In this document: positions 1 through 25,991 of the stretch, in pieces
How the letters are laid out: each line of letters starts with the position of its first letter
How positions within the stretch are numbered: position 1 is the stretch's first letter
Source: a virus
Lineage: Duplodnaviria > Heunggongvirae > Uroviricota > Caudoviricetes
Virus record (IMG/VR): IMGVR_UViG_2913137851_000001
Length of the DNA stretch: 25,991 nucleotides
Direction: 5' to 3' (one strand)
Made by a program: the position numbers and the translations under genes
Notes under the pieces: generated by a model
What the model was told of the DNA's origin: nothing
Seen by the model: the letters and a program-made list of their open reading frames with translations, nothing else
Databases searched by the model: none

Positions 1-1
1 A

Positions 2-1297
2 TTAATTTTTCATTGCTTCGTTATGGGGCATGGTTGGGGCAAACTCGCTTAACTGTGTATTTAACAAAGCTACCTGTGCATTATTGTTTTCAGACATCCA
101 TTTTCCGTATACCTGAAATACCATTTGCGCATCTGCATGGCCCATCTGGTTTGCTATAAATGCCGGGTTAGCACCAGCTGTCAGCGACCAGCAGGCATAA
201 GTATGTCTCGACTGATATGATTTTCGATGGCGGAGTCCGGCACGTTTTATCGCTGCGTCCCACATCTGCCTTATTGAGTCAACGGTAAAATGGTCACCAT
301 AATTTTTTACTCTCGCTGACACTTCAGGTTGAAAAACAAAGGTGCATTTATGTTTTTCTGTTCTGCCATACTCTCTGAGGTGAACATCAATGATATGCTC
401 TTTGCTCAGTCTCGTTAATGTCATCTGACTCCGGAGAGCGTCGATTGCTGGCTTAATAAGATGAATGACCCGATTGGTTCCCGCCTGTGTTTTTGGTACC
501 GTGAAACGGTCTTTTGCTAAATTTCTCCTGATCATCATTGTTCCATTTTTCAGATCTATGTCCTCCCATCCAAGTGCACACAGCTCACCAGGGCGAACGC
601 CAGTATAAACAGAAACACACCATAAATTTTTGGCTTGCTGATTTCTGCACGCATCGATAAGACGGATGAATTCCTCCCGCGAAAGAGGATCCGGAATGGT
701 TCTTGATTCCTTTAATGGCGAGATCCCCTTAAACGGGTTATCTGCCAGGTAACCGTTATCAACACCAAACTGGAACACGGCGTTAAGATTTGTCATGTAA
801 TTATTTACAGTTACAGCCGATCTCCCTGGTTGTGTAACAATATAGTTACTTTTGGGGATCTGGTATCCAGTCAGTAGCTCTTTACGAACCTCCAGTAATT
901 TTTCTTTATTAATCGATGAGGCAAGATTTTTTTCACCGATTATGCTCAGGATATTTTTGATGACGGCACGGTATGTGTTGAGTGATGTTTTTGCGACTTC
1001 AGTTTCTTTCAGTGCCAGAAATTTTTCAGCCAGTTCTTTTATGGTTAAATCTTGTCGAGTCTCACCAAATTTTTCCAGATTGCGTGAGGAGGGAAACTGT
1101 TTTGCATAGTCGAAAACACCAGTTTTTATTGCGTAACAAACAGAGGCGCGTAGCTCACCTGCAACGCGCCTGTTTTTTGCTGTGTCAGGAACCCCCAGGT
1201 TTTCCCTGACTCTTACGCCTTTATAAACAAACCAGATACGTAATTTCCCTCCATGGTTTTCCACGCCTGTCGGATATTTCATTTCAACTTCTCTCAT
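2..1297 (-). CDS. Prophage tyrosine-type site-specific integrase
   Basis: 431-codon ORF whose stop lies at window positions 2-4. C-terminal region carries the tyrosine-recombinase box II pattern (LRHTYA ... GH ... YG). An excisionase-like gene sits immediately upstream on the same strand. Start ambiguous between ATG at 1297 and ATG at 1282 (MKYPTG...). Confidence 0.8.
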   Translation of the reverse strand: MREVEMKYPTGVENHGGKLRIWFVYKGVRVRENLGVPDTAKNRRVAGELRASVCYAIKTGVFDYAKQFPSSRNLEKFGETRQDLTIKELAEKFLALKETEVAKTSLNTYRAVIKNILSIIGEKNLASSINKEKLLEVRKELLTGYQIPKSNYIVTQPGRSAVTVNNYMTNLNAVFQFGVDNGYLADNPFKGISPLKESRTIPDPLSREEFIRLIDACRNQQAKNLWCVSVYTGVRPGELCALGWEDIDLKNGTMMIRRNLAKDRFTVPKTQAGTNRVIHLIKPAIDALRSQMTLTRLSKEHIIDVHLREYGRTEKHKCTFVFQPEVSARVKNYGDHFTVDSIRQMWDAAIKRAGLRHRKSYQSRHTYACWSLTAGANPAFIANQMGHADAQMVFQVYGKWMSENNNAQVALLNTQLSEFAPTMPHNEAMKN

Positions 1298-1316
1298 TAG
1301 TTAGTGTGGCTTTTAG

Positions 1317-1568
1317 TCAAGTAAGATGACGTCTTGGTCTTGCTGATGCCTGGCGCTCAATCCAGCGATCAATTTCTTCCAGGTTGTAAAAGCATGGACT
1401 GTTATCCCATGGCATACCGTCATGAGCGACATGCTTATATTCCCTTCCTTCCATAAACGATTTTTCCCGGGCCTTTTTTAACGTACCTTTTTTTATTCCT
1501 TTCAGCGCAATTAACTGCTCTTCGGATACCCATTTGCCGGGAGAGACAATCATGATTACTTCGCTCAT
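1317..1568 (-). CDS. Small excisionase / AlpA-like DNA-binding protein
   Basis: 83-aa ORF directly upstream of int on the same strand, the usual xis-int arrangement. Purine-rich stretch (AAGAG) upstream of the ATG. Function is inferred from position and size only. Confidence 0.55.
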   Translation of the reverse strand: MSEVIMIVSPGKWVSEEQLIALKGIKKGTLKKAREKSFMEGREYKHVAHDGMPWDNSPCFYNLEEIDRWIERQASARPRRHLT

Positions 1569-1640
1569 CGATTTCTTTATCTCTTACATCAGACGAGCGC
1601 CGGTTGCAGAATACCAGTCACAACCGGCGACAGTTGAACA

Positions 1641-4112
1641 TTAAGAATCAGCCTGACTCGGGATCAGTTTTTGCCAGATAACTGAAACGTATTTTGCCTG
1701 GTAACGGGCGTCATCAAGTGCATTATGGCGCTCACCTTCGAATGGAATAGCCGTTCTGGCATCGAAGTCTATGGCTTTCCCCAGCTCAACGATTGTGCGT
1801 ACATCGCGATCGTTGTAGTAACGCCACGGGCAGGGGATCCCCTGCCGTTCGTATGAACGGCGCAAAATCGTGTTGTCGAAGTTGGCTCCATTTCCCCAAA
1901 CCTGAACAAAAAATTCACCGGAGTTTTCGTCGATAAATTCTCGCAATTGTAACAGTGCATCATCTAACGGGATTTCATCGGTCATAATGGCAGATTGCGC
2001 TTCGCGTGATTGCTTAAGCCACCATTTAATGGTGTCCCGATCAATGACTCCGCCAGCAGTTTCCAGATCGATAGTCTTACTAAATTCCGGTCCCATATCT
2101 CCGGTTTGCGGATCGAAAAATATTGCACCTATTGAGATGATCGGGGCATCAGGATTTTTTCCCATGGTTTCAAGGTCGATCATTAGATGGTCACACGTCC
2201 TGCTGGTGGATGTGATTTCGTGATGACTGTTCACCTTAATTGGGTGATCTGCCGTCTCGCCAGTTTCATTATCGCTATTGTGATGCTGATTGCCGCCAGT
2301 GTTCTCCTTGTGTGGATGTTCAGCGCCTTCCATTTCCTCCGGATCATCTTCCTGAACTTCAACCTGATACTCTTCATCGAATGTTTCTTGGTATGTTGCG
2401 TCGCCCATCACCGCGCCACAATCAGGGCAGTTGCCGCCGCCGGTCTGACCGCAGGCGGTGCAGACTTTTTCCACTTCCTGTTGCGCTACTGGTTCAGGCT
2501 GTTTCGTTTCTGGCTCGTTTTGTAACGCATTTGGACTGTTTTGTTCCGCTTTTTGGTAGTTCCGTTCCGATTCATGCTGGTTCTGGTTCACAGAATCGCG
2601 GGTCTGGAGCCCCTTAACCCATTTCGGATCATTCGGGTCACTAATCCCTTCAACAAATTCACCACGTGATGCAGCAAGCAACTTATCGGCGTCAGGCTGG
2701 CTGATATTGGCTGCCTGCATAATTTTGTTTACTTCGTCAGCGGTAACTTTTATCGGCTCTGGTTGTTCTGAATCTTCAGCGGTATCTACATTTTGCGGTA
2801 AGCCCGTGTATGTGCCATTTTTTCGGGCAAAATATTCTTCTTTTGTGATTTCAGTGGCGCCAGCAGCCAGTGCCTTATCCAGACCAGAGAGTTTGTTTGC
2901 GCGACCGTATTTTTCTCCGTCCTTATCTGCGAAGAGGAAATAGAACGGCCCCTCACGCTCTACAGATGGTTCAGCTTCCGGCGCGGTTTCATTTTTTGGG
3001 ATATCAGATACCTCAGTTTCCACTGCATCAGTTTGTGTTTCTGATGACTGGAGAACATCAACAGTGCCCAGGTCTGTTTCTTCATTCTCAAACACGCCCT
3101 TTGTCGTCAGGTATTCGCAGATATATTTGTTCAGTGCTACGGGATCTTTGTGAATGTCGATCGGACGCTCACGGACAAGGCCAAAAATAGTTTGGCGGTC
3201 GTAGCGAAGGGCATCAGGCTGTTTGCGCATTGATGCCGAGATACGCTTCCAGTCTTCGCGGTCGTTGTCGATAACTTCTTTTTTTGCCCAGCGATGGATG
3301 CTGCCGTCAATGTTTCCGGCATCCACATCACTAGGCCAGAGAGCGTAGGCCAGTTCGTCATCCAGTGTTTTCCATGTCTGCTTGTATTCGCGATGAATGG
3401 CAGCAATGACCGGGCTGATTTTTCCTGTTGAATTTTCAGTGTACTGTTGATTGGCTCTGGCGCGGGCGAGATCAACAACAGACGTGTATTTTCCGGTTTC
3501 CTTGCGTTCACCTTCGCGACGTTTTTTCCAGATGCGCATCTCTGCCTGAATTTCGGGCCATTTAGCACCAGGAATACATTTATGCTTAACCCACCCAATG
3601 GCGTGCAACTTAAGCTCCGGATACATGGCGTTAACTTCTGGCATTTTCATCAACGCTTCAACGATATGTCCGTCGAATGTTGCCATGTCTTCCTGCAACA
3701 ATTCCTGTGCGCTAATAACCATATCAACGGTGATGTTTTCACATGTGTCGAACTTAACCATGACAGCGTTCTGTACTTCAGGGGCCAGCTTGTCAAAAGT
3801 GACGTTCATCGGATCGGATTCAGTCTCAACCGGGACAAAAGAAGCAGACTCCTCATCCCAGCGGTTTTCCTGCATATATTCAGCATCCCATGAATCGAGG
3901 GCAGGGCGGGGTATGCCAGGTTTATCCTCGCAGACAATAAATTTATAAGCGCAGTCCTGAGCAGCCGGATAATGTTCCAGGAATTGCCAGTGAAATTTTG
4001 CTCGAGCACGGCGTTCGTCGCCAGCTTCAATGGCTGTGGCTACAGCCACAGCGCCTTCTTCCCTTGTTGCCAGTTCGTCAGGAATAGCGGCGCAAATAAA
4101 GACTTTACTCAT
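1641..4112 (-). CDS. RecE-like prophage exonuclease with C-terminal DnaQ-like (DEDDh) 3'-5' exonuclease domain
   Basis: Long ORF; the preferred start is the ATG at 4112 (MSKVF...), preceded by GAGG, rather than the TTG at 4148 used in the ORF track. Middle region contains DKLLAASRGEFVEGISDPNDPKWVKGLQTRD, which I recall as a conserved block in Rac RecE. C-terminal ~190 aa show the DEDDh pattern (MIDLETMG ... H ... ALDDA). A Cys4 cluster (CTACGQTGGGNCPDCG) lies between them. Confidence 0.75.
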   Translation of the reverse strand: MSKVFICAAIPDELATREEGAVAVATAIEAGDERRARAKFHWQFLEHYPAAQDCAYKFIVCEDKPGIPRPALDSWDAEYMQENRWDEESASFVPVETESDPMNVTFDKLAPEVQNAVMVKFDTCENITVDMVISAQELLQEDMATFDGHIVEALMKMPEVNAMYPELKLHAIGWVKHKCIPGAKWPEIQAEMRIWKKRREGERKETGKYTSVVDLARARANQQYTENSTGKISPVIAAIHREYKQTWKTLDDELAYALWPSDVDAGNIDGSIHRWAKKEVIDNDREDWKRISASMRKQPDALRYDRQTIFGLVRERPIDIHKDPVALNKYICEYLTTKGVFENEETDLGTVDVLQSSETQTDAVETEVSDIPKNETAPEAEPSVEREGPFYFLFADKDGEKYGRANKLSGLDKALAAGATEITKEEYFARKNGTYTGLPQNVDTAEDSEQPEPIKVTADEVNKIMQAANISQPDADKLLAASRGEFVEGISDPNDPKWVKGLQTRDSVNQNQHESERNYQKAEQNSPNALQNEPETKQPEPVAQQEVEKVCTACGQTGGGNCPDCGAVMGDATYQETFDEEYQVEVQEDDPEEMEGAEHPHKENTGGNQHHNSDNETGETADHPIKVNSHHEITSTSRTCDHLMIDLETMGKNPDAPIISIGAIFFDPQTGDMGPEFSKTIDLETAGGVIDRDTIKWWLKQSREAQSAIMTDEIPLDDALLQLREFIDENSGEFFVQVWGNGANFDNTILRRSYERQGIPCPWRYYNDRDVRTIVELGKAIDFDARTAIPFEGERHNALDDARYQAKYVSVIWQKLIPSQADS

Positions 4113-4204
4113 TTGTTTTAACCTCATGACAGATTTAAGGATGAACAAATCCCTGCCATTGCTGGCATATAAGAATGAAACCGGATATTTATTACGGAAC
4201 TGTT

Positions 4205-4396
4205 TTAAAGACCTGCCGGGATTTCGATATTATCCTGGTGAATAACTTTATCGACCGGGTAACAGTTACCGGGAATTTTCTGTTCGGTTGCTGCAGTCAT
4301 ACACTCCTGCATTGTCCTGTGAACACTGACTGCAATATCAACTGGCTCTCCGGAAACAAGAAAAACTGTCAGAACAAGCACAAATGCTGAATTCAT
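4205..4396 (-). CDS. ydfD: YdfD, small membrane lysis protein
   Basis: 63 aa from the internal ATG (MNSAFVLVLTVFLVSGEPVD...), matching recalled YdfD. N-terminal hydrophobic helix. Its ATG overlaps the dicB stop (ATGA). Confidence 0.75.
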   Translation of the reverse strand: MNSAFVLVLTVFLVSGEPVDIAVSVHRTMQECMTAATEQKIPGNCYPVDKVIHQDNIEIPAGL

Positions 4397-4581
4397 TGTG
4401 CACATCCTTTTGGCATCAGACGTAAACGAGCCAGCATTGAAACAATGCATATTTTATTTAATAGCTCCCGTTCTTGTTTTCTCTTGTTAATGGCATCTTC
4501 AGTAAATACTGGGTTACTGATAGTGACACCAATTTCAAAACAACCTTCAGACGTATTAACGTTTGGTAATAACGTTTTCAT
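4393..4581 (-). CDS. dicB: DicB cell-division inhibitor
   Basis: 62 aa (MKTLLPNVNTSEGCFEIGVTISNPVFTEDAINKRKQERELLNKICIVSMLARLRLMPKGCAQ), matching recalled DicB. Lies downstream of DicF on the same strand. Confidence 0.88.
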   Translation of the reverse strand: MKTLLPNVNTSEGCFEIGVTISNPVFTEDAINKRKQERELLNKICIVSMLARLRLMPKGCAQ

Positions 4582-4755
4582 TATCGCGTCCTCAACAATG
4601 AATTTTGTGATGCAGTGCCTGGTGCCTCCAGGTGACGTTAACCAGTTAACAATTAACGCCGGATACAGAGAATCCACCCATAACACTGTTTTTGGTTTTA
4701 ACTGTTCCGCGTGCGCTCAGCCGCATTCACCACATCACAAAATTCACTTTAAAAA

Positions 4756-4808
4756 GGGCGGCAGAGCAGTCACGGAGTAAAACTGATACCGCCAAACGTC
4801 ACCAGAAA
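4756..4808 (-). ncRNA. dicF: DicF small regulatory RNA
   Basis: Reverse complement of 4756-4808 reads TTTCTGGTGACGTTTGGCGGTATCAGTTTTACTCCGTGACTGCTCTGCCGCCC, matching recalled 53-nt DicF. It ends in a GC-rich stem followed by TTTTT (the + strand AAAAA at 4751-4755). Sits between ydfC and dicB as in K-12. Confidence 0.85.
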
Positions 4809-5148
4809 ATTGATAACAGAGGGCGTTGCAGCGGGGTTGTCACTTAAGCGTATGGTCAACCTGACAACCCGGTGTCCTCAACGGGGAAGGAATAACCCCG
4901 CCATACTTACCGCCGCGCCATTTCGCGGGTTGCCACAACCGGAAGCGCACGGTCGACGAAAATTTAACGACAGGCTATCTATGAACCAGCTACCTCGCCG
5001 TGCGCTTTCGCGTTATGGTCTGACTTTTCAGGGAAATATCCTTTCAGTAAACTGTCAGTTCCGGATGCGCACCCGTGTCCGGCGCACGCACTCCACCTCA
5101 CCCGTGGAGAACTCCTTAATTACTAACCTTAGCTTTGTTGATTAGCTA

Positions 5149-5367
5149 CTAACGCGGGTATGTAATCATTCTGGCAATGCTTAATGCCGCTGCTTTTTCC
5201 AGATTGGTGATATCCTGCTCCAGAGCGGACAGATTTTCAGCCTGCTTAGCCCTGGCTTCATTAGCCCATTTCAGATCCTGCGCTGCATTAATTTTCTGGC
5301 GCATCCACTCATAAAGTTCATCATCGGTATAGTCTGGCGCGATGATGACGGGTTCTCGTTTCTGCAT
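5149..5367 (-). CDS. ydfC: YdfC, dicB-operon protein
   Basis: 72-aa ORF (MQKREPVIIAPDYTDDELYEWMRQKINAAQDLKWANEAR...), consistent with recalled YdfC and with operon position. Confidence 0.75.
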   Translation of the reverse strand: MQKREPVIIAPDYTDDELYEWMRQKINAAQDLKWANEARAKQAENLSALEQDITNLEKAAALSIARMITYPR

Positions 5368-5396
5368 ACTGATTCCTCGCGGTGCTGTTTCGCTTA

Positions 5397-5525
5397 TCAG
5401 CCGTTAGATTTTGCCGAACTGGAAAGCGCCTGTTTAAACTCACTGAAGCTGAGAGCTTCTTCGCCTTCGGCAAGGCCTTCGAAGTATTCTTCGTAAGCCT
5501 TTTCCATGATTGTGTCGAAATCCAT
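5397..5525 (-). CDS. ydfB: YdfB, small dicB-operon protein
   Basis: 42-aa ORF below the ORF-track size cut-off, translated by hand as MDFDTIMEKAYEEYFEGLAEGEEALSFSEFKQALSSSAKSNG. AGGTGAG SD upstream. Start is 1 nt beyond the ydfA stop. Confidence 0.7.
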   Translation of the reverse strand: MDFDTIMEKAYEEYFEGLAEGEEALSFSEFKQALSSSAKSNG

Positions 5526-5526
5526 A

Positions 5527-5682
5527 TCACTCACCTGAGTTTCTTTCCAGCCAGCGACGGGCACCATTTTCGGTTTTAAACGTTTTGCTTTTGGTATACG
5601 TCATTGCGGTGAACGTGCCGTCCTGGTTTGGAAACACGCCGTACACCAGAGATTCGTTGTTGCCAAGATCGATAGTATCCAT
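5527..5682 (-). CDS. ydfA: YdfA, first gene of the dicB operon
   Basis: 51 aa from the internal ATG (MDTIDLGNNESLVYGVFPNQDGTFTAMTYTKSKTFKTENGARRWLERNSGE). TGAGGT SD upstream. Confidence 0.7.
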   Translation of the reverse strand: MDTIDLGNNESLVYGVFPNQDGTFTAMTYTKSKTFKTENGARRWLERNSGE

Positions 5683-5848
5683 GCTGACCTCATTTCCCCT
5701 TAACGCTGGGGTAGCGGAACTGTTTGCTGAGAACACCGTGCGGTGTGTTGATGCAAACAAGATTAGCCATGACTAACATATCGGTCAAGTGATTTTGTAT
5801 GCTATAGCTAACATAATTGATGTGGTAAAAGATAACTCATTGATGATG

Positions 5849-6256
5849 TTATCTTTTATTTGTCCGCTGACGGGCTTTTAGTAATTCTTCAAAGAGTTTA
5901 TTGAAGTTTTTTACTCGAGCTCGCATTTCGGCGAGCTGGGTATCCTGTTCTGATTCTGGCAGTGCATTAAACAGCTCAAGGAGCTCTAGTTCTTTGGGGG
6001 ATAAGGCAACTGGCTTCTCAACAGGTGGTGTTGGTTGCTTGTCTTCATCGCCAAATAGAATCCATGTTGGTGAGCATTGCAATACTTTGCTGAGGGCAAA
6101 AAGGTTCTTCCCTGTAGGTTCACTATCACCCCGTTCCCATTGTGATACAGACACATGGGAGATTTTCAGGGCTTTAGCAAGAGACCTTTGGGTGTGTTTG
6201 AGGTTTTTCCGACGATACCTGATGCGTTCGCCGATAGTTAAATTTTTTGTTTCCAT
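5849..6256 (-). CDS. dicA: DicA, HTH (Xre/c2-like) repressor
   Basis: 135 aa (METKNLTIGERIRYRRKNLKHTQRSLAKALKISHVSVSQWERG...) with an HTH motif; matches recalled DicA. Divergent from dicC. Confidence 0.88.
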   Translation of the reverse strand: METKNLTIGERIRYRRKNLKHTQRSLAKALKISHVSVSQWERGDSEPTGKNLFALSKVLQCSPTWILFGDEDKQPTPPVEKPVALSPKELELLELFNALPESEQDTQLAEMRARVKNFNKLFEELLKARQRTNKR

Positions 6257-6307
6257 AGTTAGCTAATGCTAAATCGTATTGACTATGTTTTTGTTAACAT
6301 CTATCTT

Positions 6308-6323
6308 GTTAGTTATGACTAAC
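6308..6323. promoter_or_regulatory. Palindromic operator-like site in the dicA-dicC intergenic region
   Basis: GTTAGT-TATG-ACTAAC inverted repeat between the divergent dicA and dicC starts. A related site TTAGCCATGACTAA occurs at 5763-5776 upstream of ydfA. Confidence 0.5.
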
Positions 6324-6339
6324 AATAAAGGTGTTTTAA

Positions 6340-6570
6340 ATGCTTAAAACTGACGCTCTTTTGTATTTCGGTTCAAAAACAAAACTTGCACAAGCAGCAG
6401 GTATTCGTTTGGCTTCGCTTTATAGCTGGAAAGGGGATTTAGTTCCCGAAGGTCGCGCGATGCGTCTACAGGAGGCATCTGGCGGGGAGCTTCAGTATGA
6501 TCCCAAAGTTTATGATGAATATCGTAAGACGAAGCGGGCGGGGCGGTTGAACAATGAAAATCACTCCTGA
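6340..6570 (+). CDS. dicC: DicC, Cro-like regulator
   Basis: 76-aa ORF divergent from dicA (MLKTDALLYFGSKTKLAQAAGIRLASLYSWKGD...), consistent with recalled DicC. Confidence 0.8.
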   Translation: MLKTDALLYFGSKTKLAQAAGIRLASLYSWKGDLVPEGRAMRLQEASGGELQYDPKVYDEYRKTKRAGRLNNENHS

Positions 6571-7009
6571 ACAGGCTCGTGAGGCTCTGGATGCCTGGAT
6601 ATGTCGACCAGGAATGACACAGGAGCAGGCGACGATATTAATCACTGAAGCATTCTGGGCTTTGAAAGAGCGCCCGAACATCGATGTTCAGCGTGTCACA
6701 TATGAAGGTGGCGCGATTGATCAGCGAGCGCTTGGCGTTAATCGAGTGAAGATATTTGAACGCTGGAAGGCTATCGACACCAGGGATAAGCGTGAAAAGT
6801 TCACGGCGCTAGTGCCTGCAATTATGGAGGCTATCCGGATTAATGATTTCAGGTTGTATCGTGAAATTACTGACGGAAAAAGCATCACGTGCATGATCGC
6901 CGGGTTAAACAAAGAATATGGCGATGTGGTGGAGTCCGGACTGCTTTTTGCTGATCCTGCCGTAGTGGATCGTGAAACATTACTCATACCACGAAATAAA
7001 AGACGATGA
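6554..7009 (+). CDS. YdaT/YdfX-like (CII-like domain) protein
   Basis: 151-aa ORF overlapping the dicC 3' end by 17 nt. Occupies the position taken by ydaT after the cro-like gene in Rac-type immunity regions. Family assignment rests on weak recalled similarity. Confidence 0.5.
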   Translation: MKITPEQAREALDAWICRPGMTQEQATILITEAFWALKERPNIDVQRVTYEGGAIDQRALGVNRVKIFERWKAIDTRDKREKFTALVPAIMEAIRINDFRLYREITDGKSITCMIAGLNKEYGDVVESGLLFADPAVVDRETLLIPRNKRR

Positions 7010-7020
7010 GGAAGAACAAA

Positions 7021-7480
7021 GTGGCTGATTTTTGTTCAGCTAAATATAACATCAGTTTTGAAGAGCGGGATGAACTATTAATGGACTATGGTGAGTTACG
7101 CGGTGGAAGTGCTGCTGATGTCGAATCCTAGCGTGATGACTATGAAGCGGGAAAAACTCCGGTCGAAGCATATTGTGATGAGTGGGGCGATGAATGAGCG
7201 AGATTAATTATCAGGAAGGGCATGAAACGGCGGGGCAAGCAAAACCAGTGGCATGGCGATATCGCTACGTGAAAAAAGGCGTTACGGACTTTCAGGGGAA
7301 GTAGTGGTCTGGTGACTGGAAATATGTACCGAAAAAAGAGGATTGTAACGACAGGCCGAACTATCAAATTCAGGCCTTATTCACTGCCTCACCAGTCCCA
7401 GTTACATCAGAAGAACTGGTTAAAGCTGTGCACTTTTATGAACAACTAAAACGCGAAAATCCACCAACATCCGGCAACTA
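7021..7480 (+). pseudogene. Decayed early-region ORFs (in-frame amber stop and frameshift)
   Basis: Hand translation: GTG 7021 ... in-frame TAG at 7129-7131 ... TGA at 7195-7197 overlapping ATG 7194 (ATGA). A 36-codon ORF runs 7194-7304 (MSEINYQEGHETAGQAKPVAWRYRYVKKGVTDFQGK). Coding-like sequence continues in another frame to about 7480. Confidence 0.4.
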
Positions 7481-7735
7481 GATTAATGGATTAACTATGT
7501 CGGTTAAACGACCAGCCAACTGAAAAAGCGGAAACCTGATTACAGGTTGCCAGATAAGGCAATGAGCTACCTGGCGCGGAACGGACTGATAAGTATGGGG
7601 AATGTTTTACGATGAACCTTTAGACTAAAGAGTTTGTAACGCTATGTAAGTGATTTTTTCTGGTTTAGATATTTATATGTCCGGCCAAATTGAGGTGTGT
7701 TTAAATGTAATTGCACATTGATTGTAGGAGGAATA

Positions 7736-7915
7736 ATGAAAAACGCATTGCAGTTTTTGTTTGTTGCGTTCTGGTTGTTCGCATCATGTATGCCCATCAT
7801 CTTCACAGCAAGGTATATGGAAAAAGTTGATGTTTTGATATTAATATTTGGATATATAAATGCCCTTTTTTTAGGGGTGTTCATGGCGGTCATGTGCATT
7901 GAATACTGGCGGTAA
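7736..7915 (+). CDS. Small (59-aa) predicted two-helix membrane protein
   Basis: AGGAGG at 7726-7731 precedes ATG 7736. Product MKNALQFLFVAFWLFASCMPIIFTARYMEKVDVLILIFGYINALFLGVFMAVMCIEYWR has two hydrophobic stretches. Sits in an AT-rich island (about 7600-7920). Confidence 0.4.
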   Translation: MKNALQFLFVAFWLFASCMPIIFTARYMEKVDVLILIFGYINALFLGVFMAVMCIEYWR

Positions 7916-8042
7916 ATACAGCGAACTCCATTGGTTTAGTTGGATATTTACTGTGCTGGACAAAAACGGTTTGCGGGGAAATCTTAGTTAAGTAGAATGA
8001 CTGCGGGTGCTTGAGGCTATCTGCCTCGGGCATGGACACCAA

Positions 8043-8046
8043 CGGC
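8043..8046. repeat. Target-site duplication (CGGC), left copy
   Basis: CGGC immediately flanks the IS terminus TGACCTGCC at 8047 and is repeated at 9268-9271. Confidence 0.7.
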
Positions 8047-8075
8047 TGACCTGCCCCCACGATTAGATACAACAC

Positions 8076-8909
8076 TCAGTTAGTAACGTCGGAATCTTCA
8101 TTCTCAGAATGACCCTTTCTCCAGCCCGCTGCAAATTCAGACGGTGTCTGATAATTCAGCGTGGAGTGCGGGCGGCATTCGTTATAATCCTGCCGCCAGT
8201 CATTAATAATTTTCCTGGCATGAACGATATCGCTGAACCAGTGCTCATTCAAACATTCATCGCGAAATCGTCCGTTAAAGCTCTCAATAAATCCGTTCTG
8301 CGTTGGCTTGCCCGGCTGGATTAAGCGCAACTCAACACCATGCTCAAAGGCCCATTGATCCAGTGCACGGCAAGTGAACTCCGGCCCCTGGTCAGTTCTT
8401 ATCGTCGCCGGATAGCCTCGAAACAGTGCAATGCTGTCCAGAATACGCGTGACCTGAACGCCTGAAATCCCAAAGGCAACAGTGACCGTCAGGCATTCCT
8501 TTGTGAAATCATCGACGCAGGTAAGACACTTGATCCTGCGACCGGTGGAAAGTGCGTCCATGACGAAATCCATCGACCAGGTCAGATTGGGCGCCGCCGG
8601 ACGGAGCAGCGGCAGACGTTCTGTTGCCAGCCCTTTACGACGTCTTCTGCGTTTTACGCCCAGGCCACTGAGGTGATAAAGCCGGTACACGCGCTTATGA
8701 TTAACATGAAGCCCTTCACGGCGCAGCAACTGCCAAATACGACGGTAGCCAAAACGCCTGCGCTCCAGTGCCAGCTCAGTGATGCGCCCTGATAAATGCG
8801 CATCAGCAGCCGGACGGTGAGCCTCATAGCGGCAGGTCGACAGGGATAAACCTGTAAGCCTGCAGGCACGACGTTGCGACAGACCGGTCGCATCACACAT
8901 CAACATCAC
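8076..8909 (-). CDS. IS3-family transposase OrfB (DDE integrase core)
   Basis: 277-aa ORF with a DDE/rve-like region (D ... D ... E with K/R, e.g. [19 protein letters not shown]). In the -1 frame relative to orfA. Confidence 0.8.
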
Positions 8910-8932
8910 GGCTTCCCGCTTCTGGTCTGTCG

Positions 8933-9196
8933 TCAGTACTTTCGCCCAAGAGCCACCTGAAGCGCCTCTTTATCCAGCATGGCTTCGGCAAGCAGCTTCT
9001 TGAGTCTGGTGTTCTCTTCCTCAAGCGACTTCAGGCGCTTAACTTCAGGCACCTCCATACCGCCATACTTCTTACGCCAGGTGTAAAACGTGGCATCGGA
9101 AATGGCATGCTTGCGGCAGAGTTCACGGGCGGGTACCCCAGCTTCGGCTTCGCGGAGAATACTGATGATCTGTTCGTCGGAAAAACGCTTCTTCAT
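8933..9196 (-). CDS. IS3-family transposase OrfA (HTH)
   Basis: 87 aa, [46 protein letters not shown]..., the typical IS3/IS407-type OrfA with HTH and leucine zipper. Confidence 0.8.
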
Positions 9197-9267
9197 GGGG
9201 ATGTCCTCATGTGGCTTATGAAGACATTACTAACATCGGGGTGTACTAATCAACGGGGAGCAGGTCA

Positions 9268-9271
9268 CGGC
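9268..9271. repeat. Target-site duplication (CGGC), right copy
   Basis: CGGC immediately after the IS terminus ...CAGGTCA at 9261-9267. Confidence 0.7.
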
Positions 9272-9474
9272 AGATAGAGAAAAGCCCCAGTTAACATTAC
9301 GCGTCCTGCAAGACGCTTAACATTAATCTGAGGCCAATTTCATGCTAGACACATGTAGGTTAGCCTCTTACGTGCCGAAAGGCACGGAGAAGCAGGCTAT
9401 TGTTAACACCAAGCTGTAATGTCCCCTTTGAACCATTCTAAAATGTCCCCAGACAATTCTCTGGGGGATTTTTC

Positions 9475-10788
9475 ATGATCAAAGAGACTGTTACGATGAG
9501 TCATAAGGAACTCCACCGACTTCAGATTATTCAGGAACAAGCTGCGGCACGCATTGGCATTTCTATTCGGCAGGTTAAACGTCTGGTGCAACGGTATAGA
9601 AATGAAGGGCCTTCTGGTCTGGTTTCCCACCGACGTGGAAAGCGTCCTAATAATTCCTTTTCTACTGAATTCAGAGCAACAGTAATTTCACTCCTCAAAG
9701 GCCGTTACGCTGATTTTGGACCTACGTTTGCGTGCGAAAAATTGCGCGAGATACACGGTTTATCTTTATCCGTTGAAACTCTCAGAAAGTGGATGATAGA
9801 AGAGGGGTTATGGCGTGAACGCCGTCGTAAAATTGCCCGTATATATCAACGCCGCATGCGACGACCATCTTACGGTGAACTGATCCAGATTGATGGCTCA
9901 CCTCATGACTGGTTTGAAAATCGAGGCCCCAGATGTACACTGATCGTTTTCATTGATGATGCCACCAGTGCGTTGATGGCGTTGCGTTTTGTGCCTGCTG
10001 AAACAACCCGGGCTTACATGGAAACCCTCCGGGGTTACCTTAATGATCATGGCGTACCGCTCGCTCTCTACTCTGATAGACACAGTATATTCAGGGTAAA
10101 TAACCCAGAGCGGGAAGGTGAGCTGACCCAGTTCACTCGTGCGATAAAGACACTGGGCATCGAGCCAATCCATGCCAACAGCCCGCAGGCAAAAGGGCGG
10201 GTAGAGCGCGCCAATCAGACACTACAGGACAGGCTGGTCAAAGAAATGCGGCTTCAGAATATCAGTGATATTGAAACAGCAAATGCATGGTTGCCGACCT
10301 TTATTGAAGCCTATAACAACCGGTTCGCTACGTCGCCTCGTACTACTGATAATGCTCATCTTGATGTGCACCATTCTGAAGAGGAACTGGGTTATATCTT
10401 CAGCCTACAGGCGAAGCGCGTTCTGTCTAAAAATCTCACTTTCCAGTACAAAAGCAGTGCGTTTCAGGTACGCAGTGAGGGCCGGGGATATCGACTTAGG
10501 CATTCGGTTGTTACTGTATGCGAGAACTTTGACGGTGAAATTAACGTTCTGTATGACGGGAAAGCGCTGGGCTGGGAAAAGTATGTTGATGGCCCGGAGC
10601 CTATACCACTGGATGATGAAAAGAGTGTCCATGAACGAGTGGATAATGCCCGTATTGATTTACGCTCAAAATACTATGTTAAACCTAAAGCTGACCATCC
10701 CTGGCTTACGCGCCGAACGCAAAGTCATCAGCAAGTTAAGCCCCCGAAGTTACCTAAAAAGAAGCCTGATCCCGATAAAAAAGATTGA
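9475..10788 (+). CDS. DDE transposase (IS481/ISNCY-like; N-terminal HTH plus integrase-core domain)
   Basis: 437-aa ORF with N-terminal HTH (ISIRQVKRLVQRY) and a central rve-like DDE region (IQIDGS...D, FIDDATS, SDRHSIF, KGRVERANQTL). Ends of the element were not identifiable by eye. Confidence 0.75.
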   Translation: MIKETVTMSHKELHRLQIIQEQAAARIGISIRQVKRLVQRYRNEGPSGLVSHRRGKRPNNSFSTEFRATVISLLKGRYADFGPTFACEKLREIHGLSLSVETLRKWMIEEGLWRERRRKIARIYQRRMRRPSYGELIQIDGSPHDWFENRGPRCTLIVFIDDATSALMALRFVPAETTRAYMETLRGYLNDHGVPLALYSDRHSIFRVNNPEREGELTQFTRAIKTLGIEPIHANSPQAKGRVERANQTLQDRLVKEMRLQNISDIETANAWLPTFIEAYNNRFATSPRTTDNAHLDVHHSEEELGYIFSLQAKRVLSKNLTFQYKSSAFQVRSEGRGYRLRHSVVTVCENFDGEINVLYDGKALGWEKYVDGPEPIPLDDEKSVHERVDNARIDLRSKYYVKPKADHPWLTRRTQSHQQVKPPKLPKKKPDPDKKD

Positions 10789-11224
10789 AACCAAGATCGA
10801 TTCGGTTGAGTGCATATCCATTCATAGGGTAGATTCTTAAGTCGCGTTTCTGGTGTTCATTTTCGGGTGGTTTGTTACTTGTTTTACCGGGGATATGCCA
10901 GAAACGCGCTGAGTCAGTCTGGGCGGTGCGCGTAATGAGGCGTTATGGTAAATAGCCTATGCTAATGTCCGCTAAGAGCAAGAAGCGGAAGTTGGCAGTT
11001 TTGTGGACTGTCCCCACAAAAGTGACTACAGAAATAGTTGCAATTCATAATTGATCATGGGTTGTCAGTTAAACTCGTGGCGATTTAAATAGACTAATTG
11101 GGAGTGCGTCCATTACTTATATCTTGTAATGTTAACTATCAGAAATGATACAAAGATAATATGTCTTTAAAGAAAAGGCTGATGGCGAAAAGTGGCCCGA
11201 TGAGGGCCACAATACGGCTGTCAC

Positions 11225-11557
11225 TTAGACGTAAATATCAATGGTGCCAGCGGTATTTGTATCGTCTTTTTTCTCTTCTTTTTTATCAGGCTGAACTGTC
11301 GCGTCTTCATTCTTTTTCTCTGCCTGCTGCCTTAACAACTGCTCCAGTTGAGCCCAGAGGCTTTCAATTTGCTTCTGTACCAATGCAGCCATTTCTTTTT
11401 TCTGCTGTGTCGTCATCCCCTCTTCCGATGAGATTTTCCCAAGCTTTTCAGTCAGCACCTGAATTTGTCTTGTGATTTTGGCTATTTCTGATGTTCCTTC
11501 CGGGGCGGAGTTGTTTGAAATAACGGTTGAGGTATTTCCCTGAATTGTGACAGACAT
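11225..11557 (-). CDS. flxA: FlxA (FliA-regulated protein)
   Basis: 110-aa product MSVTIQGNTSTVISNNSAPEGTSEIAKITRQIQVLTEKLGK... matches recalled FlxA. A sigma-28-type promoter lies directly upstream. Confidence 0.85.
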   Translation of the reverse strand: MSVTIQGNTSTVISNNSAPEGTSEIAKITRQIQVLTEKLGKISSEEGMTTQQKKEMAALVQKQIESLWAQLEQLLRQQAEKKNEDATVQPDKKEEKKDDTNTAGTIDIYV

Positions 11558-11580
11558 AGATTTCTCCTTTTAAAAAAGCA

Positions 11581-11607
11581 CTATCGGCATGCACAAAAAA
11601 ATCTTTA
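11581..11607 (-). promoter_or_regulatory. Sigma-28 (FliA) promoter of flxA
   Basis: On the minus strand reads TAAAGATT-N12-GCCGATAG (consensus TAAAGTTT-N11-GCCGATAA), about 25 nt upstream of the flxA ATG. Confidence 0.7.
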
Positions 11608-11759
11608 ATCGTATTTCTTGTGTCATTAATTGTTTGATGTTCAGATTGTTTTCCTCGCGGGCTGGCGCGCCTCAGAAAGTAAAGCTTGTTGACAGGGGTA
11701 AACGTTCGGCAATAATTTTCTGCCGCATGCGGGTGTTGCATAAAACGTGTTACGTTCCT

Positions 11760-12065
11760 TTATCGACAGGTCAGGTCACCGCTCACCCGCCGACGAGAAA
11801 GCAACACTGACATGCTAAAGCAAAAAATAGATGAATAAGTTGAGTTGTGCATATGTAGCCTGACCGTCACAAAGTATATGGTGTCTGTACCAGTAAGATG
11901 ATGGCCGGACTCTTTAAAAACGAGCTGACCTGCACAATACAGGATGGACTTAGCAATGGCTGCTCCTGGCACAAAGCGGACAGTGATCACCGTTCTTACG
12001 ACTACTTTCTGACTTCCTTCGTGACTTGCCCTAAGCATGTTGTAGTGCGATACTTGTAATGACAT
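11760..12065 (-). CDS. Hypothetical protein (YdfV-like by position and length)
   Basis: 101-aa ORF divergent from relB. Its start lies inside the relB operator. Composition is not strongly protein-like, so this call is weak. Confidence 0.3.
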   Translation of the reverse strand: MSLQVSHYNMLRASHEGSQKVVVRTVITVRFVPGAAIAKSILYCAGQLVFKESGHHLTGTDTIYFVTVRLHMHNSTYSSIFCFSMSVLLSRRRVSGDLTCR

Positions 12066-12078
12066 TTGTAATTACAAG
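12053..12078 (+). promoter_or_regulatory. relBE operator (relO) inverted repeats
   Basis: CTTGTAATGACATTTGTAATTACAAG: repeated TTGTAAT / ATTACAA hexads immediately upstream of the relB SD. Confidence 0.7.
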
Positions 12079-12089
12079 AGGTGTAAGAC

Positions 12090-12329
12090 ATGGGTAGCAT
12101 TAACCTGCGTATTGACGATGAACTTAAAGCGCGTTCTTACGCCGCGCTTGAAAAAATGGGTGTAACTCCTTCTGAAGCGCTTCGTCTCATGCTCGAGTAT
12201 ATCGCTGACAATGAACGCTTGCCGTTCAAACAGACACTCCTGAGTGATGAAGATGCTGAACTTGTGGAGATAGTGAAAGAACGGCTTCGTAATCCTAAGC
12301 CAGTACGTGTGACGCTGGATGAACTCTGA
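12090..12329 (+). CDS. relB: RelB antitoxin
   Basis: 79-aa product MGSINLRIDDELKARSYAALEKMGVTPSEALRLMLEYIADNERLPFKQTLLSDEDAELVEIVKERLRNPKPVRVTLDEL matches recalled RelB. AGAGGTG SD. Confidence 0.92.
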   Translation: MGSINLRIDDELKARSYAALEKMGVTPSEALRLMLEYIADNERLPFKQTLLSDEDAELVEIVKERLRNPKPVRVTLDEL

Positions 12330-12616
12330 TGGCGTATTTTCTGGATTTTGACGAGCGGGCACTAAAGGAATGGCGAAAGCTGGGCTCGACGGTACGTGAA
12401 CAGTTGAAAAAGAAGCTGGTTGAAGTACTTAAGTCACCCCGGATTGAAGCAAACAAGCTCCGTGGTATGCCTGATTGTTACAAGATTAAGCTCCGGTCTT
12501 CAGGCTATCGCCTTGTATACCAGGTTATAGACGAGAAAGTTGTCGTTTTCGTGATTTCTGTTGGGAAAAGAGAACGCTCGGAAGTATATAGCGAGGCGGT
12601 CAAACGCATTCTCTGA
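12329..12616 (+). CDS. relE: RelE mRNA-interferase toxin
   Basis: 95-aa product MAYFLDFDERALKEWRKLGSTVREQLKKKLVEVLKSPRIEANKLRGMPDCYKIKLRSSGYRLVYQVIDEKVVVFVISVGKRERSEVYSEAVKRIL matches recalled RelE. Start overlaps the relB stop (TGATG). Confidence 0.92.
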   Translation: MAYFLDFDERALKEWRKLGSTVREQLKKKLVEVLKSPRIEANKLRGMPDCYKIKLRSSGYRLVYQVIDEKVVVFVISVGKRERSEVYSEAVKRIL

Positions 12617-12687
12617 ACCAAAGCATGACATCTCTGTTTCGCACCGAAGGTGACACTTCTGCTTTGCGTTGACAGGAGAAGCAGGCT

Positions 12688-12843
12688 ATGAAGCAGCAAA
12701 AGGCGATGTTAATCGCCCTGATCGTCATCTGTTTAACCGTCATAGTGACGGCACTGGTAACGAGGAAAGACCTCTGCGAGGTACGAATCCGAACCGGCCA
12801 GACGGAGGTCGCTGTCTTCACAGCTTACGAACCTGAGGAGTAA
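12688..12843 (+). CDS. hokD: HokD (RelF) Hok-family small membrane toxin
   Basis: Below the ORF-track size cut-off; translated by hand as MKQQKAMLIALIVICLTVIVTALVTRKDLCEVRIRTGQTEVAVFTAYEPEE (51 aa). AGGAGA SD upstream. Confidence 0.85.
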   Translation: MKQQKAMLIALIVICLTVIVTALVTRKDLCEVRIRTGQTEVAVFTAYEPEE

Positions 12844-12911
12844 GAGACCCGGCGGGGGAGAAATCCCTCGCCACCTCTGATGTGGCAGGCATCCTCAACG
12901 CACCCGCACTT

Positions 12912-12933
12912 AACCCGCTTCGGCGGGTTTTTG
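12912..12933 (+). terminator. Rho-independent terminator after relBE-hokD
   Basis: ACCCGC-TTCG-GCGGGT hairpin followed by TTTTTGTTTTT. Confidence 0.7.
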
Positions 12934-13059
12934 TTTTTATTTTCAACGCGTTTGAAGTTCTGGACGGTGCCGGAATAGAATCAAAAATACTTAAGTAGCG
13001 CGCAGGGATAAGAGGGATGGTCCCTTAAAGGGGAGAGCTAATTATCCGGAAGGATTCTG

Positions 13060-13311
13060 ATGATGAACATCGAAGAACTGCGTAAAATTTTTTGTGAAGA
13101 TGGCCTCTATGCTGTGTGCGTTGAAAATGGAAATCTTGTTAGTCATTACCGCATTATGTGTTTGCGAAAGAATGGGGCTGCGTTAATTAATTTTGTGGAT
13201 GCTCGGGTCACGGACGGATTTATCTTGCGCGAAGGTGAGTTTGTCACTTCATTACAGGCATTGAAAGAGATCGGAATAAAAGCTGGCTTTTCTGCTTTTT
13301 CAGGAGAATAA
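13060..13311 (+). CDS. rem: Rem (small prophage protein)
   Basis: 83-aa ORF MMNIEELRKIFCEDGLYAVCVENGNLVSHYRIMCLRKNGAALINFVDARVTDGFILREGEFVTSLQALKEIGIKAGFSAFSGE, consistent with recalled Rem. GGAAGGA SD. Confidence 0.7.
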   Translation: MMNIEELRKIFCEDGLYAVCVENGNLVSHYRIMCLRKNGAALINFVDARVTDGFILREGEFVTSLQALKEIGIKAGFSAFSGE

Positions 13312-13377
13312 ACTCATCTACAATCTTGCGCGGGGCTGAACTCCCGCTGAGTAACACCGTGCCACCGGAGAAAACCG

Positions 13378-13656
13378 ATGGCACGCAACGCAAAATATTA
13401 CAATTCTGATAATTCGCCCGTTCTTGCCTGCACGCACGGGCGGTATTCTCACGCATTCAAGTCTGAATGGTTCCAGCACCCTCCATGCACTGCAGAACAG
13501 GCCGAATGGCTGATTCATTCTTACCGCAGGCGCGGGTTCGAGGTTAAGAAAGCTCTCAGTCTCGACTATCGGCACTGGATAATCTCTGTCAGGCTGCCTT
13601 ATTCCGAACGCCCACCACGTGCGTCCCGCACTTTCCAGCAACGGATCTGGAGGTAA
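13378..13656 (+). CDS. Hypothetical 92-aa protein, translationally coupled to ydfU
   Basis: GGAGA SD then ATG at 13378. Its last codons (..GGAGGTAA) supply the SD for the ydfU GTG start 1 nt downstream. Product contains Cys/His residues (CTHGRYSH ... HPPC). Confidence 0.55.
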   Translation: MARNAKYYNSDNSPVLACTHGRYSHAFKSEWFQHPPCTAEQAEWLIHSYRRRGFEVKKALSLDYRHWIISVRLPYSERPPRASRTFQQRIWR

Positions 13657-13657
13657 C

Positions 13658-14707
13658 GTGCGGGTATTACTTAGACCTGTTCTGGTGCCTGAGCTTGGGC
13701 TGGTGGTCCTTAAGCCGGGCCGTGAATCCATACAGATATTTCATAATCCTCGAGTGCTGGTGGAACCGGAACCAAAAAGCATGCGTAATCTGCCATCCGG
13801 AGTCGTTCCTGCCGTTCGCCAGCCGCTGGCGGAAGACAAAACATTGCTGCCGTTTTTTAGTAACGAACGGGTGATTCGTGCTGCTGGCGGCGTTGGCGCA
13901 TTGTCCGACTGGCTATTACGTCATGTTACATCCTGCCAGTGGCCTAATGGCGATTACCATCACACTGAAACAGTCATTCACCGTTATGGTACCGGCGCAA
14001 TGGTGTTGTGCTGGCACTGCGACAACCAACTGCGTGACCAGACATCGGAATCACTGGAGCTGCTTGCTCAACAAAATCTGACAGCATGGGTGATTGACGT
14101 CATCCGTCACGCAATAAGCGGTACGCAGGAGCGGGAATTATCTTTGGCTGAATTATCCTGGTGGGCGGTCTGCAATCAGGTGGTGGATGCACTACCTGAG
14201 GCTGTATCGCGTCGTTCGCTGGGATTACCAGCGGAAAAAATCTGCTCGGTGTACCGCGAAAGCGACATCGTACCGGGAGAGCAGACCGCCACCAGCATAT
14301 TGAAACAACGCACAAAAAATCTTGCACCGTTGCCTTACGCCCACCAGCAACAAAAATCACCACAGGAAAAGACGGTGGTAAGCATCACCGTTGATCCAGA
14401 GTCTCCGGAATCTTTCATGAAGCTGCCTAAACGTCGCCGCTGGGTTAAGGAGAAATACACACGTTGGGTTAAGACACAGCCGTGTGCTTGCTGCGGTATG
14501 CCAGCCGACGATCCGCATCATCTGATTGGTCACGGGCAGGGCGGAATGGGAACAAAAGCACATGATCTCTTTGTGTTGCCTTTGTGCAGAAAGCATCACA
14601 ACGAGCTGCATACGGATACAGTGGCATTTGAAGATAAGTATGGCTCCCAACTGGAGCTGATATTTCGTTTTATCGATCGCGCGCTGACAATTGGCGTACT
14701 GGCGTAA
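13658..14707 (+). CDS. ydfU: YdfU (DUF968-type protein with C-terminal Cys/His-rich, HNH-like motif)
   Basis: 349 aa if started at GTG 13658 (GGAGG SD), matching the recalled K-12 length. C-terminus CACCGMPADDPHHLIGHGQGG ... CRKHHNELH. Confidence 0.7.
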   Translation: MRVLLRPVLVPELGLVVLKPGRESIQIFHNPRVLVEPEPKSMRNLPSGVVPAVRQPLAEDKTLLPFFSNERVIRAAGGVGALSDWLLRHVTSCQWPNGDYHHTETVIHRYGTGAMVLCWHCDNQLRDQTSESLELLAQQNLTAWVIDVIRHAISGTQERELSLAELSWWAVCNQVVDALPEAVSRRSLGLPAEKICSVYRESDIVPGEQTATSILKQRTKNLAPLPYAHQQQKSPQEKTVVSITVDPESPESFMKLPKRRRWVKEKYTRWVKTQPCACCGMPADDPHHLIGHGQGGMGTKAHDLFVLPLCRKHHNELHTDTVAFEDKYGSQLELIFRFIDRALTIGVLA

Positions 14708-14720
14708 GTGGAGAACGAGC

Positions 14721-15473
14721 ATGAACCTTGAAGCCTTACCAAAATATTACTCCCCAAAATCTCCAAAATTGAGCGATGACGCTCCAGCGACAGGCACCGG
14801 TTGTTTAACAATTACGGATGTAATGGCAGCGCAGGGGATGGTGCAGTCGAAAGCACCACTTGGGTTGGCCTTATTTCTGGCAAAAGTTGGTGTTCAGGAC
14901 CCTCAGTTTGCGATTGAAGGCCTGCTAAATTACGCGATGGCACTGGATAACCCGACATTGAACAAATTGAGTGAAGAAATCCGGTTACAGATTATTCCTT
15001 ACCTCGTGAGTTTTGCCTTTGCTGATTACTCCAGGTCTGCGGCAAGTAAGGCTCGCTGTGAGCATTGTTCAGGTACGGGATTTTATAATGTATTGCGCGA
15101 AGTGGTGAAACACTACAGACGCGGGGAATCTGTAATCAAGGAAGAATGGGTGAAGGAACTATGTCAGCATTGCCATGGTAAGGGCGAAGCCAGCACAGCG
15201 TGCAGAGGGTGTAAGGGTAAAGGGATTGTTCTGGATGAAAAAAGAACCCGGTTTCATGGCGTACCGGTATATAAGATTTGTGGGCGTTGTAATGGAAACC
15301 GGTTTAGTCGTTTACCGACCACGCTGGCACGACGTCATGTCCAGAAGCTGGTACCAGACCTGACCGATTATCAGTGGTATAAGGGGTATGCGGACGTCAT
15401 TGGTAAACTGGTAACAAAGTGCTGGCAGGAAGAAGCATACGCGGAAGCGCAATTGAGGAAGGTGACGAGATAA
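14721..15473 (+). CDS. quuQ: Q-like late-gene antiterminator
   Basis: 250 aa from ATG 14721 (GGAGAA SD). Lies immediately upstream of a late-type promoter and short terminated leader. Contains four CxxCxGxG repeats. Confidence 0.7.
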   Translation: MNLEALPKYYSPKSPKLSDDAPATGTGCLTITDVMAAQGMVQSKAPLGLALFLAKVGVQDPQFAIEGLLNYAMALDNPTLNKLSEEIRLQIIPYLVSFAFADYSRSAASKARCEHCSGTGFYNVLREVVKHYRRGESVIKEEWVKELCQHCHGKGEASTACRGCKGKGIVLDEKRTRFHGVPVYKICGRCNGNRFSRLPTTLARRHVQKLVPDLTDYQWYKGYADVIGKLVTKCWQEEAYAEAQLRKVTR

Positions 15474-15504
15474 ATGATTTTTGCTGAAGATGGCGACATG
15501 ATGT

Positions 15505-15533
15505 TTGCATTTTTCAAAAAATATGGATAAAAT
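15505..15533 (+). promoter_or_regulatory. PR'-like late promoter (probable Q-utilisation region)
   Basis: TTGCAT-17 bp-TAAAAT just downstream of the Q gene, followed about 50 nt later by a strong terminator, the lambdoid PR'/tR' arrangement. Confidence 0.55.
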
Positions 15534-15578
15534 TTTTTCAACGATGGGCTTTGTATACCCGACGTTAAGAAAAAGTAG

Positions 15579-15609
15579 AAAACCCGCTGATGAGCGGGTT
15601 TTGTGCTTT
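15579..15609 (+). terminator. Rho-independent terminator (tR'-like)
   Basis: AAAACCCGC-TGATG-AGCGGGTTTT hairpin followed by a T-rich tract. Confidence 0.75.
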
Positions 15610-15894
15610 AAATGGGGCAATGGTAATGTTGAATCTCATCCCGGGACTCATGTCTGTTAACTTATTATTTAGCTGGTGACTTGGTTATTTGCCTGATGTT
15701 TAAAATGTTTTCTTCCAGTACAATGTCCCTAAACACAATGAGTCTGCTTATTATATTATTAGCAGAGCTATTACGGCCAAAGTACAGCATAAGCTTTTAA
15801 AGCCAATCAACCAGTCATCAAGACAGACGGGGTTATTCATAAAAACTCTCCATGTGTGATCCGATGGGGCCTGAAATTAAAGCTTTAATATAGC

Positions 15895-16107
15895 TCATGA
15901 AAGGTAAACATTGGCAGCTGAAGGGCCACGCAGACCATTTATCCGGCAAAATTCCACGCGTAATCCGGTGGTAATTTCTTCTGCATCGCGGAGATTGAGC
16001 GCTGAAACATGAAGCTGGACATCGATACGACCATCGGATGGGGTGATAAGACCCTTGCCGCTTTTGCCGTCAAAGGTTTTGACAATTCCTGTCATTTTAC
16101 GGGACAA
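15895..16107 (-). CDS. cspF: CspA-family cold-shock-domain protein (CspF-like)
   Basis: 70-aa product [26 protein letters not shown]... with cold-shock-domain motifs. Divergent from cspB. Confidence 0.85.
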
Positions 16108-16407
16108 AAAAATTCCTTAATACTGATAACTTGGCGCACTATACACACGTTCCTGAAGAAAGCTATAGTTTTTTGATGGGGTTGAAGATGGCTGGATGTC
16201 TAAAATAAACATTGCTTCATATGTTCAACTATGCGTTAATGATTGCGTCGGTTTGAAGAACAGACGATATACGAAGTAGTTTACTAAAGCAGTTCTCATT
16301 TCAGGTGTTATTCACTTATTCCTTCTTTGAGTCTCTCCAATTAAGTACGAAGTCGTTTCTGTTATGCAAACCATTTATGCCGAAAGGCTCAAGTTAAGGA
16401 ATGTAGA

Positions 16408-16623
16408 ATGTCAAATAAAATGACTGGTTTAGTAAAATGGTTTAACGCTGATAAAGGTTTCGGCTTTATTTCTCCTGTTGATGGTAGTAAAGATGTGTTT
16501 GTGCATTTTTCTGCGATTCAGAATGATAATTATCGAACCTTATTTGAAGGTCAAAAGGTTACCTTCTCTATAGAGAGTGGTGCTAAAGGTCCTGCAGCAG
16601 CAAATGTCATCATTACTGATTAA
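16408..16623 (+). CDS. cspB: Cold-shock protein CspB
   Basis: 71-aa product [71 protein letters not shown], the CspA family with RNP1/RNP2 motifs. Confidence 0.9.
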
Positions 16624-16903
16624 AATTCATCGCTCGTCTGTATACGATAACGAAGAAGGCTGATGCCTGAGTAGAGATACGGACAGAGTAGTGAATATTG
16701 GATCTCTTTAATAAAAAGTAAGGAGGTCCAATACATGAAACAATGGCTAGCATATTTGGCAAAATCTTAATCAGGAAAAGTATGCTAACCATTGTGGTGA
16801 AGTGCAGGTTTGCTGCATGAATAGTTTTACAGCAGAAGCTAACTGCTGGCATGGCAAAACAAAGTGCGTAAGTGGATGACTCCCACAAAAAGCACCACAA
16901 TCT

Positions 16904-16927
16904 CAAACCCGCTCAGGCGGGTTTTTT
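16904..16927 (+). terminator. Rho-independent terminator
   Basis: AAACCCGC-CTCA-GGCGGGTTTTTT, about 280 nt downstream of cspB. Confidence 0.7.
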
Positions 16928-16986
16928 ATTATCTGCTTTAAATATATTATTAAAATATAAAAAATACTTGTTACTAATAAAATCAA

Positions 16987-17157
16987 TCAGGCTACAGCTT
17001 TAAGATTTGTCTGGAATACTTTGTTGCAATGAGGGCAGATCAAAAGGGCACCTTTTTGTACTCTTGAAAAACTGTGTTCTGACTCTTGGGTGCAGTTTGG
17101 GCAGGAACATTTAACGAGATAATTACGGCGTGATTTTGAGTTTTTACGTTCTGACAT
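16987..17157 (-). CDS. Small zinc-ribbon protein (56 aa)
   Basis: From the internal ATG: MSERKNSKSRRNYLVKCSCPNCTQESEHSFSRVQKGALLICPHCNKVFQTNLKAVA, with CxxC-N20-CxxC. Weak AGGA SD. Confidence 0.4.
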   Translation of the reverse strand: MSERKNSKSRRNYLVKCSCPNCTQESEHSFSRVQKGALLICPHCNKVFQTNLKAVA

Positions 17158-17376
17158 AGGCTTTTCCTGTATAAATGGCCGTATACAGTACACTAAATAT
17201 GAAAACATTTCTCGTATTATTATTTTATATATGACTTTCTTTCAAAATAATTACCCACATTTTTAATGTGTATGTTTTTTTAGCGCCGTTGAGAACAACG
17301 TGTGCTGTCAAAACTACCCCGTAGACTCCGATCTTTTCAAACATATTGCACCATCCGTGTACATCGGGGTGAGGAT

Positions 17377-17592
17377 ATGAAATCAATGGATAAGTTAACA
17401 ACAGGTGTTGCCTATGGCACATCGGCGGGTAATGCTGGTTTCTGGGCATTGCAGTTACTCGATAAAGTAACTCCGTCACAGTGGGCTGCAATCGGTGTGC
17501 TGGGTAGCCTGGTTTTTGGCCTGCTGACGTATCTGACAAATCTTTATTTCAAGATTAAAGAAGACAGGCGTAAGGCTGCGAGAGGAGAGTAA
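17377..17592 (+). CDS. essQ: Class II holin / pinholin (S21-like) with dual-start motif
   Basis: 71 aa, [71 protein letters not shown]. Two TM segments. The Met-Lys-Ser-Met start gives potential holin and antiholin products. Closely resembles recalled phage 21 S. Confidence 0.85.
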
Positions 17593-17596
17593 TCCA

Positions 17597-17904
17597 ATGA
17601 CTCAAGACTATGAACTGGTTGTGAAAGGAGTCCGTAATTTTGAGAATAAAGTTACGGTAACTGTAGCCTTACAGGACAAAGAACGCTTTGACGGTGAAAT
17701 TTTTGACCTGGATGTCGCCATGGACCGTGTTGAAGGAGCTGCGCTGGAGTTTTATGAGGCAGCAGCCAGAAGGAGCGTCCGGCAAGTCTTCCTGGAAGTA
17801 GCAGAAAAATTGTCAGAAAAAGTTGAGTCTTATCTGCAGCATCAGTACTCCTTTAAGATTGAAAATCCTGCCAATAAGCACGAGCGTCCTCATCATAAAT
17901 ATCT

Positions 17905-17908
<4 letters not shown>
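17597..17908 (+). CDS. ydfR: YdfR (DUF1327-like) protein
   Basis: 103-aa ORF between holin and endolysin. Its stop overlaps the endolysin ATG (ATGA). Confidence 0.7.
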
Positions 17909-18932
<1,024 letters not shown>

Positions 18933-19182
18933 GGTAATATTAAATCGGAACATTTACATCGCGGAATGTAAAATTTAAATAAAAAGGACTCTTCCATGAG
19001 CCAAAATTCCTGAAATCTTAAGGGTAAGATAAAAGGTCTTAATCAGAATGACACGTTTTATTAATAAATAAAGCTATTCTTTCATTGCTGTGTTTTTCTT
19101 TACAAAAGTAATCCTTGCTATGGGTGGTTAATCATGCGTTAATGGTGTTCTGGTTTGTTACAAATTTATCTGAAGCAGTCAT

Positions 19183-19191
19183 TGTTATAAT
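19183..19191 (+). promoter_or_regulatory. Extended -10 promoter element upstream of cspI
   Basis: TGtTATAAT about 100 nt upstream of the cspI ATG. The -35 is weak. Transcription start was not determined. Confidence 0.4.
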
Positions 19192-19294
19192 TTTATTATT
19201 TGTACCTCTTGAGATTTCCTTGTTGGTTTTTCTCTCTGATATTTTTTTTCGGACCATTCTGCCCAAGGGCTAATTTCTTCAAAAGGTAATAATT

Positions 19295-19507
19295 ATGTCT
19301 AACAAAATGACTGGTTTAGTGAAATGGTTTAACCCTGAAAAAGGTTTTGGTTTCATCACGCCGAAAGATGGCAGCAAAGATGTGTTTGTCCATTTCTCAG
19401 CAATTCAGAGCAACGATTTCAAAACATTAACTGAGAATCAGGAAGTTGAATTTGGTATTGAGAACGGACCTAAAGGTCCTGCCGCTGTTCATGTAGTGGC
19501 GCTTTGA
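19295..19507 (+). CDS. cspI: Cold-shock protein CspI
   Basis: 70-aa product [82 protein letters not shown] as in cspA-type leaders. Confidence 0.9.
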
Positions 19508-19710
19508 GGTAGACAATATTACAAACCATATTCACTTTAGATGCCCGTGTTGTCATGGTTCCCAGTATAGAACATCATCTTTTGATGTTTCTGACATGAA
19601 TCCTTTCGGGGCAAAATGTATCTTTTGTAAATCAATGATGATTACATTTGATAATATTTCACAATACTTAAATGCCAGCCGTCTGTCGTTGGATTTAAAA
19701 AAGTGAAAAT

Positions 19711-19734
19711 GAAGGCTCCTTCGGGAGCTTTTTT
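19711..19734 (+). terminator. Rho-independent terminator
   Basis: AGGCTCC-TTCG-GGAGCTT hairpin (UUCG tetraloop) followed by TTTTTTG. Confidence 0.7.
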
Positions 19735-19778
19735 GCTTGGTGTCTATTCGATGGATACTCACATACTACGGTAACATC

Positions 19779-20009
19779 ATGAAAAAAATCATAGTTTTTT
19801 TTAACTCTGAACCAGCAGTGGTAGTGCCAGCGATGACTGGAGTTAACACCATCATGCGTGAATATCCAAATGGCGAAAAAACACACCTTACTGTAATGGC
19901 CGCAGGGTTTCCATCTCTGACCGGAGATCATAAAGTCATTTATGTAGCCGCGGATCGACATGTTACTTCAGAAGAAATTCTGGAAGCAGCAATAAGGCTC
20001 TTGAGTTGA
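19779..20009 (+). CDS. Hypothetical protein (76 aa)
   Basis: Internal ATG of the 90-aa ORF in the track: MKKIIVFFNSEPAVVVPAMTGVNTIMREYPNGEK... Balanced composition; no recognisable motif. Confidence 0.4.
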   Translation: MKKIIVFFNSEPAVVVPAMTGVNTIMREYPNGEKTHLTVMAAGFPSLTGDHKVIYVAADRHVTSEEILEAAIRLLS

Positions 20010-20177
20010 TTTGATGCTATTGCATTGATAATTCAGGAAAATTCTCTTTGTCTGTTTGTGTAAAATTTAGACTATCGTATGTTGATTATTGCGATGTTTC
20101 ATCTTATCTTTTACACGTTTGCACCATATAATCGACTTACTGTGTAACTGGAAAGTCATAACAGACTAAAAGAGGAA

Positions 20178-20354
20178 ATGATGAATATTGAAAACTTAAA
20201 AACAAAAGCAGAAGCAGATATTTCTGAATATATAACAAAAAAAATTATTGAACTTAAGAAAAAGACCGGGAAAGAAGTTACCAGTATTCAGTTTACCGCA
20301 CGGGAAAAAATGACGGGTCTTGAAAGCTATGATGTCAAGATTAATTTAATCTGA
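20178..20354 (+). CDS. gnsB: GnsA/GnsB-family small protein
   Basis: 58-codon ORF, below the ORF-track cut-off: MMNIENLKTKAEADISEYITKKIIELKKKTGKEVTSIQFTAREKMTGLESYDVKINLI, resembling recalled GnsA/GnsB. AGAGGAA SD. Confidence 0.75.
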   Translation: MMNIENLKTKAEADISEYITKKIIELKKKTGKEVTSIQFTAREKMTGLESYDVKINLI

Positions 20355-20382
20355 TGTATTCAATAATAAAATTTATCCATAA

Positions 20383-20404
20383 ACCTCGTTTTTACGGGGT
20401 TTTG
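20383..20404 (+). terminator. Possible terminator between convergent gnsB and ydfO
   Basis: Imperfect hairpin ACCTCGT...ACGGGGT followed by TTTTG. Confidence 0.35.
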
Positions 20405-20505
20405 TTATATTTGAATGGTTCCGAATATCTAAATCACAATTGTTGATGGTTTTTATTAAACCAATGCAGTCCGGCTCAGGAGTGAGAGAAGCCGGACGTT
20501 ATGGT

Positions 20506-20916
20506 TTAGCGTGGTAAGATCTGTGTAGTTTTCTGGATGCTTTCAGTAAATAGTAATGAATTATCAAAGGTATAGTAATATCTTTTTTGTTCGTGGATAT
20601 TTGTAACCCACCGAAAAACTCCTGCTTTAGCAAGGTTTCTTCTGTATTCCTGAAATGTGATCTCTCTGGATTTCAGCTTATTAGAGGTCGTTTCTATAAG
20701 ATGCCTATCCTTTGAAAATTTGACAGACACAATGTTTTTTAGGCCCTTTAATAACACTGTATTATCATTTTTTAATACAATATGAACATTCTCTGTGGCT
20801 AAATAGTAAATGTAATGTGAGACATTGTGACGTTTTAGCTCAGAATAAAACCATTGATAGTTTAAATCGTTTCGAACTTTATCAAATATTTGTTTAAAAA
20901 TGACTACCTGATCCAT
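20506..20916 (-). CDS. ydfO: YdfO (DUF1398-family) protein
   Basis: 136 aa from the ATG at 20916 (GGAAGG SD), matching the recalled K-12 length. Function unknown. Confidence 0.7.
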
Positions 20917-20973
20917 AGATAAACCTTCCATGTGATATGAGGGGGCGTAGTCTGCACGATTATCTAAATTGCT

Positions 20974-21147
20974 TCAATCTGGTCTGACCTGTTTTCTGAG
21001 CAATTCAGTAATGTCACTCTTTTCTTTGTTTGCTTCAGAAGAAACTCTTTTTTCTGAGCACAGTCTCCGGCGGCAGGCTTCAATGACCCAGGCTGAGAAA
21101 TTCCCGGACCCTTTTTGCTCAAGAGCGATGTTAATTTGTTCAATCAT
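20974..21147 (-). CDS. Possible small ribbon-helix-helix-like protein (57 aa)
   Basis: [33 protein letters not shown]... fits a beta-strand plus two-helix RHH pattern. No convincing SD. Lies antisense to the out-of-frame 5' part of the tail-fibre ORF. Confidence 0.3.
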
Positions 21148-22108
21148 TTGGTTAACCGCGCTGACAGACAATACGCAGGGGGCAGCAGGTCTTGAGTTAT
21201 ACGAGGTGTATAACAACGGATATCCAACAGCGTATGGAAATATCATTCACCTGAAAGGGATGACAGCCGTTGGCGAAGGTGAGTTACTCATCGGCTGGAG
21301 TGGTACAAGCGGTGCTCATGCTCCGGCATTTATTCGTTCACGACGGGATACGACCGACGCAAACTGGTCGCCGTGGGCGCAGCTTTACACCTCGGCTCAT
21401 CCTCCTGCAGAGTTTTATCCAGTCGGTGCACCAATCCCGTGGCCATCAGATACCGTTCCGTCTGGTTATGCCCTGATGCAGGGGCAGACTTTTGACAAAT
21501 CTGCATACCCGAAACTTGCAGTTGCTTATCCGTCAGGCGTGATCCCTGATATGCGTGGCTGGACGATTAAGGGCAAGCCCGCCAGTGGTCGGGCCGTATT
21601 ATCTCAGGAACAGGACGGCATTAAATCGCACACCCACAGCGCCAGCGCATCCAGTACGGATTTGGGGACGAAAACCACATCGTCGTTTGATTACGGAACC
21701 AAATCCACGAATAACACCGGGGCGCATACCCATAGTATTAGCGGGACCGCAAATAGTGCCGGTGCGCACCAACACAAGAGTTCCGGTGCATTTGGTGGCA
21801 CGAACACGAGCATTTTCCCTAATGGTTATACCGCGATTTCAAATCTAAGCGCGGGGATTATGAGCACAACAAGCGGTAGTGGCCAGACTCGTAATGCAGG
21901 GAAGACATCATCAGATGGTGCTCATACCCACTCGCTGTCCGGCACTGCTGCAAGCGCAGGCGCACATGCACATACTGTCGGTATTGGTGCTCATACGCAC
22001 TCCGTTGCGATTGGTTCACATGGACACACCATCACCGTTAACGCTGCTGGTAACGCGGAAAACACCGTCAAAAACATCGCATTTAACTATATTGTGAGGC
22101 TTGCATAA
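21128..22108 (+). pseudogene. stfQ: Side tail-fibre gene fragment (C-terminal domain only; 5'-truncated)
   Basis: C-terminal roughly 300 aa are tail-fibre-like, with Gly/Ser/Thr/His-rich repeats ([49 protein letters not shown]). The N-terminal about 60 aa of the ORF are low-complexity read-through. No upstream tail-fibre N-terminal domain exists. Followed directly by tfa. Confidence 0.7.
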
Positions 22109-22683
22109 TGGCATTCAGAATGAGTGAACAACCACGGACCATAAAAATTTATAATCTGCTGGCCGGAACTAATGAATTTATTGGTGAAGGTGATGCATAT
22201 ATTCCGCCTCATACAGGTCTGCCAGCAAACAGTACCGATATTGCACCGCCAGATATTCCGGCTGGCTTCGTGGCTGTTTTCAACAGTGATGAGTCATCGT
22301 GGCATCTCGTTGAAGATCATCGGGGTAAAACGGTTTATGACGTGGCTTCCGGCGACGCGTTATTTATTTCTGAACTCGGTCCGTTACCGGAAAATGTTAC
22401 CTGGTTATCGCCGGAAGGGGAGTTTCAGAAGTGGAACGGCACAGCCTGGGTGAAGGATACGGAAGCAGAAAAACTGTTCCGGATCCGGGAGGCGGAAGAA
22501 ACAAAAAACAACCTGATGCAGGTAGCCAGTGAGCATATTGCGCCGCTTCAGGATGCTGCAGATCTGGAAATTGCAACGGAGGAAGAAATCTCGTTGCTGG
22601 AAGCATGGAAAAAGTATCGGGTATTGCTGAACCGTGTTGATACGTCAACTGCACAGGATATTGAATGGCCAGCACTGCCGTAG
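22108..22683 (+). CDS. tfaQ: Tail-fibre assembly chaperone
   Basis: 191-aa ORF starting at the stop of the tail-fibre gene (ATAATGG overlap); typical Tfa N-terminus ([17 protein letters not shown]...). Confidence 0.8.
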
Positions 22684-22780
22684 GGTAAAACATATAAATT
22701 CTATAATTAGATGTATCTTTCCATTTACGGCAAGGAAGGGGGCTTGGAAGACGTAAAGCATCTCACACCGAGATTATTTT

Positions 22781-23371
22781 TTATATGTCAGGTGTCTGAA
22801 GTTTTGCTTTGGCTCTTAAAATGGTTTGCCGCGAGGTTTTGAATTCCCGGGCAATGGCACTTATACTTACACCTGACTTAATTCGTTCGAATACCGCCTG
22901 TTTCTGTTCTTCATTTAACACAGGTGGTCGACCAAAACGTTTCCCTGCGCCGCGGGCTCTTACTATCCCGGAATGAGTGCGTTCAAGTAAAAGGTCTCGT
23001 TCAAATTCAGCGACTGCTGAAATTACTTGCATCATCATTTTTCCTGTTGGACTGGTCAGGTCAATGCCCCCCAATGCTAAGCAATGCACTCTGATACCTG
23101 TTTCGGTCAGTTGTTCCACTGTTTTCCTGATATCCATTGCATTACAACCAAGGCGATCCAGTTTTGTCACAATCAATTGATCACCACATTTCAGGCGAGC
23201 AAGCAACCGGTTAAAACCAGGACGCTCACTGGTTGCTGCTGAGCCGCTAATGTGTTCTTCGATTATTTGCTGAGGTTTGATTTTAAAACCTGCACTTTCG
23301 ATTTCCCGGCGTTGATTTTCGGTGGTCTGATCCAGCGTTGATATCCGACAGTAAGCAAAAATTTGAGACAT
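22781..23371 (-). CDS. pinQ: Serine-recombinase DNA invertase (Pin/Gin/Hin family)
   Basis: 196 aa. N-terminal catalytic motif ([16 protein letters not shown] with the active-site Ser context), C-terminal HTH, and a resolvase-fold middle region. Confidence 0.88.
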
Positions 23372-23687
23372 AGTGAGACTCTATACGAAATTGGTGTTCA
23401 TATCATAATGCATCTCAGAAAATAATTATGATTATTTTTGTGCATATTTGTATGTACACGTTCGAAAATAAACGAATGCGTATGCAACCCCGTAATTTTG
23501 GTGAGACCCAAAATCGATTTTGTGAAAAATGGCTTTAACTCGGTTTGTTTTTCGAGTTCCGGGCGGACTCAAGGAAGAAGAATAGTGTTGCGTGTTATTT
23601 TAACCAGATTTCAAGTTGTTTGGTCGTGGAAAAGTGGAGCAAAATGTTGTTAAAGTGGAAAAATGATAAAAAAGTAAGTTTATTATA

Positions 23688-23921
23688 TTACATTTTACCA
23701 TTTAAATTTTGGTTGTCTTTAAGAACTGATATCGCTGTTTGTAATAATTCTTTGTTATCCAGCCATGATTTTTTCTTTATGTTTCCTTCAATGTAATCAA
23801 GCAATGTTCTGGTATTGATAGGTCTTCCCTGTTTTGCTACTTCCACTACAGCATCCCCTAGGATAATTCTTACTTCAGGAAGCTGCGCAGGGAACCACTT
23901 TAGGGTGTCTTTTGATTTCAT
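23688..23921 (-). CDS. ydfK: YdfK/YnaE-family cold-shock-associated small protein
   Basis: 77 aa from the internal ATG: MKSKDTLKWFPAQLPEVRIILGDAVVEVAKQGRPINTRTLLDYIEGNIKK... AAGGA SD 8 nt upstream. Confidence 0.75.
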   Translation of the reverse strand: MKSKDTLKWFPAQLPEVRIILGDAVVEVAKQGRPINTRTLLDYIEGNIKKKSWLDNKELLQTAISVLKDNQNLNGKM

Positions 23922-24707
23922 GAAGATATTCCTTAAAATATTATTGATTTTCATTGCGATATTGTATGTCTGATTCAGGATATGTTGACTTATACATCGG
24001 TTTTGTCTGGGTTATTGGATATGCCAATCCCTAATTTTATTAGGGCATGACTAAAAATGCTGAATATGATAAGGAGAGATGTGATTATCAGTATGCTGTT
24101 CATATAGCCTCGAATTAGTAATGTGTTATATATGATATAGTTGACAATTTTTATCTTGGGTGTTCTTAAAGTTCGTAGATAAACATTGTCGTTTCAGGTA
24201 TACAGGAATGCTAACAGGTGGCAGCAAAAATCAGGCGGTTTATGGCGCAAGCTGAAGCGGCAACTGCAAACTATCTTATGTAGAGACTCTACACGGATTG
24301 GGTTTAAAAGTATACATAGATAACAGTTTTTATCTGAAAAAGAAAAATATCAAGGTGATATAGCCTATATGCCTTTGATGCGGAGGAATGAATGTGATGG
24401 GAGTGATGTATCTGAATAGTTGAAAAACCGCAGACACGCCTTATGCAAGAACGTGCTGCGATTGGCTGGTAAATTTTTCGATAGTGTGAGTATTGAATGA
24501 TTTCCAGCCGTTCTTGATTTTACGCATAAATCCATGAAAAAACTACTTATCTGTTGGGGAGTTTTTTTGGGGCATATATGGGACAGAAATAGGCCCCAGA
24601 TAGACACTGAGATCGAACTTAGGATGCTTTTTAAAAAAATGCAACTATCTGAAAAAACCTAGAAAACGCCAAGGAAACCACAGGATGGGAAAAAACACCT
24701 GTGAATT

Positions 24708-25991
24708 ATGGATTTCCAGTTATATTCGCTCGGCGCAGCGTTAGTGTTTCATGAAATATTTTTTCCTGAATCATCAACGGCAATGGCGTTAATTCTGGCA
24801 ATGGGAACCTACGGTGCAGGTTATGTGGCGCGTATTGTCGGAGCATTTATTTTCGGCAAAATGGGCGACAGAATAGGGCGTAAAAAAGTGCTCTTTATTA
24901 CCATCACCATGATGGGGATCTGTACCACCTTAATTGGTGTGTTACCGACCTATGCACAGATTGGTGTTTTTGCACCCATCTTGCTGGTGACGTTGCGTAT
25001 TATTCAGGGGTTGGGTGCAGGTGCGGAAATTTCCGGTGCCGGTACGATGCTGGCGGAATATGCGCCAAAAGGTAAGCGCGGAATTATCTCCTCATTTGTG
25101 GCTATGGGAACTAACTGCGGAACCTTGAGCGCAACGGCAATCTGGGCCTTTATGTTCTTCATTCTCAGTAAAGAGGAACTGCTGGCGTGGGGATGGCGTA
25201 TACCGTTCCTGGCGAGCGTTGTCGTGATGGTCTTTGCTATCTGGTTGCGTATGAATCTGAAAGAAAGCCCGGTCTTTGAGAAGGTTAACGACAGTAACCA
25301 ACCGACAGCAAAACCTGCACCTGCTGGTAGCATGTTCCAGAGCAAATCCTTCTGGCTGGCAACAGGGCTGCGTTTTGGTCAGGCGGGTAACTCCGGGTTA
25401 ATTCAGACTTTCCTTGCAGGCTATTTAGTGCAGACGTTATTGTTTAACAAAGCAATTCCAACAGATGCATTGATGATCAGTTCGATTCTCGGCTTTATGA
25501 CCATTCCGTTCCTTGGTTGGTTATCCGATAAAATTGGTCGCCGGATCCCGTATATTATTATGAATACCTCCGCGATTGTGCTGGCATGGCCAATGCTTTC
25601 TATCATTGTAGATAAAAGCTATGCCCCGAGCACCATTATGGTTGCACTGATTGTGATTCATAACTGTGCGGTGCTGGGATTATTTGCTCTGGAAAACATT
25701 ACCATGGCAGAAATGTTCGGCTGTAAAAACCGCTTTACCCGGATGGCTATTTCTAAAGAAATTGGTGATCTTATCGCTTCCGGTTTTGGTCCTATCCTGG
25801 CGGGTATTTTCTGCACCATGACGGAATCCTGGTATCCGATCGCCATTATGATCATGGCATATTCAGTGATTGGTTTAATCTCTGCGCTGAAAATGCCAGA
25901 GGTGAAAGACCGTGATTTAAGTGCGCTGGAAGACGCTGCGGAAGATCAACCGCGTGTTGTAAGAGCTGCGCAACCTTCCAGAAGTCTGTAA
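24708..25991 (+). CDS. ydfJ: MFS (metabolite:H+ symporter family) transporter, N-terminally truncated by prophage insertion
   Basis: 427-aa ORF with multiple TM helices and MFS signature (GxxxDRxGRK, IGVLPTYAQIG). Alignment by recall to ShiA-type MHS transporters indicates about 30 N-terminal residues are missing. An in-frame TGA lies 2 codons upstream of the first ATG. Confidence 0.8.
   Translation: MDFQLYSLGAALVFHEIFFPESSTAMALILAMGTYGAGYVARIVGAFIFGKMGDRIGRKKVLFITITMMGICTTLIGVLPTYAQIGVFAPILLVTLRIIQGLGAGAEISGAGTMLAEYAPKGKRGIISSFVAMGTNCGTLSATAIWAFMFFILSKEELLAWGWRIPFLASVVVMVFAIWLRMNLKESPVFEKVNDSNQPTAKPAPAGSMFQSKSFWLATGLRFGQAGNSGLIQTFLAGYLVQTLLFNKAIPTDALMISSILGFMTIPFLGWLSDKIGRRIPYIIMNTSAIVLAWPMLSIIVDKSYAPSTIMVALIVIHNCAVLGLFALENITMAEMFGCKNRFTRMAISKEIGDLIASGFGPILAGIFCTMTESWYPIAIMIMAYSVIGLISALKMPEVKDRDLSALEDAAEDQPRVVRAAQPSRSL

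Follow-up and report, generated by a model that had tools for sequence, protein, structure and literature searches.

Probable operators flanking dicA, the repressor gene of the Qin prophage immunity switch

Results and Discussion

The palindromic sites that flank dicA are, with a probability of about 0.9, the operators of the immunity switch of the Qin prophage, a P22-type CI/Cro module in which DicA acts as the reader. In the window, by which we mean the whole 25,991-bp stretch of DNA analysed, the motif TTAGY-N4-RCTAA has three exact matches (5763-5776, 6259-6272 and 6309-6322) against 0.13 expected, and the three fall around dicA in a span of no more than 560 bp; of 100 dinucleotide shuffles, none reached this number. 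The same three sites are present in K-12 MG1655. The half-site is not spread uniformly either: the density of GTTAG is 0.81 per kb over the window as a whole and 8.5 per kb in the segment 5750-6335, with the 26-kb window serving as the background for both motif and half-site frequencies. The palindromes at the dic locus are thus real, non-random and far beyond chance. When one mismatch is allowed, two more sites appear elsewhere in the window (10952 and 20835), giving five against 2.48 expected; 10 of the 100 shuffles reach five, and these two were dismissed as operators and attributed to chance.

A first-pass annotation had reported the palindrome at 6308-6323 and a related site at 5763-5776, and had proposed that DicA binds both and so ties the immunity switch to the dicB operon. 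These findings are correct, and they restate the established model of the dic locus, which dates from Bejar et al. 1988 (cited by Yun 2012 and Ragunathan et al. 2023) and in which DicA links the switch to the dicB operon. That annotation overlooked a third perfect site at 6259-6272 and a weaker site at 5798-5811. What is added here is the placement of the dicB promoter site relative to the -35, -10 and transcription start, the mapping of the published reporter fragment, and the covariation of sites across the repressor family. The only reason why E. coli K-12 needs DicA to live is that it keeps the dicB operon silent, a control whose physical basis lies in these operators; production of the cell-division inhibitors DicF and DicB hinges on the switch. 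The practical value is modest: a precise annotation of the dicB promoter operator, which was reported missing from RegulonDB (2020 Reg-Seq paper), and a testable assignment for the operator Oa.

The immunity region

Positions ~5400-6900 of the window represent the immunity region of the cryptic E. coli prophage Qin (Kim). Many E. coli chromosomes match a 1.4-kb query at 100% identity, and they annotate ydfC, ydfB, ydfA, dicA and dicC, together with a YdaT-family gene, at this locus; the earlier assignments of dicA, dicC and ydfA are correct. The leftward genes ydfA and dicA are separated by the leftward promoter dicBp, while dicC is transcribed rightward. The dicA gene (5849-6256, minus strand) encodes a 135-aa CI-like repressor with an HTH_3 domain, and dicC (6340-6570, plus strand) encodes a 76-aa Cro-like repressor of the P22_Cro family. 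The two genes are divergent with 83 bp between them, and their products make up the pair of CI-like and Cro-like HTH proteins that goes with P22-type immunity operators. Beyond dicBp, ydfA (5527-5682, minus strand; DUF1391, annotated ATG at 5682) is the first gene of the ydfABC-dicF-dicB operon, and dicF (4808-4756, minus strand; Rfam DicF, 76.7 bits) follows ydfA, ydfB and ydfC.

Pfam assigns only HTH-type domains to DicA, and the LexA/S24-type cleavage domain is absent from its 135 residues. The Ala-Gly cleavage bond is also absent, and DicA is relieved by the Rem antirepressor (Ragunathan et al. 2023). Because it lacks a self-cleavage domain and is relieved by Rem, DicA is C2-like at the DNA level only and falls short of full membership in the self-cleaving C2/CI/LexA family.

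Operators and promoters between dicA and dicC

The palindrome at 6308-6323 (GTTAGTTATGACTAAC, GTTAGT-TATG-ACTAAC) forms the core of Oc, an operator already described in the literature. The surrounding 20-bp inverted repeat at 6306-6325 (TTGTTAGTTATGACTAACAA), which occupies an OR1-equivalent position, is the reverse complement of the published Oc 20-mer, 5'-TTGTTAGTCATAACTAACAA. DicA has been shown to bind Oc in vivo, where it represses dicC and stimulates dicA, and Oc placed before an rpsL reporter confers dicA-dependent repression; furthermore, a dicA-dicC promoter fragment could be cloned at high copy only with point mutations clustered in Oc, and a single A to C change in one arm (GTTAG to GTGAG) abolishes binding (Yun 2012, PMC3441716). 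This change falls at window position 6310.

The dicC promoter, dicCp (6279-6307, plus strand), was found by a consensus promoter scan, and consists of a -35 TTGACT (6279-6284), a 17-nt spacer and a -10 TATCTT (6302-6307), collinear with the annotated PR of P22. The annotated DicA site extends from -8 to +12 of dicCp; plasmid library variants mutated in this site were enriched, for which the authors propose a cost of DicA titration (2025-26 Reg-Seq preprint). Equating the annotated site with the Oc 20-mer, we infer that dicCp starts at about 6314. Operators on both sides of dicA overlap core promoter elements, since Oc follows the dicCp -10 and covers its +1, and the site at dicBp lies over the spacer and -10 of that promoter; the promoter positions used for this comparison were derived from consensus matches, from homology with P22 and from published primers.

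Two further sites occupy the region between Oc and dicA. The sequence at 6258-6273 (GTTAGCTAATGCTAAA), at an OR3-equivalent position, holds a perfect TTAGC-N4-GCTAA core (TTAGCTAATGCTAA, 6259-6272) beginning at a distance of 3 bp from the start codon of dicA, and its position suggests that it is the published Oa. The candidate for Om (6285-6300, ATGTTTTTGTTAACAT), at an OR2-equivalent position inside the dicCp spacer, is degenerate, with one recognisable half-site (GTTAAC), and probably corresponds to the published Om; relatives carry class-matching palindromes at the OR2-type offset of about 25. The region therefore presents repeated, two-fold symmetric sites of the size expected for an HTH dimer, of which Oc and Oa have perfect 5-N4-5 cores and the site at the OR2 position is degenerate. 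Om and Oa were named as operator-like sequences by Bejar et al. 1988, according to Yun 2012, and neither showed DicA binding in the in vivo assay of the latter study (data not shown there; PMC3441716).

The dicA promoter has been called 'not obvious' (Yun 2012, PMC3441716), and Reg-Seq found no RNAP site for dicA (2020 paper). Projection of the annotated P22 PRM through the P22 alignment predicts a promoter at 6260-6294 on the minus strand, with a -35 ACAAAA (6294-6289), a -10 TAGCAT (6271-6266) and an A at 6260 as +1. As predicted, this promoter would have Oa over its -10 and +1, in an OR3-like arrangement, and such a PRM-like layout may explain both the 'not obvious' promoter and the missing Reg-Seq site.

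These features of Oa bear on the question of whether the palindromes are mainly sites of the Cro-like DicC, or are shared between the two proteins. Across 83 loci with the same recognition helix, only one of the ten arm columns of Oa varies, and this in two loci; the site is nearly invariant, yet it is reported as unbound by DicA and overlaps the predicted dicA -10 and +1. The gene for DicC, a member of the P22_Cro family, runs divergently from dicA. CI and Cro of lambdoid switches act on common operators. Such sharing has also been stated for DicA and DicC, and DicC overexpression repressed dicA, while dicC was needed for stable dicBp switching (Ragunathan et al. 2023). Against a predominant role for DicC, deletion of dicC left basal dicBp activity unchanged, whereas deletion of dicA derepressed an ectopic dicBp-lacZ fusion 22-fold, with 100% ON colonies (Ragunathan et al. 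2023), and DicA binding to Oc is directly supported (Yun 2012, PMC3441716). [quoted passage not shown]

The dicB promoter and its operators

The dicB promoter, dicBp (5752-5788, minus strand; minus-strand sequence CACTTGACCGATATGTTAGTCATGGCTAATCTTGTTTGCATCAAC), has a -35 TTGACC (5788-5783), a 17-nt spacer and a -10 TAATCT (5765-5760), with +1 at about 5752-5754. The consensus scan that found dicCp missed this promoter because its -10 matches only 3/6 positions, and dicBp was placed by sequence reading, P22 homology and published primers. Three observations lead to the assigned start. The 40-nt homology of a published in-locus fusion primer ends at 5752; the published RNase III cut at +813/814, from which the 190-nt DicF gets its 5' end, fits a start near 5752-5757 when dicF is at 4808-4756; and the annotated P22 PL (TTGACC-17-TAAATT, with its start 7 nt past the -10) aligns with dicBp. 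The published 1,146-nt ydfABC-dicF transcript was also considered as an anchor; counted from the dicF 3' end, it gave no sensible start and was not used.

The related site that the first-pass annotation placed upstream of ydfA, where it expected the dicB-operon promoter, is indeed found at 5763-5776 (TTAGCCATGACTAA), covering the dicBp spacer and overlapping the -10. Read on the minus strand, this palindrome core (TTAGTCATGGCTAA, 5776-5763) fills the spacer at about -24 to -11 relative to +1, and it forms the centre of an OL1-equivalent operator at 5760-5779 (minus strand, ATGTTAGTCATGGCTAATCT). A weaker OL2-equivalent operator lies upstream at 5795-5814 (minus strand, ATGTTAGCTATAGCATACAA); its core at 5798-5811 (TATGCTATAGCTAA), 35 bp from 5763-5776, has two mismatches to the core motif and was also called by the palindrome search. 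Relatives carry a better site at the OL2-type offset, for example GTTAGTCATGGCAAAC in locus L002. The same half-sites recur at a PL-type promoter beyond the repressor gene, an arrangement that P22 and 32 distinct family loci also show.

Operator sequences like those of lambda PR and PL have been described in the dicA-dicC and dicA-dicBp intergenic regions, and DicA has been predicted to bind operators overlapping dicBp (Ragunathan et al. 2023). The DicA site for dicB was given as low-evidence in RegulonDB, with its location unknown (2020 Reg-Seq paper). The ectopic dicBp-lacZ fragment (primers O-PR241/O-PR242) maps to 5848->5736 of the window, a length of 113 bp, and DicA is required for its repression, as published experiments have shown. 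Within these 113 bp, only 5763-5776 and 5798-5811 match the motif at up to two mismatches.

A core match alone is no guarantee of DicA binding. The site at 5763-5776 might be incidental, having been inherited with a P22-like ancestral promoter, while DicA represses dicBp indirectly or via another site. The dicBp site has one TTAGC-type arm, as does Oa, for which DicA binding was reported to be absent, and a literature search covering ChIP-exo, DAP-seq, gSELEX, EMSA and footprint studies found no base-resolution DicA map at dicBp or at 5763-5776, with the operator papers of 1986 and 1988 outside its scope. This reading has to contend with the DicA-responsive fragment, which holds no candidates besides 5763-5776 and the weaker 5798-5811, and with two comparisons among relatives that are presented below. 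The position of the site, its sequence and its covariation instead argue that DicA probably contacts 5763-5776 itself.

The strongly conserved ydfA leader 3' of dicBp was also examined. As a candidate RNA element it gave no significant fold (z=0.13) and no Rfam match, and as a candidate nut site it bore no resemblance to the boxA/boxB of P22 nutL.

Covariation and conservation across DicA-family loci

DicA-like loci were gathered from E. coli genomes and phage records, from one genome per species (28 loci) and from viral contigs (80 loci). For 32 distinct loci, an unbiased, palindrome-first search, in which TTAG was not assumed, determined the combination of 5-mer half-site and spacer that yields near-palindromes in the 130 bp upstream of the repressor gene (PR side) as well as in the 260 bp beyond its end (PL side). 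P22 served as a positive control, and here this de novo procedure recovered TTAAG-N4-CTTAA inside the annotated OR and OL blocks. Among the 32 loci, shared palindromes occur at conserved offsets of about 1-2, 25 and 50 from the repressor ATG, and, on the PL side, of about 36-44 and 71-78 from the repressor stop codon.

The half-site follows the recognition helix of the repressor, and at least six half-site classes track helix classes. GTTAG(Y) is found with the helix SHVSVSQWE, TTAG(R) with A/SHVTISQWE, TTGAG with SG/DSSISLWE, TAAC..GTTA with SSVSVFKWE, CTTAA/CTTAG with SHVTIFKWE, and TTTCG..CGAAA with SYVSVYRWE. The site at the Oc position matches the PL region of its own locus with a mean of 2.09 arm mismatches, compared with 4.16 for the PL regions of other classes (Mann-Whitney p=4.6e-18, a value inflated by the relatedness of the loci). 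The match to the own PL region beats at least 98% of shuffles in 19 of the 32 loci; 8 of the 32 gave no clear match under the fixed geometry, the geometry being different in these loci. Two mosaic E. coli loci (L006 and L007) are particularly informative for the dicBp site: their ydfA leaders are nearly identical to that of the window, yet the sequence at the operator positions has switched to match the Oc-type site of their own locus. In heteroimmune relatives with such a leader, the sequence at the very position of 5763-5776 has changed to fit the locus's own Oc-type half-site. The covariation supports the view that one repressor would read both sides of dicA, and, together with the binding of DicA to Oc and the behaviour of the 113-bp reporter, it upholds the proposal that DicA serves both and that the immunity switch is tied to the dicB operon.

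Fine-scale conservation was assessed in the 83 loci of the same helix class, from which 28 distinct PR and 33 distinct PL sequences were used. Variable columns number 4 of 40 in the palindrome arms, 12 of 24 in the palindrome centres and 49 of 114 among the other intergenic columns. By Fisher's exact test, the arms differ from the other columns at p=9e-5 and from the centres at p=7e-4, values that overstate independence since the loci are related. In Oc and in the dicBp site, variation is confined to the central six positions and the arms are invariant; in strain SJ3, the Oc centre TTATGA is replaced by TCATGG, which is the centre of the dicBp site. Conserved arms around variable centres are what would be expected if a dimeric HTH protein made its contacts in the arms rather than in the centre. 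With the arms of 5763-5776 invariant across 83 loci and its half-site changing with the repressor in the mosaic loci, the reading of this site as an incidental relic of the ancestral promoter is very improbable.

Still less probable is that a host factor (the TetR-family YjdC/DicD, or H-NS/Cnu) is the principal reader of the palindromes in place of the prophage repressors: YjdC-FLAG ChIP-qPCR gave a published 2- to 12-fold enrichment at the dic locus, which its authors place on the dicC operator region, and CnuK9E with H-NS antagonises DicA at Oc (Yun 2012, PMC3441716), but the YjdC paper defines no motif or site, and a fixed host factor cannot explain half-sites that covary with the prophage repressor helix across hosts and phages.

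A model for the switch

In the model that we favour, with DicA as reader of both control regions, a DicA dimer would use its N-terminal helix-turn-helix to read the paired GTTAG(Y) arms of a ~16-20 bp inverted repeat, the central 4-6 bp of which would be free of sequence constraint. Bound at Oc (6306-6325), DicA covers -8 to +12 of dicCp and blocks dicC transcription, the binding and the repression having been shown by experiment. At dicBp, it very probably binds 5760-5779, where it would occupy the spacer and -10 and exclude RNA polymerase from the promoter of ydfABC-dicF-dicB, and the weaker site at 5795-5814, just upstream of the dicBp -35, would in all likelihood act as a helper. Because one small pool of DicA would serve both promoters, its loss, which could be brought about by titration, the Rem antirepressor, temperature or Cnu/H-NS, would activate dicC at the same time as the division inhibitors DicF and DicB.

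The role of DicC is held with moderate confidence: it would share operators with DicA, and Oa (6258-6273) would be an autoregulatory site of the OR3 type, lying on the -10 and +1 predicted for dicA and perhaps preferred by DicC. If true, a DicC preference for Oa would explain how DicC shuts off dicA. Likewise, the six or more helix/half-site pairs could, if the correspondence is true, be a recognition code for short, non-cleavable P22-like repressors. As a joint proposition, a dicBp operator made up of 5760-5779 with its helper at 5795-5814, a DicC-preferred OR3-type Oa on the predicted dicA promoter, and a helix/half-site recognition code remain tentative, and we would put their holding together at somewhat below an even chance.

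Comparison with known systems

The sites described here are the same object as the Qin operators Oc, Om and Oa and the dicBp operators of the literature (Bejar, Bouche & Bouche 1988, Mol Gen Genet 212:11; Yun et al. 2012, PLoS One 7:e45236; Ragunathan et al. 2023, J Bacteriol 205:e00129-23), and nothing essential differs between them.

A close relative outside Qin is immC of P22, where the C2 repressor and Cro go with operators OR1-3 and OL1-3. The DNA-binding domain of C2 matches DicA residues 7-71 at E=8e-20 (solved structures 1ADR, 2R1J and 3JXB), with the match confined to this part, and it shares 58.7% identity with the DicA N-terminal domain by tblastn. In alignment, the P22 OR and OL are collinear with both Qin control regions, which puts Oa at OR3, 6285-6300 at OR2, Oc at OR1 past the -10, and the dicBp site at OL1. 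The two systems have in common inverted-repeat cores of the 5-N4-5 type, sites at the OR3, OR2 and OR1 positions at the same offsets from the repressor ATG, a -35 TTGACT, and a PL of the form TTGACC-17-TAA(T/A)(C/T)T with an operator in its spacer. They differ in the half-site, which is TTAAG in P22 and TTAGY in Qin, and in the repressor, DicA having 135 aa, no S24-type self-cleavage domain, and relief by Rem rather than RecA. Furthermore, unlike P22, Qin has a degenerate site at the OR2 position, Om and Oa are reported as unbound by DicA, and ydfA heads a leftward operon in which no nut site can be recognised.

With lambda CI/Cro, the switch shares divergent repressor and cro genes, more than one operator copy at each of the two promoters beside the repressor gene, bistability, and autoactivation by the repressor. 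The operators, in contrast, have no sequence relationship, and cooperative OR1-OR2 binding and OL-OR looping are lambda features not known for DicA. In the mode of induction only, the Gifsy repressors GfoR/GfhR, with their LexA-controlled antirepressors, offer a further parallel, in that a short, non-cleavable repressor is likewise inactivated by an antirepressor (Ragunathan et al. 2023).

The ydfA leader and the end of dicA

The 5' leader of ydfA (5683-5752, minus strand, with equivalents in loci L002-L008; CATCAAcACACCGCACGGTGTTCTCAGCAAACAGTTCCGCTACCCCaGCGTTAAGGGGAAATGAGG) is near-identical among heteroimmune E. coli loci, despite their differing operators and repressor recognition helices, and this combination therefore places a mosaic boundary right at the start of dicBp, the dicB-operon promoter. 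The predicted RNA fold of the leader was not significant (z = 0.13), an Rfam search with it returned no matches, and no likeness was found between it and nutL of phage P22.

The stop codon of dicA is spanned by an 11-bp perfect inverted repeat (arms at 5826-5836 and 5848-5858, with a gap of 11 nt; TAAAAGATAAC / GTTATCTTTTA), which ends, in the dicA sense, in a T-run. Relatives of 93% identity (e.g., locus L002) carry a longer stem, owing to three changes in the loop (GATAACGCA...TGCGTTATC). The repeat may represent a weak dicA terminator, shielding dicBp from read-through.

At the dicC promoter, the DicA operator Oc is itself enclosed by a longer, imperfect palindrome (6296-6335; 18-nt arms with 83% complementarity, AACATCTATCTTGTTAGT / ACTAACAATAAAGGTGTT), which extends into the -10 element of that promoter and the ribosome-binding region of dicC.

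Flanking genes

A stretch directly downstream of dicF, running towards dicB (4549-4758, minus strand), matches the Rfam sRNA family STnc100 with a score below threshold (34.4 bits, where the gathering score is 47; E = 4e-5). Beyond dicB and ydfD, on their downstream side, lies an intact ORF of 835 aa (1641-4148, minus strand), the C-terminal part of which is an Rv2179c-like 3'-5' exonuclease domain. Related E. coli genomes annotate the corresponding gene as 'exonuclease'.

Approximately 1.5 kb rightward of dicC, an IS3-family-type transposase has inserted (8076-9196, minus strand), composed of an 87-aa HTH_Tnp_1 ORF and a 277-aa rve integrase-core ORF. The YdaT-family ORF adjoining dicC comprises 151 aa, compared to 173 aa for the annotated L001 homologue. 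Together, the insertion and the shorter ORF suggest a disruption of the prophage on the side of its replication genes.

DicA modules in records of unrelated hosts

Enterobacterial-type DicA modules, at 57-99% aa identity and accompanied by matching operators, were also encountered in the record of Stenotrophomonas phage vB_SmeS_BUCT709 (L005) and in MAGs labelled Collinsella, Bacillota, and Veillonella (L010, L024, and L025). The most likely explanation of their occurrence under such unrelated host labels is contamination or mis-binning, and not a genuine host range.

Follow-up and report, generated by a model that had tools for sequence, protein, structure and literature searches.

The early region of the phage record IMGVR_UViG_2913137851_000001 raises the question of whether the 151-codon open reading frame (ORF) behind dicC is an intact gene for a YdaT-like toxin, and whether the short ORFs that follow it have lost their functions only recently. 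The window, by which we mean the whole stretch of 25,991 nucleotides that was analysed, corresponds over its full length to the complete Qin cryptic prophage in the RefSeq annotation of E. coli WG5. In this annotation, the integrase gene is followed by ydfD-dicB-dicF-ydfABC-dicA, dicC and the genes next to it, relBE, hokD, the late genes, pinQ and ydfJ. A megablast search of the complete E. coli genomes with positions 6300-7700 gave full-length matches of 100% identity only in the E. coli C lineage, namely in WG5 and its lysogens, PA11, C122 and NCTC122. An assembly artefact was rejected because the same sequence is present in many independent complete genomes: the junction described below is identical in 8 of them and the amber allele in 495.

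The coordinates of the main features are listed in Table 1. A scan for promoters and terminators returned a single promoter-like site, at 6279-6307, in front of dicC, and a repeat search of 6200-7700 identified the dicA-dicC operator palindrome at 6296-6335 and otherwise chance pairs. No RNA family was found by Rfam within 6300-8000, and no NCBIfam family was matched by any ORF of the region. Two minus-strand ORFs, at 6721-6987 and 7140-7367, lacked homology evidence and were set aside.

Table 1. Features of the Qin early region, with positions in the window, strand and the evidence for each.
Feature	Position	Strand	Evidence
dicA	5849-6256	-	WG5 RefSeq annotation
dicC, cro-like first gene of the rightward early operon	6340-6570	+	PGAP on identical WG5; Pfam P22_Cro, E 1.7e-11
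YdaT/CII-like truncated pseudogene, 5' 142 of 173 codons	6554-6979	+	Identical to ATCC 8739 L004 4814-5238
Deletion junction, 2,254 bp	6978/6979	.	blastn vs ATCC 8739; L004 5239-7492 absent
Foreign 9-codon tail LLIPRNKRR and stop of the 151-aa ORF	6980-7009	+	DUF7167 3' sequence, out of frame
DUF7167 remnant, last 15 codons (YSYHEIKDDEEEQSG) and stop, no start	6981-7028	+	Aligned to ATCC 8739 L004 7360-7542
58-codon phage gene, PHROG 519, TGG to TAG at codon 37 (7129-7131)	7021-7197	+	Intact 58-aa homologues
Pseudogene of a 171-aa phage protein, PHROG 660, original stop TGA 7613-7615	7194-7615	+	DNA alignment with ECA64 L012 3716-4231 and pPE4 gp20

The initial annotation had described the 151-codon ORF (6554-7009) as an intact gene that overlaps the end of dicC. 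The overlap is there, at 17 nt, but the ORF is not intact: only codons 1-142 are YdaT-like, the last 31 of 173 codons are gone and a foreign tail of 9 codons follows. The full-length gene, as found in ATCC 8739 and in the ECOR13 phage record PhiR42_1, is 522 bp in size and encodes 173 amino acids. The protein in the window is the same as that of ATCC 8739 up to residue 142 (...VVDRET), from where it continues into the tail, so that its C-terminal end reads ...DRETLLIPRNKRR. Among the database relatives, none extends over more than 94% of the 151 residues, and in an alignment with the PHROG 163 profile, residues 1-142 match positions 10-139 of 168, with the match ending at residue 142. Likewise, PGAP labels 6554-6979 as an incomplete pseudogene for a "toxin YdaT family protein", "missing C-terminus". 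The 151-codon ORF is a deletion stump and not an intact toxin gene.

To the base, the breakpoint could be mapped by comparison with ATCC 8739, PhiR42_1 and K_EC180. In blastn alignments, positions 4001-6978 of the window correspond to 2261-5238 of the ATCC 8739 segment L004 and positions 6979-8046 to 7493-8560, at 99.97-100% identity, and there is no microhomology at the junction 6978|6979. The missing segment contains the last 31 codons of the ydaT-like gene, the gene for an O-like replication initiator, a DUF977 gene, a SAM-methyltransferase gene and the first 133 nt of the DUF7167 gene. In ATCC 8739 and PhiR42_1, the ydaT-like gene is followed by a gene for a 321-aa protein, DUF977/LygF, the SAM-methyltransferase, a DUF7167 pseudogene and a further pseudogene. 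The 321-aa protein of ATCC 8739 was identified as an O-like replication initiator by its match to PHROG 391 (E 1e-91). Both early regions are 99.9-100% identical to the window on either side of the junction and share with it the amber codon in the 58-codon gene and all lesions in the third gene, but differ in that they keep the 2,254 bp, carry the 5' end of the DUF7167 gene with a TAA codon, and lack the ISSen4 element at 8047-9266. The replication module of the E. coli C Qin was lost with the 2,254-bp deletion.

To examine the distribution of the junction, we searched 5,426 complete E. coli genomes with a 120-nt probe spanning 6978|6979. The probe matched over its full length in only 8 of them, seven from the E. 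coli C lineage plus strain A27, and in all other genomes the match to the probe breaks exactly at the junction. This distribution indicates that the 2,254-bp deletion is a recent, lineage-specific event.

The decay of the operon began before this deletion, since the methyltransferase ORF of ATCC 8739 is already short (L004 6741-7097, 118 aa) and its DUF7167 gene (L004 7360-7542) has an internal TAA. An independent deletion in the same operon was observed in E. coli K_EC180 and about 18 pig ETEC genomes (L002 4441|4442). [quoted passage not shown]

Further to the right, an IS3-family element has been inserted at 8047-9266 (ISSen4 according to PGAP; Rfam places an IS1222 frameshift element at 8849-8966), with ACGGC on both sides, at 8042-8046 and 9267-9271. 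Since ATCC 8739, K_EC180 and PhiR42_1 lack the element, it represents another lineage-specific change. Downstream of it, positions 9475-10788 form a single continuous ORF of 437 codons with HTH domains and an rve_3 domain, which PGAP divides into an "ISNCY transposase, missing C-terminus" at 9496-10518 and a 49-aa "ydfW" at 10639-10788; this makes ydfW the end of that one frame. Upstream of the insertion, an unannotated hydrophobic ORF of 59 codons (MKNALQFLFVAFW...) is located at 7737-7915 behind a strong AGGAGG Shine-Dalgarno sequence. It had matches in near-identical relatives only, where either the opposite strand or "hornerin" is annotated, and no match in PHROG or Pfam.

The assignment of the stump to the YdaT/CII-like family, which the initial annotation had proposed from the position of the ORF, was supported by both profile libraries. 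The match to PF06254 (YdaT_toxin) was weak but above threshold (24.5 bits versus a cut-off of 21), and the match to PHROG 163, "CII-like transcriptional activator", had an E-value of 6.1e-36. A subfamily profile was needed for the comparison with known structures because a single-sequence phmmer search against PDB was only borderline (E 0.06-0.08). An exhaustive HMMER search delineated a small subfamily, the most distant members of which have about 30% identity, and ten clean members were taken from it for the profile A2. When searched against PDB, this profile matched YdaT of CP-933P (8bt1) with an E-value of 1.2e-17 and 3c4r with an E-value of 1.8e-16. The fold agrees with that of the family, in which a POU-like HTH domain at the N-terminus precedes a long helix at the C-terminus. 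The location directly downstream of the cro-like dicC is also that of the family, and in ATCC 8739 the next gene is the O-like initiator that has been deleted from the window. YdaT has been characterized as a tetrameric functional analogue of CII (PMC9986795), and YdfX of Qin has been described as a homologue of the Rac YdaT (PMC11879457). Binding of the tetramer to inverted-repeat operators and toxicity upon ectopic expression are known for YdaT of CP-933P and Rac (PMC9986795, PMC11879457). A scan of the window for TTGATTN6AATCAA, which is the operator motif of the CP-933P YdaT in a family whose specificities differ, gave 3 matches at 2 mismatches versus 3.3 expected, none of them near the ydaT-like gene.

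Taken as it stands, the ORF is open, its overlap with dicC resembles that of ydaS and ydaT, and it matches Pfam YdaT_toxin, all of which would fit an intact and potentially toxic gene in front of an ORF chain that has decayed only recently. We consider this reading very improbable, since the full-length relatives are 173 aa long and no relative spans more than 94% of the ORF, since the tail is out-of-frame DUF7167 DNA joined by a mapped deletion, and since the downstream lesions are common to about 500 genomes and to a prophage with another immunity region.

YdaT of CP-933P consists of a POU-like HTH domain and a tetramer-forming helix, alpha6, and a construct of residues 1-96, without alpha6, is a monomer that fails to bind DNA (PMC9986795). 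In the Rac YdaT, helix-breaking mutations in alpha6 abolish oligomerisation (PMC11879457). In a profile alignment, the hinge and alpha6 of 8bt1 fall on residues of about 107-131 of the Qin-type protein, upstream of the breakpoint. Consistently, a helix at residues 111-130, the alpha6 equivalent, lies intact before the breakpoint in a structure model, which is that of P0003, a full-length relative with 94% identity, and not of the product of the window itself. The model contains an additional helix at residues 135-164, for which the equivalent sequence begins at position 6956 of the window and is mostly deleted. The start of this helix (R140, E141, E144) is nearly invariant in the subfamily, and only residues 135-142 of it are retained in the window. 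The corresponding tail of the CP-933P YdaT is disordered.

If made upon derepression of the dicC promoter, the stump protein would keep its DNA-binding domain of the POU-like type as well as the helix aligned to alpha6. With this helix in place, it could still oligomerise and bind DNA, but its activity is probably reduced or altered because most of the conserved helix 135-164 is missing. It is possible, if rather unlikely, that the truncated protein of 142 residues and a basic 9-aa tail remains active as a regulator that binds DNA, or that it has a toxic effect once the dicC promoter fires. In favour of such a role, both the POU-like domain and the helix equivalent to alpha6 precede the breakpoint, and the translational coupling to dicC has been kept; against it speak the loss of most of helix 135-164 with its nearly invariant start and the treatment of the gene as a pseudogene by PGAP. 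The CP-933P YdaT cannot tetramerise or bind DNA when deprived of its C-terminal helix (PMC9986795), so C-terminal integrity matters in the family.

The sequence on the other side of the junction starts with the remnant of the DUF7167 gene (PF23768), of which 15 codons and the stop remain from a protein of about 60 aa. Upon repair, the ATCC 8739 version of this protein matches PF23768 with an E-value of 8e-14. The next frame opens with GTG at 7021, contains an in-frame TAG at 7129-7131 and closes at TGA 7195-7197, where an ATGA overlap (7194-7197) couples it to a 36-codon ORF at 7194-7304, all as noticed initially. A tblastn search with the conceptual product of the 58 codons matched 166 phage records. 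The intact gene is exactly 177 bp in the phages Rac MN652886, ArgO145, 813R8 and pPE4 and in E. coli ECA64; its ATG overlaps the stop of the DUF7167 gene and its end overlaps the next gene by ATGA. All five intact homologues have TGG (Trp37) at the position of the amber codon. In comparison to these, the window copy has a GTG start instead of ATG and Arg in place of Trp16; the boundaries and the coupling are conserved, but the PHROG 519 frame is interrupted at codon 37. In one of these phages, pPE4 (PP818812, "Actinobacillus phage vB_Apl-pPE4"), E. coli lambdoid genes are present with about 84-90% identity in amino acids, namely the 58-aa gene, a PHROG 660 gene and hok, which is unexpected for a phage assigned to Actinobacillus pleuropneumoniae.

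A 65-nt probe around the amber codon detected the Qin allele in 505 genomes, of which 495 were identical to the window including the TAG, and the same probe with TGG restored had a perfect match in no genome. The amber codon is therefore fixed in this allele and old. The dN/dS ratios between the window allele of the 58-codon gene and intact alleles were 0.22-0.38, which overlaps the range among the intact alleles and on its own does not demonstrate relaxed constraint; the Qin copy is no more than a divergent allele with an acquired stop.

The 36-codon ORF proved to be the start of a gene for a 171-aa protein, which is intact in ECA64 (PHROG 660, E 6.5e-72) and encodes 119 aa in pPE4. A codon-level alignment to the ECA64 gene identified four lesions: a TAG at 7302-7304 in place of CCG (Pro37 of the homologues), an in-frame loss of 90 bp between direct repeats AATCC(G/A)CCAG, within 7456-7466, a TAG at 7479-7481 where ECA64 has CAG, and a 4-bp deletion at 7512/7513. 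In agreement with the alignment, PGAP marks 7194-7615 as a pseudogene, "frameshifted; internal stop". Contrary to the suggestion of coding-like sequence in a shifted frame after 7304, homology persists in the same frame beyond the first TAG and up to the second, and the frame changes only at the 4-bp deletion. The shifted frame was probably the frame-1 ORF at 7312-7449, which is not ancestral and is read in 813R8 and L011, relatives with an extra AA in an A-run. The 85-aa "hypothetical protein" of phage vB_EcoS-813R8 (L006 2674-2931) represents this frameshifted reading of PHROG 660, with two extra A, and its product, like that of L011, ends in the frame of the window ORF. Pfam matched neither the ORF fragments nor the repaired products of 58 and 95 aa.

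Intact homologues of 58 and 171 aa could thus be found and aligned codon by codon, by which the mutations were pinpointed; the short ORFs are not full length as they stand, and the suspicion that they are broken versions of real phage genes was borne out. We infer that no functional protein is made from anything downstream of position 6979.

The initial annotation had also remarked that the amber codon might be suppressed in hosts of the supE type. All three nonsense codons within 7021-7615 are TAG and align to sense codons of the homologues, which would agree with functional small genes whose amber codons are decoded, either with the help of a suppressor from host or phage or through programmed recoding. 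However, supE would put Gln at a conserved Trp, a tRNA scan of the window found no tRNA gene, and suppression cannot repair the third gene because of the frameshift and the 90-bp deletion. Furthermore, the lesion in the neighbouring DUF7167 gene of ATCC 8739 is TAA, and in other lambdoid phages the intact homologues rely on ordinary sense codons. Strain C122, whose sequence in this region matches the window at 100%, is Su- and serves as a non-permissive host with which amber mutants of phages are selected against (PMC7354561). Read-through of otherwise intact genes is thus extremely improbable, and we treat the 58-codon and 171-codon genes as pseudogenes.

How recent the pseudogenisation is has two answers. 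Positions 6979-7640 are at least 99% identical in 519 records, and the point lesions are present in about 500 diverse E. coli genomes, which does not fit a recent origin; the 2,254-bp deletion alone is lineage-specific, with its 8 occurrences. The same set of lesions in the third gene was identified in a prophage of E. coli 23CRST022 (L010 3716-4137), which has a different repressor, cro and ydaT and in which the DUF7167 and 58-aa genes are intact. The third pseudogene is therefore either older than the prophage lineages or has been transferred between them, and a pseudogene module is shared by more than one lineage of lambdoid prophages.

Taken together, the region is very probably the rightward early operon of Qin as it decays in the E. 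coli C lineage, with the cro-like dicC followed by the gene for a CII analogue of the YdaT family. The lambdoid accessory genes for the 58-aa and 171-aa proteins were dead, through nonsense mutations, an in-frame deletion and a frameshift, before the lineage-specific deletion occurred, and their lesions are fixed in roughly 500 sequenced E. coli genomes. The deletion of 2,254 bp then cut the CII-analogue gene after codon 142 of 173, took the replication initiator and three more genes, and created the 151-codon ORF by fusing the stump to out-of-frame DUF7167 sequence. Decay in two layers is very probably the correct description, the older layer being point and indel lesions in accessory genes that occur in about 9% of the complete E. 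coli genomes, and the younger a 2.25-kb deletion specific to the E. coli C lineage.

Truncated or fused versions of the ydaT-like gene are numerous, with more than 40 in the protein database and breakpoints anywhere between residues 33 and 161. After residue 93, where ydfX of K-12 breaks off, at least six different tails were observed, and DUF968, RelB, IstB, DUF977 and holin-like sequences are among the fusion partners, although some entries may be assembly chimeras. Among these versions are ydfX of K-12 and the types of K_EC180 and E. coli C. That the gene has been a repeated target of inactivating deletions is an idea we regard as quite unlikely; if such events were commoner here than in neighbouring genes, it could point to recurrent selection against a toxic CII analogue or the adjacent replication module during prophage domestication, and what remains of the gene in E. 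coli C would be a survivor with partial activity.

For the most part, what we describe is the ordinary and expected decay of a cryptic prophage, largely annotated already: two of the three lesioned genes are marked as pseudogenes in RefSeq, and the literature equates the Qin YdfX with YdaT. The contribution is a corrected reading of Qin in E. coli C, with a ydaT stump, a replication module that is gone and small ORFs that are old pseudogenes. This should be useful to those who grow phages on E. coli C (C122, WG5) or study switches of the DicA/DicC/YdaT type, and otherwise matters little.

Compared to known systems, the order of the DUF7167, 58-aa and 171-aa genes in the window is the same as in E. 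coli ECA64 and in ArgO145, Rac MN652886 and pPE4. The overlapping start and stop codons (ATGA coupling) are also alike, as are the lengths of the genes where intact, whereas all three genes are broken in the window, the first being a remnant, the second having an amber codon and the third multiple lesions. The Qin-type YdaT-like protein is longer than YdaT of CP-933P (8bt1) and Rac, 173 versus about 140 aa, and differs from these by the extra conserved C-terminal helix at residues 135-164; the window copy differs further in being cut at residue 142 and having a foreign tail of 9 aa. YdfX in the Qin prophage of K-12 is the product of the same gene at the same place after dicC and is likewise truncated, but by a different deletion: its homology ends at codon 93 (position 6833 of the window), whereas E. 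coli C retains 142 codons.

Follow-up and report, generated by a model that had tools for sequence, protein, structure and literature searches.

A probable 59-codon gene for a predicted membrane hairpin in an AT-rich prophage module beside hok

Known small membrane proteins and the Qin locus

Small membrane-active proteins of several kinds are encoded by E. coli and its phages. The Hok/Gef type I toxins (hok/sok and hokD) are small, very hydrophobic products of prophage accessory genes. GhoT, the toxin of the type V GhoT/GhoS system of E. coli, is a 57-aa membrane protein with two helices. Exclusion of superinfecting phages is a function of small phage membrane proteins such as T4 Imm, HK97 gp15, and lambdoid SieB. 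Class II holins and pinholins (e.g., S21 68) have two transmembrane domains. Morons, a concept from Hendrix and colleagues, are single-gene add-on modules of deviant base composition in lambdoid phages. Here, we describe a 59-codon gene that resembles each of these in part.

The window (the whole stretch of DNA that was analyzed, 25,991 nucleotides) represents the Qin cryptic lambdoid prophage of E. coli C, beside rspAB, and its segment 7450–8075 was 100% identical to the E. coli C chromosomes (WG5, C122, and NCTC122). The gene order was int, xis, exonuclease, ydfD, dicB, ydfC/B/A, dicA, dicC, a truncated ydaT-like gene, a frameshifted pseudogene, and an IS3-family element, followed by an ISNCY transposase gene, ydfW, flxA, ydfV, relBE, hokD, rem, ydfU, and the Q-like ydfT. 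In Qin-like lambdoid prophages, the 59-codon gene is found in the early-right ("nin") region and shares its strand with the genes from dicC to ydfU and Q. The replication/"nin" region of E. coli C Qin is rearranged, and few of its genes, among them this one, are still intact. This region is absent from the Qin prophage of K-12, in which a deletion extends from ydfX to ydfW, and neither the gene of the window (clade 1) nor a homologous clade described below (clade 2) was found in Qin or Rac of MG1655 (K-12). The published ribosome-profiling and small-protein data for K-12 are therefore uninformative on this gene.

An earlier note had singled out positions 7600–7920 as an AT-rich island carrying a perfect Shine–Dalgarno (SD) sequence and an ORF with two hydrophobic helices, adjacent to an IS cluster. 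All of these features were recovered in our analysis, and the surroundings of the ORF were resolved as follows.

7600–7735, plus strand: AT-rich upstream part of the single-gene module, from the polymorphism map of 116 copies and the DNA alignment of clades 1 and 2
7642–7899, minus strand: 85-aa shadow ORF, sharing its third codon positions with the plus-strand gene
7726–7731, plus strand: SD sequence AGGAGG, 4 nt (AATA) before the ATG, read from the sequence
7736–7915, plus strand: gene of 59 codons, coordinates including the stop, encoding a small membrane protein with two helices, from the ORF list, intactness of copies, the second clade, and the coding signature
7916–7958, plus strand: 3′ flank of the module, alignable between the clades, without a terminator
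7959–8046, plus strand: 5′ end of a hok/sok cassette, a neighbor outside the gene, cut by an IS at 8046/8047
7970–7998, plus strand: promoter-like TTTGCG-17-TAGAAT followed by the start of the hok leader (promoter of hok)
8047–9267, minus strand: IS3-family (ISSen4-like) element of 1221 bp, TGACCTG...CAGGTCA, with a flanking CGGC duplication
9268–9400: resumed hok leader, after the IS3-family element
12674–12938: the matching hok coding part, which is hokD

The GC content of 7600–7920 was 0.349 against a window mean of 0.45. This placed the segment at the 6.7th percentile of 321-nt windows, and it was not the most extreme part of the window (minimum 0.29). The polymorphism map of the 116 copies revealed a mosaic boundary at approximately 7600, with several divergent alleles to its left and conserved sequence from 7600 to approximately 7958. 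The right boundary lies at approximately 7959, where the sequence begins to match the hok cassette of Stx phages. As the conserved stretch spans 7600–7958 and the Stx-phage homology from 7959 comes without the ORF, the gene with approximately 135 nt upstream and 45 nt downstream constitutes a single-gene mosaic module of approximately 360 bp.

The neighboring hok/sok cassette was traced across the IS insertion, and the window was colinear with phage 640R1 across the split cassette. As the leader is cut at 8046/8047, it is the hok cassette, and not the 59-codon gene, that has been broken by the IS cluster of the window (the IS3-family element at 8047–9267 and then the ISNCY transposase gene). 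This IS3 insertion appears to be specific to the E. coli C lineage. A truncated sok gave a weak Rfam match in the window, downstream of the ORF. In a lineage with a decayed copy of the gene (L008), a Sok model match of 48.3 bits (below the gathering score of 59 bits) and an intact hok ORF were found at the same place. The hok leader was located downstream of the module in every clade 1 copy with enough downstream sequence. Among the 118 usable copies, hok lay at a fixed distance of approximately 250–300 nt in 83, and the Qin-type arrangement, with other DNA between the leader and the hok coding part, was common to 27. Repeated IS inactivation of hok that spared the ORF was considered and rejected, because all 27 split copies have a single Qin-type rearrangement in common. 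The Stx phage 933W is annotated with sokW/mokW/hokW, and its hok cassette occurs without the 59-codon module. No hok remnant was found beside clade 2.

The locus differs from each of the described systems. Like the Hok/Gef toxins, the product is small and very hydrophobic, belongs to a prophage accessory gene, and is predicted to reside in the inner membrane; however, it has two helices, while Hok has one, and the proteins share no sequence similarity. Neither a Mok-like overlapping frame nor a Sok-like antisense RNA or folded leader was detected at the 59-codon gene, and the hok cassette exists without this gene in Stx phages. The likeness to GhoT lies in the size, the extreme hydrophobicity, and the predicted two-helix hairpin. 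GhoT gave no BLASTP alignment with the 59-aa protein, no GhoS-like neighbor was present in the ORF list of the window, and the 59-codon gene resides in a prophage.

With Imm, gp15, and SieB, the gene has in common that it is an add-on gene encoded by a phage or prophage, whose small product is predicted to be located in the inner membrane; however, there is no homology, the 59-aa protein is shorter, and scans of low power found no promoter of its own that would serve expression in a lysogen. Two transmembrane domains and a small-residue stripe suited to oligomerization recall the class II holins and pinholins. In contrast to these, the gene lies outside the lysis cassette with no endolysin nearby, its neighbors being the frameshifted pseudogene, the hok leader, and the IS; the protein ends in ...CIEYWR without a charged C-terminal tail, and it has no dual-start motif. 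Searches for holin relatives returned only non-significant fold matches (E ≥ 3) and no Pfam or PHROG holin match. An organizational parallel exists with the morons, as a single-gene insert of approximately 360 bp with 35% GC, surrounded by DNA of approximately 45–50% GC, is placed between conserved phage functions with mosaic boundaries on both sides, although the promoter and terminator that usually define morons were not found at the module in scans of low power.

Conservation of the reading frame

The ORF starts at the ATG at 7736, is preceded by AGGAGG at a spacing of four nucleotides as the earlier note had read it, and ends with TAA at 7913–7915. Its 59-aa product, MKNALQFLFVAFWLFASCMPIIFTARYMEKVDVLILIFGYINALFLGVFMAVMCIEYWR, contains both hydrophobic stretches quoted there. 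ORF length by itself has no significance at this base composition: an ATG-initiated ORF of at least 59 codons occurred in 5.8% of the shuffles of 7600–7960 (P = 0.058). A consensus SD at the correct spacing is expected by chance at approximately 0.001 per start. Thymine was concentrated at the second codon position (22, 31, and 14 of 59 codons at positions 1, 2, and 3, i.e., 53% at position 2; chi-square P = 0.005), and the GRAVY value of the ORF exceeded that of shuffles of its own bases (P = 0.02). Other gene callers predicted either the 59-aa protein or a 72-aa form from an upstream GTG/TTG start. The extension to the upstream GTG was rejected, since it lacks an SD and, in clade 2, the homologous stretch is out of frame with the ORF and runs into a stop.

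Copies of clade 1 were drawn from IMG/VR contigs by exact matching to 28 nt of sequence upstream of the ORF, an anchor that avoided a bias toward intact copies. The 59-codon frame was intact in 116 of the 118 usable copies sampled in this way. A few clade 1 copies were broken by IS insertion or frameshift, and the decayed copy of the L008 lineage had accumulated three 1-nt deletions and a 3-nt insertion. The SD was polymorphic among the 116 copies (AGGAGG in 62 and AGGGGG in 54). Nine substitutions were identified within the ORF, all of which were nonsynonymous with no synonymous change (P = 0.13 under neutrality); five were recurrent (A16V, V31I, I37M, Y40H, and M53T), four were singletons, and all were conservative. 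This pattern is compatible with relaxed or diversifying selection and would be uninformative alone, with too few changes for dN/dS. As copies inside each clade are 95–100% identical, their intactness is weak evidence of selection.

The second clade emerged when 1.84 billion representative proteins were scanned exhaustively with HMMER. Its protein, MRKIL[MV]YLCISIWIVISCVPIILTSEYLTEAS.MALMFGHANALCIGVFISIIYIECWR, has exactly 59 residues and aligned without gaps to clade 1 at 41% amino-acid identity. The clade 2 gene and a neighboring integrase fragment belong to a prophage remnant of approximately 2.3 kb that occupies the Rac attachment region, between ttcA and uspF. No other called gene in this remnant is free of a pseudogene signature. 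Thus, loss of the ORF from related prophages, which the earlier note had named as the outcome that would speak against a gene, was not what we observed; the frame was intact in nearly all sampled copies, and both frame and length were kept in a clade with only 41% identity.

The genes of the two clades were 59% identical in codon-aligned DNA, and their differences were distributed as 25, 17, and 31 over codon positions 1, 2, and 3. Between the clades, pN was 0.34 and pS was 0.72, corresponding to a dN/dS of approximately 0.2 with dS saturated. The translated two-clade alignment had a BLOSUM62 score of 153 in frame, compared with 10 and 56 for the two remaining forward frames and 28, 55, and −7 for the three on the reverse strand. 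When the same nucleotide changes were redistributed at random 20,000 times, the observed BLOSUM62 score was reached in none of the permutations, the observed amino-acid identity in 1.3%, and an open frame in 1.8%. The pN/pS values, the frame-exclusive BLOSUM62 score, and the permutation results together argue for purifying selection on the ORF as a protein. We regard this coding signature across the clades as the decisive evidence, according to which 7736–7915 on the plus strand is very probably a genuine protein-coding gene.

The 85-aa ORF on the opposite strand was rejected as a gene. It has no SD, it is interrupted by stops in approximately 45% of the clade 1 copies, and it is closed in clade 2. 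The stop-creating variants were located at 7709 in 43 of the 116 copies and at 7662 in nine. In the two-clade alignment, stops were present in every reverse frame, and the BLOSUM62 scores of the reverse frames did not exceed 55, compared with 153 for the plus-strand frame. Three phage records containing the gene (PhiR42_1, vB_EcoS-640R1, and vB_EcoS-813R8) annotate this opposite-strand ORF, in two of them as "hornerin"; these annotations are mistaken.

The predicted protein and its expression

The two hydrophobic helices proposed in the earlier note were reproduced as two hydropathy peaks at the same positions, and transmembrane segments were assigned to them.

7748–7807, plus strand: predicted TM1, approximately residues 5–24
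7832–7900, plus strand: predicted TM2, approximately residues 33–55

The Kyte–Doolittle means over 19 residues peaked at 2.1 and 2.4 in the two segments, the GRAVY value was 1.27, and two peaks were present in both clades. An AlphaFold2 model from a shallow family alignment placed helices at residues 2–26 and 28–58 with a mean pLDDT of 74. The product is therefore predicted to be a very hydrophobic helical hairpin in the inner membrane. The N-terminus is basic (MK or MRK), and the loop of eight residues is neutral to acidic; by the positive-inside rule, both ends would be cytoplasmic and the loop periplasmic.

Residues invariant between the clades were M1, L5, L8, W13, S17, C18, P20, I21, I22, T24, and Y27 in the first half and L36, F38, G39, N42, A43, L44, F49, I55, E56, W58, and R59 in the second. 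They form the conserved motifs S17-C18-x-P20-I21-I22-x-T24 in helix 1, F38-G39-x-x-N42-A43-L44 in helix 2, and I-E-x-W-R at the C-terminus. Along helix 2, small residues at a spacing of four form a stripe, in which G39 and A43 are invariant, G47 is present in all but one of the aligned sequences, and position 51 is A or S. Such a stripe is a pattern typical of tightly packed or oligomerizing transmembrane helices, which suggests that helix 2 may pack in this way.

The family is otherwise isolated. The homology search recommended in the earlier note returned the clade with 41% identity; the 59-aa protein matched no family of Pfam, PHROGs, or NCBIfam, neither clade matched in PADLOC, and the alignment had no match among PDB sequences. 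When Pfam was searched member by member, only a sub-threshold match to DUF4212 was obtained (E = 0.03). A Foldseek comparison of the AlphaFold2 model with viral structures yielded nothing beyond helical hairpins of a generic kind (E ≥ 0.9).

Signals for independent expression were searched on both strands. A consensus scan of 7300–8100 found no sigma-70-like promoter on either strand and no plus-strand terminator. In a weight-matrix scan of both clades, nothing exceeded the shuffle background upstream of or antisense to the ORF; the scan was of low power, with the hok promoter used as the control being only borderline. The best minus-strand scores in clade 1 were below the shuffle median in this low-power scan, and the antisense RNA promoter that the earlier note had raised was thus not detected above background. 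No Rfam antitoxin RNA was found over the ORF; the only Rfam match was the truncated sok/hok leader downstream. The leader (7600–7780) had a folding energy of −35.8 kcal/mol (z = −0.39 relative to shuffles), so it is not unusually structured, and no sequestering of the SD was evident; the 3′ flank was similarly ordinary (z = +0.25 relative to shuffles). Given the low power of the scans, the gene may have its own promoter.

Homology between the clades extends beyond the ORF, continuing for approximately 45 nt past the stop. An upstream block at approximately 7601–7655 (75–135 nt upstream) was approximately 78% identical between the clades, exceeding the identity of the ORF itself. It contains the palindrome CTTTAGACTAAAG (7618–7630), which reads CTTCAGTCTGAAG in clade 2 and whose outer base varies within clade 1. 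Neither a consensus nor a covarying RNA structure was found in the conserved block.

Possible roles and distribution

The account that best fits the results combines a real gene, a mosaic module, and a membrane hairpin expressed by read-through, and we give this combination, taken as a whole, about an even chance of being correct. Its mechanistic part, in which read-through expression yields a membrane-active factor that self-associates or binds a partner, is put forward more tentatively. Transcription would most likely occur by read-through of the early-right operon upon prophage derepression, since scans of low power revealed neither a promoter or terminator belonging to the gene nor an antisense promoter, and read-through is the simplest reading for a gene co-oriented with dicC through Q. 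Translation from the consensus SD would be efficient. The hairpin would then insert in the inner membrane, where the conserved residues and the small-residue stripe of helix 2 lead us to expect that it associates with itself or with a partner, and would perturb or modulate the membrane during phage development. The protein would thus be a membrane-active accessory factor that may be toxic when over-expressed, and probably not a classical toxin under antisense control.

The main rival is a superinfection-exclusion or defense factor expressed in the lysogen, whose inner-membrane hairpin blocks DNA entry or an inner-membrane receptor. T4 Imm and HK97 gp15 provide models for such a function, and DicB of the same prophage acts on ManYZ. 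A small prophage-encoded protein with a predicted inner-membrane location would suit this role, as would a single-gene AT-rich module like the morons, and the upstream block conserved between the clades could be regulatory. The gene has also been kept intact in highly decayed prophages (E. coli C Qin and the ttcA–uspF remnant found in 1045 genomes), but this argument is weakened by the near-identity of copies within each clade. As scans of low power detected no promoter-like site upstream in either clade, no PADLOC or PHROG match was obtained, and no homology to known exclusion proteins was found, we consider this role rather unlikely, though it ranks first among the rivals.

An ORF that is translated but dispensable, i.e., a lineage-restricted orphan or "proto-gene" hitch-hiking with the hok cassette, would account for the restriction to Escherichia and Shigella, with two clades among 1.8 billion representative proteins, as well as for within-clade changes that are all nonsynonymous and for the decayed L008 copy and the few copies disrupted by IS insertion or frameshift. 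Dispensability is difficult to reconcile with purifying selection between the clades on specific residues and on length at 59% nucleotide identity, and we judge it unlikely.

A classical type I toxin with an unrecognized cis-encoded antisense RNA, like the neighboring hok/sok, is suggested by a small hydrophobic ORF in an island rich in toxin–antitoxin genes (the hok leader at 7959, relBE, and hokD), and a strong SD would need control. However, the protein has two helices, while type I toxins usually have one, and it has no homology to type I toxin families. The scans, of low power for promoters, gave no antisense promoter above the null and no Rfam antitoxin RNA over the ORF, the leader was no more structured than shuffles, and the SD is weakened in half of the copies without any other linked change. 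An antisense-controlled toxin is accordingly an improbable identity for this gene.

A similarly low probability is assigned to a new Escherichia-restricted class of small inner-membrane effectors that works with hok (as a potentiator, an immunity protein, or the second killer of a two-gene cassette) or has been domesticated by the host. If this were true, a functional gene carried by up to approximately half of the E. coli genomes would be unannotated in the RefSeq records sampled.

Finally, the reading that the plus strand contains no gene, with the DNA upstream of hok serving as an AT-rich non-coding spacer or for regulation, or with the minus-strand 85-aa ORF as the real gene, accords with the empty RefSeq annotation, the minus ORF in the phage records, and the tendency of T-rich DNA to give hydrophobic ORFs (length alone, P = 0.06), but is rejected as highly improbable on the in-frame conservation exclusive to the plus frame, the missing SD and frequent stops of the minus ORF, and the occurrence of the hok cassette without the module in Stx phages such as 933W.

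The gene is widespread within a narrow host range. Of 5426 complete E. coli genomes, 1567 carried the 291-nt clade 1 segment at 95–100% identity, and 1045 (approximately a fifth) carried clade 2. When a single genome of each species was scanned, E. coli and Shigella alone were positive, and no third clade was retrieved by a profile search with both clades; the family thus consists of two clades restricted to Escherichia and Shigella. For annotation, 70 RefSeq records were listed, comprising 40 rows spread over the clade 1 ranking and 30 clade 2 rows, and in all 70 of them no RefSeq feature lay under the match. GenBank deposits name the product "hypothetical protein" or "membrane protein". Neither a full-text library nor the supplements to the Sakai small-gene paper (PMC5597208) contained the peptide strings, and our search found no literature on the gene.

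The gene is of an ordinary kind among prophage accessory genes, encoding a small hydrophobic protein, and is itself uncharacterized. Its main immediate value lies in the annotation gap, together with a defined candidate beside hok. Small hydrophobic proteins are the class of gene most often missed by genome annotation and proteomics. If the family were entered into protein-family resources, thousands of annotations would be corrected, affecting at most approximately half of the complete E. coli genomes; this is an upper figure, as the 1567 and 1045 genomes may overlap. One candidate is added to the short list of prophage membrane peptides (Hok, DicB, YdfD, and the exclusion proteins), whose members can alter host membrane physiology or phage susceptibility, and its constant pairing with hok/sok poses a concrete and testable question.

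Clade 2 and the conserved upstream block

The clade-2 gene, encoding the same 59-aa protein at 41% identity, was located at 5001-5180 of its E. coli CP042246.1 locus and was present in 1045 complete genomes. Its setting is a remnant of ~2.3 kb flanked by ttcA on one side and uspF on the other, in which the gene adjoins an integrase fragment of 102 aa as well as pieces of an ABC-3 permease. RefSeq annotation was absent for this gene in the records listed, as for clade 1. On the minus strand 3' of the clade-2 ORF (5240-5296 of the same locus), a GACCTCCA/TGGAGGTC hairpin is followed by a T-run, and this looks like an intrinsic terminator for oppositely directed transcription.

Between the two clades, a non-coding block at 7601-7655, lying 75-135 nt 5' of the start codon, showed ~78% identity, exceeding that of the ORF itself. 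It contains a 13-nt palindrome (7618-7630) with one compensatory change between the clades (CTTTAGACTAAAG / CTTCAGTCTGAAG). No RNA structure lent support to the block and its palindrome, which might represent a protein-binding site or mere chance in AT-rich DNA. The Shine-Dalgarno sequence was polymorphic at its central A (7729): of the 118 sampled copies, 62 carry AGGAGG and 54 carry AGGGGG, and thus translation strength may differ between the alleles.

Left boundary and annotation in phages

The upstream neighbor (7194-7615) is the remnant, with a frameshift, of a phage gene whose function is unknown (phrog_660), and RefSeq annotates it as a pseudogene. Several strongly divergent alleles of 7450-7600 were found among prophages, and this divergence marks a recombination boundary. 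In all three GenBank phage records carrying the module, the 85-aa antisense shadow ORF opposite the conserved 59-aa gene was annotated in its place, and two of the three named it 'hornerin'.

Phage records with the module
PV340562.1 (L003, 5907-6158)
ON470612.1 (L004, 5907-6158)
ON470619.1

The hok/sok cassette

A diverged module copy was identified in E. coli ECMA0423 (CP178302.1; locus positions 2990-3180). Its ORF is a pseudogene with three 1-nt deletions and one 3-nt insertion, and its Shine-Dalgarno sequence has changed to GGAG. The hok ORF located 3' of this decayed ORF is intact, and the sok model match 5' of hok scored 48.3 bits, under the 59-bit gathering score.

Elsewhere in the window, the following Rfam matches were all over the gathering score.

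Rfam matches
4756-4807, DicF sRNA
8849-8966, IS1222-type frameshift element, within the IS3 element
16247-16639 and 19149-19534, two cspA-type thermoregulator leaders
22451-22649, IS009 RNA

The hok/sok cassette, the usual 3' neighbor of the ORF, was found in separate pieces within the window.

Pieces of the split cassette
7959-8046, hok leader, first piece
8047-9267, IS3-family (ISSen4-like) element of 1221 bp interrupting the leader, with a CGGC target duplication
9268-9400, hok leader, second piece
12674-12938, coding part of the cassette, hokD

ISNCY-ydfW-flxA-ydfV-relBE stands between the leader end (9400) and the hokD coding part. As the leader and hokD are parts of one split cassette, the regulatory portion 'missing' upstream of Qin hokD is still present, ~4.7 kb away.

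Follow-up and report, generated by a model that had tools for sequence, protein, structure and literature searches.

The window, that is, the whole stretch of 25,991 nucleotides analysed here, corresponds to the Qin prophage of E. coli C, running from int to ydfJ, and at positions 8047-9267 it carries an IS3-family element of 1221 bp with its transposase on the minus strand. The insertion is intergenic: its neighbours are a degraded hypothetical gene on one side and a pseudogene for an ISNCY-family transposase on the other, and in the empty allele the insertion point is not spanned by any annotated gene. The element, its terminal repeats and its flanking duplications are delimited as follows.

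8047-9267, minus strand: complete ISSen4 (IS3 family), 100% identical to RefSeq copies over 1221 bp, ends fixed by the empty site
9223-9267, minus strand: left terminal inverted repeat (IRL, upstream of orfA), 5'-TGACCTGCTCCCCGTTGATTAG..., from end-to-end alignment and kept in relatives
8047-8090, minus strand: right terminal inverted repeat (IRR), ending ...GGGGGCAGGTCA-3', from end-to-end alignment and kept in relatives
8043-8046: target-site duplication CGGC beside IRR, from the sequence and the single CGGC of the empty site
9268-9271: target-site duplication CGGC beside IRL, on the same evidence

The terminal inverted repeats start TGACCTGC..., and the outermost 12 nt of the two ends, TGACCTGCCCCC and GGGAGCAGGTCA, are 92% complementary; in a gapped alignment of the ends, the imperfect repeat reaches approximately 40-45 nt once two 1-nt gaps are allowed. 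Members of the IS3 family are described as elements approximately 1.2-1.55 kb long, whose terminal inverted repeats are imperfect and finish in 5'-TG...CA-3' (PMC6211511), and both the length of 1221 bp and the TGACCTGC...GCAGGTCA ends agree with this description. A match between two 4-bp flanks is weak evidence on its own, since it arises by chance once in 256 cases. The empty site of E. coli RM14721 provides the comparison: it reads ...CACCAA-CGGC-AGATAGAG..., with ...GGACACCAA as the left flank before a single CGGC and AGATAGAG... as the right flank, and it lacks exactly 1221 + 4 bp with respect to the window, the rest being 100% identical. Because the empty site has one CGGC, the element is exactly 1221 bp long and was inserted with a 4-bp duplication, in line with the short (3-5 bp) target duplications of the IS3 family. 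The original prediction of a complete 1221-bp IS3-family element with imperfect inverted repeats and a duplicated CGGC is hence confirmed in its boundaries and its flanks, the comparison with the empty site being one that the prediction itself had named as able to refute it.

Over its 1221 bp, the element is 100% identical to copies labelled in RefSeq as "IS3-like element ISSen4 family transposase". Judged by sequence identity, it represents ISSen4, a known insertion sequence, in an intact copy, the name being taken here from RefSeq labels; the ISfinder convention that copies of the same insertion sequence share at least approximately 95% DNA identity was applied through these RefSeq-labelled copies. 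The element is widespread. It is present in 679 of 5426 complete E. coli genomes; among plasmids, 3052 records carry it, mostly from Klebsiella, Enterobacter, Escherichia and Citrobacter, and identical or near-identical copies occur in Morganella, Enterobacter, Kluyvera and Shewanella within a collection holding one genome per species. WG5 and C122, two assemblies of E. coli C, carry it at 20 places, and the copy number across E. coli C assemblies is 19-21.

Insertion site and prophage context

When a 3.4-kb query spanning the element and its surroundings was compared with complete E. coli genomes, the insertion at this site was found, at 100% identity, only in seven of them: WG5 and three derivatives, PA11, C122 and NCTC122. 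Their names and their shared complement of 19-21 copies suggest that these seven genomes represent one strain lineage. In many other genomes, both flanks are matched at 100% over a span exactly 1225 bp shorter. Transposition into this site is thus specific to one lineage.

Strains A27 and 23CRST024 were considered as further carriers of the same insertion and rejected, as theirs are independent insertions nearby (loci L010 1586-2706 and L011 3510-4630). The same short Qin-like segment has gathered independent insertions in these strains, with ISSen4 at a GACC site in A27 and within ydfW (CCAG) in 23CRST024, and it is occupied by ISEc22, of the IS66 family, in a dozen other strains.

Among distinct insertions of related elements, a perfect 4-bp duplication borders 10 of 28, against a chance expectation of approximately 1 in 256 for each, and the target sites conform to no strict consensus. 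In the empty site of the present insertion, CGGC falls on the margin of a perfect 9-bp inverted repeat, CTATCTGCC / GGCAGATAG, whose arms (window positions 8017-8025 and 9269-9277) are separated there by 18 nt; a 9-bp inverted repeat of this kind is found at approximately 0.9% of random window positions. Hairpin targeting as a general rule was nevertheless rejected, as the other nine insertions with duplications have no repeat longer than 6 bp, and the inverted repeat at the target CGGC is a purely local property.

The surroundings of the element differ from those of the K-12 prophage. The 437-aa open reading frame adjoining the insertion (9475-10788, plus strand) encodes an ISNCY-family transposase, annotated in RefSeq as a pseudogene without its C-terminus, and its DNA is absent from K-12 Qin, which also lacks the DNA flanking the present insertion. 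Within approximately the first 6000 positions of the window, the Qin prophage of E. coli C has intact genes for integrase, excisionase and an exonuclease (2.5 kb), and the K-12 equivalent of this region (locus L004, 20079-22709) contains an IS2E remnant with the pseudogenes ydfE and intQ on either side. Elsewhere in the window, Rfam matches were obtained for the DicF sRNA (4756-4807, minus strand), for two cspA-type thermoregulator leaders (16247-16639 and 19149-19534, plus strand) upstream of cspB and cspI, and for the IS009 RNA family (22451-22649, plus strand).

The IS2E remnant bears on the remark, in the original prediction, that names IS2 as the element of this prophage in K-12. An IS2 remnant (IS2E, insD7) is indeed present in MG1655 Qin, but it is located between ydfE and intQ, at the opposite end of the prophage. 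That the present element was not recognised as IS2 is borne out as well: the transposase predicted from it obtains 45 bits with the IS2 TnpB model (NF006918), whose cut-off is 597, and falls far under threshold on IS2, IS481 and IS21 models, while scoring 308 bits against the NCBIfam model for IS3 family transposases (NF033516, cut-off 160).

Reading frames and the putative shift site

The coding part of the element has the layout described for the IS3 family, with two consecutive open reading frames of which the second, orfB, is in the -1 phase and partly overlaps the first, orfA. The 0/-1 arrangement originally predicted for the two frames agrees with their phases on the minus strand.

9204-9208, minus strand: Shine-Dalgarno-like GAGGA, 7 nt before the orfA ATG, read from the sequence, with an inferred function
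8933-9196, minus strand: orfA, 87 aa, with an HTH DNA-binding domain (Pfam HTH_Tnp_1, PF01527, 83 bits) and a leucine-rich C-terminal helix
8076-8969, minus strand: orfB frame (-1 with respect to orfA), stop at 8076-8078, with the DDE catalytic domain (Pfam rve 86, rve_3 108 and HTH_21 52 bits)
8939-8945, minus strand: predicted -1 shift site G_CGA_AAG in orfA phase (GGG CGA AAG TAC TGA), two codons before the orfA stop
8076-9196, minus strand: predicted OrfAB transposase, 373 aa, fused by a -1 shift at the junction ...ALGRK / VLTTDQK...

The -1 frame is open from position 8969, the last upstream stop (TAA) lying just before it, and the overlap between orfA and orfB is hence 8933-8969, or 37 nt, ending in orfA phase with ...GCT CTT GGG CGA AAG TAC TGA. 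The original prediction had located the overlap at 8909-8933, an interval that actually separates the stop codon of orfA from the first orfB GTG; with the overlap misplaced beyond that stop codon, the shift site was missed. In such elements, the overlap should be measured from the upstream stop of the -1 frame instead of from the earliest orfB start codon.

The earlier failure to find a canonical slippery sequence is correct as far as it goes. When the 37-nt overlap was searched for slippery heptamers, no A6G, no X_XXY_YYZ heptamer, no homopolymer or A run longer than 3 nt and no other in-phase A_AAG were found, and the three X_XXY_YYZ heptamers present in the whole element are all out of phase and outside the overlap. 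What the overlap does contain is the non-canonical G_CGA_AAG, at 8945-8939. According to the review by Atkins et al. (2016), IS1222 productively uses -1 frameshifting at G_CGA_AAG for the synthesis of its transposase, through a single-tRNA slip in which tRNA-Lys moves from AAG to AAA next to a 5' CGA codon read by an inosine-containing tRNA-Arg (PMC5009743); the source study for this shift is Mejlhede et al. (2004; J Bacteriol 186:3274), as cited in PMC5009743 and PMC10885494. On sequence grounds, the absence of A6G from the present element is explained by this documented, non-canonical IS1222-type site and by the curated RNA family that covers it. An IS3-family element without A6G is, then, not necessarily defective or odd.

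With orfA read through AAG and translation continued at GTA in the -1 frame, the predicted OrfAB agrees in length with a 1121-nt RefSeq coding sequence (WP_085950818.1), which is annotated over the same span in two pieces with the note "programmed frameshift". The predicted fusion contains a DDE triad formed by D210 (8568-8570), D269 (8391-8393) and E305 (8283-8285), accompanied by R312; 35 residues separate D269 and E305, and the basic R312 follows seven positions after the glutamate, as in a DD(35)E transposase. The exact 373-aa fusion has no entry in a large protein collection, in which frameshifted products may simply not be stored.

RNA structure and conservation of the shift site

The junction between orfA and orfB is covered on the coding strand by a match to a curated RNA family, the parts of which are listed here together with a sequence upstream of the shift site.

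8849-8966, minus strand: Rfam RF00383 (IS1222_FSE, IS1222 ribosomal frameshifting element), 156.6 bits, E = 5e-34, model positions 1-118 of 118
8924-8932, minus strand: 5' arm CGACAGACC of a 9-bp outer stem that begins 6 nt downstream of the shift site, from the Rfam consensus and an independent minimum free energy (MFE) fold
8877-8885, minus strand: 3' arm GGUCUGUCG of the outer stem, from the Rfam consensus and the MFE fold
8908-8919, minus strand: inner hairpin 1 of the Rfam three-way junction (GCGG-GAAG-CCGU), only partly conserved
8887-8904, minus strand: inner hairpin 2 of the Rfam structure (GUUG...CGAC), weakly supported and broken in close relatives
8953-8958, minus strand: Shine-Dalgarno-like AGGUGG, 7 nt before the shift heptad, from the sequence, with AGG in at least 90% of 36 relatives

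The match to RF00383 spans the entire model and exceeds its gathering threshold of 45 bits. An independent fold of 8938-8872 yields the same outer stem, with an MFE of -23.5 kcal/mol and a z-score of -2.4 relative to shuffled sequences. This stem is present in all 15 distinct intact members of the Enterobacterales clade, where its only changes are two one-sided G-U substitutions, and, being near-invariant, it has therefore no covariation to offer. A different measure is provided by the third codon positions of orfB, 79% of which vary overall among the 15 members of this clade, whereas none of the six located in the arms of the outer stem do so, a result with a probability of approximately 1e-4 if sites were independent, which strictly they are not. 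This pattern points to selection on the stem arms at the nucleotide level, beyond that acting on the protein. Outside the Enterobacterales clade, the Rfam structure is not kept: a covariation test was carried out on 36 relatives (60% of cells paired), and RNAalifold returned no consensus on the 36. The notion that the Rfam structure is general to the wider group was accordingly dropped, the distant relatives being without the pairing. Upstream of the shift site, AGGUGG could represent a candidate stimulator, in a position that is also under coding constraint; upstream Shine-Dalgarno stimulators of frameshifting are known from dnaX and IS911.

The conservation of the shift site itself was examined in 80 related loci (L012-L091), 47 of which have an intact orfA and an open orfB. 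In all 47, the position two codons ahead of the orfA stop is occupied by an A-rich slippery sequence, which is N_CGA_AAG in 30 of them.

C_CGA_AAG: 17 of 47 relatives
G_CGA_AAG: 12 of 47 relatives
A_CGA_AAG: 1 of 47 relatives
G_GGA_AAG: 12 of 47 relatives (Burkholderia-type and others)
G_GGA_AAA: 2 of 47 relatives
A_AAA_AAG: 1 of 47 relatives
C_CAA_AAG: 1 of 47 relatives
G_GTA_AAG: 1 of 47 relatives

The CGA_AAG hexamer is thus fixed while the base preceding it drifts, and it sits where sister elements have classical heptamers. This position, homologous to that of the classical heptamers, supports CGA_AAG as the functional site and leaves no ground for supposing that the element is without one. 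Degraded copies were also encountered. In Pseudomonas lundensis (L071), a truncated orfB occurs together with a shift site mutated to CAA_AAG, and in Tatumella ptyseos (L039) and Kosakonia sacchari (L035) a mismatch in the 3' stem arm is found alongside a truncated orfB.

These comparisons bear on the possibility that OrfAB is produced by some recoding event other than a slip at CGA_AAG, either at another codon pair within 8933-8969 or through transcriptional slippage by RNA polymerase. Although transcriptional slippage is known in some IS3-family elements (IS1447, PMC6211511), it requires runs of approximately seven or more bases, and the overlap, with its homopolymers of at most 3 nt, offers neither such a run nor a heptamer or a second in-phase A_AAG that could serve as another shift site. 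Furthermore, the hexamer is retained in those 30 of the 47 intact relatives, and the remainder have classical slippery heptamers at that very position. Recoding elsewhere in the overlap or by transcriptional slippage is, on this evidence, highly improbable, and G_CGA_AAG stands as the predicted site of the shift.

Among the relatives, the sequence downstream of the shift site differs from clade to clade, and the Rfam three-way junction does not extend beyond the Enterobacterales. It is tempting, if rather doubtful, to read the clades as an evolutionary series in which a heptamer (G_GGA_AAG in the Burkholderia-type elements, A_AAA_AAG or G_GGA_AAA in others) is set against the weaker N_CGA_AAG of the ISSen4/IS1222 and Marinobacter-type clades. 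If such a series were true and undescribed, it would provide a natural set in which to study how clade-specific stimulators compensate for a weak shift site; it would constitute a modest addition, leaving the identity of the element unchanged.

Transposase production, activity and comparison with known systems

In the mechanism proposed for this element, most ribosomes translating orfA would stop at its UGA codon and release the 87-aa OrfA. A minority would slip back by one base at G_CGA_AAG, with the tRNA-Lys on AAG re-pairing with AAA, as the family literature suggests, and the slip would probably be aided by the structured RNA beginning 6 nt downstream. The slipped ribosome would then go on in the orfB frame and complete the 373-aa OrfAB DDE transposase. 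OrfA alone would act as a regulator, to judge from work on the IS3 family (PMC6211511) and on IS911, IS2 and IS3. By analogy with other IS3-family elements, OrfAB would bind the terminal repeats and carry out a single-strand transfer, generating a figure-eight that would be resolved into a double-stranded circle with abutted ends, in a copy-out/paste-in process, and the circle would integrate through a staggered cut, giving rise to the 4-bp target duplication. Four points are presumed here from the family literature: that ribosomes slip at this G_CGA_AAG, how efficiently they do so, what the RNA structure contributes, and the pathway of transposition. As regards transcription, a promoter and terminator scan identified in IRL no minus-strand promoter passing consensus and no convincing sigma-70 promoter; TTGATT-18-TAATGT, picked out by eye in IRL, fails the criteria of the scan, and no convincing promoter was seen at the circle junction.

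Evidence of activity comes from the E. coli C lineage. Krol et al. (2019) reported an "IS3-like" element in 20 places (1 + 19 copies) in E. coli C, and linked one copy, located 86 bp upstream of csrA, to a change in csrA expression and to biofilm formation (PMC6805351). The matching copy number suggests that the "IS3-like" element of that study is ISSen4. The element family is clearly active in E. coli C, because it has reached 20 copies there and has been tied by a published study to csrA expression and biofilm formation. In the same work, insertion sequences affecting wzzB and ugd were described in E. coli C (PMC6805351), and an identical ISSen4 is found between ugd and wzzB in WCHEC050613 (locus L001, 1501-2721), an unrelated E. 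coli, bordered by a TGGC duplication.

As an alternative, the copy in the window might be a non-autonomous element or a dead relic, with orfB translated alone from a GTG or ATG at approximately 8903-8909, or not translated at all, and with no fusion produced. In-frame GTG and ATG codons do follow the orfA stop, and clearly degraded relatives exist, such as those of P. lundensis and T. ptyseos. The present copy, however, keeps both frames intact, is base-for-base the commonest form of the element in hundreds of genomes from several genera, is bordered by a perfect target duplication and belongs to a set of 20 copies in the E. coli C genome, and the prospect of a relic is accordingly slight. In studied IS3 members, an OrfB lacking the HTH and zipper part of OrfA is not known to act as the transposase. 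Taken as a sequence, this copy is probably active, and the data are best explained, with little room for doubt, by an intact, probably active ISSen4 inserted in Qin that would produce OrfAB by a -1 slip at G_CGA_AAG.

The element shares the main features of IS911, IS3, IS2 and IS150, including the 0/-1 layout of two open reading frames, a synthesis of OrfAB by -1 frameshifting that is predicted for the present copy, the DDE transposase, the TG...CA ends and a short target duplication (PMC6211511), but these elements differ from it in their shift site, which is typically A_AAA_AAG (A6G). The CGA_AAG hexanucleotide also occurs outside insertion sequences, in the A_CGA_AAG of Bacillus subtilis cdd, where the same single tRNA-Lys slip takes place (PMC5009743) as an incidental event in a cellular gene and not in the service of a transposase.

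Closer parallels are found in that part of the IS3 family to which ISSen4, as an IS1222/IS407-like element, may belong. The IS407 subgroup, as defined in ISfinder, comprises elements whose transposases cluster with those of IS407-type elements and which generate a 4-bp duplication. As a candidate member, the present element shows the 4-bp duplication and has Burkholderia elements among its nearest non-enteric relatives (62%). These IS407-like Burkholderia elements, putative members of the subgroup, show approximately 62% amino-acid identity, the same orfA length and a shift site at the same position, but they differ in carrying the canonical heptamer G_GGA_AAG and in having no Rfam three-way junction. 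The nearest relative on a Pantoea agglomerans plasmid is 83% identical and has T_CGA_AAG as its site. The IS1222 of Enterobacter (Pantoea) agglomerans, in turn, has the same G_CGA_AAG in the same phase and position and is likewise 1221 bp long, and the 118-nt RF00383 model of its frameshift element is matched by the window over its full length, nearly base for base. With ISSen4 itself, no difference was detected: the full 1221 bp are 100% identical, and the 1121-nt frameshifted coding sequence is the same. Public resources already include the element and its name as well as the unusual shift site and the RNA family spanning that site, and all of these are, as such, known; what sets this copy apart from ISSen4 copies elsewhere is solely its place of insertion, in Qin of the E. 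coli C lineage.

Follow-up and report, generated by a model that had tools for sequence, protein, structure and literature searches.

Insertion of a relBE transposon into a prophage hok/sok locus as the likely origin of the relB-relE-hokD operon

Introduction

In the Qin cryptic prophage of Escherichia coli, the type II toxin-antitoxin (TA) genes relB and relE are followed by hokD, a gene named relF in 1985–86. The relB-relE-hokD arrangement and its co-transcription are already published, and the operon itself is textbook TA material with nothing new to it: a single full-length relBEF mRNA hybridizes with the relB, relE and relF probes on northern blots and is lost upon deletion of PrelBEF (PMC3598666). 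In the hok family, translation of hok needs coupling to mok (PMC9841398). For hokD, inactivation through a genomic rearrangement has been described (PMC12214031).

The IS1202 family of the ISNCY group includes ISAjo2, IS1202 and ISEsa1 (Harmer & Hall 2023, PMC10132070). The catalogue entry for ISEsa1 gives an insertion sequence of 1,609 bp whose inverted repeats match at 15/22 and for which no duplication could be detected (PMC10132070).

Here, we analyzed a window of 25,991 nucleotides, the whole stretch of the IMG/VR virus record IMGVR_UViG_2913137851_000001, in which an original prediction had placed a type II TA pair and a type I Hok toxin gene on the same transcript. We consider it very likely that relBE and hokD were joined when a transposon inserted into the ribosome-binding site (RBS) of a hok/sok locus, that the relBE mRNA reads through into hokD, and that the same transposon family has hit other hok loci.

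Identity of the operon

Matches to annotated genomes identify 12053–12939 as the relBEF (relB-relE-hokD) operon already known from the Qin cryptic prophage, carried in this case by a genome of the E. coli C type. The identity of the locus is 100% with the C strains WG5, C122 and NCTC122, and 99.9% over 1,051 bp with K-12 MG1655; in all of these the annotated genes are relB/relE/hokD/ydfV. The sole SNP with respect to K-12 is an A at 12431, which results in E35K in RelE. The K-12 Qin operon shares its genes, spacing, operator and terminator with the window operon, and the published co-transcription and autoregulation (PMC3598666) carry over directly, as the two loci differ by one base, inside relE.

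The identities and coordinates originally predicted for relB, relE, hokD, the terminator and the relO operator all stood, as judged by Pfam matches and by reading of the sequence (Table 1). The features of a type II RelBE system were all found in the sequence: a RelB-family antitoxin upstream of the toxin, a toxin of the RelE/ParE superfamily and a palindromic operator that overlaps the promoter. The predicted overlap of relB and relE is present, with the stop codon of the former and the start codon of the latter sharing one base in TGATG (12327–12331), a translational linkage. As also predicted, the gap between relE and hokD is exactly 71 nt, and hokD has its own Shine-Dalgarno (SD) sequence, GGAG at 12675–12678, 9 nt before the ATG. 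The strong terminator expected at the end of the operon was the single terminator-like site in a scan of 11900–13100, at 12912–12929, with none between relE and hokD. The inverted repeat at 12053–12078, which we take to be relO from established knowledge of relBE autoregulation, covers the ATG (12063–12065, minus strand) of the divergent ORF ydfV, as anticipated. Only the first 20–39 codons of ydfV are conserved in other elements, and profile searches in Pfam and NCBIfam found no family match for it.

Table 1. Coordinates of the hok leader, transposon and operon features in the window
Feature	Position	Strand	Details
Displaced hok promoter, tac and first 42 nt of the hok mRNA leader	7971–8046	+	-10 TAGAAT 7993–7998; tac GGGTGCTTGAGG 8005–8016
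IS3-family insertion sequence (IS1222-type) splitting the hok leader	8047–9267	-	Ends TGACCTGC...GCAGGTCA
Displaced hok leader, second part	9268–9400	+	mok SD GAGG 9330–9333; mok ATG 9342–9344; Sok target; dcb GCCTCTTAC 9363–9371
Putative Sok promoter	Complement of 9357–9362 and of 9380–9385	-	-10 TAACCT; -35 GTGCCT
Target-site duplication, left copy	9386–9400		15 bp, GGAGAAGCAGGCTAT; exact direct repeat; adjoins left inverted repeat
Transposon, 3,274 bp	9401–12674	+	Left end, transposase, cargo (flxA, part of ydfV), relBE, right end; TGT...ACA termini
Transposase	9475–10788	+	437 aa; NCBIfam NF033594 ISNCY family, 456 bits (cut-off 250)
flxA, variable cargo of the window copy	11225–11557	-	Pfam FlxA, 53.8 bits
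ydfV ORF	11760–12065	-	101 codons; divergent from relB; spans the boundary of cargo and conserved module at 11963
relO-type operator	12053–12078		Inverted repeat CTTGTAAT-N10-ATTACAAG, includes palindrome TTGTAATTACAA; read from sequence
relB antitoxin	12090–12329	+	79 aa; Pfam RelB PF04221, 112.3 bits, full length; RefSeq annotation
relE toxin	12329–12616	+	95 aa; Pfam ParE_toxin PF05016, 49.5 bits
Transposon right end	12617–12674		Terminal inverted repeat 12647–12674 and possible second transposase-binding repeat; includes TGA 12670–12672
Target-site duplication, right copy	12675–12689		GGAGAAGCAGGCTAT; supplies hokD SD GGAG and first two start-codon bases
hokD (relF)	12688–12843	+	51 aa; Pfam HOK_GEF PF01848, 82.9 bits
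fbi element	12893–12905	+	CCTCAACGCACCC; closes on tac in the minimum-energy folds of the L002 (canonical) mRNA and the locus restored in silico
Intrinsic terminator of the hok mRNA, now ending the relBE-hokD transcript	12912–12939	+	7-bp stem, 5 G-C pairs, T run

hokD and its displaced leader

Read against the canonical loci, hokD is a decapitated hok gene, which retains the SD, the ORF, the fbi element and the terminator, and has lost its own promoter, tac, ucb, the mok frame, the Sok target and the Sok promoter. Its Hok/Gef toxin ORF, 3' fbi element and terminal stem-loop are identical in sequence to those of canonical loci. The original prediction had seen neither a mok frame nor a Sok promoter beside hokD, and this was confirmed. 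The Rfam sok/hok-leader model (RF01794) had no match in 11000–14000 even at E ≤ 10, while as a positive control it scored 104–113 bits on hokD loci that carry no relBE. In the search for an antisense promoter that the prediction had proposed, a promoter scan of both strands of 12620–12700 found no site reaching the threshold. Because the in-frame codon at 12670–12672 is TGA, no mok-type extension of hokD is possible. Sub-threshold Rfam matches at the hok terminator (isrK, rsmX and P9; 11000–14000, E ≤ 10) were terminator look-alikes and were taken as chance. A 55-aa ORF starting with TTG in the +1 frame (12669–12836) was considered as a mok remnant and rejected, as it had no match to DUF5431 or any other Pfam family; the plasmid remnant scored 92 bits with DUF5431.

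The promoter and the 5' tac and ucb elements, absent between relE and hokD, are located 4.7 kb upstream, in a separate transcription unit. Leader matches in the window were found by blastn at 7939–8049 and 9267–9400, and the Rfam sok model matched 9256–9401 with 51.3 bits (E = 4e-10), a leader remnant that is not part of the hokD mRNA. The first part, 7971–8046, is 96% identical to the leader of L004, a prophage hokD locus without relBE, and its tac match is exact; the promoter equivalent to the displaced one was picked up by the scan in the canonical locus L002. The second part, 9268–9400, is 98.5% identical to the L002 leader. The IS3-family element between the two parts is flanked by a 4-bp target duplication, CGGC, at 8043–8046 and 9268–9271, contains an Rfam IS1222 frameshift element (156.6 bits), and encodes orfA and orfB, both of which match NCBIfam transpos_IS3. 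The position and hexamers of the putative Sok promoter were derived from family conservation and from the published Sok promoter mutation, which sits in dcb (PMC9841398). According to the original prediction, finding a canonical sok promoter and a mok frame would turn the locus into a standard hok/sok system. Both were located in the window, at 9268–9400, 3.3 kb upstream, but they do not make hokD a standard hok/sok gene because the transposon separates them from it.

Approximately 3,500 E. coli genomes have hokD but no relBE, and their alignment with the window starts exactly at 12674. These prophage loci encode an identical Hok protein (WP_000813254.1), are identical in sequence from the SD on, including fbi and the terminator, and occupy the same prophage position as in the window, between the replication genes and ydfU/Q. 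In the window, in contrast, the promoter, tac, ucb, mok start, Sok target and Sok promoter are 3.3–4.7 kb from hok, with inserted DNA between, and neither Sok regulation nor mok coupling of hokD would therefore be expected.

Structure of the transposon

The inserted DNA has the limits of a transposon. Its terminal inverted repeats, TGTTAACACC... (from 9401) and ...GCGTTGACA (ending at 12674), are imperfect (21/28 match), and their register is fixed by the flanking repeat. Together with the large DDE transposase and the flanking target-site duplication, the imperfect TGT...ACA inverted repeats are the features of the IS1202 (ISNCY) family, and related records annotate the transposase as 'IS1202-like element ISEsa1 family transposase'. 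Most plasmid copies of the transposase are 9 aa longer than that of the window, which may therefore be inactive. Besides the transposase family, the element has in common with the described IS1202 family the TGT...ACA ends with imperfect inverted repeats of ~24–28 bp and a binding-site motif that recurs internally close to the left end, and it resembles ISAjo2 at pdif sites in its long duplication and in its strict target and orientation preference (PMC10132070).

The catalogued entry for ISEsa1 (PMC10132070) is contradicted by the element limits found here, which rest on sequence comparison. In contrast to the catalogued element, the present unit reaches a right end past relBE, carries 0.97 to 10.5 kb of variable cargo, is flanked by 13–15-bp duplications and targets the hok RBS. 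A 1.6-kb extent for ISEsa1 was rejected: homology among the copies stops near window positions 10979–10993 with neither an inverted repeat nor a duplication, and the right end is at 12674. Within the variable part, the plasmid elements lack flxA and do not match the window again until 11963. Tn3-family elements can carry type II TA pairs beside their transposition module. The present element is similar in that its type II TA pair is an invariant part and not variable cargo. It differs in that the transposase belongs to another family and that transcription of the TA operon is directed across the element end into a type I toxin gene captured there.

The 58 nt of the right end are nearly identical among copies (1–2 substitutions in some) and adjoin five different right-hand targets, four of which are hok genes. 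The similarities GCTTTGCG and CCGAAGGT had suggested that 12617–12673 could be a diverged hok leader. This reading was rejected because the near-identical 58 nt precede unrelated hok genes as well as one non-hok target, and pair as an inverted repeat with 9401–9428. When the insertions were removed in silico, the resulting 422-nt hok mRNA had 98.8% identity to L002, a mok-hok frame of 70 codons and a fold in which tac closes on fbi.

K-12 does not have window positions 6834–10603 (a 3.77-kb deletion). The lost stretch, still present in the E. coli C-type window, includes the hok leader and the transposon's left half; only the right half remains in K-12, where ydfW is a remnant of the transposase C-terminus.

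Related elements at other hok genes

Relatives of the element with other cargo were found inserted at the same position in at least eight different hok leaders, on plasmids of several genera. One such element, on a Klebsiella plasmid, is 14,445 bp long, carries nickel and chromate resistance genes, and is inserted in a different hok with its own 15-bp duplication, GGAGAAAAAGGCTAT. The duplication is GGAGAAGAAGGCCAT for elements of 6,093 bp and 13 bp long for an element of 4,487 bp; an element of 2,575 bp occupies a non-hok site. The two copies of the target duplication match at 15/15 positions in the window, L011 and L014/L024, and at 13/15 in L012; the duplication in L015 is 13 bp. In every complete element relBE is located just inside the right end, and the junction of relE, right end and hok is present in 648 plasmid records. 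At the left end, 16 of the 20 informative junctions are at a hok leader, at the same position, and comprise eight distinct leader variants; six of these hok leaders score at or above the Rfam gathering threshold and stop precisely where the element begins. The evidence is comparative throughout, and we infer mobility solely from independent insertions with different cargo and targets.

In the literature searched, to which Pedersen & Gerdes 1999 does not belong, we found no published description of hok targeting by ISEsa1/IS1202-type or relBE transposons. Chances are about even that three statements hold jointly: that 'ISEsa1' is the left arm of a relBE transposon family that specifically recognizes the hok/sok translation-initiation region, that the transposase itself actively selects this target by its sequence, and that the finding is unpublished.

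Proposed origin of the operon

The structural part of our proposal, i.e., the element limits, the duplication and the preference for hok, is well supported. We propose that a 3,274-bp transposon inserted between the SD and the start codon of hok in a canonical prophage hok/sok locus and duplicated 15 bp. Under this scenario it was the insertion, and not an unspecified rearrangement, that separated hokD from the elements controlling it. The SD of hokD would derive from the right-hand copy of the duplication, and the TGA of the transposon end would have closed the mok frame. The detached leader would have stayed at 7971–9400, to be split later by the IS3-family element. K-12 would subsequently have deleted 6834–10603, leaving the right half of the story alone to survive there. 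The Qin copy could also have been gained by recombination with a plasmid copy instead of direct transposition. The same element family appears to hit the hok RBS repeatedly, on plasmids and in prophages, each time replacing a type I control region with a type II module. Each insertion would break the coupling of hok to mok and so silence the type I toxin, drop Sok control, and install a type II module that reads into the orphaned hok. Such insertions may be seen as a programmed swap of addiction systems.

The value of the window lies in the context that is kept in it and lost in K-12, by which an unexplained rearrangement would become a precise, reversible, 15-bp-duplicating insertion in a hok RBS. 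If the proposed transposon family is real, K-12 relBEF is a relic of such an insertion, which would explain why hokD shows a 'major genetic rearrangement' and why no duplication was seen for ISEsa1. If the preference for hok is real, the TnsB-like IS1202 family offers a new case of target-site-specific transposition, and one addiction module has a route to displace another on plasmids, including those with metal-resistance cargo. The relBE and hokD genes of K-12 would then be linked through history and not design, a caution for the interpretation of 'relBEF' phenotypes.

Expression of hokD

The original prediction suggested that HokD control may depend on read-through from relBE and on mRNA folding, and our analysis points the same way. 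A shared transcript agrees with the northern blots (PMC3598666) and with the terminator scan. As the literature shows, the sole hokD transcript is the 3' part of the relBE mRNA, which starts at the promoter at relO that RelB and RelE autoregulate. Because the relBE-hokD mRNA has no Sok target, hokD would escape Sok. Folding of the hokD leader, a check that had been proposed, predicted a sequestered start codon, paired with p ~0.9 in all six junction contexts tested; the region 12683–12691 is predicted to pair with 12818–12826, as across all hok mRNAs. In several contexts UCUCU from the transposon (12631–12635) is also predicted to pair with the SD of hokD. Upon 3' truncation, no clear change in the predicted accessibility of the hokD SD or AUG was found. 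With its start codon paired and no upstream reading frame bringing ribosomes across, hokD is probably translated inefficiently.

Alternative explanations

There is only a minute chance that hokD is a standard hok/sok locus whose adjacent mok frame and Sok gene were overlooked. Its SD, ORF, fbi and terminator are family-typical, and a weak -35/-10-like pair, TTAACA-18-TAGCCT, is present on the minus strand at 12714–12683. However, this pair is not a Sok promoter, because it is also found in canonical loci, within the hok ORF. The Rfam search at E ≤ 10, with positive controls above 100 bits, and the promoter scan were both blank, the TGA blocks a mok extension, and the 55-aa ORF of the +1 frame is without DUF5431. 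Recombination, homologous or illegitimate, between a plasmid relBE-hok module and a prophage hok would read the 15-bp repeat as two hok SD regions, and such an origin is improbable. The plasmid modules do share window 11963–12692 at 98.6% identity, and the hok SD region is conserved enough for a crossover; yet the two copies of the repeat enclose a unit that has TGT...ACA as its inverted ends, the left one adjoining the cognate leader, and excision in silico restores the target precisely. Moreover, the duplications of four independent elements each match their own hok variant, and the non-hok insertion likewise has a 13/15 flanking repeat.

Given insertion of the transposon as the preferred origin, two further explanations concern what became of hokD. 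The very end of the element contains an outward perfect -35 hexamer, TTGACA (12669–12674), and IS ends often create hybrid promoters, so hokD might have a promoter of its own. The chance of this is very slim: no -10-like hexamer lies 16–18 nt downstream (12692–12697 reads AGCAGC), the scan was blank, and the resulting transcript would begin within the hokD ORF. A PrelBEF deletion strain kept a weak constitutive transcript detected by relE and relF probes, but this residual transcript is also relE-positive, and the authors credit it to a newly created promoter (PMC3598666). More weight, although it is still unlikely, can be given to hokD as an active third toxin, translated at appreciable levels once RelB is degraded and the operon derepressed, and adding to growth arrest, killing or persistence. 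The ORF is intact and encodes a protein identical to that of functional-type loci, its SD is well spaced from the ATG, the overexpressed HokD coding sequence is toxic (bioRxiv 10.1101/2025.08.07.668861), and the relF part is the most abundant mRNA fragment after toxin-induced cleavage (PMC3598666). Against this role stand the start codon predicted to be paired in every context and the SD predicted to pair with UCUCU in several, the need of hok translation for mok coupling (PMC9841398), which is impossible here, and the description of hokD as inactivated (PMC12214031).

Further observations on the hokD transcript

The tac partner of fbi is now 4.9 kb away, on another transcript. Pairing of the transposon end with fbi (12665–12672 with 12895–12902, p ~0.85) was considered as a surrogate for tac and set aside as a window-specific curiosity, not being predicted at other junctions. 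At Tyr47 (A at 12827), the hokD ORF contains the TadA-type editing context CTTACGAA; editing of this type was reported in PMC12214031.

The operon is the known relBEF locus

The operon belongs to the RelBE type II family and is the known relBEF locus. Between 11950 and 13000, the window matches E. coli C strains WG5, C122 and NCTC122 at 100% identity and K-12 MG1655 at 99.9%; all are annotated ydfV, relB, relE and hokD. The sole difference from K-12, A instead of G at 12431, causes RelE E35K. The K-12 RelE protein (WP_000323025.1) is present in plasmid copies, versus E35K in the window.

The layout described in the original prediction agrees with our feature list. relB and relE share one base within TGATG, and hokD follows relE by exactly 71 nt with an SD of its own. 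The predicted operator is an inverted repeat covering the start codon of the divergent ydfV. The operon ends in the sole terminator-like site of 11900-13100, which has a T run directly 3'.

Feature coordinates in the window
Feature	Position	Strand	Evidence or remark
mok SD	9330-9333		second leader piece
mok ATG	9342		second leader piece
dcb GCCTCTTAC	9363-9371		second leader piece
Sok promoter		-	second leader piece; putative, as are its hexamers
IS3-family insertion sequence, complete, 1,221 bp	8047-9267	-	parts the two leader pieces
Transposase, 437 aa	inside 9401-12674		ISNCY family, NF033594, 456 bits
Inverted repeat CTTGTAAT-N10-ATTACAAG	12053-12078		overlaps start codon of divergent 101-codon ORF (ydfV)
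relB	12090-12329	+	ORF list; Pfam RelB, 112 bits
relE	12329-12616	+	ORF list; Pfam ParE/RelE toxin, 49.5 bits
hokD SD GGAG	12675-12678		9 nt 5' of hokD ATG
hokD	12688-12843	+	ORF list; Pfam Hok/Gef, 82.9 bits
Terminator-like site	12912-12929		T run directly 3'
cspA-type 5' UTR	16247-16639	+	Rfam, above gathering score
cspA-type 5' UTR	19149-19534	+	Rfam, above gathering score
IS009 RNA	22451-22649	+	Rfam, above gathering score

The relB operon's hok homologue is relF, or hokD, according to work cited by PMC3598666 and PMC9841398. Northern blots with relB, relE and relF probes revealed a single full-length relBEF mRNA, whose induction was PrelBEF-dependent (PMC3598666), and hokD is thus carried on the relBE transcript, as had been claimed. 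K-12 has five hok genes, among them hokD, which is described as inactivated by genomic rearrangement and without components of the canonical system (PMC12214031). According to one review, an ancestral 70-codon frame was shortened to 51 codons through relBE integration (PMC6379469). Since the arrangement, the co-transcription and the rearrangement are all published, the relB-relE-hokD finding as originally written is already known.

hokD is an orphaned toxin gene

hokD is an orphaned hok toxin gene outside the functional hok/sok system class. It retains the toxin ORF, the fold-back inhibitory element (fbi) and the terminator, and fails three features that define hok/sok: an own promoter with tac, a mok frame, and a Sok target with a Sok gene. 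That neither a Sok-like antisense promoter nor a mok frame lies beside hokD had been noted from the sequence, and both observations were borne out. A promoter scan of 12620-12700 found no sigma-70-like site on either strand. The Rfam sok/hok-leader model RF01794, which covers the leader from tac through the hok AUG, had no match within 11000-14000 at a cut-off as lax as E<=10; on the positive controls, three hokD-annotated loci without relBE (L002-L004), it scored 104-113 bits. These loci were drawn from a megablast search of E. coli genomes. The codon at 12670-12672, in the hokD frame, is TGA. For the +1 ORF overlapping hokD (12669-12836), a profile search gave no Mok/DUF5431 signal, while a plasmid remnant scores 92 bits.

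In the megablast search, the hokD region was matched in 4,717 of 5,426 E. coli genomes, and relE too in only 1,159. In the matching genomes without relE, homology to the window begins exactly at 12674. The relBE-less loci have a promoter (TTGGCG-17-TAGAAT), a tac reading GGGTGCTTGAGG, and a 70-codon ORF that extends hok in frame and represents mok in this subfamily.

relBE lies inside a probable transposon that splits hokD from its leader

By blastn, canonical leaders match the window in two pieces, 7939-8049 and 9267-9400. The first holds an exact copy of the tac dodecamer (8005-8016); the second is backed by Rfam (9256-9401, 51.3 bits, E=4e-10) and ends ...GGAGAAGCAGGCTAT (9386-9400), whose last two bases are the first two of the hok start codon. 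A canonical sok promoter and mok frame, which according to the original prediction would make this a standard hok/sok locus, are absent beside hokD and present in the remnant ending at 9400, where the Sok promoter is putative. The insertion sequence between the pieces carries an IS1222-type signal for programmed frameshifting (Rfam, 156.6 bits), an 87-aa orfA and a 277-aa orfB; its ends read TGACCTGC...GCAGGTCA, and it is flanked by a duplication of 4 bp, CGGC. At 9385, the remnant reads GGCACGGAG versus GGCAAGGAG in canonical loci; the change falls within the putative Sok -35 hexamer (TTGCCT to GTGCCT) and also occurs in a Shigella flexneri locus (L025).

The last 15 nt of the remnant are repeated exactly at 12675-12689 (direct repeat D17), flanking an element that starts TGTTAACACCAAGCTGTAATGTCCCCTT and whose end, on the other strand, reads TGTCAACGCAAAGCAGAAGTGTCACCTT, with 21/28 matches in the register set by the repeat. 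Besides its transposase, annotated in related records as an IS1202-like ISEsa1-family transposase, the element contains flxA, ydfV, relB and relE. In silico, we restored the locus by excising the element plus one copy of its flanking repeat, and the IS3-family insertion plus one CGGC. The resulting 422 nt were 98.8% identical to the L002 reference hok mRNA; the 70-codon mok-hok frame was open, and tac/fbi pairing closed the minimum-energy fold. A transposon origin of the relBE-hokD junction is supported by these sequence comparisons, and comparative data suggest that the element is mobile and recognizes its target.

Related elements adjoin hok genes elsewhere

relBE with the same 71-nt spacer precedes a different, R1-like hok in 648 plasmid records, most of them from Klebsiella, Enterobacter and Citrobacter; the copy in the prophage Qin might have been gained through recombination with a plasmid copy. 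Every complete element listed carries relBE just inside its right end.

Complete elements with relBE
Locus	Length	Flanking duplication	Target
Window	3,274 bp	GGAGAAGCAGGCTAT (15/15)	prophage hokD-type hok
L011 (pKPN-3967)	14,445 bp	GGAGAAAAAGGCTAT (15/15)	R1-like hok
L014/L024	6,093 bp	GGAGAAGAAGGCCAT (15/15)	another hok
L015	4,487 bp	13 bp	another hok
L012	2,575 bp	13/15 repeat, GGATTCAC..CGGAT	non-hok site

The conserved arms correspond to window 9401-10993 (left) and 11963-12674 (right), and the middle is variable cargo. On the Klebsiella plasmid pKPN-3967 (12015-24783), the same backbone holds the transposase, nickel (ncrABCY) and chromate (chrBA) resistance cargo, and relBE; ISKpn38 is inserted 30 bp inside the left end of this element. 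The ydfV ORF (11760-12065, minus strand) straddles the right-arm border at 11963 and is conserved in other elements over its first 20-39 codons only. A protein-family search with it returned no match, and ydfV may not be a real gene.

Left-end junctions were sampled from plasmids and one genome per species, and 20 were informative. In 16 of them, the element adjoins a hok leader at one and the same position and in the same orientation, with eight distinct leader variants represented. One, in Citrobacter portucalensis (L023, 6792), had the inverted orientation at the hok start region, and three (L012, L018, L027) were at non-hok sites. In six cases the Rfam leader match stops exactly at the element.

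The element resembles the IS1202 family in its transposase, TGT/ACA ends, imperfect inverted repeats and repeated internal left-end motif, and also in its long duplication and target preference. ISEsa1 is catalogued with a length of 1,609 bp and without a detectable duplication (PMC10132070); our data suggest that the true right end is past relBE, which would account for this entry. A literature search, with Pedersen & Gerdes 1999 outside its scope, found no paper on hok targeting or relBE carriage by the element.

Control of hokD

Control of hokD had been tentatively attributed to read-through from relBE and to mRNA folding. The former holds: hokD is transcribed from PrelB within relBEF (PMC3598666), and the mRNA that carries it has no Sok target, mok frame or terminator ahead of the gene. 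The latter is a prediction of thermodynamic folding, which pairs the start-codon region (12683-12691) with 12818-12826 (p ~0.9). Equivalent pairing was predicted at 6/6 junctions tested, with differing hok sequences, and in several contexts the SD is predicted to pair with a UCUCU motif of the transposon end (12631-12635). In the hok family, ribosomes that translate mok open the blocked start-codon region (PMC9841398); such relief is impossible for hokD because it has no mok frame.

Overexpressed HokD coding sequence is toxic (bioRxiv 10.1101/2025.08.07.668861), and the relF portion of the mRNA accumulates once an endoribonuclease toxin has acted (PMC3598666). Physiological use of hokD as a third toxin nevertheless seems unlikely, and given the predicted sequestration of its start codon we conclude that hokD is probably a read-through passenger with low translation.

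The transposon end UGCGUUGA (12665-12672) and the fbi core UCAACGCA (12895-12902) are perfectly complementary, with predicted pairing of p ~0.85 that in the window mimics the lost tac/fbi closure. Folding did not predict this pairing at other transposon-hok junctions, and it is not reliable. About 6% of hokD mRNA undergoes A-to-I editing at a Tyr codon in TACG context, giving Tyr to Cys (PMC12214031); the Tyr47 codon here lies in the TadA-type context CTTACGAA (12822-12831), with A at 12827 as the edited position.

The locus in other genomes and further RNA matches

The remnant, the full element and hokD are kept together in 759 E. coli genomes. In K-12 MG1655 (L001, 2655/2656), window 6834-10603 (3.77 kb) is deleted, and with it the leader, the IS3-family insertion and the greater part of the transposase gene. 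The K-12 gene named 'ydfW' corresponds to the final 49 transposase codons, and 'ydfX' to the N-terminal remainder of a truncated 151-aa ORF further upstream (6554-7009).

Rfam also placed a DicF sRNA at 4756-4807 (-), two cspA-type thermoregulator 5' UTRs and an IS009 RNA above gathering score. The two 5' UTRs presumably belong to cspB/cspI-type genes of Qin.

Follow-up and report, generated by a model that had tools for sequence, protein, structure and literature searches.

The window, the whole stretch of 25,991 nucleotides analysed here, is the Qin prophage of Escherichia coli. Between rem and ydfU it carries an open reading frame (ORF) of 92 codons, ATG to TAA (13378..13656, plus strand), and both a reading of the sequence and comparison with related prophages mark it as a genuine and conserved phage gene that the curated K-12 annotation missed. 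Codons 27–92 are under purifying selection at the protein level that is specific to the frame of the ORF. We regard it as likely that the explanation developed below holds as a whole, namely, that a gene of the lambdoid nin region has been missed in K-12 and that it would be coupled to ydfU, linked to Rho-dependent termination and accessory to a recombination module.

Position and annotation of the gene

The ATG at 13378 follows a Shine–Dalgarno-like GGAGA (13367..13371, plus strand) at a distance of 6 nt, both as described in an earlier note on this DNA. That note gave a span of 13378–13660, of which the start is right and the end is not; the ORF stops at 13656, and the earlier end therefore includes the start codon of ydfU. 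The ATG is the sole in-frame ATG, GTG or TTG before codon 27, and we reject a separate internal start for the conserved part of the protein, codons 2–27 being free of all three triplets in this frame. In most relatives, the Shine–Dalgarno sequence of the ORF is a weaker AGAGA or GCAGAG, and its distance to the invariant ATG is unchanged. This site, weak (AGAGA) in most variants, may also be partly paired.

The ORF is 100% identical to positions 1644306..1644584 of MG1655, minus strand. The curated MG1655 record (NC_000913.3) leaves the interval between ydfU and rem empty, whereas the NCBI PGAP pipeline calls the 92-aa product in K-12 derivatives as WP_012304870.1, “hypothetical protein”, a call present in 29 of the 30 hits sampled, and its UniProt entry is A0A094VVT9, “Prophage protein”. 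The gene is thus unlisted, as had been claimed, in the curated record but not in PGAP or UniProt. Because the curated K-12 list omits the ORF yet automatic annotation calls it, what we describe is a minor gap in annotation rather than a system of a new type. Adding the ORF at these coordinates on the minus strand would tidy the MG1655 reference annotation, with small practical effect.

The junction with ydfU and a predicted hairpin

The last two sense codons of the ORF (TGG AGG) contain a GGAGG (13649..13653, plus strand) that lies 4 nt 5′ of the ydfU GTG and is invariant in all of the ∼160 loci. This agrees with the proposal that the last codons of the ORF would form the ribosome-binding site of ydfU. 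The junction itself, a putative coupling site (13654..13660, plus strand), was read directly and compared across loci; it consists of the TAA stop (13654–13656), a single spacer base (C13657; T in a few variants) and the GTG of ydfU (13658–13660), which accordingly starts 1 nt past the end of the ORF, as first noticed. Conservation of this overlap in related prophages had been suggested as a check, and the arrangement TGGAGG-TAA-N-GTGCGGG is kept in all of the ∼160 loci examined. The ORF–ydfU junction is present in about 4200 of 5426 complete E. coli genomes.

Folding predicts an mRNA hairpin over the Shine–Dalgarno sequence and start codon of ydfU (13625..13664, plus strand; −19.3 kcal/mol). 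In this hairpin, positions 13625–13631 pair with 13658–13664, that is, with the GTG plus the 4 nt that follow it, and positions 13632–13638 pair with 13647–13653 (CUGGAGG). The z-score is −3.0, with equally stable folding in 1 of 200 shuffled sequences, and the hairpins of three variants have energies of −15.8 to −18.7 kcal/mol (z-scores of −2.1 to −3.6). Its 131-nt context folds no better than shuffled sequences (z-score of 0.08). Among the variants, the 5′ arm of the GTG-pairing stem (13625–13631) changes from C to U only, with retention of G–U pairs; T13632 is replaced by A in most variants with the loss of one terminal G–U pair, and the loop varies freely. The stem shows no compensatory double changes among the variants, and the invariance of its 3′ arm has causes other than pairing. 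An Rfam scan gave no match in the region of the ORF.

A hairpin that hides both the Shine–Dalgarno sequence and the GTG of ydfU fits translational coupling. Ribosomes that reach the end of the ORF would unfold the hairpin and either reinitiate or allow loading at the ydfU GTG. The output of YdfU would thereby be tied to translation of the ORF and would rise and fall with it. In classical translational coupling, stop and start codons are a few nucleotides apart, the downstream Shine–Dalgarno sequence lies inside the upstream ORF and the start is masked by mRNA structure. The ORF and ydfU resemble such pairs in their 1-nt stop–start distance, in the GGAGG within the last two codons and in the weak GTG start, and may resemble them in the predicted hairpin, which would cover the Shine–Dalgarno sequence and start and overlaps codons 83–87 of the ORF. 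This hairpin has a z-score of about −3 and no compensatory covariation, and it is from the anatomy of the pair that we infer coupling from the ORF to ydfU.

Selection on the reading frame

In its six frames, the window has 46 ORFs that are 92 aa or longer, and a length of 92 codons alone is unremarkable. The ORF stands out beyond chance because of comparative evidence, not because of its length. Its ATG, frame and TAA are kept in all 54 distinct DNA variants, which represent ∼160 prophage loci, and the sole length change among them is an in-frame 6-nt indel within codons 1–26. The other two plus-strand frames contain stops in all variants of the ORF. Over the whole ORF, pN/pS is 0.275 versus 1.67 and 1.20 in the remaining two frames, and for codons 27–92 (pS of 0.363, pN of 0.051), it falls to 0.14 versus 2.87 and 1.94 in the shifted frames. 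Variable sites in codons 27–92 number 21, 23 and 53 by codon position, which places 53 of 97 at the third position. Together with membership in a known protein family (below), the intact frame and the low pN/pS support the earlier proposal that the ORF is a real, translated gene.

Codons 1–26 (13378..13455, plus strand) behave differently, with a pN/pS of 0.70, no frame preference and 16, 19 and 20 variable sites by codon position. Translation of this nearly unconstrained part is suggested by three things only: the absence of another start, the invariant ATG and the open frame.

Protein family and predicted structure

A homology search, as had been proposed, assigned the product to phrog_1212 (E-value of 1.7e-35, 121.9 bits). 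The match joins residues 27–92, encoded at 13456..13653 (plus strand), to profile positions 1–66 of 66, so that the conserved domain aligns over the full length of the family. Examples of phrog_1212 are STM1021.1n of Gifsy-2, gp051 of mEp237, gp017 of Cronobacter phage phiES15, gp72 of Edwardsiella phage GF-2 and ORF47 of PY54; Orf QD1 of N15 is joined to these by a fold search. The homologues fall into two forms. The first comprises 129 proteins of 90–92 aa, every named one of which comes from Escherichia or Shigella. The second is made up of relatives of 66–68 aa with 37–50% identity, found in Salmonella Gifsy-2, mEp237 and phages of Klebsiella, Citrobacter, Kluyvera, Cronobacter, Yersinia (PY54), Edwardsiella and Erwinia. 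In the alignment with these shorter relatives, 4 columns are invariant and 15 nearly so, and conserved residues common to the product and phrog_1212 include K28, W31, H34, C37, T38, Q41, A42, Y49, R52, G53, D63, W67, L73, P74, R81 and W91. The family is small: a profile search of 1.84 billion representatives retrieved only 107 proteins. At 50% identity, the family amounts to about 100 representatives, and it occurs only in phages of enterobacteria.

The gene shares with the 66-aa forms its placement in the nin region and its tail-to-head junction, in which a Shine–Dalgarno sequence lies within the last codons and the next gene begins 1–2 nt past the stop; in the 66-aa relatives, the junction reads TGGGGGTGA-NN-ATG, directly before NinG or YbcO. 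The differences lie at the two ends. The Escherichia/Shigella form has an N-terminal extension of 24–26 residues that is absent from the 66–68-aa relatives, and it has its own Shine–Dalgarno sequence after a non-coding gap, whereas the 66-aa forms start on the stop codon of a DUF1367 gene. The next gene encodes a DUF968 protein in the Escherichia/Shigella form and NinG or YbcO in the 66-aa forms. The Escherichia lineage would have lost the original Met start (MK.. to AFK..) and taken over an upstream ATG with a weak Shine–Dalgarno sequence of its own, and this is probably how the extension arose.

AlphaFold2 (AF2) predicts a β-α-β-β core (residues 27–74; core pLDDT of 88–91) followed by a basic C-terminal tail. 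The extension is predicted to be disordered, with pLDDT values below 50 for residues 1–21. Searches of the product against Pfam, NCBIfam and PADLOC gave no match (PADLOC at an E-value of ≤0.01, where YdfU and Rem likewise gave none), the fold search returned no significant match for it and a sequence search of the PDB found chance-level matches to RNase LE only (E-value of about 0.1). A Glyoxalase/VOC superfamily label, attached by one source to the relative P0175, was not reproduced, and we do not place the product in that superfamily, as it shows neither a match to a VOC-family HMM nor the paired β-α-β-β-β fold with metal ligands.

These data bear on a reading in which the ORF is translated purely as a leader, bringing ribosomes to the GTG of ydfU and protecting the RNA against Rho, the peptide itself having no function. 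Such a leader would account for the conserved overlap of stop, Shine–Dalgarno sequence and start, for the predicted hairpin over the ydfU start, for an N-terminal third that evolves almost neutrally and for the lack of a family, fold or defence-system match that points to an activity. We nevertheless consider it very unlikely, since the selection on codons 27–92 reaches far beyond the last codons that bear the Shine–Dalgarno sequence, the 66-aa domain is kept in other genera before different downstream genes and the predicted fold is compact and confident. A gene whose protein product is itself under selection remains our preferred reading.

The C-rich stretch and Rho

The ORF lies largely within a C-rich, G-poor stretch of rut-like composition (13300..13650, plus strand; about 30% C versus 20–24% G), which is the sole “bubble” of C over G between 12950 and 13860, the stretch scanned. 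Among the strongest Rho-dependent terminators of K-12 is one described as “upstream of ydfU” (PMC9160355), a strain in which Rho silences this part of the prophage, and the position of the terminator would correspond to 13300–13650. If the ORF were untranslated, its mRNA would be exposed to strong Rho-dependent termination 5′ of ydfU, and the translation status of the ORF could thus decide whether Rho terminates before ydfU. Strong termination at this place also suggests that the K-12 RNA is poorly covered by ribosomes in the laboratory. Most of the “intergenic” region between rem and ydfU is occupied by the ORF, and listing the gene would change how this region is to be read in studies of Rho-dependent silencing.

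The same observations could be taken to mean that the stretch is not a gene at all, but an untranslated ydfU leader serving as a Rho-loading (rut) and termination zone to silence the prophage, with the reading frame being incidental. The C-rich, G-poor composition exactly over 13300–13650, the reported terminator and the empty interval in the curated MG1655 annotation would fit this, as would the supplement of one E. coli initiation-profiling study (Stringer et al., preprint), which has no entry at the coordinates of the ORF. A frame that is incidental is, however, hard to reconcile with its persistence in every variant, with the excess of variable sites at third codon positions, with a pN/pS that is low in one frame and 1.9–2.9 in the others or with homologues recognizable at the protein level in other genera, and we judge this reading to be very improbable indeed. 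A gene and a rut site are in any case compatible, as an untranslated ORF leaves its RNA free to act as a rut site.

Composition of the product

The 92-aa protein has a mass of 11.1 kDa and is basic, as expected from the earlier reading (pI of 10.2; 16 Lys and Arg versus 7 Asp and Glu). It contains five His and two Cys residues, some of them in the motifs CTHGRYSH and HPPC, which the earlier note had singled out and which might hint at a metal site. A small zinc-finger-like protein that binds metal through Cys and His would be in keeping with this content and with the conservation of H34 and C37 across the family. The remaining candidates do not bear it out: C18, H20 and H25 of the CTHGRYSH motif belong to the unconstrained N-terminus, which the 66-aa forms lack, and most relatives have other residues in their place, so that H34 and C37 are the only conserved potential ligands left. 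Furthermore, there is no zinc-finger match in Pfam, and the modelled β-α-β-β fold is neither a knuckle nor a treble clef. We give a metal-binding role hardly any credence.

The ydfU gene and the mosaic module

YdfU (13658..14707, plus strand; 349 aa) is a His-Me-finger/HNH-type nuclease of the DUF968 family by Pfam (E-value of 2.6e-76), PHROG (PHROG 96, “HNH endonuclease”; E-value of 7e-171) and annotation; its classification as a His-Me finger follows PMC5714182. The reference gene occupies 1643255..1644304 of NC_000913.3, and a start at 13658 yields its 349 aa. The frame is also open from a GTG at 13619, from which the ORF list gives a 362-aa ORF. With a start there, the last 38 nt of our ORF would be out of frame inside ydfU and the tail-to-head coupling would be illusory. 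A reference start at this GTG, named earlier as a finding that would refute the ORF, has a negligible chance of being the true one: RefSeq and PGAP both use 13658, the PHROG 96 alignment takes in the 349-aa form from its first residue (protein 1–349 versus profile 1–334), no Shine–Dalgarno sequence precedes 13619 whereas GGAGG precedes 13658 and the GTG is lost in 43 of the 54 variants because codon 82 of the ORF is CCG or CCA, giving GTC.

The ORF and ydfU travel together as one unit, a module also carried by phages such as mEp460, Tritos and PhiR42_1. Many E. coli matches begin at base 62 of the query, equivalent to window position 13361, which lies 17 nt 5′ of the ATG and which we take as the approximate left edge of a mosaic module, given the start of DNA homology and a shift in GC content (rem, 40%; ORF, 53%; ydfU, 52%). 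To the left of 13361, prophages differ, with rem in Qin and hok in others. Megablast counts for the ORF alone and for the 5′ end of ydfU alone were not usable as a test of co-occurrence because the divergent N-terminus of the ORF lowers its detectability. A consensus scan showed weak promoter-like sites only, at 12952–12981 and 13297–13324.

Gene neighbourhood and possible function

The gene order in Qin is relBE-hokD-rem-ORF-ydfU-ydfT(Q), which corresponds to the nin/late-regulation region upstream of Q, and that of the relatives is DUF1367-X-NinG/YbcO-(RusA)-Q, where X is the family member. We scored about 35 contexts, and in about 29 of these loci the gene that follows encodes DUF968, NinG or YbcO; on the upstream side, most loci of the 66-aa form have a DUF1367 or NinB-like gene. 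DUF968, NinG and YbcO are all His-Me-finger nucleases (PMC5714182). Two phages depart from the pattern: in PY54, the next gene is a 175-aa ORF without assignment that follows a 48-nt gap, and in Erwinia phage 59, it encodes a cytosine methyltransferase.

Since the relatives usually sit between a recombination mediator of the NinB/DUF1367 type and a His-Me-finger nuclease, the 92-aa protein is most likely an accessory of a phage recombination or junction-processing module, and could act as a nucleic-acid-binding helper or as a partner of the nuclease. This is the least certain part of our explanation and is drawn from gene neighbourhood alone; the conserved order could reflect plain inheritance of nin-region synteny without a functional partnership.

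A stronger version, in which phrog_1212 proteins are dedicated partners (inhibitor, chaperone or specificity subunit) of nin-region His-Me-finger nucleases across NinG/Rap, YbcO/DUF1364 and YdfU/DUF968, strikes us as unlikely, though less so than the alternatives weighed above. If it were true, the junction of stop, Shine–Dalgarno sequence and start would set a fixed ratio of the two proteins, and the fast-evolving N-terminal extension in Escherichia might serve as an additional arm for interaction or regulation.

The immunity proteins of colicins E7 and E9 are small proteins encoded next to HNH/His-Me nucleases. By analogy with them, the small gene described here, which adjoins a His-Me-finger nuclease gene, might be co-expressed with it. 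In contrast to the colicin immunity proteins, the product has no sequence or fold similarity to them and its gene lies upstream, not downstream, of the nuclease; in addition, the nuclease family changes (NinG, YbcO or DUF968), and the two exceptional phages have no nuclease directly downstream. An immunity or inhibitor function is therefore a lead to follow and nothing firmer.

NinE, NinF and NinH of lambda are encoded in the same part of the lambdoid map, are of similar size (56–68 aa) and are tightly packed with their neighbours; NinE and NinF precede ninG, and NinH follows it. Homology to these three proteins was rejected (hhalign probability of 0.09–0.13%, E-values of 0.4–0.6), and they are positional analogues only. 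The family as a whole persistently precedes recombination nucleases, and it is a cheap target for studies of lambdoid NinR-type recombination.

Identification and annotation of the small gene

The window is Qin, a cryptic prophage of E. coli, in which relB, relE, hokD and rem are followed by a 92-codon reading frame, ydfU and ydfT, the gene for a Q-like antiterminator. The frame runs from ATG to TAA on the plus strand (13378..13656), with a GGAGA motif on the same strand at 13367-13371, 6 nt 5' of the start codon. Its final two sense codons, TGG AGG, contain a GGAGG motif (13649-13653, plus strand); these are followed by the stop codon (13654-13656), a single spacer C (13657) and the GTG start of ydfU (13658), from which the 349-aa YdfU of the reference record is encoded. 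The earlier note had read this anatomy correctly, but its end coordinate for the small gene, 13660, takes in the ydfU start codon. With 16 Lys and Arg residues versus 7 Asp and Glu, the product is basic (pI 10.2).

The frame is identical at every base to MG1655 1644306..1644584 (minus strand). Its description as unlisted holds for the curated MG1655 record NC_000913.3, which contains no feature from the end of ydfU (1644304) to the start of rem (1644651), but not for the databases. PGAP calls exactly this frame in a K-12 derivative (WP_012304870.1, 'hypothetical protein') and annotates it under 29 of 30 sampled E. coli matches, and UniProt entry A0A094VVT9 ('Prophage protein') is the identical protein, found on at least 1000 contigs. 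The gene is not new: it belongs to an established family of hypothetical phage proteins, and the point to record is that the curated K-12 annotation lacks it. Of 5426 complete E. coli genomes, 4319 match a 461-nt probe that covers the gene and the ydfU start, 4224 of them over at least 80% of the probe.

A weak promoter-like site lies shortly 5' of the gene (13297-13324). The start region is possibly paired as well (GUGCCAC, 13358-13364, with UGGCACG, 13379-13385), although the fold overall is not significant (z -1.5). In hok-linked variants, a CTGCTG-CGC-CAGCAG hairpin adjoins a weak AGAGA ribosome-binding site.

Coding evidence

We gathered ~160 prophage loci from IMG/VR, which contain 54 distinct nucleotide versions of the gene, down to ~65% protein identity. 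The ATG, the frame and the TAA are kept in all 54, and the sole length difference is an in-frame 6-nt indel. For codons 27-92, pN/pS is 0.14 in this frame (pS 0.363, pN 0.051) and 2.87 and 1.94 in the shifted frames, and the variable sites number 21, 23 and 53 at the first, second and third codon positions. Many columns vary only synonymously, among them L73 (CTG/TTG/CTT/CTC) and G53 and A42 (four codons each). Judged by this substitution pattern, codons 27-92 encode a protein under purifying selection, and the frame-specific synonymous variation rules out a chance reading frame or a purely RNA-level element for this part.

Codons 1-26 lack a coding signature among the 54 versions, with a pN/pS of 0.70 (pS 0.305, pN 0.214) versus 0.95 and 0.69 in the shifted frames and 16, 19 and 20 variable sites by codon position. 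Since no alternative in-frame start (ATG, GTG or TTG) precedes codon 27, the ATG is invariant and the frame stays open despite heavy divergence, these codons are probably translated nonetheless. The earlier note's proposal that this is a genuine gene set up for coupling with ydfU is supported by sequence comparison.

Some copies in cryptic prophages (E. coli, Kluyvera, Kosakonia and Leclercia; loci L175, L187, L191, L194, L195 and L197) are degraded: they carry frameshifts or premature stops, or read through into the gene that follows. Such copies are expected of a small gene that decays along with its prophage.

Family, N-terminus and fold

Searches of Pfam and NCBIfam returned nothing for the product. 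In PHROGs it matches phrog_1212 (function unknown; E 1.7e-35), and residues 27-92 span all 66 profile positions. Only Escherichia, with E. albertii and E. marmotae among its species, and Shigella carry full-length homologues of 90-92 aa. Versions of 66-68 aa with 37-50% identity are found in Salmonella Gifsy-2 (STM1021.1n), coliphage mEp237 (gp051) and prophages or phages of Klebsiella, Citrobacter, Kluyvera, Enterobacter, Cronobacter, Hafnia, Edwardsiella, Yersinia (PY54) and Erwinia. Among 1.84 billion cluster representatives, a profile search at E <= 0.001 retrieved just 107 proteins, a small family limited to enterobacterial phages.

Conserved positions are K28, W31, H34, C37, T38, Q41, A42, L45, Y49, R52, G53, L60, D63, W67, S70, L73, P74, R81 and W91. 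The Cys and His residues singled out in the earlier note therefore do not support a metal site: only H34 and C37 are conserved, and C18, H20 and H25 fall in the variable N-terminus. The usual family start, M-K-x-S-W-F, aligns with A26-F27-K28; the Escherichia lineage lacks a Met at this position and begins 26 codons upstream instead. The original start may have been lost and a new ATG captured, leaving a near-neutral linker, and this N-terminal extension is itself worth recording.

Two AlphaFold2 models agree on a disordered segment (residues 1-21, pLDDT < 50), a compact core with strands 27-33, 55-60 and 67-74 and helix 39-52, and a basic C-terminal tail of low confidence. In the model from the deeper alignment, block-mean pLDDT is 88-91 across residues 31-70. 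The best Foldseek match in the PDB is uninformative (E 0.19), and the sole match among viral models, phage N15 'Orf QD1', is a sequence relative; the predicted fold yields no functional lead. No similarity to lambda NinE, NinF or NinH emerged in profile comparison, and PADLOC was negative too. In two Escherichia phages (H42, vB_EcoS-689R5; H43, vB_EcoS-813R8) the homologue region is deposited as 'toxin to Rem | mobile element protein', an odd label that our family searches do not support.

Neighbourhood and possible role

In Escherichia, a ydfU-like DUF968 gene always lies directly 3' of the small gene, with the same junction. The upstream neighbour is rem in prophages of the Qin type; others have a hok toxin module there, before which a QueH-like (DUF208) gene sometimes lies. 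Similarity between prophages starts at ~13361, 17 nt 5' of the ATG, and GC content, 40% in rem, climbs to 53% in the small gene and 52% in ydfU. Constant downstream and varying upstream neighbours, together with this edge and the GC rise, indicate that the small gene and ydfU form one mosaic module. A mosaic joint lies at the rem boundary (13311-13361).

The 66-aa relatives, which lack the Escherichia-type extension, are typically preceded by DUF1367 or a NinB-like gene and followed by NinG or YbcO (DUF1364), sometimes RusA, and then Q. NinG, YbcO/DUF1364 and DUF968 are all His-Me-finger nucleases (PMC5714182), and a gene of this class directly follows the small gene in ~29 of the scored loci, a persistent pairing that merits note. 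Homology and fold searches assigned no function to the product; the sole lead is that its gene lies between one for a recombination mediator (NinB/DUF1367) and one for a structure-specific nuclease, which suggests that it is an accessory of the NinR-type recombination module of the phage. That it is a partner of the nuclease itself seems to us unlikely. Conserved synteny alone could underlie the pairing, and two phages break the pattern: in PY54 a 48-nt gap and a 175-aa ORF without known function follow the small gene, and in Erwinia phage 59 a cytosine methyltransferase comes first, then NinF and NinG.

The junction with ydfU

The junction TGGAGG-TAA-N-GTGCGGG, in which the end of the small gene supplies the ydfU ribosome-binding site as the earlier note proposed, is retained in every one of the ~160 loci, and an Arg codon three codons 5' of it varies freely (CGG, CGC, CGT). 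The 66-aa relatives end in TGG GGG TGA, with the ATG of NinG or YbcO 2 nt on, so that one principle applies throughout the family: a ribosome-binding site in the last codons and the next start right after the stop. A longer ydfU starting at GTG 13619, which would place the end of the small gene inside ydfU, is disfavoured: reference and PGAP annotations both use 13658, the PHROG 96 profile alignment begins at residue 1 of the 349-aa form, and in 43 of the 54 variants codon 82 is CCG or CCA rather than GCG, so that GTC replaces GTG13619.

An mRNA hairpin is predicted at the junction (13625-13664, plus strand), in which codons 83-87 of the small gene pair with the ydfU ribosome-binding site and GTG. 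One stem joins 13625-13631 (CCCGCAC, codons 83-85) to 13658-13664 (GUGCGGG), and the other joins 13632-13638 to 13647-13653 (CUGGAGG). The predicted stability is -19.3 kcal/mol (z -3.0; equalled in 1 of 200 shuffles) and, in three natural variants, -15.8 to -18.7 kcal/mol (z -2.1 to -3.6); a longer context of 131 nt is not unusually stable. In the 5' arm of the GTG-pairing stem, variants show only C to U changes that retain G-U pairs, and a T to A change at 13632, shared by most variants, eliminates a terminal G-U pair in the other stem. Variation in the loop is unrestricted, the 3' arm is invariant in any case and compensatory double changes are absent among the variants; we consider the hairpin plausible but unproven. 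The junction anatomy and the weak GTG start fit classical termination-reinitiation coupling, in which ribosomes finishing the small gene would melt the hairpin and then hand over to the ydfU start.

A published study (PMC9160355) ranks the terminator in front of ydfU with the strongest Rho-dependent ones in K-12. Within the scanned stretch 12950-13860, only 13300-13650 has C clearly above G (~30% versus 20-24%), and this part coincides with the small gene, an overlap that should be noted. We infer that the gene would serve as a Rho-loading zone when it is not translated, and the supposed intergenic rut zone may thus be an untranslated reading frame. Such loading would account for the silence of ydfU in laboratory K-12, and perhaps also for the missing entry for the small gene in one initiation-profiling supplement. 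Polarity and coupling would then both tie ydfU expression to translation of the small gene. The Rho observation equally counts as evidence that K-12 translates the gene poorly under standard conditions.

Other features

Directly 3' of hokD lies a canonical intrinsic terminator (AACCCGC-TTCG-GCGGGTT and a T-run, 12912-12937), followed by a weak sigma-70-like promoter match (12952-12981) upstream of rem. The 83-aa Rem (13060-13311) has no Pfam family and matches phrog_340 (function unknown); its far sub-threshold match to the NCBIfam SocB toxin model (E 0.01, 14.9 bits versus a cut-off of 210) is probably due to chance. In the Qin csp gene cluster, an Rfam cspA thermoregulator match (16247-16500, 106 bits) is cut at the edge of the scanned stretch. 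A 22.9-kb contig labelled 'MAG: Veillonella parvula' (L170, JAGZPX010000007.1) carries rem, the small gene and ydfU, whose products are 91-99% identical to those of E. coli Qin, and is most likely a mis-binned Escherichia contig.

Follow-up and report, generated by a model that had tools for sequence, protein, structure and literature searches.

His-Me finger nucleases of group 7 comprise the DUF968 and DUF1364 families and include YbcO of prophage DLP12 (PDB 3G27) (Jablonska et al. 2017). The same survey named YdfU (NP_416078) as a group 7 His-Me finger protein, noted RusA and Q as its neighbours, and proposed a role in recombination and repair; one group 7 member was annotated as a phage transcriptional regulator. 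A nuclease function has been predicted for YbcO (Kaur and Subramanian 2016), which is a stand-alone domain of 96 aa with an Asp at the position of YdfU H318, whereas YdfU has approximately 255 extra residues forming an N-terminal region and linker with a Cys/His cluster of their own. The HNH classification of YdfU is therefore already known from Pfam DUF968, from PHROGs and phage-record labels, and from the 2017 survey. Our literature search found no experimental paper on YdfU and turned up no biochemical results for either YdfU or the DUF968 family.

The closest experimentally characterised relative of YdfU is Gp16 of Staphylococcus aureus phage NM1, a RecA-stimulated nickase belonging to HNHc_6. 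Gp16 nicks and degrades plasmid DNA, binds RecA, and is stimulated by it; efficient replication of phage DNA requires Gp16, and the C181A substitution abolishes cleavage (PMC12817073, 2026). Like ydfU, its gene is an early phage gene, lying amid replication and recombination genes, and the two proteins share a motif with nearly equal spacing (CxxC, nine residues to His, CR(E/K)HHNE(Q/L)H); however, YdfU stands outside the Gp16 family, scoring just under the HNHc_6 cut-off and having no NinB/Orf-like N-terminal domain. The RecA-dependent HNH endonuclease Ref of phage P1 (PF16786, PDB 3PLW), a protein of 186 aa with a disordered N-terminus, differs from YdfU in the region past CxxHH and is encoded elsewhere in a very different phage genome. 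The branch-specific endonuclease Rap (NinG) of lambda belongs to the same superfamily as YdfU and occupies the same niche, the late nin region near Q, and a recombination role has been proposed for both proteins. However, YdfU has no match to the NinG Pfam family, and the 2017 classification places it in His-Me group 7 and Rap in group 24.

The DNA analysed here (the window, 25,991 nucleotides) is from the Escherichia coli Qin prophage, and many E. coli chromosomes carry the 2.6 kb around the ydfU motif at 100% identity. According to the RefSeq annotation of identical E. coli DNA, ydfU occupies positions 13658..14707 and encodes a DUF968 family protein of 349 aa with a GTG start and a TAA stop; ydfU, the ORF upstream of it, and ydfT all lie on the plus strand. 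The ORF containing ydfU extends from 13619 to 14707, with the annotated start at the GTG at 13658. In the start region (13649..13660), the sequence reads as a Shine-Dalgarno GGAGG (13649-13653), a TAA (13654-13656), and the GTG (13658-13660). This TAA ends an upstream 92-aa ORF (13378-13656; 'hypothetical protein' in RefSeq), and its location in the spacer between the GGAGG and the ydfU GTG suggests that the two genes are translationally coupled. No Pfam family was found in the 92-aa ORF or in rem, and the ORF did not resemble the KilA-N gene found at the same position before the ydfU-like gene of mEp460, so we rejected it as a remnant of that gene. The Q-type antiterminator gene ydfT (quuQ; 14721..15473, outside the HNH domain) begins 13 bases past the ydfU stop codon, and its match to Pfam Antiterm (E=3.6e-54) bears out the initial annotation, which had placed the gene just before Q. 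The annotated order is relB, relE, hokD, rem, the hypothetical gene, ydfU, ydfT, cspF, cspB, lysis genes, and nohA. The toxin genes relE and hokD (12329-12843; relB lies upstream according to the annotation of identical DNA) are directly upstream of rem and ydfU and fill the slot of the replication and nin genes in intact relatives, which fits the known heavy rearrangement of Qin. Overlapping ORFs on both strands of ydfU contained no Pfam family, an Rfam scan of 12800-15800 gave no match, and no feature competing with ydfU was found in its interval.

The initial annotation had described a CxxC...HH...CxxHH...H arrangement at the C-terminus of YdfU (14480-14630) and likened it to the motifs of HNH and zinc-finger nucleases. 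The peptide CACCGMPADDPHHLIGHGQGG...HDLFVLPLCRKHHNELH is present verbatim at aa 276-318 (14483..14611), inside that interval, with the pattern C276-x2-C279 ... H287-H288 ... C310-x2-H313-H314 ... H318, and the likeness is upheld by profile matches and by conservation of the histidines. The profile search that had been proposed for HNH or DUF968 families gave a match to Pfam DUF968 (PF06147) far above the gathering cut-off (E=2.6e-76; 255.9 bits against 27.8), spanning aa 160-346 of YdfU and model positions 1-171 of 171. PHROG 96, 'HNH endonuclease', matched end to end (E=7e-171), and three further HNH PHROGs matched aa 256-326. Over the Cys/His stretch, weaker matches were obtained with HNHc_6, the family of Gp16 and phiETA Orf20 (PF16784; E=6.5e-6, 26.3 bits, below the cut-off of 26.6), and with RecA_dep_nuc, the family of P1 Ref (PF16786; E=0.0037, 17.8 bits, below the cut-off of 26.9). 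Because of the DUF968 and PHROG 96 scores, the motif lies far beyond a chance arrangement of residues, and membership of YdfU in the DUF968 family is established. Among 1.84 billion cluster representatives, all of which were searched, 2887 relatives were found at E 1e-3 or better, and tblastn with the last 95 residues found 460 phage records, including Stx-converting phages, several of which are annotated 'HNH endonuclease'. NCBIfam has no model for YdfU, and sequence searches of the PDB yielded nothing relevant, whether YdfU alone or its family profile was used as the query. A role of YdfU in anti-phage defence was also considered and rejected, as PADLOC gave no match.

Profile-profile comparison by hhalign related the C-terminal domain to known nucleases. 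Against the phiNM2 copy of Gp16, the domain profile gave a probability of 90.7% and a pairwise E=1.3e-6, with 43% identity over 56 columns; C145, C148, H157, C181, H184, H185, and H189 of Gp16 align with C276, C279, H288, C310, H313, H314, and H318 of YdfU, respectively. The corresponding values for P1 Ref were 59.7% and E=8.8e-5. The alignment with YbcO was weak, yet sensible (GTGTKPPDL / CSACHDEI).

AlphaFold2 modelling with 31 close relatives gave a pLDDT of 51, and modelling with a 70-sequence alignment to which Vibrio and Yersinia homologues had been added gave a mean pLDDT of 72. In the latter, the C-terminal module has strands at 287-290 and 303-307 and helices at 311-319, 321-328, and 331-345, and the loop at 291-302 has a pLDDT <50; the topology predicted for the region of aa 276-320 is thus beta-beta-alpha. 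The first-strand histidine of a His-Me finger has its counterpart in H287 and H288, the latter aligning with Gp16 H157, Ref H113, and YbcO H32, and the metal-binding histidine of the helix has its counterpart in H318 and H314, which align with Gp16 H189 and H185. A Foldseek search against the PDB returned no significant match, the weak ones including Cap5, ScoMcrA, and an HNH nicking enzyme; its output gives no aligned region of the YdfU model, and this fold evidence is supportive without being domain specific. In a domain-specific search of BFVD, the best match was a stand-alone DUF968 phage protein of 113 aa (35% identity, E=1e-4). Together with tblastn and codon-level comparison, these models delimit a C-terminal His-Me finger (HNH) module at aa 255-349 (14420..14704), composed of a basic lead-in KLPKRRRWVKEKYTRWVK, a zinc knuckle, the beta-beta-alpha core, and two C-terminal helices. 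We are highly confident that the C-terminus of YdfU has the His-Me finger nuclease fold.

Whether the Qin copy is active in its host is a separate matter from the identity of the motif. The domain may be a real nuclease in live phages with the Qin copy being a silent, inert relic. Qin is defective; its upstream early region has been replaced or interrupted (IS elements, relBE-hokD, rem) and its late region is truncated, and the databases hold many truncated or chimeric YdfU fragments. However, the full-length Qin copy retains all of the conserved residues, and Escherichia phage PhiR42_1 (host ECOR13) encodes exactly the same last 95 residues. Identical or near-identical DNA is also widespread in E. 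coli, the best match being at least 99% identical in 1176 records; matches of any degree to the 2.6-kb rem-ydfU-ydfT query region occur in 4923 of 5426 complete genomes, usually more than once. We regard an inert Qin copy as unlikely, and this possibility would bear on expression, not on what the motif is.

In the comparison with phage mEp460 over the last 100 codons, dS was 0.63, dN was 0.04, and dN/dS was 0.066, showing at the sequence level that the C-terminal domain of YdfU is under purifying selection. In a residue alignment of 70 homologues (28-100% identity), whose sources include E. coli, Yersinia, and Vibrio, K258, C276, H287, H288, I290, G295, K300 (14555-14557), D303, F305, P308, H318, E325, and Q331 are invariant in the C-terminal module, and H314 is conserved in >90%. 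A second set was drawn from the best 150 representatives of a 50%-identity library and comprised 95 matched C-domain segments; the counts over ungapped rows are H287 (81/86), H288 (81/87), D303 (88/89), H314 (77/85), and H318 (76/83). At position 313, 46 of these segments have His and 21 have Cys. The putative zinc ligands are C276 (14483-14485), C279 (14492-14494), C310 (14585-14587), and H313 (14594-14596); the putative catalytic or metal-binding residues are H287-H288 (14516-14521), D303 (14564-14566), H314 (14597-14599), and H318 (14609-14611).

These patterns bear on a second alternative, namely that the domain descends from HNH nucleases but has lost cleavage and now serves, as a non-catalytic zinc finger, in DNA binding or regulation. 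The CxxC...CxxH arrangement is a classic treble-clef zinc site, ydfU adjoins Q, and the group 7 member annotated as a transcriptional regulator in the 2017 survey would be in keeping with such a function. The central Asn of H-N-H is also not obvious in YdfU: no conserved Asn lies between the strands, and D303, at the start of strand 2, may take the role of the Asn that braces the hairpin. In Gp16, moreover, mutants of the zinc ligands had the strongest phenotype, while H157A had no effect on growth (PMC12817073). However, the four-ligand zinc site present in YdfU (C276, C279, C310, and H313) is absent as such from the main Vibrio clade, in which C279, C310, and H313, three of the four presumed ligands, are replaced, whereas H287, H288, H314, and H318, the HH ... 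H-x3-H set, are intact. The loss of zinc ligands with retention of the histidines argues against a purely structural zinc finger, and inactivated HNH domains usually lose precisely such catalytic-type histidines. The motif is thus two-layered, with a structural zinc site that is optional and a set of catalytic-type histidines that is obligatory, and selection on the aligned sequences keeps the catalytic part, beyond a mere zinc finger. A domain that has lost cleavage is accordingly improbable in our judgement, slightly more so than an inert Qin copy.

The position of the gene is consistent among phages. In the intact phages mEp460 and YeP3, rusA is followed by one or two genes, a ydfU-like gene, and then Q, and the homologue in Vibrio phage pVa5 likewise closes the early-right operon. 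Since rusA is present in the same phages, a YdfU-type protein coexists with the Holliday-junction resolvase and does not replace it, and YdfU is not simply the junction resolvase. An HNH endonuclease that helps packaging by cutting cos or concatemer DNA with terminase, like HK97 gp74, is very improbable, since the genes for terminase-associated HNH proteins adjoin terminase or portal genes, whereas in Qin, mEp460, YeP3, and pVa5 the ydfU-like gene belongs to the early-right operon and precedes Q or the lysis genes, far from terminase (nohA/terminase is ~7 kb downstream of ydfU, beyond Q and the lysis cassette). By profile, moreover, YdfU is most closely related to Gp16, Ref, and YbcO and not to packaging HNH proteins.

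We consider it likely that aa ~255-349 combine a DUF968-family His-Me finger (HNH) fold with the role of an active DNA nuclease or nickase. We infer the catalytic activity, the roles of individual residues, the substrate, and any link to RecA from these comparisons. In enterobacterial members, a structural zinc on C276, C279, C310, and H313 would pin the hairpin to the helix. H288, beside H287 on the first strand, would serve as the general base, and a catalytic divalent metal would be held by H314 and H318 of the helix, probably with H287 and/or D303, for cutting of the DNA backbone. Binding to DNA or a partner may fall to the N-terminal region, with its putative zinc site, and to the basic segment that precedes the zinc knuckle. 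As the last delayed-early gene before Q, ydfU would supply a metal-dependent nickase or endonuclease in the delayed-early phase, and its nicking or cutting of DNA may serve phage recombination or replication, as Gp16 and Ref do; this role is suggested by synteny and by the likeness to Gp16 of NM1 and Ref of P1. By analogy with these two proteins, stimulation of YdfU by RecA is conceivable, although we think it rather unlikely. Gp16 offers a testable model, a RecA-stimulated nickase that is harmful to the host and promotes replication of the phage. If YdfU-type proteins act like Gp16, they could contribute to the biology of prophage induction and to a synergy with DNA damage or antibiotics, as reported for P1 Ref; such behaviour would extend a known kind of system.

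The N-terminal part of YdfU has a Cys/His cluster of its own at aa 93-123 (13934..14026), with the pattern C93 ... H/C101 ... C118-W-H120-C/H121-D122-N123. In the 70-homologue alignment, C93, Q94, C118, W119, and D122 are invariant, and H120 and N123 are conserved in >90%. A paired swap distinguishes E. coli (H101 and C121) from Vibrio (C101 and H121), leaving three Cys and one His either way. The AlphaFold2 model places a hairpin (105-110 and 113-118) and a helix (119-125) here with a pLDDT of 77-89, and no Pfam family covers the cluster. Its CQWPNGDYHH...CWHCDNQL stretch resembles the C-terminal motif; however, a Smith-Waterman comparison for internal duplication gave no significant score (it was attained in 62 of 500 shuffles), hhalign detected no likeness between the N-domain and C-domain profiles (probability 0.1-0.2%), and H108, the would-be catalytic His of a duplicated copy, is not conserved. 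With the duplication tests negative, the cluster is retained only as a probable second structural zinc site having no conserved catalytic His.

Residues 195-263 (14240..14446), which connect the N-terminal region to the HNH module, were modelled with low confidence (pLDDT <50 at 195-206 and 222-263, with a short helix at 211-219) and probably form a flexible linker. By blastn, DNA identity to mEp460 (89%) starts abruptly within this linker at approximately 14390 and runs through Q to 15602. At the protein level, the identity to mEp460 gp49 is 57% over the whole of YdfU but 93.5% over its final ~93 residues, which indicates much greater divergence of the N-terminal part. As read from these alignments, position 14390 is a mosaic recombination joint at a domain boundary, with the HNH module and Q moving as one unit.

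A more specific form of the nuclease reading would make YdfU a two-module enzyme, in which an N-terminal targeting domain is joined by the flexible linker to a RecA-stimulated HNH nickase like Ref or Gp16 that feeds recombination-dependent replication. The non-catalytic zinc-bound hairpin and helix (C93, H/C101, C118, and C/H121) would recognise a DNA structure or a host partner, nicks would be made just before the Q-driven late switch, and the joint in the linker would mark a nuclease-plus-Q module that lambdoid phages exchange separately from the targeting domain. We hold this arrangement to be doubtful, more so than stimulation by RecA in itself; if true, it would be an enzyme type that has no earlier description.

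In several database proteins (P0245, P0265, P0292, P0307, P0309, and P0374), domains of tail-tip J, tail-fibre, capsid, or portal proteins are attached to the first 100-300 residues of YdfU. We rejected these as a clue to function, as the most plausible origin of such proteins is deletion within decayed prophages or chimeric assembly, and they could mislead any argument from domain fusion. Two further candidate fusions place the DUF968 C-core behind a LexA-type DNA-binding domain (240 aa) or behind HTH_36 and Phg_2220_C (282 aa); these, P0287 and P0346, are single representatives on which we placed no weight. In the adjoining antiterminator, aa 148-193 of ydfT (quuQ) also matched the DnaJ-type CXXCXGXG zinc-finger model, at 35.4 bits against a cut-off of 32.7.

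Follow-up and report, generated by a model that had tools for sequence, protein, structure and literature searches.

A Q-lambda-family antiterminator with four cysteine motifs and its PR'-like late promoter region in a Qin-type prophage

Gene content and prophage setting

We analysed a window of 25,991 nucleotides, the whole stretch of viral DNA in record IMGVR_UViG_2913137851_000001, with a focus on the Q antiterminator gene ydfT/quuQ (14721-15473, + strand). The open reading frame starts with ATG at 14721, preceded by GGAG 8 nt upstream, ends with a stop codon at 15471-15473, and encodes a 250-residue protein of the Q-lambda family (QuuQ). On its 5' side lies ydfU (13619-14707, +), encoding a DUF968 protein with a C-terminal HNH-like region (PF06147 at 2.9e-76; the match to PF16784, at 26.2 bits, is just below the threshold of 26.6). 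In all the phages with this Q type that we looked at (SfV, Ayreon, Tritos, sal3, SKA5 and Stx2c), ydfU lies directly 5' of Q; the two genes travel as a pair.

On the 3' side, Q is followed by a PR'-like promoter and a hairpin and then by cspF (15895-16107, −), an inserted cargo gene on the opposite strand, with ynfS (15751-15840, −) located 3' of it on the same strand. YnfS is a 29-residue protein that is listed among the validated small proteins of E. coli K-12 (PMC6001520). The next gene in late-operon orientation is cspB (CDS 16408-16623, +), which together with its cspA-type 5' thermoregulator occupies 16247-16639 (Rfam RF01766, 158.8 bits); a first-pass annotation of this DNA had already named cspF and cspB as the first downstream genes. 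The lysis cassette (17302-18932, +) comprises a holin, a DUF1327 protein, a lysozyme and an Rz-like gene (Pfam: phage P21 holin S, DUF1327 and Phage_lysozyme) and is the presumed target of Q-modified transcription. A second cspA thermoregulator (19149-19534, +; Rfam, 112.8 bits) marks another cold-shock gene 3' of the lysis genes, which places cold-shock genes on both sides of the cassette. The Q gene thus adjoins a late promoter with a pause element and a terminator, ahead of the lysis genes, an arrangement by which the family is recognised.

The 2.3 kb around Q are 100% identical to many E. coli chromosomes, where the genes are annotated as ydfU (DUF968), ydfT (antitermination protein), cspF and cspB, and at least 80% of this region is present in 1591 of 5426 complete genomes. 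The window also contains the DicF sRNA, a marker of the Qin prophage (4756-4807, −), an IS1222-type ribosomal frameshift element that marks an insertion of the IS3 family (8849-8966, −), and an IS009 RNA match (22451-22649, +). Because of the ydfU-ydfT-cspF-cspB identity, the DicF RNA and the two cspA-type thermoregulators, we assign the prophage to the Qin-type lambdoid group; the locus is the late-gene regulatory cassette of such a prophage of E. coli. The order relBE–ydfU–Q–cspF–cspB–holin–lysozyme–Rz, including that of the lysis genes, recurs in the complete 48.7-kb phage PhiR42_1, which has an identical Q.

Family, fold and cysteine motifs of QuuQ

The first-pass annotation had proposed a Q-like antiterminator from the letters alone and suggested a domain search on the protein. 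This search returned PF03589 (Antiterm; 3.6e-54, 181.3 bits against a cut-off of 26.7) and, just above its gathering score of 32.7, PF00684 (DnaJ_CXXCXGXG; 35.4 bits); the precomputed annotation of proteins identical to QuuQ adds the N-terminal domain PF27659. PF03589 corresponds to the Q-lambda family, while the Q proteins of phages 21 and 82 form two other, unrelated families (PMC9388147). QuuQ is therefore grouped with lambda Q and phi80 Q and not with the Q of phage 21 or 82. Its best match among solved structures is lambda Q (7ubm_Q, E=4.6e-36 by phmmer), with which it has full-length homology at about 33% identity (PF03589; PDB 4MO1, 7UBJ-7UBN), so the proposal of a Q-like antiterminator is borne out. 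We found no experiment on QuuQ or its PR'-like promoter in the literature consulted.

The alignment with lambda Q falls into two blocks, QuuQ 1-120 against lambda 1-125 and, ungapped, QuuQ 160-250 against lambda 117-207. Lambda motif A (CRDCHGTG) pairs with QuuQ motif 1 when approached from the N-terminal side and with motif 3 when approached from the C-terminal side. By this alignment QuuQ amounts to lambda Q plus about 43 residues, made up of the tail of motif 1, a hairpin and motif 2; compared with lambda Q it has two more CxxCxGxG motifs and a long hairpin. The homology takes in the N-terminus, which forms the nozzle in lambda, the C-terminal body and one zinc ribbon.

Residues 1-44 (14721-14852, +) align without gaps to lambda Q 1-44, and G39 within them is invariant. 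In lambda, this segment refolds with NusA into a torus, or nozzle, in the RNA-exit channel of the polymerase (PMC9388147), and the QuuQ segment would be its functional equivalent. An AlphaFold2 (AF2) model of the free protein has pLDDT values of 51-62 over residues 1-30, consistent with disorder. At the other end, residues encoded by 15306-15470 (+) align with the C-terminal portion of the helical body, where lambda has the helix-turn-helix (HTH) and the C-terminal helix. L245 and T249 correspond to the conserved lambda residues L202 and T206, and the model contains helices at 200-210 and 216-249 with pLDDT around 90. The fold is similar to that of lambda Q, and QuuQ has the two parts that make up the Q-lambda fold, a helical body with HTH and a zinc-ribbon arm. 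QuuQ does not conserve C53, H56 and L58, through which lambda Q touches the flap-tip helix, and R177 of QuuQ sits at the position of lambda E134, where the E134K substitution increases DNA binding.

Four cysteine motifs lie between these regions: motif 1, CEHCSGTG (residues 113-120, 15057-15080); motif 2, CQHCHGKG (148-155, 15162-15185); motif 3, CRGCKGKG (161-168, 15201-15224); and motif 4, CGRCNGNR (187-194, 15279-15302), all on the + strand. Motifs 3 and 4 enclose a strand-helix-strand unit and form the lambda-like zinc-ribbon arm (15201-15305, +). Here C161, C164, C187 and C190 align with lambda C118, C121, C144 and C147 without gaps and are invariant in an alignment of 44 sequences. Motifs 1 and 2 flank a predicted beta hairpin (residues 121-147; AF2 strands 121-131 and 137-147) and, with a 5-residue linker after motif 2, make up a putative extra zinc ribbon (15057-15200, +).

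All four CxxC pairs are present in 111 of 120 close homologues (63-100% identity). The nine homologues with fewer are 175-233 residues long, shorter than the 250-residue query, and are fragments or internally deleted. In the 44-sequence alignment the eight cysteines and the motif glycines are invariant and the x positions variable. Homologues retrieved with lambda Q include forms of about 207 residues with two motifs and forms of 254-277 residues with four, and among the 45 full-length-size representatives of clusters at 50% identity, 29 have four motifs, a count that includes a variant CxCxGxG at motif position 3. The spacing of motifs 2 and 3 (13 residues) and of motifs 3 and 4 (25-26 residues; lambda A-B, 26) is essentially fixed across the family, and that of motifs 1 and 2 varies from 14 to 63 residues. 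Judged by these motif counts across homologues and cluster representatives, the four-motif state is the common form of the Q-lambda family and that of lambda a reduced form.

The first-pass annotation had described the four motifs as repeats typical of the DnaJ zinc-finger domain and had named their absence from orthologues as a refutation. The repeats are real and retained in orthologues, with the qualification that the fourth ends in R in place of G; the likeness to DnaJ holds at the level of the motifs only. The PF00684 match covers QuuQ residues 148-193 on profile positions 1-50 of 65, a register that lays Q motifs 2, 3 and 4 on DnaJ motifs 1, 2 and 3. The same kind of match is found below the threshold in lambda Q (23.1 bits, with the A+B pair on profile positions 14-52) and phi80 Q (24.0 bits). 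We considered whether the cysteine-rich region could be a genuine central domain of the DnaJ type, in which the sites Zn1 and Zn2 are interleaved, grafted onto Q and serving a chaperone-like or protein-binding role. The four shared CxxCxGxG motifs, the marginal but above-threshold PF00684 score, weak NCBIfam matches to DnaJ models and anti-TRAP, and the name 'DnaJ-class molecular chaperone with C-terminal Zn finger domain' given to the homologue P0239 by one source all point in that direction. Yet the NCBIfam DnaJ models score only 15-23 bits against cut-offs of 338-585, Pfam finds no J domain, G/F region or DnaJ C-terminal domains in QuuQ, the register is shifted, and no DnaJ is present among the listed fold matches. 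In addition, the lambda Q ribbon binds DNA and RNA polymerase. We regard a grafted DnaJ domain as scarcely credible. PF00684 is already listed on this Q among precomputed Pfam domains, and the four motifs are usual for the family and constitute no new chaperone-like feature.

Zinc pairing in DnaJ is interleaved, with motifs 1+4 and 2+3 each forming a site (PDB 1EXK). In the arm of lambda Q, four cysteines bind one zinc in a zinc ribbon, and this arm touches the Q-binding element at positions 11-13 as well as sigma region 4 and the zinc-binding domain of RNA polymerase (PMC9388147). Since the motif 3-4 segment is homologous as a unit to the lambda ribbon, motifs 3 and 4 should form a lambda-type zinc site, which would leave motifs 1 and 2 for a second site. 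The base of the modelled hairpin would bring motifs 1 and 2 together, which fits tandem ribbons. From the alignment and the model we therefore consider it likely that QuuQ has two tandem zinc ribbons and that its topology differs from the interleaved 1+4 and 2+3 pairing of DnaJ. Most likely, the four motifs bind two zinc ions, with motifs 1 and 2 holding together the base of an additional beta hairpin whose length varies. Pairing of motifs 2 and 3, whose spacing of 13 is close to that of the adjacent pair in anti-TRAP, is sterically conceivable. Among the structure-database matches we found no solved structure of a two-ribbon Q.

Late promoter, pause element and terminator

The PR'-like promoter (+ strand) consists of a −35 hexamer TTGCAT (15505-15510), a 17-nt spacer (15511-15527) and a −10 hexamer TAAAAT (15528-15533), as the first-pass annotation had described. 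A promoter scan reports the overlapping TTTGCA-18-TAAAAT, and it finds 10 promoter-like sites where 7.8 are expected, so that the consensus match alone is not above chance. The promoter call gains its weight from homology to lambda PR' and from conservation. Aligned with it are lambda PR' (TTGACT-17-TAAATT) and the annotated phi80 pR' (TTGCAT-17-TAGATT). The order of elements is TTGCAT, TTTTCAAAAAATATGGA, TAAAAT, TTTTTC, AACGATGGG in Qin and TTGACT, TATTGAATAAAATTGGG, TAAATT, TGACTC, AACGATGGG in lambda. The −35, the 17-nt spacer, the −10 and the 6-nt gap before AACGATGGG correspond in the two, and in both an intrinsic terminator follows.

The 142-bp region 3' of Q occurs in 35 phage records, with close copies 79-100% identical. 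We aligned seven copies of the promoter region (Qin, an Stx2c phage, SfV, Ayreon, Tritos, 118970_sal3 and SKA5). None of the seven shows a change in the −35 hexamer, in spacer positions 1-13, at A2 or T6 of the −10 hexamer or in the sequence AACGATGGGCTTTGT. The invariant spacer sequence, TTTTCAAAAAAT, is shared by phages with this Q and differs from the spacers of lambda and phi80. The 17-nt spacer at 15511-15527 is presumed to hold the Q-binding element.

The segment AACGATGGGCTTTGT (15540-15556, +) represents a conserved initial transcribed region. It begins with AACGAT (15540-15545, +), identified by its identity to lambda as a sigma-dependent pause element at presumed positions +1 to +6. 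AACGATGGG is identical in Qin and lambda, lies 6 nt after the −10 hexamer in both, and has the same GGG following AACGAT; the seven copies differ in the 6 nt that separate the −10 hexamer from this element. By analogy with lambda, transcription is expected to start near 15540 and to pause near +16/+17. This lambda-identical pause element had been missing from the first-pass annotation. In lambda, a −35-like TTGACT just 5' of the pause element docks the repositioned sigma region 4 (PMC9388147). This element is absent here: Qin has TTTTTC at this place and the other copies have TTTCCC or TCTCCT. Since the docking site for sigma region 4 is missing, the loading of Q may differ in detail from that in lambda.

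The tR'-like intrinsic terminator (15579-15609, +) consists of a hairpin at 15579-15602 (AAAACCCGCTGATGAGCGGGTTTT) and a following GTGCTTT that extends to 15609. Folding energies are −23.2 kcal/mol (z=-7.05) for the hairpin segment of 41 nt and −30.4 kcal/mol (z=-6.1) for the complete leader of 73 nt (15540-15612). Termination near 15604-15609 would yield a leader RNA of about 65 nt. The short leader and strong terminator that the first-pass annotation had reported are thus both found, and a hairpin with a T run occupies the same position in all seven aligned copies. The sal3 and SKA5 copies have another stem and loop (CCUCGC-UUCG-GCGGGG), which still fold.

The hairpin could instead belong to a leftward cspF-ynfS transcript, with its position after a promoter-like site being a coincidence. 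Both genes are transcribed toward it; read on the − strand, the same hairpin (fold z=-7.0) is followed by CTACTTTTTC and is the top terminator-like match of the scan. Nevertheless, SfV, Ayreon, Stx2c phages, SKA5 and sal3, which have neither cspF nor ynfS at this place, also carry a hairpin and T run in the same position behind this promoter and pause element; these copies have longer + strand T runs and lack the upstream A tract, and the SfV and Ayreon records annotate the hairpin as a rightward terminator. A purely leftward role is therefore highly unlikely, and we rejected the reading of the hairpin as something other than tR' for its conservation after the same promoter in phages without these genes. 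An A tract flanks the hairpin in Qin, and the rightward terminator of the late promoter is probably bidirectional there, also ending the cspF-ynfS transcript.

Similarity between Qin and the Stx2c phage stops right after the T run, and the genes beyond differ between copies. A lipoprotein-like ORF and a DNA methylase follow in Stx2c and Ayreon, orf47 and a methyltransferase in SfV, and a short hypothetical ORF in sal3 and SKA5, with holin and lysin genes no more than a few hundred bases further on; the gene found here in Tritos, PhiR42_1 and Qin is cspB. ynfS and cspF are absent from the SfV, Stx2c, SKA5 and sal3 copies. Since promoter, pause element and hairpin are kept while the downstream genes differ, the sequences indicate that the three form a module that is inherited with Q.

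Proposed mechanism and relation to known systems

The first-pass annotation had called the arrangement the classic one on which Q acts, and the homology of promoter, pause element and terminator to those of lambda agrees with this. We put the probability that the Qin cassette works as in phage lambda, with a PR'-like promoter, a pause, a terminator and read-through by Q, at roughly 0.85. The steps proposed here follow those established for lambda (PMC9388147). RNA polymerase would start at the PR'-like promoter, at about 15540, and pause after some 16 nt because sigma-70 region 2 binds once more, this time to the −10-like AACGAT of the non-template strand. If Q is absent, transcription would terminate at the 15579-15609 hairpin and U run and release the leader. 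With Q present, the HTH body and the zinc-ribbon arm would bind the element between −35 and −10 and contact the paused complex. The N-terminal 44 residues of Q, together with NusA, would then fold into the RNA-exit channel as a nozzle and block hairpin formation. Polymerase would read through the terminator, antisense across ynfS and cspF and via cspB, into the holin, lysozyme and Rz genes. Motifs 3 and 4 would serve as the lambda-like arm, and motifs 1 and 2 as a second ribbon at the base of the extra hairpin. By analogy, QuuQ is predicted to bind its Q element and to confer NusA-stimulated resistance to the terminator.

The module might also be a decayed relic, in which Q or PR' is non-functional in a cryptic prophage and the conservation reflects recent common descent. 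In E. coli K-12 the Qin prophage is defective, IS-related sequence is present in the window (the IS1222 frameshift element), and with close copies at 79-100% identity part of the conservation is shared ancestry. However, Q has an unbroken reading frame, the same as in the complete phage PhiR42_1, and among homologues as distant as 63% identity its cysteines and glycines never change although the residues next to them do. Most changes in the regulatory region fall between the functional elements, and one lineage has swapped its terminator stem yet retained a hairpin. These observations make decay improbable.

Compared with lambda, the Qin cassette has a different spacer sequence at the presumed Q-binding element and a leader of about 65 nt, as against 194 in lambda. 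The Q protein of phi80 (gp17), which has been studied experimentally, belongs to the same family and is likewise a long form (269 residues, 36.5% identical). The phi80 pR' resembles that of Qin in its −35 TTGCAT, its 17-nt spacer, which contains the annotated Q site, a −10-like element shortly after the −10 (TAGATT) and a terminator about 50 nt downstream. It differs in the spacer (TCGCGGA in phi80 at the Q site, TTTCAAA in Qin) and in the pause element (TAACGC, against AACGAT), and the lysis genes of phi80 follow without csp cargo.

Lambda, phi80 and others are known to make short RNAs from PR', and one of these, StxS, has a regulatory function (PMC7547250). As with lambda 6S RNA and StxS, a presumably constitutive late promoter lies closely before a terminator in Qin, an arrangement that would yield a short, stable-looking RNA in lysogens. 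The Qin leader is unrelated in sequence to StxS and is matched by no Rfam family.

The finding is ordinary in that the gene is already annotated as a Q antiterminator and its relatives have annotated promoters and terminators; it has little import beyond a correct annotation, which settles what the Qin late switch consists of (a start region, a pause element, a terminator and the cargo). Mildly fresh are the identity of the Qin pause element to that of lambda, the linkage of the module to Q across phages with different cargo, and the observation that the probable two-ribbon form, not that of lambda, is typical of the Q-lambda family. Most members, including the Stx2c-phage Q that drives toxin expression, carry the putative second zinc ribbon. 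As this ribbon is seen in none of the solved structures among the matches, lambda may give an incomplete picture of the way in which most of the family loads onto RNA polymerase. We also noted that the Q type of the Stx2c phage (record L002, 3501-4400) is 94% identical and has the same PR', pause element and terminator. Late transcription and stx2c expression in Stx2c phages are expected, from this similarity, to depend on a putative two-ribbon protein of the Q-lambda family.

A more far-reaching reading, which we hold to be doubtful, is that the eight-cysteine, two-ribbon form is standard and lambda Q, the sole member whose structure has been solved, a reduced outlier, with the extra ribbon and its hairpin of varying length making an unseen contact during loading, and that, separately, the leader of about 65 nt is a trans-acting sRNA. 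If this were true, the extra ribbon might be what touches the zinc-binding domain of RNA polymerase, leaving DNA and sigma region 4 to the arm, which would compensate for the missing −35-like element. The conserved PR' leader could act in trans in lysogens, as StxS does.

Finally, we observed an 18-codon ORF, MIFAEDGDMMFAFFKKYG (15474-15530, +), that opens directly behind the stop codon of Q, at TAAATG, and takes its own stop, TAA, from the −10 hexamer. A comparable ORF of 11 codons follows Q in lambda (MIATDGNILTA, at about 815-850 of record L001), with an in-frame 3-nt indel as the difference, and lambda and Qin share conserved DNA, GATGGCGACAT, on the 5' side of the −35 hexamer. The conserved stretch could encode a peptide, act as an upstream promoter element or be due to chance.

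Follow-up and report, generated by a model that had tools for sequence, protein, structure and literature searches.

The stretch of DNA analysed here, referred to as the window, has a length of 25,991 nucleotides. Its positions 16600 to 17400 are 100% identical to E. coli K-12, where they lie in the cryptic prophage Qin, and K-12 coordinates are obtained by subtracting the window position from 1657962. The Qin segment was found in 1,652 of 5,426 complete E. coli genomes. The genes and features in and around the interval are as follows.

15895-16107, minus strand: cspF, neighbour of cspB
16247-16639, cspB 5'UTR and coding sequence: match to Rfam RF01766 (cspA thermoregulator), 158.8 bits
16408-16623, plus strand: cspB coding sequence, the parent gene of the 3'UTR studied here
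16735-16770, plus strand: 11-codon ORF (MKQWLAYLAKS), with ATG at 16735-16737 and TAA at 16768-16770
16905-16930, both strands: intrinsic terminator common to cspB (plus) and ynfU (minus), predicted to be bidirectional
16987-17157, minus strand: ynfU (b4776), encoding a 56-aa putative zinc-binding protein with two CPxC knuckles
17377-17592, plus strand: essQ, followed by ydfR, rrrQ and rzpQ

An earlier note on this DNA had described two unannotated small ORFs downstream of cspB, and both are present. The 11-codon ORF lies in the cspB 3' region and 5' of the terminator, as the note had placed it (cspB 16408-16623, hairpin 16905-16924), and is indeed without annotation, whereas the 56-aa ORF is ynfU, listed as b4776 in NC_000913.3. 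Among the RefSeq E. coli records listed, no feature is annotated between 16624 and 16935.

YnfU and its family

The 56-aa ORF is ynfU, a gene that is already catalogued and, according to the literature, expressed; it is not new. It was discovered by ribosome profiling of stalled initiation complexes in a study that also pointed out the two CPxC knuckles of the protein and detected SPA-tagged YnfU at a higher level than any other of its new small proteins (Weaver et al. 2019, bioRxiv 10.1101/511675). The gene was re-identified by PIRT-Seq (PMC12350097). It is annotated in NC_000913.3 as b4776, 'putative zinc-binding protein YnfU', and also carries an annotation in the RefSeq E. coli genomes sampled.

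The earlier reading of this ORF as a zinc-ribbon protein is right, though already known. The protein passes the cut-offs of both Pfam PF23499 (YnfU; 107.3 bits versus 27, covering residues 1-49 of 49) and NCBIfam NF038384 (zinc_YnfU_fam; 79.4 bits versus 36), and its cysteines are kept. The distance between the two CxxC pairs had been given as 20 residues and has to be corrected to 18, the actual arrangement being C19xxC22-N18-C41xxC44. A further conserved cysteine, C17, lies outside both pairs. The cysteines are conserved among 23 aligned homologues: C22 and C44 are invariant, and conservation is at least 90%, with single exceptions, for C17, C19 and C41. The SEHSF motif is invariant in the same alignment. 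At 90% identity the family falls into 49 clusters, and nearly all of those with a source name come from Enterobacteriaceae. The 56-aa ORF is the founding member of this family and is identical to the K-12 protein, without any differences.

The AlphaFold model of YnfU is of moderate quality (pLDDT 67.8). A Foldseek search of this model against the PDB gave only non-significant hits (best E = 0.25), with small zinc-ribbon proteins ranking on top. In view of this pLDDT and this best E value, the assignment of a function to YnfU from its structure was dropped.

The genomic surroundings of ynfU vary. The gene adjoins a csp gene in three arrangements, namely convergent in Qin and Enterobacter, tandem in Klebsiella, and divergent in Salmonella. 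In Franconibacter, ynfU occurs alone, without a csp neighbour. Only context is added here to what is known about the YnfU family, in the form of the three csp arrangements and the predicted terminator that ynfU would have in common with cspB.

The 3'UTR of cspB

The cspB 3'UTR (16624-16930, plus strand) is about 300 nt long and has a folding energy of -105 kcal/mol with z = -6.3. Domain A comes first, followed by hairpin B, a linker of 7 nt, P1, the four-way junction and finally the terminator. The predicted elements upstream of the terminator, all on the plus strand, are listed below.

16625-16696: domain A, a long imperfect hairpin with the core motif AUAACGAAGAAGGCUGAUGCCUGAGUAG (MFE fold)
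16697-16732: hairpin B, a 14-bp stem-loop (MFE and centroid folds; -18.4 kcal/mol, z = -5.1)
16733-16739: linker ACAUGAA, single-stranded, holding the ATG of the 11-codon ORF and mapped RNA 3' ends
16740-16795: P1, a long hairpin with compensatory changes at columns 49/89, 50/88, 40/97 and 41/96
16791-16901: four-way junction (RNAalifold, covariation and covariance model R1)
16791-16799 with 16893-16901: P2, formed by AUUGUGGUG and CACCACAAU, which closes the junction
16802-16818: H1, a hairpin inside the junction
16830-16848: H2, with the loop AAGCUAA (invariant, partly by construction)
16861-16872: junction segment AAAGUGCGUAAG (invariant, partly by construction)
16872-16886: H3, a hairpin inside the junction

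The outer helix of P1 is formed by ACAAUGGCUAGCAUA (16740-16754) and UAUGCUAACCAUUGU (16781-16795), which pair over 15 positions with one C.A mismatch.

Homologous DNA located 3' of csp genes was gathered from phages and viral contigs and, for each species, from one genome. Of 154 loci with homologous sequence, 143 have it 3' of a csp gene, and the carriers are Qin-like prophages, SSU5-like phage-plasmids and the chromosomes of about ten enterobacterial genera. The alignment comprises 47 distinct sequences that represent Qin-type prophages, SSU5-like phage-plasmids such as Cyrano, the PHB10-type cassette, and chromosomal copies from Enterobacter, Kluyvera, Kosakonia, Phytobacter, Leclercia, Atlantibacter and Superficieibacter. 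It carries 1- and 2-nt indels. The H2 loop AAGCUAA and AAAGUGCGUAAG were written into the retrieval patterns, so that the invariance of these two motifs arises partly by construction. The junction segment CAUGAAUAGU lies outside the retrieval pattern and varies only at single positions.

RNAalifold on the 47 sequences independently yielded P1, followed by P2 closing around H1, H2 and H3. On this predicted structure 98.6% of the cells are paired, versus 23-58% when the partners are slid. Compensatory, both-sided changes occur at 10 of 30 base pairs, compared with 0-3 in the slid-partner controls, although they reflect few independent events, as the alignment covers only about six lineages, all of them Enterobacteriaceae. 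The covariation score amounts to 0.229 versus at most 0.064, and none of 500 shuffles reached the observed pairing and covariation values. G.U pairs, for example in 27 sequences at columns 107/123, indicate that the structure resides on the cspB sense strand. Judged from this comparison of sequences, the conserved object is an RNA of about 180 nt predicted to fold into a long hairpin and a four-way junction. The covariance model R1 built for it has one match in the window, at 16721-16906, with 169 bits.

The distribution of this RNA is not tied to that of ynfU. An obligatory pairing of the two was rejected, as the RNA is present without ynfU in SSU5-like phage-plasmids, and ynfU is present without the RNA in Klebsiella, Salmonella and Franconibacter, in whose ynfU loci model R1 found no match. 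A pattern search anchored on H1 revealed no further viral loci. The associated csp gene carries a cspA-type 5'UTR thermoregulator in the window and in all four other lineages tested.

A search of Rfam 15 (E <= 1) with positions 16640-16930 of the window and with four other lineages matched no family. Known families appeared only as sub-threshold matches that mainly cover the terminator (in the window to Trp_leader, isrK and P9; among the homologues a single one, to Trp_leader) and were rejected. H2 resembles an anticodon arm, and a tRNA-like element or RNase P substrate was considered and likewise rejected: ARAGORN detected nothing in 16000-17500, and the other arms misfit. The H2 loop AAGCUAA lacks U33. 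The literature search returned nothing relevant on a cspB 3'UTR RNA. The P1-junction element is apparently an uncatalogued structured 3'UTR RNA.

Two pairings compete for the same segment. AUUGU at 16791-16795 can pair either with ACAAU at 16740-16744, which extends P1 (P1ext), or with ACAAU at 16897-16901, as part of P2. The first alternative covaries at columns 41/96 (CG 31, UA 13), and the second at columns 96/208 (GC 29, AU 15) and 97/207 (AU 27, UA 17). Since both pairings covary, a conformational switch is possible. Single-sequence MFE folds often favour P1ext over P2, and such folding at 10-45 °C gave no consistent switch across lineages.

Two other lineages, Cyrano and L104, have strong hairpins of unrelated sequence at the position of hairpin B, and in the PHB10 and L093 lineages the hairpin is weak. 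Within the Qin lineage, three of four stem variants keep the pairing.

The terminator was recognised in a plus-strand consensus scan as a hairpin (16905-16924) followed by a T run, corresponding to a 6-U tail. The hairpin forms on its own in both the MFE and the centroid fold and has no alternative partner within the 11-codon ORF. On the ynfU strand, a Term-seq 3' end was mapped to K-12 1641060(+), which is window position 16902 (Adams et al. 2021). This end suggests that the terminator, predicted on the plus strand, may work both ways.

Published 3' ends on the cspB strand are located much further upstream. One was mapped at K-12 1641226(-) with 604,404 reads in LB at OD 0.4 (Adams et al. 2021, Supplementary file 1), and another sheet of the same study gives 1641224(-) with 1,233,565 reads. 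They correspond to window positions 16736 and 16738, which fall 4-6 nt 3' of hairpin B and within or just past the start codon of the 11-codon ORF. Both ends are strong, as the smallest minus-strand values seen in the table of Adams et al. are about 23,000. The linker ACAUGAA in which they lie is not a textbook RNase E site. The curated Term-seq tables, which refer to 37 °C, contain no cspB-strand 3' end at the terminator (16905-16930). cspB itself is expressed under cold shock.

The 11-codon ORF and the role of the RNA

The earlier note had drawn attention to a perfect SD, a 7-nt spacer and an ATG ahead of MKQWLAYLAKS. This arrangement is present, with the SD TAAGGAGGT at 16719-16727 and the ATG at 16735-16737. 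The pattern occurs once in the window, where shuffled sequences lead one to expect 0.06 occurrences, and is only borderline beyond chance, as 5 of 100 shuffles carry at least one match.

Conservation of the SD and ATG, on which the note had suggested that the ORF be judged, does not extend beyond the Qin lineage (Escherichia and Shigella). Both elements are missing in every non-Qin lineage of the homologous region; at the position of the ATG, PHB10-type sequences have AUU and Cyrano-type sequences GAC, in each case without an SD. In Escherichia sp. E1V33 (L174) the whole segment is deleted, and the covariance model matches from position 67 onward only. The 105 Qin-type loci represent 14 alleles. 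SD, ATG and stop codon are retained in 103 of the 104 Qin-type loci that have the segment, which says little, as the Qin-type copies are at least 95% identical. Within the ORF of this lineage, L5P, A9V, K10I, S11T, S11P and W4stop occur, so that six nonsynonymous or nonsense substitutions face no synonymous one. Other natural alleles weaken the SD to GGAGAU or GGCGGU.

The position of the ORF relative to the RNA is also informative. The entire SD UAAGGAGGU (16719-16727) constitutes the 3' arm of the predicted hairpin B, the ATG lies in the linker, and codons 2-8 coincide with the 5' arm of P1, which suggests that the ORF is a by-product of the RNA. Furthermore, RNAs with 3' ends at 16736 or 16738 cannot encode the peptide. 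The peptide string MKQWLAYLAKS does not occur in the literature searched. The coordinates of the ORF and its peptide are absent from the supplements of Stringer 2021 and RiboReport that were searched.

The 11-codon ORF is most likely a chance reading frame within the folded tail of the cspB RNA and not a gene, and its translation is unlikely. With a probability of roughly 0.7, the interval thus holds two real features, namely ynfU and the structured cspB 3'UTR, and one incidental ORF of 11 codons. The pair of ORFs itself adds nothing new: the annotation of YnfU dates from 2019, and the smaller ORF is most likely noise to which a perfect SD match lent apparent significance. It is also a reminder that small ORFs should not be called from SD-ATG motifs alone. 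The useful outcome is an explanation of why the stretch is conserved, in the form of a covariation-supported RNA domain with several helices on a classic cold-shock gene, for which there is no Rfam family.

The note had suggested a leader or regulatory peptide, which would be translated and would control read-through of the terminator at 16905-16924 and, with it, expression of the holin and lysis genes. The 9-nt perfect SD with its 7-nt spacing (expected 0.06 times per window), the location of the ORF upstream of the terminator that precedes essQ, and the retention of SD, ATG and stop in 103 of 104 Qin-type loci fit such a peptide, and the trpL attenuators (RF00513) likewise place a short ORF, preceded by a strong SD, ahead of an intrinsic terminator. 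In contrast to trpL, however, the ORF lacks conservation, no antiterminator overlaps the terminator, and the location is a 3'UTR. The SD and ATG are Qin-specific and deleted in E1V33, their retention among near-identical copies is uninformative, and the 6:0 ratio of substitutions includes W4stop. The SD lies in a predicted 14-bp hairpin able to form before the ATG is transcribed, and strong RNA 3' ends fall in the start codon. The stop codon is 134 nt upstream of the terminator, which has no alternative partner, and the match to the RF00513 covariance model (16846-16930) stays at 21.7 bits, below the threshold of 41, and consists of little more than the terminator. Taken together, this makes a leader peptide highly improbable, and the suggestion is not upheld. 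Slightly less remote, though still improbable, is a recent regulatory addition specific to Qin, in which processing of the 3'UTR RNA would be adjusted by occasional translation that opens P1 or covers the linker whenever hairpin B melts. In its favour, the ORF exactly overlaps both the linker and the 5' arm of P1, its SD is optimal in strength as well as spacing, and the frame is open in 103 of the 104 loci, but this is an argument from geometry only. The SD is predicted to be sequestered, natural alleles carry a stop at codon 4 or an SD weakened to GGAGAU or GGCGGU, and the other lineages manage without any ORF.

Two further explanations concern the RNA rather than the ORF. The P1-junction-terminator RNA could act mainly in trans, as an sRNA derived from the 3'UTR or as a protein-sequestering RNA, after its release from the cspB mRNA. 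It would use the terminator of the parent mRNA with its 6-U tail, and the 3' ends at 16736 and 16738, which fit cleavage in the linker, mark a candidate processing site close to its 5' side. In addition, CAUGAAUAGU varies only at single positions, and AAGCUAA and AAAGUGCGUAAG are invariant, partly by construction. We nevertheless regard this as rather unlikely. At 37 °C the curated tables show no cspB-strand 3' end at the terminator, and the sRNA tables based on RIL-seq have no cspB 3'UTR entry among the matches listed, but only the cspF.cspB intergenic region and the cspB coding sequence. AAAGUGCGUAAG and the H2 loop find complementary sequences in the window only at chance level, and PHB10-type copies have no separate terminator hairpin. 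That the conserved block encodes a protein, for example through a minus-strand ORF of about 91-97 aa that is hypothetical in phage PhiR42_1, is hardly credible. An ORF exists at 16613-16906(-), and a coding sequence is annotated across the region in PV340562, but the PHB10 lineage has no comparable open ORF on either strand, the alignment shows 1- and 2-nt indels together with paired compensatory changes and G.U wobbles on the plus strand, and the E. coli records listed from RefSeq are without annotation there.

We infer that the conserved RNA is a processing and stability domain of the cspB 3'UTR that acts mainly in cis, a role we favour over a trans-acting RNA. The cspB transcript would be cleaved endonucleolytically in or near the single-stranded linker, after which an exonuclease would trim back to hairpin B. 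One product would be a hairpin-capped cspB mRNA or fragment ending in ...CAAUACAU(GA), and the other a detached folded RNA of about 190 nt comprising P1, the junction and the terminator. The P1-junction domain would serve as a cis determinant of processing or stability for mobile, cold-inducible cspB-type mRNAs. A specific factor probably recognises it through the invariant sequences of its loop and junction, which hint at a particular partner. The domain may toggle between two conformations, depending on whether AUUGU extends P1 with the ACAAU upstream of it or closes P2 with the one downstream. Established here are the identities, the conservation, the covariation and the published 3' ends, whereas cleavage, the cis role and the switch are inferences. 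As a tentative and, taken as a whole, doubtful extension, 16740-16901 may represent an undescribed class of structured RNA of mobile cspB-type genes in Enterobacteriaceae including K-12, with a true conformational switch and a cut in the linker, that controls the fate of cspB mRNA in the cold or acts in trans.

Relation to known RNA elements

Processed sRNAs derived from 3'UTRs exist, of the type of CpxQ, SroC and DapZ. The cspB element likewise occupies the 3' end of an mRNA whose terminator it uses, with a mapped RNA end just upstream of it, and is in part better conserved than would be expected of neutral 3'UTR sequence. With its long hairpin and four-way junction, however, it is much larger and more structured than typical Hfq-dependent sRNAs composed of seed and terminator, and one of its lineages has no separate terminator hairpin. 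ProQ reportedly binds structured mRNA 3' ends such as that of cspE, as Holmqvist et al. are said to have described in 2018. By analogy, the common idea may be that a structured 3' end of a csp mRNA protects against exonucleases, which serves as a lead only; the cspE element is a simple terminator region, unlike the domain in the cspB 3'UTR.

Like the cspA thermoregulator (RF01766) and the 5'UTR thermometers of cspG and cspI (PMC13271884), the cspB element is structured and covarying, belongs to a cold-inducible csp gene and possibly adopts alternative conformations. Those elements are located in the 5'UTR and the start of the coding sequence and control translation, whereas the cspB element lies in the 3'UTR and is unrelated to them in sequence and architecture. 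Unlike the 5'UTR thermometers, it is found with mobile cspB-type genes only. Structured 3'UTR domains of such size are rare in bacteria, and K-12 is considered well mined. The element could reveal how mobile csp genes control the decay or processing of their mRNAs in the cold. Upstream of it, a motif resembling the domain A core AUAACGAAGAAGGCUGAUGCCUGAGUAG, with the similarity judged by eye, is found in the csp 3'UTRs of Cyrano and Salmonella (L190).

Variation in copies of the RNA element

The structured RNA of the cspB 3'UTR combines a long hairpin (P1) with a four-way junction (P2, H1-H3), and its copies vary at the following places:
L169, about 4470-4560: Raoultella lignicola copy, with tandem repeats
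L080, about 2911-3084: Qin-type copy, 5' part different or missing
L182, 7725-7906: Qin-type copy, 5' part different or missing
L174 (Escherichia sp. E1V33), 7550-7658: Qin-type copy, 5' part different or missing

In the three Qin-type copies with an altered or absent 5' part, the break points lie at or inside P1; the junction domain is therefore retained even where P1 and the 11-codon micro-ORF are lost or replaced. In the Raoultella lignicola copy, the 8-nt unit CCTGAAAG is repeated in tandem about seven times between H1 and H2, and this copy still scores 117 bits with the covariance model R1.

Neighbouring motifs and reading frames in the cspB 3'UTR

Two further features concern this region:
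Window 16625-16696: domain A, the initial part of the cspB 3'UTR, core GAUAACGAAGAAGGCUGAUGCCUGAGUAG; recurs in csp 3'UTRs at L190 about 1330-1436 (-) (Salmonella) and L005 2346-2400 (Cyrano)
L003 2990-3265 (-), equivalent to window 16613-16888 (-): annotated hypothetical protein, phage PhiR42_1 (PV340562)

Domain A, predicted to form a long imperfect hairpin with the core GAUAACGAAGAAGGCUGAUGCCUGAGUAG, is also found in csp 3'UTRs of the phage-plasmid Cyrano and of one Salmonella chromosome. In Salmonella, a terminator directly follows it on the 3' side, and P1 and the junction domain are absent. Domain A may be a separate csp 3'UTR motif of wider distribution. The reading frame of the PhiR42_1 hypothetical protein, which runs antisense to the structured RNA, is closed in other lineages, so the annotated gene is probably spurious.

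Two early sites have been published for cspB, a 3' end in the 5'UTR at K-12 1641634 (window 16328, +) and a Rho-dependent site early in the gene at K-12 1641537 (window 16425, +) (Adams et al. 2021). Both fit premature cspB termination at 37 °C.

ynfU and the surroundings of the cassette

The relevant positions are:
L189 2001-2698; L190 1436-2165; L191 2001-2222: ynfU homologue loci
Window 17158-17208 (-): upstream extension of the ynfU frame
L004 3788-3989 (+); L093 1093-1286 (-): Rfam sRNA STnc100 matches, above threshold

Homologues of ynfU, which encodes a 56-aa putative zinc-binding protein, adjoin a csp gene in convergent, tandem and divergent arrangements, hinting that YnfU is functionally linked to cold-shock proteins independently of the RNA element. 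In Franconibacter, ynfU occurs alone.

In PHB10-type and Enterobacter-type loci, slightly more than 1 kb separates the STnc100 match from the csp-RNA(-ynfU) cassette; an Rfam scan found no equivalent in the scanned part of the Qin window.

The ynfU frame is open upstream as far as 17208, where an ATG would start a protein of 73 aa, and residues in this extension (VYC..PF..EK) resemble those of distant homologues. The YnfU family models start at the annotated Met, and the upstream likeness may stem from conservation of a 5'UTR or promoter and not of a protein-coding stretch.

Follow-up and report, generated by a model that had tools for sequence, protein, structure and literature searches.

The ynfO remnant and the ydfO gene analysed here are both annotated accessory genes of the Qin prophage, and their standing side by side is very probably owed to the lambdoid gene layout and not to a partnership as toxin and antitoxin. 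The window, a stretch of 25,991 nucleotides from an IMG/VR virus record (IMGVR_UViG_2913137851_000001), was 100% identical to E. coli C strains, where the RefSeq names for the two genes are "YlcI/YnfO family protein" and ydfO (E. coli C WG5). An initial annotation had pointed to a 57-codon open reading frame (ORF) with a ribbon-helix-helix (RHH)-like pattern upstream of ydfO on the same strand, and had likened the two to antitoxin-toxin or regulator-effector modules, while warning that the small ORF may be spurious.

The ynfO remnant and ydfO in the window

The 57-codon ORF was found as described (20977..21147, minus strand, ATG at 21147-21145, stop at 20976-20974), with 57 nt between it and the ydfO ATG at 20916, in keeping with the 58 nt first noted. 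It is the 3′ part of ynfO, a gene of the YlcI/YnfO family (DUF3950) that is already annotated, and not a new gene. Its 57 codons are codons 21-77 of the 77-codon ynfO, and its start is the internal Met21 of YnfO. Identity with K-12 ynfO covers codons 19-77 (N-Q-M-I-E-Q...R-P-D) plus the stop, so that the ynfO 3′ remnant occupies 20974..21154 on the minus strand. The 57-aa product matched Pfam DUF3950 (PF13132) over its residues 1-30, with E=1.4e-21 and 76.5 bits (cut-off 25). With the NCBIfam model NF041551, YlcI_YnfO_N, the ORF of the window reached 21.1 bits, below the cut-off of 30, and covered model positions 13-37 only, whereas full-length K-12 YnfO (77 aa) scored 36.6 bits, above that cut-off. 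Only part of a family member is left in the window: the copy encodes everything from helix A through the turn and helix B to the variable tail, and the N-terminal basic arm and K/R-N-I-R-F-P segment of the family are missing, with unrelated sequence in their place.

Comparison with K-12 by blastn located the loss. Window positions 20301-21154 corresponded to 5902-6755 of the K-12 record L002 (100%), and positions 21153-22200 to 7724-8771 (99.8%), ynfO being annotated at 6575-6808 and nohA at 7197-7766 of that record. The junction (21154..21155) carries 2 bp of microhomology, and 968 bp are lost there relative to the K-12 Qin prophage; the ynfO homology to K-12 extends to 21154 and ends at this point. 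Only 7 records, all of the E. coli C lineage, matched the junction in one piece. Gone with the 968 bp are codons 1-18 of ynfO (MSTKNRTRRTTTRNIRFP), the ynfO upstream region, a cos site of the lambda type and, except for its very end, nohA, a Nu1 homologue. Coordinate transfer (window 21153 is L002 7724, and nohA ends at L002 7766) leaves the last ~40 nt of nohA at 21155..21195, plus strand. Compared to YnfO (Qin) and YlcI (DLP12) of K-12, the window copy thus shares DNA-identical codons 19-77, the place upstream of ydfO and the conserved helix B, but not the first 18 codons, the start codon, the upstream region or the adjoining cos/nohA.

With the 968 bp, the ynfO copy of E. coli C lost its start codon and upstream region as well as the codons for the basic arm and the ribbon, and cos and nohA went too; the copy is therefore most likely a non-functional pseudogene fragment, which RefSeq still annotates as a 65-aa "YlcI/YnfO family protein". 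A product of 57, 65 or 90 aa may nevertheless arise from the remnant. The remark that the small ORF has no convincing Shine-Dalgarno (SD) sequence held for the ATG at 21147 (TTAACCAAATG), and the same was true of the ATG at 21246 and of the TTG at 21171 that PGAP uses as the start. An antisense open frame does overlap the ORF (20969-22108, plus strand), as had been noticed, but its 5′ end is not a decayed tail fibre: it runs across ynfO, the ~40 nt of nohA 3′ end and the stf pseudogene, whose start is placed by PGAP at 21407.

The ydfO coding sequence (20506..20916, minus strand), a DUF1398 gene of the Qin cryptic prophage annotated by RefSeq in both E. coli C WG5 and K-12, is intact and 100% identical to that of K-12. 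It specifies 136 aa from the RefSeq/PGAP start; the 141-aa form on which PDB 2HH8 is based would begin at another ATG of the frame, at 20931. An SD-like GGAAGG, read from the sequence at 20924..20929 on the minus strand, stands 7 nt before the ATG at 20916; no comparable motif precedes the ATG at 20931, and the position of this putative SD supports the 136-aa start. YdfO matched all 119 of the 119 positions of the Pfam model PF07166 (DUF1398; E=1.7e-46, 157.5 bits, cut-off 22), and its match to 2HH8 (E=2e-90), an entry named "hypothetical protein ydfO", spanned residues 1-141, that entry being the solved structure of YdfO itself. An AlphaFold2 model from a 19-sequence alignment reached a pLDDT of only 46. 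Among the other DUF1398 proteins, lambda p78 and YbcV of DLP12 are 75-80% identical to YdfO, and YcgX 44%; unlike ydfO, ycgX lies outside a phage context and adjoins bluR. The family carries putative labels only, "head protein" (PHROG 413) and "envelope protein". An Rfam scan of 20000-21600 gave no RNA family.

The gene probably has its own promoter, within the ~100 nt upstream that are common to the DUF1398 genes of lambda and DLP12. Since consensus scans of both strains showed no sigma-70 site ahead of ynfO or of ydfO, this placement is drawn from synteny alone. Being intact, with its own SD and a probable promoter of its own, ydfO would therefore be independent of ynfO.

The conserved core of the YlcI/YnfO family

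The RHH-like pattern noticed in the small ORF was partly borne out. The family core is in register with the Arc repressor of phage P22, but the segment MIEQINIAL corresponds to helix A and not to a ribbon strand; the ribbon (RNIRFP) is encoded in the deleted part of ynfO, and the structural assignment of the initial annotation was off by one element. A conserved 50-residue core of YnfO could be aligned to Arc gap-free, and its elements fell in register with those of the repressor (ribbon, helix A, G-x-x-x-x-S turn, helix B). From N- to C-terminus, this core would consist of a basic arm, the ribbon K/R-N-I-R-F-P, helix A (xxLIExIxxxL), a Gly-containing turn and helix B, and a full-length YnfO-type protein would bind DNA via a two-stranded ribbon. 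Like Arc (1PAR), full-length YnfO has the N-x-R-aromatic-P motif, the hydrophobic pattern of helix A, the turn Gly and a Ser opening helix B. In the Arc-operator structure Asn11 and Arg13 are base-contacting residues, and the gapless alignment pairs them with N14 and R16 of YnfO. Invariant in the family alignment are I15, R16, I25, F37, V41 and C45, and near-invariant are F17, N36, S38, W40 and A44.

The AlphaFold2 monomer of full-length YnfO (pLDDT 65.7) was extended over residues 14-18 and helical over 19-32, interrupted at G33 and helical again from residue 34 on; no strand was formed. When this model was compared to the PDB with Foldseek, the best match was the Arc-operator complex 1PAR (37 columns, 2.5 A, E=2.7), and most other top matches were RHH proteins as well (ParD2, ArtA, NikR, PrpA), all with E-values of 2.7 or worse. 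Arc was also the best partner of the family in hhalign (P=0.005, probability only 7%), with both the ribbon and helix A in register. CopG followed in register with P=0.096, and the lambda Cro control gave P=0.3 over 1 column. HMMER searches against PDB sequences, by single sequence or by profile, found no match, a Pfam scan of 22 family members at E<=10 returned no RHH model, and a BFVD fold search gave nothing significant. Searches with single sequences and with a profile built on the 52-residue domain alignment listed only close E. coli relatives, many of them error-laden lambda control-DNA contigs, and so reached no named RHH Pfam family.

From sequence and model taken together, the 50-residue core of YlcI/YnfO most likely folds as an Arc-like RHH dimer; the evidence is in register, yet weak and statistically not secure. 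The resemblance to Arc, and more loosely to Mnt, CopG, MetJ and ParD, is not significant database-wide, and the window copy lacks the ribbon. In the literature, we found no DNA-binding data for YlcI/YnfO and no functional study of YlcI, YnfO or DUF3950.

Gene neighbourhoods of DUF3950 and DUF1398

In lambda and DLP12, the DUF3950 and DUF1398 genes are separated by ybcW, on the opposite strand. The adjacency seen in Qin would be a derived state of this lambda layout (ylcI, then ybcW on the other strand, then the DUF1398 gene), with ynfO and ydfO as accessory, or "moron", genes that lie antisense to late transcription, flanked by the lysis cassette and what used to be the cos/terminase region. 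Gene order, compared in Qin, lambda, PhiR42_1 and ev099, agreed with such a placement: the genes lie between the lysis genes and cos and antisense to the late genes. GC content is 32-35% in the ydfO region against 51-55% in the stf remnant, and lambda p78 is non-essential, its knock-down being without effect (PMC10695390). These are features shared with the lambdoid morons bor and lom, namely the lysis-cos interval, the strand opposite to late transcription, AT-richness and dispensability for lytic growth; unlike for bor and lom, an own promoter and terminator of ynfO/ydfO are putative only. The adjacency would then reflect a common position in a variable moron region and not an obligate functional pair.

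Co-occurrence was consistent with the layout reading, and failed in both directions for an obligate pair. By tblastn, YnfO was present in 155 phage records and YdfO in 43, and at least 112 of the 155 carried DUF3950 without DUF1398. DUF1398 was present at 15 of 73 DUF3950 loci of a second IMG/VR sample and missing at the other 58, and 0 of 43 divergent Enterobacterales DUF3950 loci of at least 5 kb had it within 6 kb. DUF3950 genes mostly stand without DUF1398, as in Stx phages, satellites and SPI-5; in Stx2a_WGPS8 the gene is divergent from HNH/TerS, and DUF1398 is absent. Conversely, ycgX is a DUF1398 gene without DUF3950, beside bluR, in nearly all E. coli. DNA similar to ydfO was found in 5375 of 5426 genomes, because the ycgX paralogue stands in where a full-length ydfO/ybcV match is missing. 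Lastly, the 7 E. coli C-lineage genomes, and thus the window itself, combine an intact ydfO with a 5′-truncated ynfO, a situation that the initial annotation had named as refuting its two-gene unit.

The constant phage neighbour of DUF3950 is instead the terminase small-subunit (TerS)/cos region. In two samples of viral loci, the DUF3950 gene was divergent from the TerS gene at a distance of ~195-390 bp (69 of 72 loci and ~77 of 80). In phage lambda, the DUF3950 ORF lies ~200 bp from the right cohesive end, and the lambda reference annotation has no CDS for it. The family is narrow (Enterobacterales). It is also encoded by satellites with integrase, AlpA and primase, in some cases joined to the N-terminal ~53 residues (Pfam Terminase_2 region) of a TerS with 62-66% identity to that of a Stx phage. 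These positions and fusions suggest that DUF3950 might act at the packaging end, by binding near cos or controlling the terminase operon, and in satellites help to redirect or block helper packaging, ydfO being irrelevant to it. We consider this unlikely: position by itself does not demonstrate function, DUF3950 is also found in SPI-5 and at chromosomal loci with no terminase nearby, and the literature search on the family found nothing. Moreover, cosmids are packaged from small fragments that carry cos, and the DUF3950 gene would accordingly not be needed in cis.

Over the DUF3950 frame of the satellites, long minus-strand ORFs (254-511 aa) were considered as real genes and set aside, having no Pfam match and varying lengths. 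Their conserved part consists of an icd-like gene, a spacer and DUF3950 antisense, with coinciding wobble positions, and they are probably mostly shadow ORFs. A "transcriptional repressor" annotated antisense to a DUF3950-like match in a Pasteurella satellite was set aside likewise, as a probable shadow ORF.

A regulatory link limited to Qin was also weighed. The ynfO-ydfO adjacency is kept in 78 of 80 Qin-type IMG/VR loci, where 42 nt separate ynfO from the upstream ydfO ATG and the two genes share one reading frame, and for this reason ydfO may be co-transcribed with, and regulated by, YnfO in intact prophages. A near-palindrome, GGTCTGACC (GGTCAGACC on the minus strand), lies at 20981..20989 within the last ynfO codons, ~65 nt upstream of ydfO. 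A homologous palindrome precedes the DUF1398 gene of phage lambda, the Qin/lambda homology resuming at GGTCAGACCAGATTGAA. In addition, ydfO is strongly condition-dependent, responding to ionic liquid (PMC4077768) and to DicC induction (PMC11430063). Intact YnfO might then repress or activate the ydfO promoter, for instance at GGTCAGACC, and ydfO would be deregulated in E. coli C. Several observations make such a regulator-effector unit improbable. The palindrome is present even where ylcI is ~0.8 kb off with ybcW in between, a DUF1398 target is missing from the neighbourhood of most DUF3950 genes, and the palindrome was recovered by genomic SELEX as a PdhR site for ynfO>ydfO, not as a YnfO site, with a related site in the ybcV/ybcW spacer (PMC7660256).

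The type II toxin-antitoxin reading, in which YnfO would be an RHH antitoxin and autorepressor and YdfO the toxin that it neutralises, fared worse and is now very improbable. As in ParD-ParE or CcdA-type systems, a small RHH-like gene directly precedes a larger one encoded by the same strand, the spacer is short and conserved in Qin-type loci, and RHH domains are common in antitoxins, ParD2 and PrpA being among the weak Foldseek matches. However, such systems have strict co-occurrence, a known toxin fold or family and overlapping or abutting genes, whereas here co-occurrence fails both ways, the spacer is 42-57 nt, and the genes are not contiguous in lambda and DLP12. No toxin or defence family was found for YdfO (Pfam gave only DUF1398, and PHROG 413 "head protein"), and PADLOC defence/TA models matched neither YnfO nor YdfO. 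The natural loss of the "antitoxin" beside an intact "toxin" in E. coli C would amount to a natural experiment, albeit an indirect one, against a toxin that needs its antitoxin. Published data point the same way: besides the p78 knock-down, overexpressed YdfO was reported to be protective and not toxic, raising resistance to oxidative stress (PMC4077768), and in TraDIS data insertions are missing from ydfO and not from ynfO, the opposite of what is expected of a toxin gene (PMC5821084). We regard the toxin-antitoxin reading as largely refuted. A 233-aa YnfO-YdfO fusion (cluster P0122, TGA -> TGG) was rejected as a "Rosetta stone", being found on only 6 short contigs, and the large size of that cluster is not evidence of coupling, as it is made of ordinary DUF1398 members.

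That the 57-codon ORF is a spurious frame of no biological meaning, as its absent SD and promoter-like site, the lost native start of ynfO and the long antisense frame (whose third codon positions coincide with its own, a frame where shadow ORFs persist) might suggest, has a negligible probability and is already refuted, because the DUF3950 match, the identity with the 3′ 59 codons of annotated K-12 ynfO and a frame and motif kept in family members down to ~40% identity mark it as a gene remnant and not a chance ORF. The earlier suspicion stands only in its weaker form, that this strain has no functional gene there, which is part of the preferred explanation: a beheaded ynfO beside ydfO in the moron region.

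Consequences for annotation and for the DUF3950 family

Both genes are already annotated, and ynfO and ydfO together make up no new defence or toxin-antitoxin system; the 65-aa "YlcI/YnfO family protein" CDS in the E. coli C RefSeq records is better called a pseudogene fragment produced by the 968-bp deletion. It is reasonable to call DUF3950 a probable Arc-like RHH domain, and this offers a way to test what an uncharacterised family does. Its constant partner is terminase/cos and not DUF1398, and this is the only thread here worth an experiment; it includes the unannotated ORF of the lambda reference genome and the TerS-fusion variants of satellites. There is a small chance that an Arc-like DNA-binding protein has gone unrecognised in DUF3950, one that serves as a mark of the packaging end in lambdoid phages, whose gene is divergent from that of TerS in most lambdoid and Stx phages, and which was recruited by P4/PICI-like satellites. 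If so, it would act on cos-proximal DNA or on the expression or specificity of terminase, and the DUF3950-TerS fusions of satellites would be tools to hijack or block helper packaging.

The small ORF upstream of ydfO in E. coli C

When complete E. coli genomes were searched by megablast with 20400-21300, matches at 100% identity covered its full length, and an unbroken match came from only 7 records, each belonging to the E. coli C lineage (WG5 and derivatives, C122, NCTC122 and PA11). In these records, ydfO (DUF1398) and a "YlcI/YnfO family protein" are annotated. The region is flanked on one side by cspB, essD, rrrQ, rzpQ, cspI, ynfN and gnsB, and on the other by a stf pseudogene, tfaQ, pinQ and ydfK, a gene set identifying it as the Qin cryptic prophage. 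Elsewhere in the window, Rfam matched DicF (4756-4807), an IS1222-type frameshift element of an IS3-family insertion (8849-8966), thermoregulator leaders of the cspA type upstream of cspB and cspI (16247-16639 and 19149-19534) and an IS009 RNA inside tfaQ (22451-22649).

The ORF listing confirmed the 57-codon ORF described in the initial annotation, on the minus strand from ATG 21147 to TGA 20976-20974, upstream of ydfO and on the same strand. The 136 aa ydfO (minus strand, 3′ end at 20506) has its RefSeq start at 20916, and the proposed spacing of 58 nt is right when measured to this start. GGAAGG lies 7 nt upstream of the 20916 ATG; inspection of the sequence revealed no comparable Shine-Dalgarno (SD) motif before the in-frame ATG at 20931, the start of the 141-residue NMR construct 2HH8. 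Convergent with ydfO is gnsB (20178-20354, plus strand), labelled "GnsA/GnsB family addiction module toxin" in RefSeq; the toxin-like neighbour, if any, is gnsB rather than ydfO.

The K-12 ynfO product has 77 residues and begins MSTKNRTRRTTTRNIRFPNQMIEQ. Starting downstream of ydfO, the window and K-12 sequences are identical up to position 21154, at ynfO codons N19-Q20-M21; beyond this point the window resumes at K-12 sequence 968 bp further on. With the deleted segment (6756-7723 of the K-12 Qin locus, L002), codons 1-18 of ynfO and its upstream region were lost, together with all of nohA (a Nu1 homologue) except about 40 nt, and a lambda-type cos sequence, recognised by eye. ATG 21147 therefore corresponds to the internal Met21 of YnfO. 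Two longer minus-strand starts, TTG 21171 (65 aa, the start chosen by PGAP) and ATG 21246 (90 aa), both draw their extra residues from unrelated DNA. As had been noted for the small ORF, a convincing SD is missing: none usable was found at any of the three candidate starts (21147, 21171, 21246). The remnant matches Pfam DUF3950 strongly (E=1.4e-21) because this 30-position model starts exactly at Met21; with an NCBIfam model including the N-terminus, it scores 21.1 bits for a cut-off of 30, compared to 36.6 for K-12 YnfO. Judged from its sequence, the small ORF of E. coli C is a gene fragment. The corresponding protein entry WP_236941922.1 (20974-21171; 65 aa, starting at TTG) is both truncated and chimeric; PGAP annotates it as intact in E. 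coli C, and it would probably be better flagged as a pseudogene. Both ynfO and ydfO, as well as their two families, are already in databases.

Association of ynfO with ydfO

Among close YnfO relatives (80 IMG/VR loci, 96-99% identity), ydfO adjoins in 78 of 80, with 42 nt between the ynfO stop and the upstream ydfO ATG, and a divergent nohA/Nu1 lies 387-539 bp upstream of ynfO in 77 of 80. ynfO is in frame with ydfO in its 141-codon form, at a distance of 15 codons including the stop (20931-20976 in the window); an in-frame YnfO-YdfO fusion (protein P0122, TGA to TGG, 233 aa) is rare, being present on six short contigs only.

The co-occurrence analysis proposed in the initial annotation showed that adjacency is constant only among these close relatives. 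In a second IMG/VR sample, for which another tail variant served as seed, DUF1398 was found in 15 of the 73 loci with enough downstream sequence, and a divergent terminase small subunit (TerS) gene in 69 of 72 (62 Nu1-type, 7 HNH plus Terminase_2). No DUF1398 gene was present within 6 kb in any of 43 divergent loci of at least 5 kb (one genome per species, 38-60% identity; Salmonella, Tatumella, Brenneria, Pantoea, Serratia, Xenorhabdus, Proteus, Klebsiella and others). By tblastn, phage records with YnfO relatives numbered 155, and those with YdfO relatives only 43; every one of the 68 records from Stx-converting phages had a YnfO relative and no YdfO relative. Complete E. coli genomes contained ydfO-like DNA in 5375 of 5426 cases and the ynfO domain in 4183. 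In genomes lacking a full-length ydfO/ybcV match, the paralogue is ycgX (44% identical to YdfO), which adjoins bluR (PMC3509220) and has no DUF3950 relative nearby. On these genomic comparisons, the link to ydfO dissolves outside close YnfO relatives.

In lambda, DLP12 and Tritos, ylcI (minus) is followed by ybcW/p79 (plus) and then by DUF1398 (minus). Qin and lambda DNA are almost identical through ynfO codon ~50, the tail differs, and homology resumes at GGTCAGACCAGATTGAA, which precedes the DUF1398 gene. The tight Qin arrangement is therefore derived, with the ybcW segment replaced.

The proposal of a toxin-antitoxin (TA) or regulator-effector module is not supported by these data: in E. 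coli C, an intact ydfO, 100% identical to that of K-12, stands beside a beheaded ynfO, a situation that the initial annotation itself had named as refuting the proposal, and both the phage records and the divergent loci argue against it. PADLOC models matched neither of the two proteins. The lambda DUF1398 protein p78 is dispensable (PMC10695390), overexpression of YdfO was reported to be protective (PMC4077768), and TraDIS insertions were absent from ydfO, not from ynfO (PMC5821084). We conclude that ynfO-ydfO is not a TA system, nor an obligate unit. A local regulatory link between the two genes within intact Qin-type prophages is possible but unlikely. Upstream of ydfO, the palindrome GGTCTGACC (window 20981-20989) coincides with a reported PdhR genomic-SELEX site, and DLP12 has a related site upstream of ybcV (PMC7660256).

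The DUF3950 family and its probable ribbon-helix-helix fold

DUF3950 is a small family: in a set of 1.84 billion proteins it has 114 representatives at the 50% identity level. Its named genuine members are from Enterobacterales, and no functional study was found in the literature. Residues 1-50 are strongly conserved (invariant or nearly so are I15, R16, F17, I25, N36, F37, S38, W40, V41, A44 and C45), and the C-terminal tail is variable. The core of YnfO (11-49) aligns without gaps to P22 Arc 8-46 (PQFNLRWPREVLDLVRKVAEENGRSVNSEIYQRVMESFK), sharing with it the ribbon Asn and Arg, the aromatic-Pro ending the ribbon, the turn Gly and the helix B-capping Ser. In the Arc-operator structure, bases are read by Gln9, Asn11 and Arg13.

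In the AF2 monomer of YnfO (pLDDT 65.7), residues 14-18 are extended and residues 19-32 helical, with a break at G33 before another helix that begins at 34. Searched against the PDB with Foldseek, this model matched the Arc-operator complex 1PAR best (37 columns, 2.5 Å); ParD2, ArtA, NikR and PrpA, all ribbon-helix-helix (RHH) proteins, were also among the top matches, and every E-value was at least 2.7. With hhalign, the domain profile aligned in register with Arc (P=0.005) and CopG (P=0.096); the lambda Cro control gave P=0.3 over one column. HMMER against PDB sequences returned no RHH match, and no RHH model was matched in a Pfam scan of 22 family members at E<=10. These tools agree in direction, not in strength, and the predictions make an RHH fold likely for the family. 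The RHH-like pattern perceived in the small ORF is probably right for the family, but the stretch taken for its strand, MIEQINIAL, is helix A. Because the ribbon sits in the deleted part, the remnant product would lack the DNA-reading element, as well as part of the dimer core.

Genomic neighbours of DUF3950 genes

In phages, the constant neighbour of DUF3950, from the gene orders compared, is the cos/terminase end. Stx2a_WGPS8, for instance, has its DUF3950 gene divergent from HNH-TerS-TerL (TerL, large subunit), followed by opposite-strand genes. Lambda encodes a 64-codon YlcI homologue on the minus strand (J02459 48109-48303; locus L003 3610-3804; also L177), about 200 bp from the right cohesive end and 98% identical over residues 1-54; neither J02459 nor NC_001416 has a CDS annotated there. 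Between cosQ/cosN and the ynfO/ylcI start, K-12 Qin carries a perfect palindrome, GATAATGATTATC (L002 6958-6970), also present in lambda near 48,452-48,466 and deleted in the window. It resembles a Fur box, and could be an operator for the divergent region.

Lambda right-end DNA was also encountered on ~3.5-kb or ~48-kb contigs in dozens of unrelated bacterial "genomes" (Kitasatospora, Cohnella, Algoriphagus, Pedobacter, Polaromonas and others; loci L101-L131, L144, L150, and many ~3.5-kb ENA contigs behind proteins P0014-P0120). This is most likely control or spike-in DNA, such as the ~3.6-kb nanopore control amplicon, and it adds frameshifted YlcI and p78 variants to protein databases.

DUF3950 proteins are encoded by integrase-AlpA-primase satellites (L091 4714-5103; L092 5590-5772 and 6001-6363; also L093-L095). 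In such satellites the gene is oriented against the rest of the element and is flanked by an AntA-type antirepressor gene and an icd-like/primase operon, a layout consistent with cf-PICI gene lists (PMC13612085). Some of these proteins carry, as a fusion, the N-terminal ~53 residues of a Terminase_2-type TerS, 62-66% identical to a Stx-phage TerS. The L092 satellite adjoins a prophage with its own DUF3950-HNH-TerS region. Satellites contain long open frames, 254-511 codons in length, that cross the DUF3950 gene in antisense (L154 5598-6887, L175 5613-7148 and L086 2583-3257, all minus; further cases in L146, L151-L153, L166 and L173). They have no Pfam match, one is labelled "transcriptional repressor" in the Pasteurella element Pmp7, and the shadow of a 60-76-codon gene explains their length only in part.

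SPI-5 of Salmonella enterica subsp. diarizonae and arizonae contains a DUF3950 gene (L135 5995-6171; L136) between sopB/pipC and pipD. The gene is oriented divergently from sopB (IpgD family) and the chaperone of sopB, and precedes pipD (Peptidase_C69); its position appears to be that of an uncharacterised SPI-5 small ORF. Tatumella has members at conserved chromosomal positions. A role tied to packaging, to which the terminase neighbourhood might point, is possible but unlikely. The layout, in which a small gene faces away from a large operon in mobile elements of several types, is consistent with a DNA-binding regulator.
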